A stretch of DNA of 29,397 bases from an uncultured archaeon (GCA_964342815.1 CAYFHS010000045.1:1-29397); one strand, 5' to 3'. Positions 1 through 29,397 are shown, counted from the stretch's first letter. The notes: a model not told the origin generated them from the sequence alone. Program-made: numbers and translations.

Positions 1-263
1 TAAGGGGAGTTATGCGATGTTTTCACGATATTCGCCCAAAAAAGACAAACCAAAAAAATAACAACCCGCGTTAGTCCTACTCACTTCGCCAATATCCCTT
101 CCGCCTTTCTCACCGCCTTGTCCACCTTCGCGAAGACCCGCATCAGTCCAGGGCTCTTATTATTTGAATGCTAAGCGCAAGGTGTGGAATGTCGATCAAC
201 TGATAACACTCTATCAACAAACGAATACAAACATACATAAAGTATTAAGCGATAGTAAATGGG

Positions 264-3254
264 ATGGCCGGTCAAATAAGTAAAACCACTCCCTCGTTCT
301 CATGGGACTTCAGTTATGAGGATTACGAGAAGTTCTTTCATAGCTATCATAACCTGATGGGTTTCAAGATACAGAACATCCTTCTTGTTTCCAGCCCTTA
401 CGACGCCTTCATACTCAATGAGGACGGACGGCTATCCGAACAGATAATAGAAGAATACCTGGAACTTGGTCTCTCCTCGGCGCCAAGACTCTACAGCGTC
501 CCTTCCGGAAAAAGGGCTCTACAGGAATTAAAGAAAAGAAAATACGATTTAGTTATTACTATGAGCCAGATATTCGACATTGACCCGGCTGAATTCGGCA
601 GAAGAGCGAAGAAGCTTCGACCGGGGGTTCCTGTTGTACTTCTTGCCACCGATAATATCACAGTTGCGAACTATCAGGTTCCGGGAGATCACAGCAGTTT
701 CGACAAGGTCTTCCAATGGCTGGGCGATTCGGCTCTGTTCCTTGCAATCATCAAGTATTTCGAGGATATAAAGAATGTCGACAAGGATACCAAGGGAGCA
801 AACGTCAGGGTCATTGTCGTCGTGGAGGATTCGGCAAGATATTATTCCTCCTTTTTACCCATAATATACAAAGAGGTAATGCAGCAGACCAAAGCATTGG
901 TCTCCGAAGGTCTGAATGAGCACGAGAAGAGGGTCCGGAGGCGAAGGAGGCCGAAAATATTGCTGGCCGAGACCTTCGAAGAAGCCTTGAGAGAATACAA
1001 AAAATATCACAAGTACATTCTCGGCATCATCACTGATATCTCCTTTGAGAGGAACGGAGAGAGATGTATCGATGCGGGATTTCAATTCGCGGAGAAACTC
1101 GACAAAAACATACCTGTTCTCTTCCAATCGTCCGATGAAAAACATTCCGAGCGTGCAAGGGTAATGCAGCATCCGTTCCTCAACAAGAATTCTCGGACTC
1201 TCCTCCGTGATCTGTCGGATTTCCTCACCCAGGAACTGGGATTCGGAGATTTCATATTCCGCATGCACGATAGCACCGAGATTGGAAGAGCGGCAGATCT
1301 GAAGGAACTGGTGAAGCTCATCAGGGAAGTACCCCCAGAATCGCTTCGTTTCCATGAGAAGCGATTCCAATTTTCCCGATGGTTGTTCGCCAGGGGAGAG
1401 TTGGACCTCGCAACGAAGATACGCAAAAAGAAGTTCTCGGATTTTGAGTCAGTAGACGAGATGAGAGACTTTCTCATAAACGGGATCGAGAAGACGAGAA
1501 AAAAGAGACAGACCGGCATCATTACTGATTTTTCGCAGCAGAGCTTTGAGTTCGAGAGGTCTTTTACACGGTTCGGCAGAGGTTCGCTCGGTGGAAAGGG
1601 AAGGGGGATCGCTTTTCTCTCGGCCATGCTTCGCATGAGCAAGATCAACAAAATACTGCCCGAGTTCAACATCCGCATCCCCGATACGCTCGTAATAACC
1701 ACGGAAGAGTTCACCCTCTTCGTCCGGGAGAACGGGCTGCATGAGATTGTCCATATCGATTTTTCCGACCGGGAGATGGCCCATCACTTCGTATCGGGAT
1801 CATTGAGAGATGAGTTGAAGAAAGCTCTCTTGAGGTATCTGAAGCATGTCCGGGTTCCATTGGCCGTGCGCTCATCGAGCCTTCTTGAGGACTCACTCCA
1901 TCAGCCCTTCGCAGGTATTTATTCGACATATCTATTAGCAAACAACAACGAGGATATTGAAAAGAGATTGGAGCAGTTATGTTCCGCGATAAAGCTGGTT
2001 TACGCCTCGACCTATTACCACGATGCCCAAACATATATTGACAGCACGTCCCAGAAAGTGGAAGAGGAAAAGATGGGTGTAGTGATACAGAAATTGGTAG
2101 GAGATGTTCATGGTGATAGGTTCTATCCTCTGTTTTCGGGTACGGGGGTATCGCGTAATTATTATCCTCTCCCTCCTCTGAAAAGAGATTCGGGTATTGT
2201 CTCTGTTGCCATCGGCCTCGGTAAGATGGTTGTAGACGGGGGTAAGGTTCTAAGTTTTTCCCCTGAAAATCCAAAGGTTTATCCAGGGTTCTCCACAACT
2301 GAGGAAATACTTCAAAATTCTCAACGACAATTCTACTGCGTTGATCTGGCCCACAGGGATTTTGATCTCACAGAGGGAGAAGATGCGACACTTAGGATCG
2401 TGAACATCTCCGATGCTGAAAAGGACGGAATACTGGAGCTTACTGCCAGTGTCTATAACCCAAATGATGACATTATTCGGGATGGACCGTACCATGAGGG
2501 GTCAAAGGTCATAACCTTTGCCGGTATTCTGAAATATGAGAGGTATCCCCTGGCAAGTATTCTCCGAAACCTTCTTGAGATCGGTTCCAGAAGTCTTGGG
2601 GGTTCCGTGGAGATCGAATTCGCGGTTTCGTACGGACGCGAAAATAAACTTGAATTCCACATCCTCCAAATACGTCCCATTATATCCAACAAAGAGAAGA
2701 GCCAGGTCTTGATAGAGGAATCGGAGAATAAAAATGGGATCATCATCTTTTCGAATAAGGCCATGGGTAACGGGTTGATTGATAACATTTCCGATATTGT
2801 CATGGTTCTCCCCTCAGAAATGGATAGAACTCAGACCCAATTGATAGCCCATGAGATAAGCGAGATAAATTCAACTATGAAAAACAGACCATATATCCTT
2901 CTGGGACCGGGAAGATGGGGCAGCTTCGATCGATGGCTGGGAATACCTATCAGATGGAGTCAGATATCCCGGGTTGGAGCCATTGTTGAGGCGCCCATGC
3001 CGGACATTGACGTCACCCATTCACACGGTTCTCACTTCTTTCACAATATATCCGCCATGGGAATCCCCTATCTGAGCGTGTCTGACAGTTCTTCCGAAGA
3101 TAGAATAGATTGGGAATGGCTGAGAAAATTGAAGGTCGAAAAGAAAGGCCGTTTCGTCAGGCACGCCCACCTCGAAAAACCGCTGATAATCAAGGTAAAC
3201 GGCAAGGATGGGAAAGGTATTGTGTTGATAAGTGAGGGATCTAATTCATCGTAG
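264..3254 (+). CDS. PEP/pyruvate-binding (PPDK_N ATP-grasp) domain protein with two N-terminal receiver-like domains and a divergent C-terminal His-swivel domain
   Basis: 996-aa ORF. PPDK_N motifs present: GSLGGKGRG, PLAVRSSSLLED, FAGIYST, MGVVIQ, VEIEFA, ILQIRP. The N-terminus has REC-like motifs (YDLVITM; VVVEDS...GIITDISF...FQSS...FLNK). The C-terminus has AIVE...GSHFFHNISAMGIP. Confidence 0.88.
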   Translation: MAGQISKTTPSFSWDFSYEDYEKFFHSYHNLMGFKIQNILLVSSPYDAFILNEDGRLSEQIIEEYLELGLSSAPRLYSVPSGKRALQELKKRKYDLVITMSQIFDIDPAEFGRRAKKLRPGVPVVLLATDNITVANYQVPGDHSSFDKVFQWLGDSALFLAIIKYFEDIKNVDKDTKGANVRVIVVVEDSARYYSSFLPIIYKEVMQQTKALVSEGLNEHEKRVRRRRRPKILLAETFEEALREYKKYHKYILGIITDISFERNGERCIDAGFQFAEKLDKNIPVLFQSSDEKHSERARVMQHPFLNKNSRTLLRDLSDFLTQELGFGDFIFRMHDSTEIGRAADLKELVKLIREVPPESLRFHEKRFQFSRWLFARGELDLATKIRKKKFSDFESVDEMRDFLINGIEKTRKKRQTGIITDFSQQSFEFERSFTRFGRGSLGGKGRGIAFLSAMLRMSKINKILPEFNIRIPDTLVITTEEFTLFVRENGLHEIVHIDFSDREMAHHFVSGSLRDELKKALLRYLKHVRVPLAVRSSSLLEDSLHQPFAGIYSTYLLANNNEDIEKRLEQLCSAIKLVYASTYYHDAQTYIDSTSQKVEEEKMGVVIQKLVGDVHGDRFYPLFSGTGVSRNYYPLPPLKRDSGIVSVAIGLGKMVVDGGKVLSFSPENPKVYPGFSTTEEILQNSQRQFYCVDLAHRDFDLTEGEDATLRIVNISDAEKDGILELTASVYNPNDDIIRDGPYHEGSKVITFAGILKYERYPLASILRNLLEIGSRSLGGSVEIEFAVSYGRENKLEFHILQIRPIISNKEKSQVLIEESENKNGIIIFSNKAMGNGLIDNISDIVMVLPSEMDRTQTQLIAHEISEINSTMKNRPYILLGPGRWGSFDRWLGIPIRWSQISRVGAIVEAPMPDIDVTHSHGSHFFHNISAMGIPYLSVSDSSSEDRIDWEWLRKLKVEKKGRFVRHAHLEKPLIIKVNGKDGKGIVLISEGSNSS

Positions 3255-3268
3255 TATCGGATAATACC

Positions 3269-3718
3269 TCACCCGCTGACCGTATCGTATCCGGCTCCTT
3301 CCCATTCCACAAAGCTTCCGAAATCATATACTTCCATAAAACCCAACTCATTCATAATCTCAAAAGTCTGACCGCTACGATTTCCACTTCTACAGTAAAT
3401 AACGTACGTGCCGTTCTTGTCCAGTTTATTCAGTTCGTTCCTGAAGGTCTCACTGTAGAAATCGATGTTGATTGAATCATTCAACCGGCCGTCTTCGAAC
3501 TCATTCGGGGTTCTGACATCCAGAATAATTAAATTAGAATTTTCATTAATAATTTCATTGGCCCGGTGAATAGATATTTTTTCGAGGATACGGCCTGTAT
3601 CGCTTTGATTTCTATCAGTACCCTCTTCGTCTATCAAGACATACGAGATGGCTCCTATGACGATTGCCATCAGGATCACGACTGAGAATACTATGAAAAA
3701 TTTATTTCTCCTTTCCAT
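3269..3718 (-). CDS. Membrane-anchored single-domain rhodanese (sulfurtransferase)
   Basis: ILDVRTPNEFEDG and the active-site loop YCRSGNRS. N-terminal TM segment FFIVFSVVILMAIVIGAISYVLI. Start moved from the ORF track's 3769 to the ATG at 3718, which follows GGAG. Confidence 0.9.
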   Translation of the reverse strand: MERRNKFFIVFSVVILMAIVIGAISYVLIDEEGTDRNQSDTGRILEKISIHRANEIINENSNLIILDVRTPNEFEDGRLNDSINIDFYSETFRNELNKLDKNGTYVIYCRSGNRSGQTFEIMNELGFMEVYDFGSFVEWEGAGYDTVSG

Positions 3719-4209
3719 TTTGAGTGCTCCCAATCTGAATAAAAAAAAACGCTCTTCGAGTTTCCTCAATTAGCCGAGGAAATCGGGGGTTGAATTTTTC
3801 CCTCTATGGAAACTGAAGAGCGGCCTTCGTTACCGGATCTTTATTCAAGCCTAACACCCAAGATTCGTTGGACGACCTTCCAAATTAATCAGGTTATACC
3901 CATCTTGATAATGATTCAATATTCAACGCTGTGATCATCCGCCGAATCGATTTGCTCATTCCCATTCATTCCATGTCGGTGTGTAAATGTCCTTCCCGTA
4001 AATTCTTCGCTGCCGGAGGTGAAGTTCGCAGCTTCAATGTGTCCAAATAACTGAAGAGTGAGCAAAACACCACCAATGATTTGTATTTGAGGCCTCATCT
4101 TTTTATTCCACAGCCCCGAAGGCAATTGTAATAATGTTTTAACTCATATATATGGTTTACTTTGTAATTGTTACAAACTGATAATAGTTACAGGTCCATT
4201 TCGGATCCA

Positions 4210-6309
4210 TTACATTTTTTTTAATTGCTCATTACTGCCGGCCCTATTAATGGTTTTAACATCCGCCTCTTCGTTCATGGCCTCACCGGAACCCAACTTC
4301 TTTTTCACTGCCAGAAACGCCACCACTCCGCCAAGGATAACTACTAAGATCACGAGCACGATCAGCACGGTAATTCCCGCATTGGACACCTCGTTATCTC
4401 CCACATCGGAGATGCCTTTTCCATCATCCTTACCGTCTGCCCCGGGAGCATACAGCCCTTCGACCATAACTATATCTATATTTTCCGTTACCTCCATGCG
4501 GGTCATTGCGTCTTCGAAGTTCCCGTCGCCGTCTTTGTCAATTTCCGCCAGAACCCCGGTTCTGTCGCCGTTCTTGATCAGGTTCCAGTCAATACTGTAT
4601 CTGTGGGCACTACCCATGGAAATGACCACTCGATTCTCGGGATCAGTAGTGCTCACCTGATAACTGTTCTCTCCGTCGAAGTAGATTATTTCCAGTCCGT
4701 AAGGCCAATTATACGGGTTGTTGAACGGGTACGATCCCAATTCGTAAGAAAGGCTGTGGAGGTTCTGCGAGCCATCGTCATATATTACAAAAGCCGTCTT
4801 CCATCCGGAATTCATGATCCATTCCGCAATTTCCTCACCCATGGTATTCTTAGGTTGGGAGCTCTCGTATCCGACCTTCTGATTGTTTTGCGTGTTCTCA
4901 ACCATTAAACCGGACCAGCCGATCATTGCAACGAAAATAAATTCCGTATCGGTTCGGACTGCCCAATCTTCAATTATATCTTTTTTAACGAACCAAACCC
5001 TCTCTCCGGGGACCTCTGAAGGTGGAACACCGCCACTTCCACCAGGATCGTCAGGGTCAAGGGTCAGGTTGACATAGGCATGTATACCCTGGAAATTTGT
5101 ATCCCAGCCGCAGCACACCACATCCGTCTTGCCGTCCAGGTCCATATCATCCATGGCCATCCCTACCGGAACTTCATCGGGCAAGCCGTAGCCCGCTCCC
5201 TCCCAGGAATAGGAATCTACTTCCGAAATGCTTCCGGAATTTGACCAGACCTGCAGGGCCGAGCCGATGTCCAGTTTCCCGTCATTGTCCATATCATACA
5301 CTGCAAGCTGATAATAGGTACCTGATGAAGGCAGGCCGTTGCTCACATCCATCCACCATGTGCTTCTACCGCCGGAATTGCCGTTTCCCAGGTAGGCTCT
5401 GACCCCATTCTTTTTGGAAGCTATCAGGTCGAGGTTTCCATCTTCGTCAAGATCTCTTAATTCAACGTCCCATACAATCCCGATATCGGCTATAGCGGTC
5501 CCGCTGTGAGCCTCGGTCCAGGAAATATCGCCGGTCTCACTGCAGGTAAATATCTGGATTCCGGGGCCTTCCTCCATACCTGCCACAATATCCAATCGAC
5601 CGTCATGGTTCACATCGGCCAGTTCGATTCCGCTGACGTGATGAATGGATTCGGGTATTCCAGAGCTGGCATCCGTCCAGTTCAGAGTCCCGTCGACATG
5701 ACTGCCTTTCCAGATGTTCAAACCGTAGGCGCCCCCTGCCACGATGTCCAGGGATCCGTCGCCGTCTATATCGCCACAGTCCACGCCGGACCAGCTGCCG
5801 TAGAGTTCAGGCCCCTCTGCCCTGGTCCAGGACATTTGTCCGCCTTCACCGCCATTTCCAAGATATATTCTTATTCGACCCTCGAACTGGTGGCTCAACC
5901 ACTCGGCTGCCACTATGTCTGGGTTTGAATCGCCGTTAATGTCCACGATCCGGGTTTCCGAGTGAGTGGCGTGGAAATCCTCATCGATGGGTATTGGCAA
6001 TCCATTTGATTCATTTACGAATGAGGTCCCATTCCGGTTAACGTATACATGAAGACCACCGGGAGCCCCCTCAAAATAGCCGCCCCTGCCGGCACCGCTG
6101 GCAATGATGTCGGGATAGGTGTCATTGTTCACGTCCCCAAGGGTTATGAAATTGTAGTTGCCAGCGTCCGGAAGTCCTTTGAGTGCCAATGAGCGGTTCC
6201 CGCCGCCTTCTGCCCGAATGTTACGGAAAATGAAAGGGAGGGAAGCCAGGGATGAGAATACTAACAGTGCGGCCACTATGATTATTGAGCTTGGATTGCT
6301 GGTTCTCAT
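4210..6309 (-). CDS. Secreted FG-GAP (integrin-alpha/VCBS-like) repeat beta-propeller protein with a second extracellular domain and C-terminal TM anchor
   Basis: 699 aa. N-terminal signal/TM. Repeated Ca-binding motifs DVNNDTYPD, DINGDSNPD, DIDGDGSLD, DVNHDGRLD, DLDEDGNLD, DMDNDGKLD, DMDLDGKTD. Gly/Pro linker, then TM ITVLIVLVILVVILGGVVAFLAV followed by KKK. Confidence 0.85.
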   Translation of the reverse strand: MRTSNPSSIIIVAALLVFSSLASLPFIFRNIRAEGGGNRSLALKGLPDAGNYNFITLGDVNNDTYPDIIASGAGRGGYFEGAPGGLHVYVNRNGTSFVNESNGLPIPIDEDFHATHSETRIVDINGDSNPDIVAAEWLSHQFEGRIRIYLGNGGEGGQMSWTRAEGPELYGSWSGVDCGDIDGDGSLDIVAGGAYGLNIWKGSHVDGTLNWTDASSGIPESIHHVSGIELADVNHDGRLDIVAGMEEGPGIQIFTCSETGDISWTEAHSGTAIADIGIVWDVELRDLDEDGNLDLIASKKNGVRAYLGNGNSGGRSTWWMDVSNGLPSSGTYYQLAVYDMDNDGKLDIGSALQVWSNSGSISEVDSYSWEGAGYGLPDEVPVGMAMDDMDLDGKTDVVCCGWDTNFQGIHAYVNLTLDPDDPGGSGGVPPSEVPGERVWFVKKDIIEDWAVRTDTEFIFVAMIGWSGLMVENTQNNQKVGYESSQPKNTMGEEIAEWIMNSGWKTAFVIYDDGSQNLHSLSYELGSYPFNNPYNWPYGLEIIYFDGENSYQVSTTDPENRVVISMGSAHRYSIDWNLIKNGDRTGVLAEIDKDGDGNFEDAMTRMEVTENIDIVMVEGLYAPGADGKDDGKGISDVGDNEVSNAGITVLIVLVILVVILGGVVAFLAVKKKLGSGEAMNEEADVKTINRAGSNEQLKKM

Positions 6310-6329
6310 TGCACAGCCTCTAATCTTAA

Positions 6330-7280
6330 TTACTGGACCTCTTTCTTCTTCAGCTTGAACACGGACAACACTGTCAAGCCCGCAGGGATCAGCGTCCAGA
6401 TCAACCAGGAGGTCACCTGCGAATAATAGTTGGTTAAAGGAATCGAAGCCAGCTGGAATCCCTGATCGGGTTCATCAAGGGACACTCCGAGATCATGGGT
6501 GCCTGCAAACAATCCCATCTGCTCCTGGAACGTGGGCGTAAGATCGATTCCCGCAGCCTCGGTAAATGAGATGAATATATTTCCCATATGATACCCCGGA
6601 TCAAAATAATAGAGGTGATTATCCACATAGAATTCCGAAAAACCGGACCTGATTATATAGAATGCAAGATATATCACAATGACAAGTGCCGCAGATATTA
6701 TCATCACCAGCACGCGCTTTTTCGAGACGGTGGATAGTACAAGGGGAATGGTACCGAAGACGACTGCCACGAACAGTGTAAAGAGCAGCAGTATCGGTAT
6801 ATACGGAATCAGGTCCCACATGACCGATAGGTGGGCTCCCGAGACCGTCACCAGCACGTATATGGTAATAAAGATAGCTATAATCTCCATGACCGCCACG
6901 AACAGAAGATATGCCAAGAACTTTCCAAGTATAACTTCCCACCTGCGAATGGGTCTTGTAATGAGCGATAAAAGCGTGCCGCGGCTGTCCTCGCCGGCAA
7001 TGAAATCCGATACTATCCATGCTGCAAAGAAGGCCAGAACAATTCCGCCTACCCAGAAATATACGGTGAAAAAGAGAACGTCCTTGAGCATGATGGCCTG
7101 AATATCCAGTGGATAACTGTCCACATCAGTTGCATAAGCGGAGATAACCGGAAGGATGATGGCCGCAACAAGAAAGATTAGAGCCCGGGGTAAACTCAAT
7201 ATTTTCTGTAACTCCCTTCTGGCGATTATGTGGAACCGCGATCCGGATCTCTCCGTCCCTTTATTATCTGTTTCACTCAT
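6330..7280 (-). CDS. ABC-2 type transporter permease
   Basis: About 6 TM segments and the ABC-2 signature FIAGEDSRGTLLSLITRPIRRWEVILGKFL. Start placed at ATG 7280, after GGAGGTG and overlapping the ATPase stop (ATGAGTGA). Confidence 0.92.
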   Translation of the reverse strand: MSETDNKGTERSGSRFHIIARRELQKILSLPRALIFLVAAIILPVISAYATDVDSYPLDIQAIMLKDVLFFTVYFWVGGIVLAFFAAWIVSDFIAGEDSRGTLLSLITRPIRRWEVILGKFLAYLLFVAVMEIIAIFITIYVLVTVSGAHLSVMWDLIPYIPILLLFTLFVAVVFGTIPLVLSTVSKKRVLVMIISAALVIVIYLAFYIIRSGFSEFYVDNHLYYFDPGYHMGNIFISFTEAAGIDLTPTFQEQMGLFAGTHDLGVSLDEPDQGFQLASIPLTNYYSQVTSWLIWTLIPAGLTVLSVFKLKKKEVQ

Positions 7281-8241
7281 GGGGCCCACCTCCCTTCCCA
7301 TTCTCATTTTTTTCGGAAACCGAGCTGAGGAAGATATCCTCAAGCGATACATCCCGCTTTTTAAATGACATCATCACGGCCTTTGATTTATAGACAATTT
7401 CGGTAACTGCTTCCTCGAGAACATCATCCTTCTCTGAAACCACCTGTATCCTATCTTCATCGTCGATCCATGCACGCTTGACATATTGAAGCCGCTTTAA
7501 TTTTTTCAATATCAGATCATTTTTAGATGTTTTCAGAAGAAAATGGTTCCCCGCCAGCTGCTCCTTGATGACGCCGACATCGTCCGAGAGGATTATCTCC
7601 CCATTGTTTATGATGGTAACGGTATCGGCCAGTTTTTCAACTTCCCCCAAGATGTGGCTACTGACAAAGACCGTCAATCCCCTGTCGTGTACCAGTTCCA
7701 GAATATGCTCGATCATTCCGGCACGGCCGATTGGATCCAGATTTGCCGTGGGTTCGTCCAGAATAAGAATTTCGGGATCGTGAATCAGTGCCTGGGCAAG
7801 AGCCGCCTTCTGTTTCATTCCCGAACTGTAGTTATTGACCTTGCGGTTCGCCGCTTCCTCAAGCTTTAACCAAAGGATCAGTTCTTCAGCCTTTTTTTTA
7901 GCCACTGCCTTGCCGAGGTGCCCGAGCCTTCCCATATAGATCAAATAATTATAAAGCGTCATATCGAAGAACTTTGGATGCTCTGAAACATATCCTATGA
8001 GCGAGTTAGCCTTGACCGAACCTGCTTTGTGTCCCTTTATTGTGGCAGTCCCACGGGTGATGCCGAGACCCCCCACGAGCATCTTGATGGTGGTTGTCTT
8101 TCCGGCGCCATTGGGCCCTAGAAAACCATGAGCCTGGCCGGCCAGGACTGTAAAATCGATATCGTTCACAGCCCTGACTATATTGGCCCCGCTGCCGAAA
8201 TGTTTTGTGAGGTTTTTCACTTCGATCATGGGGACGCTCAT
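7273..8241 (-). CDS. ABC transporter ATP-binding protein (multidrug/ABC-2 exporter type)
   Basis: Walker A GPNGAGKTT, signature YSSGMKQK, Walker B ILILDEP, H-loop SSH. ATGA overlap with the upstream 1377-aa gene. Confidence 0.96.
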   Translation of the reverse strand: MSVPMIEVKNLTKHFGSGANIVRAVNDIDFTVLAGQAHGFLGPNGAGKTTTIKMLVGGLGITRGTATIKGHKAGSVKANSLIGYVSEHPKFFDMTLYNYLIYMGRLGHLGKAVAKKKAEELILWLKLEEAANRKVNNYSSGMKQKAALAQALIHDPEILILDEPTANLDPIGRAGMIEHILELVHDRGLTVFVSSHILGEVEKLADTVTIINNGEIILSDDVGVIKEQLAGNHFLLKTSKNDLILKKLKRLQYVKRAWIDDEDRIQVVSEKDDVLEEAVTEIVYKSKAVMMSFKKRDVSLEDIFLSSVSEKNENGKGGGPHE

Positions 8242-11200
8242 TCTTCCACCTCCCAGGAGTCTTCCACTTCCTCTTCCTCTTTTTTGATTAGAATATCATC
8301 CTCGATCTCTTCGATCTTTTTTCCCAATTCTTCAATTTCCAGTTCGAGTTCATCTAACTTTTCTTCGACCTTGCTTAAGTCTTCCTCAGCATCTTCGATA
8401 TCGTACTTCACGTCCTGTAGGTCCTTGTAGGCATTGACATTCGGATTCGGTCTCCGGCCTTTGGCACCACACTTTGTGCATTCAAGATGAAGTTTGACCA
8501 CTTCACTCTCCGGCAGTTTCACCTTTGCACCACATTCCGGACATTTCATACTTTTTCGTAGCTCCGCGTTTATCTCCTTCATCTCTTTCAGAAATGCATC
8601 CAGCACATCTTCCTTAACCCTCTTATCTTTTCTAAGACTTTTAAGCTGAACCTCACGTTCCACAAGTTTTATTTTCAGTTCATCTGCTCTGGTTTCCAGG
8701 TCCGCGATCTCTTTTTTGAAATTTTTCACATCGGTATCCAATGAAGATTTCTCTTTTCTTCTATTTCCCCTTTTCCTTCCACCTCGTCTTCGCCCTCTTC
8801 TTTCGGTTCGGTCATTCTCTTCAGTTCGTTTCCCTGAATTAAATTGATCGCTCCTCGATGCTTCTATCTTTCTCCTTTCCTCCCTCCAATGTTGCGTGCT
8901 CTTCTTCAATTTGGCTTGTCTCATCACTATCATCACAATAATAAATACGACAAGGAGCACACCTGCCGCAATATTTAGGATCAAGGGAGTTTTGGATTCC
9001 GGGACGTCGATGGTAATGGAGTCGGCAAGGATGCCTCCAAACTCATCGGTGGTCTCCACTATTATTACATGCTCTCCGCCGCTCAAGGTGAGGGAGGCCT
9101 CCCCGTTGGAGTAATGACCAAAACTGACGCCGTCCACAAAGACCTCGCACTCAACGCCTTTCAGGTTCCATGTCAGATCAAATGCATCATCAAGTGTCCC
9201 GTCATTTCCAGGGGATAATATGGATAGGCTGAAGGAGCCGTCCAGGCAGTACAAACTGTTCCCCTGTGAGACCAGGAAATCCGTCTTTCCATCGGAATTG
9301 ACATCCCCGTTATCTTTCACCACAGCATATCCAACCTGGACCTGTCGTAGCAATGCGCCGGTTTCCGGATCCACTATTTCCAATACCGAGATTTCCTCTC
9401 CATCGACCTGGGCAGTCCTCTGTACCATCATATCATTATTACCATCTCCGGAAACGTCACCCACCACCGAGATGCCAATAACCGGTTGTGCCAAATTCCA
9501 ATCTGAAGTTTCAACCTGCTCTTCGTATTGAATAACATTGAGCTGCACTCCGGTTCTTCCATCCAAGATGTGTATATCCGCGCCCTTGGTTCCAAATCGG
9601 CCGGAACCAACTGCAATATCGGCTGTTCCGTCTCCGTTGGTATCGTCAATTATCCTCAGGGGATTGCCGCCGCTGAATGCATAATCAAATATCTCGGTAT
9701 TCACCCAGATCTCCTGGTGGGTTAGACCATCGATTGCCATTATCTCCGGAGGAGCCCTCTTGCCCTCGGATTTTTTGAAGAGCAGGGCATCCTTGATCCC
9801 GTTGCCATTTAGGTCCCGGAGGAAAGGCCCGTCTTCAGGATTTGGCCCTGGTGCAAAATTGTCCAGGGGTGGGTTTCCCACTCCAATGGAAAATCCCGGG
9901 CCCAGAGCAGTGCCGTCCAGGCCGCTGAGGACCTGGCAATCATACTGTGCAGCACTTTTGGCGTCTCCGGGAACAATCGAGAAGTACATCACTTCCGTTC
10001 TGCCGTCTCCATTGAGGTCCTCAATGAGCCGGAAGCTGCCGGACAATACCTCATCATTGTCGGAGCTGCTTAAATTCCCAGGATATCTCCAGGAAAAGTT
10101 TGCCGATAGACTCCCTTTCGAGGATATATTTGAAAAGTATATCAATGTTGAAAAATCAGTAATGAACAAACCTGCTGGTGAGCCGTCCTCCACCGAGATT
10201 ATCTGCGGATACCAGGGTAGCCAGCTTATATTATTCTGGGTCATATTCCAGATCTGCGAGCCGTCCGCGCCGTCCAGAAGATAAACCTTTCCGCTCTGGC
10301 CGCCTACAAAAATATCGGGAATGCCATCACCACTTAGATCAGGAGCGGCATCAATTGATGCGATCCTTCGGTTCACCAAATTCCAATATTCATAGAGACC
10401 TTGAGAGGAATTGAGGGAGGAATTGAAAAAGAGATGTTCGGTGACCGGGCGCTCCCAAAACAGGCTGCCGTCGGCTCCGTCTATGACGAATACGAATGTA
10501 TGATTGCCCATCTCCAGAAGATCGTCAAGTACGTCGCTTTGCCGGTAGGCCAGGACATCGATCTTTCCGTCACCGGTGAAGTCGTTTTCCAGGGTGATGT
10601 CTCTGGCACCTTTGCTTGAGAGATTGGCAAGAGATACAGTATGCTTCCAGAGCTCTTCCCCAGTAATCCTGTCCACGGCAATAATGGAGCGGACCGGGGA
10701 ATTTGAGCCCAGTGAAGACAGAACCGCGAGGTCTCCGGTTCCGTCTCCGGTAATGTCCGAAATGTCCCGGACCTCCACGCTTTCCATGTTGTTCACATCC
10801 CAAAGCACCTCCTGGGTCAGGGGGTCCGCCACCAGGAGACCGGAAGTTCCGAGAGTCATTATCATAAGCTGACCTTGGGAGCCGCCGGGCCTTGAAAAGA
10901 GCTCAAGCTGAAAATTCCCGAGCCAGGCATTCTCAAGGATAGGATGAGCGAAAAAGGGCTCAAGTTCCTTTGTCTCCGTATCAACCAATTTGAGCTCATT
11001 CTTATGCGGCACGATCAGCGAATAATTGCCGTTGCCGTTCCAGTTTATCAAAGCTTCCGTTGACCATAAAACCGGAATATCAATTGCGTCAGTACCCGTG
11101 GTGTTGAACAGTATGCTTGCCTGGTCCAGTCCAACGATCTCATCGTTATCCTCTGGATCTGTTTTTCCACCGGGATCCCTGTCCTTTCCCTGCCTGGTCC

Positions 11201-12371
11201 TGACACCGCCTGCAGACGACGAAATGATCTTGGCAGTTCCACTATAATCCCTGTTAATTCCCATTACCAGGATGTCTCGGAGCCCGTCACTGTCAAAATC
11301 ATCGATGGTGGTTATCCGGGGATTGAAAAAGTTTAGGGGATCATCGACACCCGACTGTATCCCGATCATATTCTCCTCATCGATATTCGGTTGATTCTGA
11401 AGGGTTATCTTCTTTGACCAGATAATTCCCCCACCGTTCCCGCTTATCAATGTTATGAAACCATCTTCCGAACTGACAATCACGTCCGGGATATTGTCAT
11501 TGTTTGCATCCTCGATATTGAGAATGGACCACAGGGAAAGGTCTATGGCGATGTTCACTGTGCCGGACCCTCCATCCTCTTTACTCTTTGAGTCCAATTC
11601 TATGTTCTTTTCATATATTTCGGTCAGATCGTGTTCCCAGACGATTCTGCCGGTTTTACCGTCCAGCAGATGAATATCACCGTCCTGGGAACCCGCCAGC
11701 AAATCGTGTTTATTATCGCCGGTCAGGTCCGCGGCTTCGACCACGTTCCAGATATCGTTGCCGCCTGTAAATGTCCACAGGACATCTCCATTCACTCCCG
11801 ACAGGCGATAAACCATTTTCCATGAGCTCACGACCACATCCTTTCCACTGCCTGAGGGAATGGAGGCGGCGCTCCATGAGATGGTTTCCGCATCGATAAG
11901 TCCGTCTTCCTCGGTAAAGGCATCCACTGTGGGTTTGAATTCCCAGAGTTTTTCCCCTGTTTCGGTGCTCACTGCAATTACATTGGGCGTTAGCTGGTTC
12001 CTGGTTGTTATCACGAAATCGGTTCGGCCACCACCGTCAATATCGGCGATATCGCAAATTGATAAAACGGGGTCCAATGTGGTGTAGCGCGTGTACACCT
12101 CACCTGTGAGAAGGTCTATTGCCATTGCACCGCCGTCCGTCCCTACTAATACGGTGTTTGGAGTGCCCGCATTTGTCTGGTCCACCAGCTTAATCTCGGT
12201 GGTTATTCCGCCGGTCATGCCTCCAATGGTCTGCCAGAGCACGCTTCCCTGTCCAGAATCCCCATGGGTTCCGGGTTCGGAATTGGAATCTTGGGCCGGT
12301 ATAGTAATAATCAGGGCAGAAGTCATCAGTAAAATCATTATAAGTATTGGGCTTATCGAGTGTCTTTTCAT
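8238..12371 (-). CDS. Large surface protein: FG-GAP/PQQ-like propeller repeats, Ig-like domain, TM anchor, and a cytoplasmic basic region + coiled coil/Zn ribbon/coiled coil
   Basis: 1377 aa with a signal peptide and SD GGAGGGG. Twelve DxxxDxxxD/E-type motifs alternate with G(K/E)xxW motifs. Ig-like segment SLSILSP...GEHVIIVETTD. TM LILNIAAGVLLVVFIIVMIVM. CPECG-x-CTKCG lies between heptad-rich segments. Confidence 0.82.
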   Translation of the reverse strand: MKRHSISPILIMILLMTSALIITIPAQDSNSEPGTHGDSGQGSVLWQTIGGMTGGITTEIKLVDQTNAGTPNTVLVGTDGGAMAIDLLTGEVYTRYTTLDPVLSICDIADIDGGGRTDFVITTRNQLTPNVIAVSTETGEKLWEFKPTVDAFTEEDGLIDAETISWSAASIPSGSGKDVVVSSWKMVYRLSGVNGDVLWTFTGGNDIWNVVEAADLTGDNKHDLLAGSQDGDIHLLDGKTGRIVWEHDLTEIYEKNIELDSKSKEDGGSGTVNIAIDLSLWSILNIEDANNDNIPDVIVSSEDGFITLISGNGGGIIWSKKITLQNQPNIDEENMIGIQSGVDDPLNFFNPRITTIDDFDSDGLRDILVMGINRDYSGTAKIISSSAGGVRTRQGKDRDPGGKTDPEDNDEIVGLDQASILFNTTGTDAIDIPVLWSTEALINWNGNGNYSLIVPHKNELKLVDTETKELEPFFAHPILENAWLGNFQLELFSRPGGSQGQLMIMTLGTSGLLVADPLTQEVLWDVNNMESVEVRDISDITGDGTGDLAVLSSLGSNSPVRSIIAVDRITGEELWKHTVSLANLSSKGARDITLENDFTGDGKIDVLAYRQSDVLDDLLEMGNHTFVFVIDGADGSLFWERPVTEHLFFNSSLNSSQGLYEYWNLVNRRIASIDAAPDLSGDGIPDIFVGGQSGKVYLLDGADGSQIWNMTQNNISWLPWYPQIISVEDGSPAGLFITDFSTLIYFSNISSKGSLSANFSWRYPGNLSSSDNDEVLSGSFRLIEDLNGDGRTEVMYFSIVPGDAKSAAQYDCQVLSGLDGTALGPGFSIGVGNPPLDNFAPGPNPEDGPFLRDLNGNGIKDALLFKKSEGKRAPPEIMAIDGLTHQEIWVNTEIFDYAFSGGNPLRIIDDTNGDGTADIAVGSGRFGTKGADIHILDGRTGVQLNVIQYEEQVETSDWNLAQPVIGISVVGDVSGDGNNDMMVQRTAQVDGEEISVLEIVDPETGALLRQVQVGYAVVKDNGDVNSDGKTDFLVSQGNSLYCLDGSFSLSILSPGNDGTLDDAFDLTWNLKGVECEVFVDGVSFGHYSNGEASLTLSGGEHVIIVETTDEFGGILADSITIDVPESKTPLILNIAAGVLLVVFIIVMIVMRQAKLKKSTQHWREERRKIEASRSDQFNSGKRTEENDRTERRGRRRGGRKRGNRRKEKSSLDTDVKNFKKEIADLETRADELKIKLVEREVQLKSLRKDKRVKEDVLDAFLKEMKEINAELRKSMKCPECGAKVKLPESEVVKLHLECTKCGAKGRRPNPNVNAYKDLQDVKYDIEDAEEDLSKVEEKLDELELEIEELGKKIEEIEDDILIKKEEEEVEDSWEVEE

Positions 12372-12393
12372 TTTTGATTCCCCCTCCTAAGAT

Positions 12394-13197
12394 TTATTCT
12401 CTTTTCTTCTTTGATAAGTTGGAATGTACGCTGTCTAGATGTGCCGGGAGAGATTCCATCATCAGGTCCGTACCACACTCGGGGCATGTCGTCCAGTCAT
12501 CATTTTTGGATTTTCCCTTTGTGGCGTTACCTTTTATCATTATCCAGATCACAACTGCAAGCGCGATGATGGCTATGGCCGCCCCCACGATCGAATAGAG
12601 CACCCAGCTTTCCATTCCGCTCTCCTTTGTGGATATATCTTCTTTTGTATCATCCTCGGTCGTGTTGTCATCTCTTAGATCATCCCTGACAGTATCATCC
12701 TTGTCGTCATCCGTCTTGTCCCCGCCATCGTCTTTACCGTCGTCCTTTCCATCATCCTTTCCATCGTCTTTACCGTCATCTTTCCCGTTAGCATCTCCCA
12801 CCGTGATCGTTTCGGTGACAGAGCCATAAACGCTGCATTTTGCGGTAACGGCTATCATATCTCCATCGGAAGCGGTCACATTGTAAGAATATACCACCAT
12901 GCCCTTTTTCTCATCGTCCAATTTTTGGCTTGTGTAGTTTTCATTCAGATATTCCACACGGTTCACATGGACGGTCACTTTTTTGATATAATGCGAGTCA
13001 GGATCATCGGACGCATGGTCGATGTAAACCGTCAGGATTCCCTCTTTATACGTTGGATATATCGCAGCTGGTGAATGCGCCTGGGCGTTTCCGGACAGAA
13101 TGAAAAGGCTCACAGTAGTAAAAAGTGCTGAAAATAACAGTGCCGATACAGCCATTAATATTATCGTTTTGTTCGTTCTCATTGTCTCATTCTCCAT
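12394..13197 (-). CDS. Secreted protein with SOR/desulfoferrodoxin-C-like domain, GKDD acidic linker, TM anchor and C-terminal C2H2-like zinc finger
   Basis: Signal peptide ends in AQA|HSP, followed by DH...HYI...KCSVYG. (GKDD)5 linker, TM WVLYSIVGAAIAIIALAVVIWIMI, tail CPECG-x-HLDSVH. The track start at 13278 overlaps the HTH gene, so the start is ATG 13197 or 13182. Confidence 0.75.
   Translation of the reverse strand: MENETMRTNKTIILMAVSALLFSALFTTVSLFILSGNAQAHSPAAIYPTYKEGILTVYIDHASDDPDSHYIKKVTVHVNRVEYLNENYTSQKLDDEKKGMVVYSYNVTASDGDMIAVTAKCSVYGSVTETITVGDANGKDDGKDDGKDDGKDDGKDDGGDKTDDDKDDTVRDDLRDDNTTEDDTKEDISTKESGMESWVLYSIVGAAIAIIALAVVIWIMIKGNATKGKSKNDDWTTCPECGTDLMMESLPAHLDSVHSNLSKKKRE
12727..12786 (-). 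repeat. Imperfect 12-bp tandem repeat x5 encoding (GKDD)5
   Basis: Plus-strand units: atcgtctttacc, gtcgtcctttcc, atcatcctttcc, atcgtctttacc, gtcatctttccc. Confidence 0.9.
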
Positions 13198-13219
13198 TAT
13201 TTTCTGTTTGCAGTAATTG

Positions 13220-13414
13220 TTAATCGTCAAAAATAAAAACCTTCTCGATGGTGGTTTTGAAAACCCTGGCAATGTCACTGGCCAGTTTCAAGGAAGGATT
13301 GTATTTTCCCTTTTCCAGGTAGACTATGGTCTCGCGCCGCACCCCCACCTTTATGGCAAGAGCCCCCTGTGTCAGGTTGAATCTCGCTCTTAGCTCCTTG
13401 ATACGGGTTTTCAT
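13220..13414 (-). CDS. XRE/Cro-C1 family helix-turn-helix transcriptional regulator
   Basis: 64 aa: [16 protein letters not shown]...[23 protein letters not shown]...IEKVF, a classic COG1476-type pattern. Confidence 0.95.
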
Positions 13415-13432
13415 GAAATCAACACACTCATA

Positions 13433-13858
13433 TCATCGTTTCCCCCGGAAGTGATGCCATAACCAGCAAAGTCCGAATATACAAAGCATCACTAAAATTT
13501 GAAAGAACACCAGTTTTCCAGGGTGCATTTCTTCATAATATGATTTGAAAAAAGATAGCACAATTAGCAGGTACAAAGCAATAAAAAATGCTTTGGCAGC
13601 ACTCCTTTGAGCCAGACTTCGTGTCCGTTCGTCCTTTCTCGGGAATCCCTTATGAAATTGCCTTACCGTCCGGACGATATACACCACCGGTAATGCACAT
13701 GCAACAAGACCAATTGCCAGGAAAAAGATGCCCCATGGAATTTTGATATCCTTATAGATCATCCAAAAACCATTCCATACCAGAGGCAGACCCAGGAATA
13801 GTTCGAAGAATACACCGATAAGAATCAATCGTATTTTTTCCCTTATTGGAACTTTCAT
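13433..13858 (-). CDS. DUF2178-like membrane protein
   Basis: Four TM segments and the KDERT...AAKAF motif. It lies directly upstream of an XRE HTH, the typical context for this family. Confidence 0.75.
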   Translation of the reverse strand: MKVPIREKIRLILIGVFFELFLGLPLVWNGFWMIYKDIKIPWGIFFLAIGLVACALPVVYIVRTVRQFHKGFPRKDERTRSLAQRSAAKAFFIALYLLIVLSFFKSYYEEMHPGKLVFFQILVMLCIFGLCWLWHHFRGKR

Positions 13859-13877
13859 ATCCAGTTTCTCCCGGGTA

Positions 13878-16085
13878 TTATTTTCCGAATAATCCGATCA
13901 ATGCGGTCCCCGATATCTTCATCACATAGACCTGCCGGCCGGTTTCCACGTCGACGGCGGCGGAGAACATGTCCCCCTGCTCATACACGCTGCCTTTCCA
14001 GAATATCCAGCCGTAATTTGCCGACGGCATCACGATGCCGGTTATCTGCTGTACTATCTGGACACCTGGCATATCCGCCGTTGTCGCGCCTTTGGATATT
14101 GATATTTCCTGATCTCTCATGTCGAGGTTCCCGTTCCGGTCGAATAATTCCGTTCCGGCCATCTCGTCCGCAGCCACGATATCCACCGCCCCCGACAGGG
14201 TGCATCCCAATTCATCCAGGTCCGTGCGCTTCTTTTCCGTCCACCCGTCATTTCTGCCGTAATCCTTGTCCATTTCAACCTCTGCCGAGTAAGGATTCAA
14301 TGGGTTGATATTTTTGGTAATGTTCTTGGCCACCCGTGCAGTATAGATGTGTTCAGGCCAATCGAATTTTTCTTTATCCCCAGTGTCCTCCTCCGCTCTT
14401 TTCCCATCCTTTTCCTCTACGTCCTCATCATCCTCGTGCTCTTTTTCATATTCACTGTAGTCTTCGTAATAGGGTTCGAGCTCTTTCTGGCTCATATAAT
14501 CGGCAAGTGTAATATTCCAGTAATGACTGCCTGCGGTGTTCTGGGGGTCAAGCGTGGACAAGGTTGCATTGTAAGTGCCCGCTATGGCAAGGGAACCCGG
14601 GAACTCGCTGTTGAAATCCGACAAGCCAGGACTCTCCTCTAAAAGATACTCCAGAGCCGCATCGGGAGCCATCTGAACCGCCAGGTCCGGGTTTTTAGGA
14701 TCGGTTATTTCGGTATTATCGAATTTGTAGCCGCCGCGCGGTATCATATCCCATTCCTGGAATTCGCCCAAAGGGTGCTTATCAGCAAAGGAAGCGGCTG
14801 AATTTACCCAGGGTATTGGCGATGAACCGCGTTCATGGCCGCTGCTAAGGATCCGATCCTGTTCAATGATTATCCATCCGGTATCGTTCCCCTTTGACCA
14901 GCTGGTATTGGTACGTATGAAAGTCCTTGTGGGATAGGGCGTATTGCTTGACAACCATACTGTTTCGGTGAAGTCCAAAAAGCCCCATATCCTCCTGGTA
15001 ATATTTACCCGCATGGAGGGGAAACCTGCCACGTTCTCCATTTCCTCGGCGGTCCAGTTGTAGTATCCTGCTGCGTCCTCCCCCTCCATTCCCGAACCTT
15101 CATAATAGATGCTGCCCTCATCCCCCAGGGTGATGTCCTTATCCTTGTATATCAGGTCCTCAATGCTGGGTTGAACCTCTTCCTCGGGATCCGGGTATGT
15201 TCTCACATACCCCTTGTATTGCACCGGCACCGGGATCTCCGCTTGCGGCAGCTGGTCAACTCCCATTTCTCCTTCATTGACAACCTTTATGAGCGTTCCT
15301 TCTTCCAGTTCGAAGTATTCGGACCTATCCGCGCTGAATGTTCCTGCCACCGATACTTTTCCGATATCGGGGGAATCTATGCTGACGGTGAATGAACCGT
15401 CCGCCTGCTTTCGTTCTAGTACCGTTTGATATATTTCTCCAAATCCCGATTCAGCATCAACCGGCCCGTATACTCCGAAATCCCACTGGCCGTTTCCATT
15501 CAAAGCATACCTTTCATACTCTCCGCTGGACGTATTCTCGTTGTAAAGCTCGGCAAATATGGTAAAATCATACCGGTATTCATCTCCGATATGGAGCGGA
15601 GGCTGGTGAACGACATAGTCCTCTATAACCTTATCATCCTTCGGTATGAGAATTGTGGTCATGGTCAGGGTCACCGTGGAACCCGAGATTGCGGTTATCA
15701 AGACCTGCAGATCGTATATATCATCGTTATCCGTATCCACGTTTTCCGGGATATTCAAGGTGGCCGTGAGCTCCACGGGGTCAGACTCGATGATGAGCGT
15801 CACCGTATCTCCGGAAATGGCCGTAATGGTTACGGTATGGGTCACTGCGCCGACTGTTATTTCCCTGGCTGTGTTCAATTCAAGATTAACTGAGGAGGAA
15901 TCTCCCTGTTGATCGGGGCCGCCGGCAGGATCGTCGCGGACCTCATTTCCATCCTTCCCTCCCTCCCCCACGTCATTGGAAGTGTTATCGAAAAAACCAA
16001 AGTACACCACATTAATGAGTAGACCCACAATACACAGGGAAATAATCATCGTTCGAATTTTTACCATGTTCATGACCACTTTCAA
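13878..16085 (-). CDS. Membrane-anchored/secreted protein of unknown function
   Basis: 735-aa uninterrupted ORF with an N-terminal TM (MIISLCIVGLLINVVYFGFF), a Thr/Val-rich module carrying an internal ITAISGxTVTL repeat, and a large acidic beta-rich remainder. Confidence 0.8.
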   Translation of the reverse strand: MKVVMNMVKIRTMIISLCIVGLLINVVYFGFFDNTSNDVGEGGKDGNEVRDDPAGGPDQQGDSSSVNLELNTAREITVGAVTHTVTITAISGDTVTLIIESDPVELTATLNIPENVDTDNDDIYDLQVLITAISGSTVTLTMTTILIPKDDKVIEDYVVHQPPLHIGDEYRYDFTIFAELYNENTSSGEYERYALNGNGQWDFGVYGPVDAESGFGEIYQTVLERKQADGSFTVSIDSPDIGKVSVAGTFSADRSEYFELEEGTLIKVVNEGEMGVDQLPQAEIPVPVQYKGYVRTYPDPEEEVQPSIEDLIYKDKDITLGDEGSIYYEGSGMEGEDAAGYYNWTAEEMENVAGFPSMRVNITRRIWGFLDFTETVWLSSNTPYPTRTFIRTNTSWSKGNDTGWIIIEQDRILSSGHERGSSPIPWVNSAASFADKHPLGEFQEWDMIPRGGYKFDNTEITDPKNPDLAVQMAPDAALEYLLEESPGLSDFNSEFPGSLAIAGTYNATLSTLDPQNTAGSHYWNITLADYMSQKELEPYYEDYSEYEKEHEDDEDVEEKDGKRAEEDTGDKEKFDWPEHIYTARVAKNITKNINPLNPYSAEVEMDKDYGRNDGWTEKKRTDLDELGCTLSGAVDIVAADEMAGTELFDRNGNLDMRDQEISISKGATTADMPGVQIVQQITGIVMPSANYGWIFWKGSVYEQGDMFSAAVDVETGRQVYVMKISGTALIGLFGK

Positions 16086-16168
16086 ATTGTATTCAAAATA
16101 TTGTGGGATATTTCAAACATAATGTTAGATATATCGCACTTCGGTTATTAATAGGTTCGTGGTTTTTT

Positions 16169-18586
16169 TTAATAAGAGGACTCACGACGAGAGAGGCTGT
16201 CCAATTCCGGCATTTCTGTTTTGCCTTTCGGACTCCCACTCACCAGAACAACTTCTCCCTTTGTCCCGTTAACCACCACCTCCTGCCCATCGTAAAATAG
16301 TTCCGTGGCCTTATTTACTTGCGCCACGGTTGGTATACCAAACTCACGGGCCAATATCGCTCCATGGGATAATATTCCCCCGACCTCCAGGATCAGAGCT
16401 CCCGCCAATGAGAACGCCTGGGTCTGCCCTGGGTCTATGCTTCTGGTAACAAGAACCTCTCCAGGTGAAATCACACTACCCGAATCGATATTCTGGATCA
16501 CCTTGATTTTTCCTTTGAAACTTCCCCCTGAAACCGATTCACCCTTGATTATTCTCCCCTCCCCGTGCACTTCATCCGATAAATATATTGAATCGAAGTC
16601 CACCCCATTGCGGAGGTAAAGGCCTGGTTTATCATCACTCTCACGGAATGTTAACCTCCTCAATGCCGCGATGCAGCCGAGGCCATCTTTTCCTTCTCTT
16701 AAGTAACCCTGAATCTCACCTATTTCAAGAAAAAAAATGTCCTCCTTCTCCTCGATAATCCCATCTTCTACCATTACATCACCCATGGCAAGGAACAGCA
16801 ATCTCATTCTGGAGAGTATCATGTCGAGATAAAAGCGCTGGAGCTCGCGGAAAGCCACATATCTAACAAGGTAACGGGAAAGGAATTTAAACATGGGTCT
16901 CTTGTATATAGGTATCAGGTCCAATATCTCCCGAAGAGCTCTCTTTCGCTCCCTTATACCATTTGTCTTGGCAGCCAGGGGATCGTGCCCACTCGTGTCG
17001 AGCACCATATTCTTGAGCATGATGAAAGGGATCATGGGCTCGTCGCTCCAGGACGGTTCGATCAGGTCTCTGGCGAGCCTTCTATGGCCGTATCTGAAGA
17101 GTATGGACTCGAATGCCTCGATGAATTGCCTGCCCTGTTTTATAACTCCAAGTTCCTTCCGGTATCCATGGTATGTTTTTTCATCCTTCTGAAGTATTCT
17201 TCTCACCTTACTGTCGCGCTTGAACTTCTTTGAAAGTATCTGGAGTTCCTCGATACCCTCCATAGTTCTGTTCTTCGGGAGACCGGACATGAGGGAAAGG
17301 AGCTTCCCTCCCGGGTCCTTTATATGACTTCTCTCAAGGAAATGGAACATGAGACTCGTGAGCAATATACAGTAGCCCATGCCCCATTTCGATGCCCTGA
17401 TGTGTTCTATCTGAAGTTCGATTAACTTGTGATATTGTTTTTCCATATCCTTGCGGTTCGGTTTTATTTCATCCAGCGTCTCAAGGCTGGAAAGTATGGC
17501 CGGGACAGTTCTTCGGATAAACTCCCGGTCCACCCTTGCAATATTGAGTTGGGGTTTCCTAAATAGCAGGACGGCGAGCCTTAAAAGGAGAAATATGGCA
17601 CCTCCAACGTTCCAATTCCGATGGTATTCATACTCTTTCCTGATGTCCTCTGGCAGCACCTTGAGCTGCTGCTGGAAATTGCTCGAACCGATAGCTCTAT
17701 CCAGCGCGTATTCGGTCCATCGGGTACTGACGTACATATGATCCTTGTGACGTATAAGCAGGGGTTCCTGAGATGTGGCATCCACTCCTCCCTCATTTAG
17801 CGTTTCACCCACATAGTATCCTTCATAAAGGAACTTGAATAAAGAATAGAAAAGCGGAGTTACCGGGCCTGAAAAGAACTGTTCGGCCATGACCATACTG
17901 TAGGTAGGTCCCGCTTCCTTTGGGGGGACCGGCAAGGCAGTGATCGGTCTTACTTGTAATAAATGAAAAATCTTCCCGGTCCTGGCCCACTCTATGTCCA
18001 AGGGGTAGCCGAAGAATGACTCCAATCTCACCCCGATACCCACGAGTTTCTTGAACCTCTTATCGTTGTTACCCGCCCTTTTCGGGTTCTTCTTACCGGA
18101 GACTAAAGCTTCACACATACCTTCCACATACTCGACGACCTTTTCATCCGCCCCGGTGACTGGGTCCCTGGTGAACATGACCCCTGCAATATCAGGATTC
18201 AATTGCTCCTGCAGTATAACGGCCATATCCCCCCCGGCTGCCGATTGCCATACACCTTCAACGGCTTCAATGAGTTTAGAAAGAAAGTTCACGTTCGCAA
18301 TGGTGGTGAATACACCGGCTTTGGAGCTTTGTGCAGTATCCTCCGTCACTGACGACGATCGGGCGATAAGTATGCCATCCCACTTCGAGAATTCCTCGGT
18401 CAGCTCATCGAAAAGTTGACCGGAAATGCCCTCTTGGGAGAAGTCCCTAAACGCCTCTGTTGAAACTACTGAGCAGGGTGGAACGTTCACACCAAGAAGC
18501 ATCATTTTCTGGAGGTTGAAGGCCTTGACGCCTATAACCTCGGTCCTCCATCGGGTCTCCTTGCTCAGCTCAACGATGTATCTCAA
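16169..18586 (-). CDS. PEP-utilising enzyme with RPH/PigC-type architecture (ATP-grasp, helical substrate domain, phospho-His swivel domain)
   Basis: N-terminal IGVKAFNL, IARSSSVTED, KAGVFTT, AVILQEQL, DIEWA, LLQVRPIT. Helical middle region with F...YGHR. C-terminal GEVLVT...DPG...GGILSHGAILAREFGIP (His741). Confidence 0.9.
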   Translation of the reverse strand: MRYIVELSKETRWRTEVIGVKAFNLQKMMLLGVNVPPCSVVSTEAFRDFSQEGISGQLFDELTEEFSKWDGILIARSSSVTEDTAQSSKAGVFTTIANVNFLSKLIEAVEGVWQSAAGGDMAVILQEQLNPDIAGVMFTRDPVTGADEKVVEYVEGMCEALVSGKKNPKRAGNNDKRFKKLVGIGVRLESFFGYPLDIEWARTGKIFHLLQVRPITALPVPPKEAGPTYSMVMAEQFFSGPVTPLFYSLFKFLYEGYYVGETLNEGGVDATSQEPLLIRHKDHMYVSTRWTEYALDRAIGSSNFQQQLKVLPEDIRKEYEYHRNWNVGGAIFLLLRLAVLLFRKPQLNIARVDREFIRRTVPAILSSLETLDEIKPNRKDMEKQYHKLIELQIEHIRASKWGMGYCILLTSLMFHFLERSHIKDPGGKLLSLMSGLPKNRTMEGIEELQILSKKFKRDSKVRRILQKDEKTYHGYRKELGVIKQGRQFIEAFESILFRYGHRRLARDLIEPSWSDEPMIPFIMLKNMVLDTSGHDPLAAKTNGIRERKRALREILDLIPIYKRPMFKFLSRYLVRYVAFRELQRFYLDMILSRMRLLFLAMGDVMVEDGIIEEKEDIFFLEIGEIQGYLREGKDGLGCIAALRRLTFRESDDKPGLYLRNGVDFDSIYLSDEVHGEGRIIKGESVSGGSFKGKIKVIQNIDSGSVISPGEVLVTRSIDPGQTQAFSLAGALILEVGGILSHGAILAREFGIPTVAQVNKATELFYDGQEVVVNGTKGEVVLVSGSPKGKTEMPELDSLSRRESSY

Positions 18587-19671
18587 TGTTTTCGCCCCTC
18601 TCTCCTCTTCCTAATTTCTAAGAGTGCCCCGACCTTGTGGAACGGGTTTGCGTCATGAATCTGACGCTCCAGAAGACCATAGCCGACCTCCCCGCCGTAG
18701 TCCATCCTTGCAATAGTTTCGTAGACGATGCATTTGGGCATAGGCATAGGAACTGAACTGAGTACCTCACAATTGACGTTATGTTCCCGTCCGTTTTCGT
18801 CCTTAAACGATATCTTGCATCCCGTTGGCTCTTTCCCGTTGGGGGCGAATTGGCCGCGCACCTTAGCTGAGACTATTTCGAGGTTTTTTCCCGACTCGAA
18901 GATATAACCTGCCATGAACTTTTTTCTGCCAGTGGATCCCTTCCAAAGATTGAAGGCTTTTTCTCTCCCGAAGGTGCCGCAAAAAAGCCAGTACTCATCG
19001 ATGGCGGTCCAGTCCCTGATACCCCATGAATGGTCCCTATGACCCGGACAGGGGCCAAATTTTATTTTTTGTCCATTTAATTTTATTCTACCTTCGAAGA
19101 TTCCGGCCTGTTCGATGTGCTGCGAGGCAAGCTTTCTAAACAAATCAACCCCGTTTTTATTCTGATCTTTGGTATACGAAAAAAATTCATTCAGAGGTCG
19201 GAAAAGAATATCAAGATCGCATTTCTTGGAGTGATACCGCAGCCGCCAGTCAATCCCCTCAACCTGGTAAGATAAACTACCAAGTCGGAAACGATCGGTT
19301 TCGTGCAATTTTATATCTCTCGAAAGGAGGGGCTTGCCTATTACAATTCTTCCGTTACGCAGGACGATGACAAAGCCAGTGCACCTTCTTCTTTTATTTG
19401 GAATGATTCCGATTGTGGTTATCAGGCTCAATCCGGTTTTTTTGTCGGTGGCGTTAAAATAGTAGCTCTCGCGCCAGTTTTTTTCAATATATTCTCCCGT
19501 GAAGCTCCTCTGCTGCTTCAGGAGGAGAGAAAGATTATCGATTTCGATGTAGCTCAGACGAGACGGTTTTGTCGCTGATTCATCAGCCCGTTTATTCCCT
19601 TCTCTTTTAATAATTTCCACCTTTAAGGGGCCATAGATACATTGCGCTCGGAAGAAAAGTGCGGAATCCAC
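18583..19671 (-). CDS. CrtC/AttH/tocopherol-cyclase-like beta-barrel protein
   Basis: Motifs NWRESYYF, HIEQAGIFEGRI, GHRDHSWGIRDW and terminal GYGLLE. ATGA overlap with the PEP-utilising gene. The start is uncertain (GTG 19671 or GTG 19620). Confidence 0.7.
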   Translation of the reverse strand: MDSALFFRAQCIYGPLKVEIIKREGNKRADESATKPSRLSYIEIDNLSLLLKQQRSFTGEYIEKNWRESYYFNATDKKTGLSLITTIGIIPNKRRRCTGFVIVLRNGRIVIGKPLLSRDIKLHETDRFRLGSLSYQVEGIDWRLRYHSKKCDLDILFRPLNEFFSYTKDQNKNGVDLFRKLASQHIEQAGIFEGRIKLNGQKIKFGPCPGHRDHSWGIRDWTAIDEYWLFCGTFGREKAFNLWKGSTGRKKFMAGYIFESGKNLEIVSAKVRGQFAPNGKEPTGCKISFKDENGREHNVNCEVLSSVPMPMPKCIVYETIARMDYGGEVGYGLLERQIHDANPFHKVGALLEIRKRREGRKH

Positions 19672-19867
19672 ATTCTTCTACATTCATCATAAAGTAAATG
19701 GCGGTTCGTTGAGTCATATGTCGCCAAATAGCTTTATCGGAACTTGACTTCGTTTATTCTTCCTCTGAATCAATACATATTTGAGCGCCAAATTTTTTTT
19801 TATTTCTTACTCTTAAAGGATACACAGTTTTTTACATTTTCCATAAAATGAGGGTGATTTCGTATAA

Positions 19868-20368
19868 CTAATATATTTCCCCGCACCGCGTGCATTTGTA
19901 GCTTACGCCATCGATGAATTTGATCTCGCTAAAACCGCATTTCGGGCAGTTTCCGTTCTTTCCCGGTGGTTCGATCTTCCGCTCCATGACATCCTTTTTT
20001 AATTTTAGTTCTTGCACTCCAAACAGTTTAAAACAGATGATAAATGCTACCCCCGCCATGATGATCAGAGGTATGTTGAAATATACTGCAGCCATCCCTA
20101 TGCTGTAGTGCCCGAGATTAAGAGAATATATCAATATCAGCTCGATTACGGCATAGCCAATATTTATCAGTGAGATCCAGATGCCAACCTTTGGCCCCCA
20201 GTAATCTGCTTTCCAGATACTGATGGCCGCAACGAATGTAACAAACCACTGCACCCTGTCGATAATGGTCCACGTGACCGACCACACACAAACCATTATT
20301 GATAGTATTGTTATCAAAAGAAATAGGAACATGCAGATGATACGCATGGTTCGATTATTATCGTTCAT
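19868..20368 (-). CDS. Multi-pass (about 4 TM) membrane protein with C-terminal C4 Zn ribbon
   Basis: Hydrophobic N-terminal 120 aa, then CPKCG-x-CTRCG (C-x2-C-x14-C-x2-C). SD GAGGT. Confidence 0.8.
   Translation of the reverse strand: MNDNNRTMRIICMFLFLLITILSIMVCVWSVTWTIIDRVQWFVTFVAAISIWKADYWGPKVGIWISLINIGYAVIELILIYSLNLGHYSIGMAAVYFNIPLIIMAGVAFIICFKLFGVQELKLKKDVMERKIEPPGKNGNCPKCGFSEIKFIDGVSYKCTRCGEIY
19881..19954. repeat. 74-bp dispersed direct repeat, copy 1 (encodes the Zn ribbon)
   Basis: 61/74 identical, ungapped, to 21935..22008 by manual alignment. Confidence 0.9.
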
Positions 20369-20447
20369 ATCAATTACCTCTTTTTCCGATCATATGAAAT
20401 TCTAATAAATTTCTCCGGACCGGGCGCTTTTATGTTTATACTTTGAA

Positions 20448-21047
20448 TTACTTTGGCAGAGGTGGATTCTTCAGTGGCGGAAATGGTTTGTAGGGTTTTT
20501 GGGGTCTCTTGCGCTCAACGCGTATCCAGATAATGATAACGATGAATGCAATTATCCCGATAATAGCAAGACCGGCACAAATGAAGAACCAGAGTCCCTC
20601 TTTTTCCTCTCTTTCCAATTTTATTATAACAGAGATAGTTTCATTGGCATAGGCATCATCGGCATTTATGTTATCCCTGTTGTCCACCACGAGATAATAA
20701 TCCGGATCGTCCCATTCTATCGAAAAGTTGATTCGGCCGGTGGATGAAATATTCTCCTTTGAAATTCTTGGAGTGAAAGCCTCACCACCATCATATTTTT
20801 CAAACTCCCCTTCTTCCAGAATATAAACGTCAAAATTCTTTCCATTCAACTCGTCTACGTAGATCTCGAATTCAAAATTTCCCTCGTCTTTTCTCTCAGG
20901 TTTTTCGATCCACTCTGACCAATATTTGTCGTTACTGATCTTTTCGGGCTCGTCTTCCTTATCATCTTCTCCGGCCACCACTCCTGCAGATGCTACGAGC
21001 AGTAGGGACAATGCGAGAAAGACCGAGATCAATCGAGCTCCTATCAT
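20448..21047 (-). CDS. Secreted beta-sandwich (GOLD/jelly-roll-like) protein with C-terminal TM and Pro-rich basic tail
   Basis: True start at ATG 21047, with an ATGA overlap on the stop of 21044..21568. Signal peptide MIGARLISVFLALSLLLVASAG; motifs FDVYIL...YYLVVDN; TM LWFFICAGLAIIGIIAFIVIIIWI; tail KRPQKPYKPFPPLKNPPLPK. The fold call is tentative. Confidence 0.75.
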   Translation of the reverse strand: MIGARLISVFLALSLLLVASAGVVAGEDDKEDEPEKISNDKYWSEWIEKPERKDEGNFEFEIYVDELNGKNFDVYILEEGEFEKYDGGEAFTPRISKENISSTGRINFSIEWDDPDYYLVVDNRDNINADDAYANETISVIIKLEREEKEGLWFFICAGLAIIGIIAFIVIIIWIRVERKRPQKPYKPFPPLKNPPLPK

Positions 21048-21568
21048 TTTCGGCCCACCCCCCTTATCTTCACAGCAGTGCCATACGCTACAATCTCCGT
21101 CGCTCCCCGTATGGTCTGCGCCGAGATCATGCGAAATCCCAGCACGCCGTTGCACCCCATTTTCTTGGCCTTCTGACACATTCGGGCCAGGGCGATGTTC
21201 CTTGTTTCCTCCACCAGCGAGGTGTACTGCTGCGCCTCGCCTCCCACCAGGGACCTCATATCAGCACGGGCTGCGGAAAATATATTACGGGCCTTTACGC
21301 AGCTGGCCATTACAGTACCTTTGACGGCGTAATCGCCGATTTCTAAATTCCGGGTCTGGGCGGACAGCCAAATACCGTGTGAGTCCGGACCGGGTTTCCT
21401 CCAGTGTCTTTTGTCGTATATTTGAATCGCAACAAATCCCACAATCCATGAAGTTACGATTAATATAGAGCACACGGGCCAAAAAAATGCAAAAATCACA
21501 ACAGCAATAACGCTGTATACCAAAAGGTAAATCAAAATGCCCAAAGCACTGGGATCCTTCTTGGACAT
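21044..21568 (-). CDS. YbjQ/UPF0145-family domain with two N-terminal TM helices
   Basis: ARNIFSAARADMRSLVGGEAQQYTSLVEETRNIALARM...GATEIVAYGTAVK. SD GGAGGT. Confidence 0.9.
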   Translation of the reverse strand: MSKKDPSALGILIYLLVYSVIAVVIFAFFWPVCSILIVTSWIVGFVAIQIYDKRHWRKPGPDSHGIWLSAQTRNLEIGDYAVKGTVMASCVKARNIFSAARADMRSLVGGEAQQYTSLVEETRNIALARMCQKAKKMGCNGVLGFRMISAQTIRGATEIVAYGTAVKIRGVGRK

Positions 21569-21580
21569 GGGAAACCTCCC

Positions 21581-21895
21581 TCACTTTACCCTTACAGCGG
21601 TCCCGAACGCTACTATCTCGGCGGCTCCCTTCATGGTCTGGGCCGTCATGTATCTCATGGTGATTATGGCGTTCGCCTTCAGGGCTTCAGCCTGCTTAAT
21701 CATACGGTCGGTGGCAGTTCGGCGGGACTCCTCCATCATCTCGGTATAGCCTCGTGCCTCGCCGCCAACCAGGGAGCGCAGGCCTGCGCCGATGTCCCGT
21801 CCAACATGCTTTGTCTGGACACAGCTTCCAAAAACCACTCCCAGTACCTTTACGACCTTTTTATCAGGCAGTTCTTCCGTTGTTGTTACTATCAT
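21581..21895 (-). CDS. ybjQ: YbjQ/UPF0145 family protein
   Basis: MIVTTTEELP...KHVGRDIGAGLRSLVGGE...YTEMMEESR...AAEIVAFGTAV, a canonical 104-aa UPF0145 sequence. SD AAGGAGTG. Confidence 0.93.
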   Translation of the reverse strand: MIVTTTEELPDKKVVKVLGVVFGSCVQTKHVGRDIGAGLRSLVGGEARGYTEMMEESRRTATDRMIKQAEALKANAIITMRYMTAQTMKGAAEIVAFGTAVRVK

Positions 21896-21921
21896 TCATA
21901 TCACTCCTTTATTGATTTATT

Positions 21922-22158
21922 TTACAAAATAGATCCGCATCTTGTGCATTTGTAGCTTACGCCGTCGATGAACTTGAGCTTATTATTACCGCATTTCGAG
22001 CAGTTCCCCATTCCCAGAACCCGGGCTCCCTCATGTATCTCTTCGGCTCGCCTAAGGCGCCACAGCTCCTTTTCAAGAAGCTTTGACAGGTTGATCCAGC
22101 GATTGTCCTTCCACCACTTCCATATGTCCTGGGTCAGAGTTATGTTCACTTTTGGCAT
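21922..22158 (-). CDS. Small protein: RHH/CcdA-like N-terminus + C4 Zn ribbon
   Basis: MPKVNITLTQDIWKWWKDNRWINLSKLLEKEL has the beta-helix-helix pattern VNIT...INLS..LE..L, followed by CSKCG-x-CTRCG. Confidence 0.7.
   Translation of the reverse strand: MPKVNITLTQDIWKWWKDNRWINLSKLLEKELWRLRRAEEIHEGARVLGMGNCSKCGNNKLKFIDGVSYKCTRCGSIL
21935..22008. repeat. 74-bp dispersed direct repeat, copy 2 (encodes the Zn ribbon)
   Basis: 61/74 identical to 19881..19954. Confidence 0.9.
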
Positions 22159-22182
22159 AAATATCCACTCTTCAATAATTAA

Positions 22183-22656
22183 TCACAGATGAAACCAGTA
22201 TATGTATCCGCATTTTGAACACACGTAATTTTGTGCATTTTTGTTCACCCAATCCCAATCCAGAAATGTTAAACCTCTCGTATTTAATAGAGTGGTACGG
22301 CTCCAGAATTGATCGTTAGCGCAAATGGGACAGGATAATTTGTTTCCTTCAATAACAACTTCTTTTGATTGCCGTTTTCCTCTTTTATCCCCTTTTGCTT
22401 TATATCTCCTGAGAATGACGGGATCGTTATCGCAGATATTCAATTTGTCCATATCTCCCTTTCGGATCGAGGCAAATCCTTTTTGAACATATCGGTCTGC
22501 TGAGACCTCGACTATAATACCCGTCCCTTCGGTTCCGGGAGTGCACAATTCAATTTTATCCCCTTTTTCGAAATCCACGTCCTCGATATGCGATTCATGG
22601 ATCCTTACCACCCCCGGCTGGCCCTTAATTTTACTGGTCTTGGCTCTCAGTTCCAT
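22183..22656 (-). CDS. CDC48-N-like (double-psi beta-barrel) domain fused to a C4 Zn ribbon
   Basis: Internal two-fold pattern GVVRIH...DFEKGDKIEL / GFASIR...KLNICDNDPVIL. C-terminal CPIC-x33-CSKC with LLNTRGLTFLDWDW. SD GAGGT. Confidence 0.65.
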   Translation of the reverse strand: MELRAKTSKIKGQPGVVRIHESHIEDVDFEKGDKIELCTPGTEGTGIIVEVSADRYVQKGFASIRKGDMDKLNICDNDPVILRRYKAKGDKRGKRQSKEVVIEGNKLSCPICANDQFWSRTTLLNTRGLTFLDWDWVNKNAQNYVCSKCGYIYWFHL

Positions 22657-22689
22657 TTTGGATACCTCAACTTCTTCCTATTTGTTTTA

Positions 22690-22728
22690 AGGAGTATATA
22701 GGAGTATTAATACTTATAAGTTACTTCC
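22690..22728. promoter_or_regulatory. Putative operator/promoter upstream of the 22656 gene cluster
   Basis: Direct repeat aggagtat at 22690 and 22700 (10-bp period). Overlapping perfect palindromes agtattaatact (22703-22714) and acttataagt (22712-22721), the latter containing TTATAA. Confidence 0.4.
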
Positions 22729-22817
22729 AAATTATTCGATAATACAATTATTATTTATCTATTCTTAAATTGTTCTCATATAGTTGTTTATTCATCGGTC
22801 GGCGCCCACAATGTTCC

Positions 22818-22940
22818 GGGGTATCAAAGATACTCGATGAATCAAGATTCATCTGTATCCTCGGCAAGTGTGCCTACGGATACCCCTGCGCCCTCGGGTG
22901 TAACCCTGCAGGCAAACACCGACCCAGAGGGCAAGCCCTC
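22818..22940. other. Dense hairpin cluster (candidate structured RNA or small palindromic element)
   Basis: Five adjacent inverted repeats, including gatgaatc-aa-gattcatc and gagggc-aa-gccctc, in a GC-richer island between AT-rich flanks. Confidence 0.45.
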
Positions 22941-22967
22941 CTTTGAACAATTTTTTCTTTTTAAATC

Positions 22968-22997
22968 GGGCCTGCGTGGCTTTTTTGCCGCAGGCCC
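22968..22997. terminator. GC-rich hairpin downstream of cysK (possible terminator)
   Basis: gggcctgc(gt)ggc-tttttt-gccgcaggccc stem, located 44 bp past the cysK stop. Confidence 0.5.
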
Positions 22998-23040
22998 TCT
23001 TTAGATAGAAGAGATAAACAAGTATAGAATTCTATAAAAC

Positions 23041-23793
23041 TTAGTACAACCCGTCCACACTAAGATATCTCTCCCCGCTGTCCGCAAACATTGCCACAAT
23101 AAATTTACCTCGGTTCTCGTCCATTCTCGCTAGCTCCCTTGCAGCGTGAGCGTTCATCCCTTTCGATATCATCGGAGCGATCTCCGGTTCCACCCCGACA
23201 ACACGGAATGAAGGCTTTTTCGGTTTTATGTATTCGGCAACACCCCTTGCGGTTCCAGTGGTCCCGAGACCCGCGACGAAAATATCTATTTTTCCGTCAG
23301 TATCTTCCCACAATTCTTTTCCGGTGGTTTCTCTATGGGCGCGGACATTGGCGGGATTTGAATGCTGCTCTATGTAGAAAGAATTGGGAATTTCATCCCG
23401 CAACTCCAAGGCTCTTCTTTTCGATCCGGCAGTCCCTTCGCTTGCAGGGGTCAATTCCAGCTGCGCTCCGAAAACTTTTAACAACATTCGTCTTTCCTCC
23501 GACTGTATTTCGGACATACAGATCAAGAGCCTGTAGCCTTTCAGTGCGCAGATGAAGGCGAGAGCGAGCCCTGTGTTCCCGGAAGTGGCTTCGATAATAG
23601 TTGTTTCGCTGTTGATCTTGCCTTCACGCTCCGCCGCTTCGATCATGTATGACACCGGACGGTCCTTCACGCTGTACGGGTTGAACATCTCGAGTTTTGC
23701 TGCGATAAATGCGTCCAATCCCCGGCCGAATCGAGCGAGTCGGACCATGGGCGTGCGGCCTATCAATTTTGCGAGGTCGGGTTTGACATTCAC
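23041..23793 (-). pseudogene. cysK: Cysteine synthase A with in-frame internal deletion
   Basis: LIGRTPMVRL, PLP-Lys motif NPYSVKDR, EATSGNTG, QHSNPAN, GLGTTGT and DSGERYLS are all present. The protein is only 250 aa because the segment between VEPE..PMISKG and MNAHAARELA (GIGAG loop, EEGI..GISSG) is missing. GTG start. Confidence 0.8.
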
Positions 23794-23995
23794 GGAGACA
23801 CTTCCTATAACCTAGAGAGGCAGTAATAATTTATTTCTTTATCCGTTTGTATGTCCAAATAATTTTTCATGTTATGAACTTAACTTCACATATTATCTAG
23901 CACTGCACGGTTTTCCTTACCGTTTTTTTCCAGATACATTTAAATCGTTTCAATATACATTACATATAACGATTATGCTATAATGAGGTATGATA

Positions 23996-24190
23996 ATGAA
24001 AAAACCTATTGTTTACTACTGCGAAGAGTGCGGGAAAACCGATTCAAAAAAAGATGGGGATGCGGAAGAACAATTTTGCTGTAACAGGTCCATGAAGCAA
24101 AAAGAATTGGAAGTCTGCACGAAGGCAGCGGCGTCAGCAGAACACGCTCGCTTCTCCGACGAGGACGAACCCTGTGACGATGGGCGTTAA
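23996..24190 (+). CDS. Small desulforedoxin-like Cys-rich protein with acidic C-terminal extension
   Basis: YYCEECG-x-CCNRSM has C-x2-C-x15-CC spacing; tail C...AEHAR..DEDEPCDDGR. SD GAGGT lies 6 nt before ATG 23996 (alternative ATG at 23990). Confidence 0.75.
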   Translation: MKKPIVYYCEECGKTDSKKDGDAEEQFCCNRSMKQKELEVCTKAAASAEHARFSDEDEPCDDGR

Positions 24191-24244
24191 TGACCTTATT
24201 TTGGAACGCAAAATTCCAAAACTAATGCAATGGAAGGTATAATC

Positions 24245-24439
24245 ATGATCGAGACCGATGAAGCCGAGTGCAAATATTGTGGGGGAGTTCTCGAACTTGC
24301 TAGAGCGGTTCAATTGAACCCGGTGACCGAAGAATTCGAATACACCTGTGCCAATTGTGCCCTTGCATGGGAAAGAAAGGGCAAAGACTCTAAGCACACT
24401 CACCCTACGGAACATCATTGGGATGAGAATCATCTCTGA
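24245..24439 (+). CDS. Small Zn-ribbon protein with His-rich tail
   Basis: CKYC-x22-CANC, then KHTHPTEHHWDENHL. Start at ATG 24245 or 24230. Confidence 0.6.
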   Translation: MIETDEAECKYCGGVLELARAVQLNPVTEEFEYTCANCALAWERKGKDSKHTHPTEHHWDENHL

Positions 24440-24552
24440 ATGACAGGGGGCAGAGCACCAGCAGAACGATAATATGATCCCGAGAAATGTGGACATTCTC
24501 TTTTCCCGGTCGACCTGAAATTAATCCGTATGATTCTGAAGATGCTTCCCAT

Positions 24553-26736
24553 TCATATATCGGCGAAGTGAGATTTCCCAAATGTGACGATATTAAGAAC
24601 TGCCATGGCGATTATCAAAATGCCGTAAATTATTGGGTAGATCATCAATAAAACCTTGAGCCCCCATCCCGAAGCAAGTCCGATGATAGAAAGAATTATG
24701 GTGAACAGAATCATTATCGAGCTTGTTATTATCGTTAATTTTGGAATTTCCCCTATCCTCGCTCCAGCTGATATTATGTTATTGCTAAAATTGAAAAAGA
24801 TTATTGAAAGCAGTACCGGTAGAATGGGGAAGACGGCCAGGTAGATATTCACGGTTTCGTTATAAAGATAATTCATTATCAGGAGAAATAAAAAAATCAT
24901 ACTCGAATAAACAGAGATGTAGGAAAGTTTCATGGATTCTCTCGACAATTTTATTCTATGACGCAAATCATCATCTGCATTAGTAAAATTTTCAAGTTTG
25001 GAGATTCCCTTTAAGCTTATGTAGCGCCCGATCTCAAAGCTAATAAGGAATGTAATCAATCCAAGAAAACTGCATAAAAATACTCCTATGAACTCGTGGG
25101 GGTCCCAGAAGAACAGCACCTTGGCATCCGGATCATAGTTCATCGAGAATCTAATTGCCACGATTTGATATACGAATATACAAACGACCCCGATAACTGC
25201 CGAAATGTTTCCTGCTTTTAAGAACCATATTCCGTCTCTCCTGGATTCCTTCTTCCTTCGGTCCTTCCTTTTCTTTCTACGAATTTTGGCAACGAATACT
25301 TTGATCCAGATCGCCAACGCAACAAGCATGGCAAGACCGATTCCGCCGATGAGAAACGCCTTCAAGTACAGATAATCGTCAAATCCCCAGATCCGGGTCG
25401 GGGTTTTCCCACCTTCCGGATAGGATATGGGTTCCGTATCGTTTGTATCCGTCCCGTCCGGCGAACTATTATTAGTAATCAACCAGGCCTTGACGCCAGT
25501 ACCCCATGAACAGGCTGCAGCGTCCAATCTCCCGTTGCCGTCCCAATCCCCGAAATTTGCCCCGTACGGTTCGCCCCCCATGGTCAGAGGAGACTCTTTG
25601 AACAATGGATCGTCGGAATTTTCATCGCCTCTAAATATCCAGGTCCATCCCTTAGGTTGATCGTTGATATACAGGTAGATGTCATCCCCGCCGTTGCTTG
25701 CCGCAATAAGTTCCGGTTTCCCGTCCCCGGTAAGGTCATGAAGTTCCATCTGGTTCCAGGTACCTCCGCTGTCATGAAGACCCATGCTCCCGTCACTCCA
25801 TTGAAAGTCGGTGCCTCCCGGCGACCCGCCGTTATTACCCAACCAGGCCTTTATTCCCTCGTTGCGCGTTCCATAGATAACATCGGAATTACCATCACCA
25901 TCAATATCTGCAATCTTGATCCCGAATGCCTCTCTCCTGACCTCTTTAAAGGAAACTTCGGTCCAGGTTCGGCTCACGCCCTGGACATACATCCGAATGG
26001 TTTCCGAAAAGAAGTATGGACAGCCGACAAGGTCCAGCAGACCGTCATCATTCAGGTCGCCGACGGCTATACCTGTAATCTCGTTTCCAGATCGGGGCGG
26101 GCTCATCTCGGTCCAGACATTCACGGCTCCGCTTCCGTACCAGACCTTCAGGGCATATTCGGTGGAAACTGCGATGTCCAAATATCCATCTCCATCCAGA
26201 TCATATACTTCCGCCTCATTGGCCGATTCATCACAATCTATCATATATTTTAGCGAAAATCCACCGGCACCGTCTCCCATGTATATCTCGATCCCATTCT
26301 CGTCGCCGTCGTACCATTTTGTGATCAGGGGTGCAACCAGATCGACATTCCCATCATTGTCAATGTCCCCGAATGAAAGGGCACCGAAGTGTTTAGCAGA
26401 ATTTTTCCCCGGAAGACCGTGACCGAACTCCTTCCATTCACTAAGCGTGGTGTTATATTCAAAGGCTCTTATTCCCGGTGTTTTCGGTGAAATCCTTCCG
26501 GCTCCCCCGACATAGATCTCATCCAGCCCGTTGCCATCTACGTCATATACCTCAACCGATGAAAATGAAGCTTTTTCGGGAAGTCCCTTTGATATATCGG
26601 TCTTACCGCAGATAAGGAAGGTATGTTCTCCTTCTGCCACAGTATCTGTGGAAAGTACATTCATTGAAAACAGTAATAAAACAAGCGCAATTAAAAACTG
26701 TATTCCAACTCTTCTGTATTGCGTCGTTACAATCAT
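24553..26736 (-). CDS. FG-GAP repeat propeller fused to a polytopic (about 7 TM) membrane domain
   Basis: 727 aa. Signal peptide, then DVDGNGLDE, DIDNDGNVD, DLDGDGYLD, DLNDDGLLD, DIDGDGNSD, DLTGDGKPE, DWDGNGRLD. TM, basic loop RRKKRKDRRKK, then several more hydrophobic helices. Confidence 0.85.
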   Translation of the reverse strand: MIVTTQYRRVGIQFLIALVLLLFSMNVLSTDTVAEGEHTFLICGKTDISKGLPEKASFSSVEVYDVDGNGLDEIYVGGAGRISPKTPGIRAFEYNTTLSEWKEFGHGLPGKNSAKHFGALSFGDIDNDGNVDLVAPLITKWYDGDENGIEIYMGDGAGGFSLKYMIDCDESANEAEVYDLDGDGYLDIAVSTEYALKVWYGSGAVNVWTEMSPPRSGNEITGIAVGDLNDDGLLDLVGCPYFFSETIRMYVQGVSRTWTEVSFKEVRREAFGIKIADIDGDGNSDVIYGTRNEGIKAWLGNNGGSPGGTDFQWSDGSMGLHDSGGTWNQMELHDLTGDGKPELIAASNGGDDIYLYINDQPKGWTWIFRGDENSDDPLFKESPLTMGGEPYGANFGDWDGNGRLDAAACSWGTGVKAWLITNNSSPDGTDTNDTEPISYPEGGKTPTRIWGFDDYLYLKAFLIGGIGLAMLVALAIWIKVFVAKIRRKKRKDRRKKESRRDGIWFLKAGNISAVIGVVCIFVYQIVAIRFSMNYDPDAKVLFFWDPHEFIGVFLCSFLGLITFLISFEIGRYISLKGISKLENFTNADDDLRHRIKLSRESMKLSYISVYSSMIFLFLLIMNYLYNETVNIYLAVFPILPVLLSIIFFNFSNNIISAGARIGEIPKLTIITSSIMILFTIILSIIGLASGWGLKVLLMIYPIIYGILIIAMAVLNIVTFGKSHFADI

Positions 26737-26925
26737 TTTATAGCTTCCTTAACTGTTGGATTGGTTCTTAGAATCCCCGGTTTCTCTCTCGATTTCGATC
26801 GTTCAATTATTTATCCGGTCCTTTTAAGCAAATTGTGTATTCAATTCCTTAACAAAGCTTTCAATCACTCGCTGTCGTGGGTCAGGCCCCAGCCTTCCGA
26901 TGCGTAAAGTATACAATCAGCGATT

Positions 26926-27726
26926 TCATTTTCTACCACCCAGTGTACTTATCATGTGCTTCGTCGGTTTCGGGTAATGATACTTACCCCTGAACTTCTT
27001 CGTATATATTGCTTTTTTCGGACAATGATTGAAGCAAGACCAGCATCCATAACATTTATTCATATCGAATATCGGAAAGGGGGCGAGCTTGACGGCTTTG
27101 TACGGGCATCCCTTCTCGCAAATTCCACACCGGATACAGAGCTTCTCATCCACGAACTTATCGCCCATGTCCTTTCTGGCCTTTGTCCTTTTGAACTTCG
27201 GAATAATATACGAGAGCAGAGGTTTTTTCAATTTCGTGGATTCCATGTTCTCGACGCCCTTACTCAAGGTCCGGTCCAGTTCGGATATCCACCGATCAAA
27301 TGCCTGCATCTCCATTTTGTTGGGGGCCCCTTCGGATCCTTTCCCGCGCTTGATCATGGGCGGATAGTTCTCGGGGGTATGTAGCGAGTAAGCATTGACG
27401 ATCTTGAAACCTTTTGCCGAGACCAACGCCCCAAACACAGGAAGTGTATGGAGGCTCATGAAGCCGTATGTGTTGAAGACAACGGCTGGTTTACCATTCT
27501 GTTTCGGAAGCTTTTCAATGAACTTTTCCATCAGACGAGGGGGGCTGCCGAAATCCGTAAAAGTGGCAAATCCGACTATATCGTACCCTCCAAGGTCACC
27601 TACCTTGTTTTTTATGATATCGACCAATTCAATATCTGCAGACTTTATATTTTTTATGAGGTACTCACAGGCCAGCTTGGTATTCCCAGAACCGGAATAA
27701 TAGAAGATAATTCCTTTCATTTTCAT
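26926..27726 (-). CDS. EFR1-family flavodoxin-ferredoxin fusion
   Basis: N-terminal flavodoxin YYSGSGNT; C-terminal 2x[4Fe-4S] motifs CIRCGICEKGCP and CYGCWSCFNHCP. SD GGAGG. Confidence 0.92.
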   Translation of the reverse strand: MKMKGIIFYYSGSGNTKLACEYLIKNIKSADIELVDIIKNKVGDLGGYDIVGFATFTDFGSPPRLMEKFIEKLPKQNGKPAVVFNTYGFMSLHTLPVFGALVSAKGFKIVNAYSLHTPENYPPMIKRGKGSEGAPNKMEMQAFDRWISELDRTLSKGVENMESTKLKKPLLSYIIPKFKRTKARKDMGDKFVDEKLCIRCGICEKGCPYKAVKLAPFPIFDMNKCYGCWSCFNHCPKKAIYTKKFRGKYHYPKPTKHMISTLGGRK

Positions 27727-27969
27727 CCTTCCTCCGCTAAATTATTCTACTTCCATCGGATAGCTGCACATGTACTCATGGATACCCTGTAATAAACCGT
27801 AATTTAAATAGATTCCCCAAAACCGAAGTAACGAGCTCGTCCCACGGCAAGTGATATGAAAGACATTAATGTGACTTGGAAGAAACCCGATGTGATGATG
27901 TGGGCGAGTCACAAAGATTTGCAAATACTTATATGCCAAAAAGTCCCTTTATCGTAACAGGTGTCTACT

Positions 27970-28392
27970 ATGTTAGTTGAGATGATTATGAGAAGGCATG
28001 TGGTTTCCATCGATCATGACAGTACCGTCCTTAAAGCGTGCATGAAATTTAAACAGTACAAGATCGGCTGTCTGGTGGTGAAAAATGAAAAAAAAAACTG
28101 TGTCGGTATTTTGACAGAACGGGACGTCATAGAAAGAGCCATTTGCGCTCTCAAATACCCTGAAACCACTCTTATAAAGGAAATAATGAGCAGTGACGTG
28201 AAGACGATACACCCTCTGGAAAAGGTTGATGAAGCAATAAGGATTATGAGGGAATTTCATATCAAGAAGCTTCCGGTGATCCAGGGAAAGAGTATCGTGG
28301 GAATAGTAACCATTACCGATATCTCGTATGCAAAACCGGAAATGGCCAAGGAGTTCATGGATACCTATGTCATGCCCCGGTGGGTCGATTGA
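27970..28392 (+). CDS. CBS domain pair protein
   Basis: IGCLVV...VGILTERD...IMSSDVKTI...IKKLPV...VGIVTITD. ATG at 27970 preferred over GTG 27961. Confidence 0.93.
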   Translation: MLVEMIMRRHVVSIDHDSTVLKACMKFKQYKIGCLVVKNEKKNCVGILTERDVIERAICALKYPETTLIKEIMSSDVKTIHPLEKVDEAIRIMREFHIKKLPVIQGKSIVGIVTITDISYAKPEMAKEFMDTYVMPRWVD

Positions 28393-28403
28393 ATAAGCAT
28401 TTT

Positions 28404-29129
28404 TCAGACCGATAAAGCAAGGCGGAGACCTATGAACGGCGCACGTTCACCCGGGAGATTCTGGTCCCTGCATGTTGACGTGCATTTCTCACTTGAACTG
28501 CTCCAGCTCCCCCCGCGGTCCACATGGTAATAACCCTTCTCACGGGTCCAGGCCCTGCCGGATTTTGGCGCACCTTCGTAACTATCGTGCCAGTTATCCT
28601 CGATCCATTCCCATACATTCCCCAGCATGTCATGGAGGCCCCATTTGTTCGGTTTCTTTTTACCCACGTCGTGGGTTCGGGAACCGGAATTCTCACTGAA
28701 CCAAGCGTATTCTGACAACAGTTTCAAGTTATTATTGAAAAAATAATCCCTCGAATCTCCGGCTCGGCATGCATATTCCCATTCGGCTTCGGTGAGAAGG
28801 CGGTATTTATCCGTTTCTTCCAGCATGTTCAGACTATCAATGAAAATCTCGCAGTCCCGCCACGATACCATCTCCACGGGGCGATCATCACCCTTGAATT
28901 TGCTGGGGTTATCGCCCATCATCACTTCCCACTGCCACTGTGTAACGGGAAATACACCGATGAAAACCGGCTTAGCAATGGTCACGGTATGAATTGGCCG
29001 GGAATCCTCCCATCCGTCGGAACCCATGCTGAATTTCCCTGGAGGTATCCTTTTGAAGATCATACCAATGTCGTTTTTAAATTCGATTATCTTGTTTCTC
29101 TTTCTTTCTTCCATAATATAATTCACCAT
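28404..29129 (-). CDS. Formylglycine-generating enzyme (FGE-sulfatase) fold protein, probably non-catalytic
   Basis: IPPGKFSMGS, FPVTQWQW, RPVEMVSW, RLLTEAEWEYACRAG, NKWGLHDMLGNVWEW, RGGSW, IGLRL. It lacks the RGGSxxC-x4-C catalytic pair. Confidence 0.92.
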   Translation of the reverse strand: MVNYIMEERKRNKIIEFKNDIGMIFKRIPPGKFSMGSDGWEDSRPIHTVTIAKPVFIGVFPVTQWQWEVMMGDNPSKFKGDDRPVEMVSWRDCEIFIDSLNMLEETDKYRLLTEAEWEYACRAGDSRDYFFNNNLKLLSEYAWFSENSGSRTHDVGKKKPNKWGLHDMLGNVWEWIEDNWHDSYEGAPKSGRAWTREKGYYHVDRGGSWSSSSEKCTSTCRDQNLPGERAPFIGLRLALSV

Positions 29130-29397
29130 ACGTATTAAAGAAATTTCATCTAATAAGTGAAATAAACAGCTGTGGCAGAAATGAACGATGTTATTTAAAG
29201 AAATCGAATATATTTCAAAGTTGTAAAATCAAAAATTAGAAACTTGATGCTGAATATACATGGGCTTGGCATATTAAAAAAAAAGAAAAGAAACCTTGAA
29301 ATGATTGATTCGAAAATGGACCCACAGTAAGACTCAAGGTTTACGTGTAAAGCCGACCCATTCTGGTTCAACTTTACCAAGAAGTCAGTCCAAATGT

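What the first reader, a model, noticed from the sequence alone, without database searches (positions are those of the whole stretch)
16169..19671. Coupled CrtC/AttH-like protein and RPH/PigC-type dikinase-fold enzyme: candidate undescribed two-step pathway for a hydrophobic substrate
Seen: the two genes overlap by ATGA (18583-18586) and are flanked by non-coding gaps, so they form a self-contained unit. The 805-aa enzyme has the ATP-grasp/helical/His741 order of rifampicin phosphotransferase and the prodigiosin condensing enzyme PigC, not the PEPS order. Its ATP-grasp domain is compact. The partner has RESYYF and GHRDHSWGIRDW motifs reminiscent of CrtC hydratase, AttH and tocopherol cyclase double barrels, which act on isoprenoid or aromatic lipophiles. 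No antibiotic or pigment biosynthesis genes are nearby. Inference: the barrel hydrates, cyclises or presents a lipophilic molecule, such as an isoprenoid alcohol or sterol/quinone-like compound, and the dikinase-fold enzyme phosphorylates or activates it. This is the strongest novel-enzymology candidate in the window.
Basis: partly seen in the sequence, partly recalled or inferred. Interest (0 to 1): 0.75.

Follow-up and report, generated by a model that had tools for sequence, protein, structure and literature searches.

The report
Kinase plus phosphate-lyase alcohol-removal gene pair
Two overlapping genes in an uncultured archaeon encode a rifampicin-phosphotransferase-like kinase and a relative of a recently solved phosphosteroid lyase, and they probably work together to remove a stubborn hydroxyl group from an unknown oily molecule by phosphorylating it and then expelling the phosphate.

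Summary
Two minus-strand genes (19671-18583, 18586-16169) overlap by 4 nt; the overlap is TTGA, not ATGA. The 805-aa enzyme has the rifampin phosphotransferase (RPH) domain order: compact ATP-grasp, helical domain, His741 swivel. It scores far below the RPH, PigC and RedH family cut-offs. The 362-aa partner (DUF7065+DUF7064) has the AttH-type double barrel. Its only sequence-detectable solved relative is 25-phosphosteroid lyase (25-PSL, PDB 9FZN), and it keeps the Asp of the RDxSWG motif.

The pairing is conserved. All intact orthologous Thermoplasmatota loci have the kinase next to the barrel gene. Distant relatives pair the barrel with RPH-like enzymes, split dikinase parts or unrelated APH kinases. 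Full fusions exist, including a 1178-aa protein that aligns with both window proteins.

Best reading (0.55): the kinase acts first (ATP to AMP + Pi, through His741) and the barrel then eliminates phosphate. The result is an ATP-driven dehydration like 25-HSK/25-PSL of Sterolibacterium, but with a different kinase class. The substrate is unknown and no activity was tested.

Earlier notes of this scan (e1-3984080, e1-2322484) reached the same reading on other genomes.

Verdict: a new variant of a known kind.

The parts
18583..19671 (-). Gene for the DUF7065+DUF7064 double-barrel protein (P0002, 362 aa from GTG 19671; the alternative GTG at 19620 gives 345 aa). Putative phosphoester lyase.
   Evidence: ORF. 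Pfam DUF7064 69.6 bits (cut-off 24.7) and DUF7065 26.1 bits (cut-off 27). The family profile hits 25-PSL 9FZN at E 5e-15. AF2 model pLDDT 81 with an AttH-type fold.
16169..18586 (-). Gene for the RPH-like His-swivel phosphotransferase (P0001, 805 aa, TTG start).
   Evidence: ORF. Pfam PPDK_N + PEP-utilizers. Best PDB relative is RPH-Lm 5FBS/5HV1 at E 5e-51. The only full-length structural match is RPH-Lm.
18583..18586 (-). Four-base overlap TTGA: the TTG start of the kinase gene over the TGA stop of the barrel gene.
   Evidence: Sequence read.
19456..19476 (-). WRESYYF motif (residues 66-72). W66, E68 and Y71 are invariant. Aligns with FYDRYYF of 25-PSL.
19009..19044 (-). GHRDHSWGIRDW motif (residues 210-221). 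The D213 codon is 19033-19035. Aligns with GSRDRSWGVR of 25-PSL. PDB entry 9G4C carries Asn at this Asp.
   Evidence: Invariant G210-G217 and R219. Alignments to 9FZN and 9G4C.
17933..18586 (-). Compact ATP-grasp nucleotide-binding domain (residues 1-218).
   Evidence: PPDK_N match. Invariant K21, R76, E199, Q211, R213. Three deletions relative to 905-aa relatives.
16469..17932 (-). Central, mostly helical domain (residues 219-706), in the position of the rifampin-binding domain of RPH. Presumed acceptor-substrate site.
   Evidence: AF2 secondary structure. Alignment of residues 433-781 with RPH-Lm. Foldseek full-length match to 5HV1.
16256..16468 (-). PEP-utilizers mobile (swivel) domain (residues 707-777). 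The catalytic His741 codon is 16364-16366.
   Evidence: Pfam 69.7 bits. H741 is invariant and aligns with the RPH swivel motif GGLMTHGAVIARE.
19672..19867 (-). Upstream non-coding gap (196 nt, A/T-rich) with a TATA-like TTTACTTTATGA at 19687-19698, 16-27 nt before GTG 19671. Presumed promoter of the two-gene unit.
   Evidence: Sequence. The promoter function is inferred only.
16086..16168 (-). Downstream non-coding gap (83 nt). The next gene (13878-16085) is an unrelated membrane-anchored surface protein with no homologue in any related locus.

Best explanation
The two genes most likely encode a two-step, ATP-driven phosphorylate-then-eliminate machine.

Step 1 (inferred from family membership). 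The 805-aa enzyme binds ATP in its ATP-grasp domain and passes a phosphoryl group to His741 on the swivel domain. The swivel delivers it to a hydroxyl group of a substrate held in the central helical domain, giving a phosphoester plus AMP and Pi, as in rifampin phosphotransferase.

Step 2 (inferred from homology to 25-phosphosteroid lyase and from gene linkage). The double-barrel protein binds the phosphoester. It uses the conserved Arg/His-rich RDHSWGxR motif, with Asp213 and Glu68, to expel phosphate. This leaves an alkene, or a carbocation-derived product.

Net reaction. Removal of a poorly reactive hydroxyl, probably tertiary or otherwise hindered, from a lipophilic molecule without oxygen. 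Spending ATP to AMP + Pi would make a thermodynamically marginal phosphorylation irreversible.

The substrate is unknown. The module is an accessory trait, patchy among relatives and deleted in a sister species.
For: 1. Closest relative of the barrel. Its family profile matches only 25-PSL in the whole PDB (E 5e-15), and P0002 alone gives E 4.7e-6. Identity to 25-PSL is 20-21% in structural alignment, against 10-13% for the other superfamily members. The matches cover YYFN, the Q of HxEQ, RDxSWGxR and GYGxxE. The Asp that 9G4C replaces by Asn is invariant here. The 9G2I and 9G4C titles show bound phosphate and the alkene product.

2. How 25-PSL works. [quoted passage not shown]

3. Gene linkage to kinases. 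Of 79 genome loci, 52 have a kinase-type gene within 3 genes: 27 with a full RPH-like enzyme (22 adjacent), 12 with an APH kinase, the rest with split dikinase parts. All 9 intact orthologous Thermoplasmatota loci have the kinase immediately downstream. Five of five more distant Thermoplasmatota genomes have it immediately upstream.

4. Two unrelated kinase folds are linked to the same barrel family, which points to the phosphoester as the shared element.

5. Fusions.
- P0111 (1178 aa) aligns full-length with P0001 (E 2e-71) and with P0002 (E 2e-36). It occurs on 5 contigs, including an NCBI Thermoplasmata MAG.
- PPDK_N-barrel fusions: P0122, P0153 and L068.
- An APH-SCP2-barrel fusion: P0182, on 11 or more contigs.

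6. Partner type tracks the barrel phylogeny. The window sits in an 11-row clade (SH-aLRT 98) in which every member has the kinase downstream, except one with a truncated kinase.

7. The kinase looks catalytically intact. ATP-grasp residues and His741 are invariant, and the RPH-like three-domain fold is predicted at pLDDT 84.

8. Precedents in the kinase family. RPH converts rifampin and ATP to phospho-rifampin, AMP and Pi (PMC4844700). HapC/PigC form a phosphorylated intermediate before condensation (PMC13534948).
Against: - No biochemical data exist for either protein or any close relative.
- Identity to 25-PSL is only about 17-21%, and P0002 has His where 25-PSL has Ser and Arg in the motif (GHRDHS vs GSRDRS).
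- 25-PSL itself is not encoded next to its kinase (PMC8449060).
- No close homologue of the molybdenum steroid C25 hydroxylases was found in this genome with the one query used, and no lipid-metabolism genes flank the pair. Nothing at this locus indicates what supplies the alcohol.
- The 25-PSL publication could not be found in the held library, so the catalytic role of the Asp rests on PDB titles and sequences only.
Confidence: 0.55

Rival explanations
1. Same two steps, but the phosphate serves as a leaving group for chemistry other than simple elimination. The barrel would cyclise, isomerise or substitute the carbocation or activated carbon, acting like a terpene-cyclase or pericyclase that uses a monophosphate ester made on demand.
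Against: Only 25-PSL is detectable by sequence. There are no biosynthetic genes around the pair in this window or in the orthologous loci.
Confidence: 0.15
2. One reading: the barrel acts first as a hydratase, cyclase or presenting protein on a lipophilic alkene, and the kinase then phosphorylates the new alcohol as the end product.
Against: - Gene order is reversed (kinase first) in most other lineages and in the full fusion P0111.
- The closest characterised relative binds phosphate and eliminates it.
- The motif conserved with 25-PSL is rich in Arg and His, as expected for a phosphate site.
- A stable phospho-alcohol product has no evident use here.
Confidence: 0.12
3. Xenobiotic or antibiotic inactivation. 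The RPH-like enzyme phosphorylates a toxic hydrophobic compound (rifamycin-like, phenolic or flavonoid) for resistance, and the barrel protein degrades or sequesters the product.
For: RPH is the closest solved relative of the kinase. The trait is patchy and accessory and is deleted in a sister species. A divergent HTH_10 regulator accompanies the pair in 7 related loci, as in inducible detoxification units.
Against: The kinase scores 205 bits against the RPH equivalog cut-off of 999. RPH needs no partner. The barrel's linkage to APH+SCP2 and to molybdenum-hydroxylase contexts in relatives points to catabolism of sterol- or isoprenoid-like compounds rather than resistance.
Confidence: 0.08
4. 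The barrel protein is a non-catalytic accessory subunit of the kinase (substrate carrier or specificity factor), as small subunits are in phenylphosphate synthase or HpeHI-type split dikinases.
For: Split dikinase systems with extra subunits exist (PMC12167813). In Asgard loci the barrel sits among separate ATP-grasp and swivel proteins.
Against: Nineteen residues are invariant, including charged His/Arg/Asp/Glu residues in motifs shared with an active lyase. This argues for catalysis. The window's kinase already has a complete central domain.
Confidence: 0.05

Closest known systems
25-hydroxysteroid kinase (25-HSK) / 25-phosphosteroid lyase (25-PSL) of Sterolibacterium denitrificans (PMC8449060, PMC7411048; PDB 9FZN, 9G2I, 9G4C)
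   Same: The two-step logic is the same: a kinase makes a phosphoester of an unreactive alcohol, then a lyase expels phosphate. The barrel protein is homologous to 25-PSL (profile E 5e-15). It shares the YYFN, RDxSWGxR and GYGxxE motifs and the AttH-type double barrel.
   Different: - The kinase here is an RPH-like His-swivel enzyme, expected to convert ATP to AMP + Pi. 25-HSK is a 40-kDa APH-family kinase that makes ADP in a fully reversible reaction.
- Here the genes overlap, or are fused in relatives. The 25-PSL gene is not near the 25-HSK gene.
- Identity is only 17-21%.
- The motif has His for Ser and Arg.
- The host is an archaeon in which no close steroid C25 dehydrogenase was found with the query used.
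- The substrate is unknown.
Rifampin phosphotransferase RPH (PDB 5FBS, 5HV1; PMC4844700)
   Same: Same three-domain order (ATP-grasp, helical substrate domain, C-terminal His swivel) and the same swivel motif with a catalytic His. RPH is the only full-length structural match.
   Different: - 205 bits against the NCBIfam equivalog cut-off of 999.
- 19-22% identity in the full-length structural matches to RPH-Lm.
- The ATP-grasp is about 100 aa shorter.
- An obligate barrel partner is present, which RPH lacks.
Prodiginine ligases PigC / HapC / RedH (PMC13534948)
   Same: Same architecture. A phosphorylated oxygen intermediate is made and consumed in a second chemical step.
   Different: PigC and HapC carry out both steps in one protein and condense two pyrroles. 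Here the second step is assigned to a separate barrel protein. Scores are 153 and 200 bits against cut-offs of 1300 and 1350. No pig or red genes are nearby.
AttH / CrtC carotenoid 1,2-hydratase / kievitone hydratase / fungal decalin-forming Diels-Alderases (PDB 2ICH, 7A0T, 7E5T, 6KAW)
   Different: There is no detectable sequence relationship: no PDB sequence hit and no Pfam CrtC/AttH family hit. They do not act on phosphoesters and are not linked to kinases.
Split aromatic dikinases: phenylphosphate synthase and HpeHI (PMC12167813; PDB 9GOJ)
   Same: They belong to the same dikinase superfamily and phosphorylate hydroxyl groups of hydrophobic small molecules. The ATP-grasp matches HpeI.
   Different: Those enzymes are multi-subunit and phosphorylate phenols to prepare for carboxylation. 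They have no barrel lyase partner.

Membership tests
Rifamycin-inactivating phosphotransferase RPH (NCBIfam NF041857, NF000283) | Domain order: ATP-grasp, then substrate-binding helical domain, then C-terminal His swivel domain | tested here: met
   Pfam PPDK_N at the N-terminus and PEP-utilizers at 707-777. Full-length Foldseek match to 5HV1, E 1e-35, TM 0.60.
Rifamycin-inactivating phosphotransferase RPH (NCBIfam NF041857, NF000283) | Catalytic phospho-carrier His in the swivel motif | tested here: met
   His741 in GGILSHGAILARE aligns with the His of GGLMTHGAVIARE in RPH-Lm. It is invariant in 22 relatives.
Rifamycin-inactivating phosphotransferase RPH (NCBIfam NF041857, NF000283) | Score at or above the curated equivalog cut-off | tested here: not met
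   205.5 bits vs 999, and 141 bits vs 1700. No match over the cut-off anywhere in the genome.
Rifamycin-inactivating phosphotransferase RPH (NCBIfam NF041857, NF000283) | Phosphorylates rifamycins | not testable with these tools
   Needs an enzyme assay.
Prodiginine ligases PigC / RedH (NF052631, NF052632) | Score at or above the curated cut-off, and a pig/red biosynthetic context | tested here: not met
   153 bits vs 1300 and 199.9 bits vs 1350. No pigment genes among the neighbours.
PEP synthase / pyruvate, water dikinase (TIGR01418) | Central swivel domain followed by a C-terminal PEP/pyruvate-binding domain | tested here: not met
   The swivel domain is C-terminal and no PEP-utilizers_C match was found. 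137 bits vs 739.75.
25-phosphosteroid lyase (25-PSL) family | Detectable sequence homology to 25-PSL | tested here: met
   Profile of 18 family members vs PDB: 9FZN at E 5.1e-15, with no other credible hit. P0002 alone: E 4.7e-6.
25-phosphosteroid lyase (25-PSL) family | AttH-type double beta-barrel fold | tested here: met
25-phosphosteroid lyase (25-PSL) family | Conserved Asp of the RDxSWG motif (replaced by Asn in PDB 9G4C) | tested here: met
   D213 in GHRDHSWG aligns with GSRDRSWG (9FZN) and GSRNRSWG (9G4C). It is invariant in the family. That this Asp is catalytic is inferred from the deposited variant, not read from a paper.
25-phosphosteroid lyase (25-PSL) family | Works downstream of a small-molecule kinase | tested here: met
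   The link is genetic only: the genes overlap here, are adjacent in 22 of 79 loci for RPH-like kinases and within 3 genes in 12 of 79 for APH kinases, and are fused in P0111, P0122, P0153 and P0182. The kinase class differs from 25-HSK.
25-phosphosteroid lyase (25-PSL) family | Eliminates phosphate from 25-phosphosteroids, within a steroid C25/C26 molybdenum hydroxylase pathway | tested here: inconclusive
   Activity is not testable here. With one Mo-hydroxylase query from an APH-type locus, only weak generic molybdopterin-enzyme hits were found in this 89%-complete genome.
Pfam DUF7064 (PF23212) / DUF7065 (PF23213); NCBIfam Rv3169 family (NF053593) | Scores over the curated cut-offs | tested here: inconclusive
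   DUF7064: 69.6 bits vs 24.7, met. DUF7065: 26.1 bits vs 27, just under. Rv3169_fam: 79 bits vs 150, not met. The protein is a DUF7064 member in a subfamily outside the Rv3169 model.
CrtC / AttH sequence families | Match to the CrtC or AttH Pfam models | tested here: not met
   No such family at E <= 0.01. The resemblance is at fold level only.

The most novel reading that the evidence does not exclude
RPH-like dikinase plus 25-PSL-like barrel pairs form a widespread, uncharacterised enzyme class in anaerobic archaea and bacteria. The family has about 2400 representatives clustered at 50% identity. The class would spend two phosphoanhydride bonds to convert unreactive (tertiary) alcohols of isoprenoid, sterol or hopanoid-type lipids irreversibly into alkenes or carbocation-derived products without oxygen. 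The dikinase would solve the problem that tertiary phosphoesters are as energy-rich as ATP. In Thermoplasmatota the substrate could be an archaeal or sedimentary isoprenoid lipid.
Probability: 0.3. Interest if true: 0.8.

Novelty: new variant of a known kind. Interest (0 to 1): 0.62.

Why it matters
ATP-dependent dehydration through a phosphoester was, as of 2021, known from only two systems: the steroid side-chain cascade of Sterolibacterium and NAD(P)HX repair (PMC8449060). The lyase structure was released only in 2026.

This locus, its fused relatives and its conserved synteny suggest the strategy is much more widespread. They also suggest it has been assembled at least twice, with unrelated kinases. 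The His-swivel dikinase version has not been described in the papers searchable here.

The finding assigns a testable function to DUF7064/DUF7065 and to a large set of genes annotated as "phosphoenolpyruvate synthase". It also points to oxygen-independent routes for breaking down recalcitrant lipid alcohols in sediments, and to possible biocatalysts for dehydrating tertiary alcohols.

Tried and rejected
- Complex prediction. The kinase's central and swivel domains (residues 220-783) were folded with the barrel (38-362). The result was no verdict: three runs scored 0.80, 0.00 and 0.00, after five unreachable attempts. This is evidence neither for nor against binding.
- Fused forms of close relatives. 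The word-based search for longer proteins found none. The exhaustive HMM search did find fusions among distant relatives.
- Literature. No paper mentions DUF7064 or DUF7065. The Rv3169 papers are incidental gene lists. The 25-PSL structure paper is not in the held library, and one query was rejected for syntax.
- Reference tree against RPH, PigC and phenylphosphate synthase. No reference sequences could be fetched by reference; the control genomes give tallies only. NCBIfam cut-offs were used instead.
- The 'c1' partner family of Asgard and Bathyarchaeia loci. I tested whether it is a diverged central domain of the kinase. hhalign gave probability 0.2%, and there were no Pfam, NCBIfam or PDB matches.
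- Anti-phage defence. No PADLOC match for either protein.
- The downstream 735-aa gene as a third component. It has no homologue in any related locus.
- Steroid C25 dehydrogenase in this genome. Only weak generic molybdoenzyme matches with the one query used.


Full report
**What is in the sequence**

The window comes from an 89%-complete, 4.35-Mb Thermoplasmatota metagenome-assembled genome. On the minus strand, ORF 19671-18583 (362 aa, GTG start) and ORF 18586-16169 (805 aa, TTG start) overlap by four bases. TTG is the first start codon in the frame, and the two closest orthologues align from residue 1, so translational coupling remains a fair inference.

The pair is bounded by a 196-nt A/T-rich gap upstream and an 83-nt gap downstream. 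The start of the first gene is uncertain. A second in-frame GTG lies at 19620, residues 1-37 are disordered in the model, and most homologues begin near residue 38.

Neighbouring genes encode YbjQ-domain proteins, small membrane proteins, an unrelated 735-aa surface protein, FG-GAP propellers and an ABC-2 exporter. None is a pigment, antibiotic or lipid-pathway gene.

**The 805-aa enzyme**

Pfam finds a PPDK_N ATP-grasp domain at the N-terminus and the PEP-utilizers mobile domain at residues 707-777. There is no PEP/pyruvate-binding domain. This is the order seen in rifampin phosphotransferase (RPH) and PigC, not in PEP synthase.

Its best solved relative by sequence is RPH of Listeria (E 5e-51). 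His741 in GGILSHGAILARE aligns with the RPH swivel motif GGLMTHGAVIARE. An AlphaFold2 model (pLDDT 84) has RPH-Lm as its only full-length structural match (E 1e-35, TM 0.55-0.60). Its ATP-grasp also resembles HpeI.

In an alignment of 22 relatives, K21, R76, E199, Q211, R213 and H741 are invariant. The Thermoplasmatota clade has lost about 100 residues of the ATP-grasp through three deletions, which confirms the "compact" description.

The protein fails every curated equivalog cut-off:

| Family | Score (bits) | Cut-off (bits) |
|---|---|---|
| RPH | 205 | 999 |
| RedH | 200 | 1350 |
| PigC | 153 | 1300 |
| PEP synthase | 137 | 740 |

It is a member of the RPH-like superfamily but not of any characterised family.

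**The 362-aa partner**

It carries DUF7064 (69.6 bits) and DUF7065 (26.1 bits, just under the cut-off). It gives a sub-threshold match to the NCBIfam Rv3169 family.

About 100 close homologues, nearly all unnamed, come from Thermoplasmatota metagenomes. Nineteen residues are invariant across 18 diverse members, including W66, E68 and Y71 (WRESYYF), Q188, and G210-H-R-D-H-S-W-G217 plus R219.

A profile of these sequences hits one thing in the whole PDB: 25-phosphosteroid lyase (25-PSL; 9FZN, 9G2I, 9G4C) at E 5e-15. P0002 alone gives E 4.7e-6. The alignment covers YYFN, the Q of HxEQ, RDxSWGxR and GYGxxE. Entry 9G4C carries Asn at the Asp that corresponds to D213.

The AlphaFold2 model (pLDDT 81) is a double beta-barrel. 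Foldseek ranks 25-PSL first (E 6e-16), followed by AttH, fungal Diels-Alderases and kievitone hydratase.

**Is the pairing real?**

Scanning one genome per species found 528 loci encoding relatives of the barrel protein. I examined the best 80.

- In the orthologous Thermoplasmatota loci, the kinase orthologue (39-65% identity) lies immediately downstream in 9 of 11. The other two carry a truncated kinase or a deletion.
- In five more distant Thermoplasmatota genomes, three of them single-contig, a full-length RPH-like gene lies immediately upstream in all five.
- Among distant relatives in Actinomycetota, Chloroflexota, Acidobacteriota, Brockarchaeota and Thermoproteota, an RPH-like gene again abuts the barrel gene.
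- Overall, 27 of 79 loci have a full-length RPH-like gene within three genes (22 adjacent) and 12 have an APH-family kinase. Others have split dikinase parts. In total 52 of 79 have a kinase-type neighbour.

An exhaustive HMM search of 1.84 billion cluster representatives found 2377 family members and several fusions:

- P0111 (1178 aa) has PPDK_N + central domain + swivel + DUF7065 + DUF7064. It aligns end to end with both window proteins (E 2e-71 and 2e-36). It occurs on five contigs, including an NCBI Thermoplasmata MAG.
- P0122, P0153 and L068 fuse an ATP-grasp domain to the barrel.
- P0182 fuses APH + SCP2 + the barrel and occurs on at least 11 contigs.

On a maximum-likelihood tree of the barrel proteins, partner type is strongly clustered. 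The window falls in an 11-member clade (SH-aLRT 98) whose members all have the kinase downstream, apart from one with a truncated kinase.

**How it most likely works**

25-PSL is the second half of an ATP-dependent dehydratase. In Sterolibacterium, 25-HSK (an APH-family kinase) phosphorylates the tertiary 25-hydroxyl of steroid intermediates, and a separate C-O lyase eliminates phosphate to give the delta-24 alkene (PMC8449060, PMC7411048). The 9G2I and 9G4C titles show 25-PSL with phosphate and with the alkene product.

The same barrel family is linked, adjacent or fused, to two unrelated kinds of small-molecule O-kinase. This argues that the phosphoester is the shared element. The kinase makes it and the barrel consumes it.

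For this window I therefore propose the following.

- *Step 1 (inferred from RPH; PMC4844700):* ATP is used through His741 to phosphorylate a hydroxyl on a substrate bound in the central helical domain, releasing AMP and Pi.
- *Step 2 (inferred from 25-PSL):* the barrel eliminates phosphate using D213 and E68 and the Arg/His-rich motif.

One further inference is worth stating. [quoted passage not shown] A dikinase that spends two anhydride bonds would drive such a phosphorylation to completion.

Gene order (lyase first here, kinase first elsewhere and in the fusion) carries no information about reaction order.

**What remains unknown**

The substrate is not identified.

- Relatives give hints of lipophilic, sterol- or isoprenoid-like compounds. 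SCP2 sterol-carrier domains are fused to the APH-type modules. APH-type loci in Chloroflexota and Myxococcales are flanked by molybdopterin oxidoreductases, as in the Sterolibacterium cascade. Actinomycetota loci carry enoyl-CoA hydratase and flavoprotein genes.
- None of this surrounds the window's pair. One Mo-hydroxylase query found only weak generic matches in this genome.
- The module is accessory. Only 31 of 401 sampled Thermoplasmatota genomes have a relative at E <= 1e-10.
- A same-genus genome keeps synteny on both sides but has lost the 3' part of the barrel gene and the whole kinase gene.
- Seven related loci carry a divergent HTH_10 regulator, which suggests inducible expression. 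The window does not have one.

**Rivals**

- The phosphate may serve as a leaving group for cyclisation or rearrangement rather than plain elimination. The barrel's fold relatives include pericyclases, and PigC/HapC use a phospho-intermediate for condensation.
It is disfavoured by the homology to a phosphate-eliminating enzyme.
- A resistance function like RPH's, and a non-catalytic role for the barrel, are less likely. The reasons are given under Rival explanations.

**Novelty**

The logic of kinase plus phospho-lyase is known from a single bacterial steroid pathway. Its coupling to an RPH-like dikinase, in translationally coupled or fused form and widespread in archaea, was not found in any paper searchable here.

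Earlier follow-up notes of this scan on other genomes (e1-3984080, e1-2322484) reached the same kinase-plus-lyase reading. I arrived at it independently from the PDB hit and re-tested it on this locus. I rate it a new variant of a known kind, of moderate to high interest. No biochemical activity has been shown, and the substrate is open.

Noticed in passing
L005 (same-genus MAG) versus window 13859-20005: The sister species keeps 79-89% identical synteny on both sides. It lacks window ~19030-16173 (the 3' 40% of the barrel gene plus the whole kinase gene) and 16102-13859 (the 735-aa surface-protein gene). What remains is a 234-aa barrel remnant, which also appears as protein cluster P0035 on 5 contigs. 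This looks like recent loss of the module.
   Followed up: partly
L004:6975-7334: In a Methanomassiliicoccales-labelled chromosome the barrel gene is intact, but the adjacent kinase ORF covers only residues 1-120. The kinase is probably decayed.
   Followed up: no
L057:3236-8142 (also L048, L037, L075, L061 and other Asgard, Bathyarchaeia and Thermoproteota loci): A split version of the system. It has a stand-alone ATP-grasp protein (~325 aa), a stand-alone swivel-domain protein (~120 aa), and a ~385-aa protein ('c1') with no Pfam, NCBIfam or PDB match. The c1 gene overlaps the start of the barrel gene. A 289-aa protein ending in a 2x[4Fe-4S] domain follows. c1 is not detectably related to the kinase's central domain. 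29 of 79 loci carry c1.
   Followed up: partly
L056, L058, L066 (Nitrososphaerota, Brockarchaeota and Thermoproteota MAGs): Two barrel paralogues sit tail to tail. One is paired with a full RPH-like enzyme and the other with the c1 protein, so both module types coexist at one locus.
   Followed up: no
L069:1926-12343; L033 and L038: APH kinase + barrel pairs in Chloroflexota and Myxococcales are flanked by molybdopterin oxidoreductases, an FAD amine-oxidase-like protein and a Zn alcohol dehydrogenase. These are candidates for Sterolibacterium-like anaerobic side-chain hydroxylation pathways outside Proteobacteria.
   Followed up: partly
L030:399-4907 and L017:1239-5807: About 1500-aa Actinomycetota proteins with one ATP-grasp followed by two successive central-domain + swivel units, directly upstream of the barrel gene.
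   Followed up: no
L006-L012, gene immediately upstream of the barrel gene on the opposite strand: A 223-225-aa HTH_10 (bacterio-opsin-activator-type) regulator is divergently placed in 7 Thermoplasmatota loci. It is absent from the window, where a small membrane protein gene (19868-20368) lies upstream.
   Followed up: no
window 264-3254 (+): A second PPDK_N-containing protein (996 aa) with a weak receiver-domain match and a DUF5752 match. It is another atypical dikinase-family gene in the same window and is not linked to a barrel gene.
   Followed up: no
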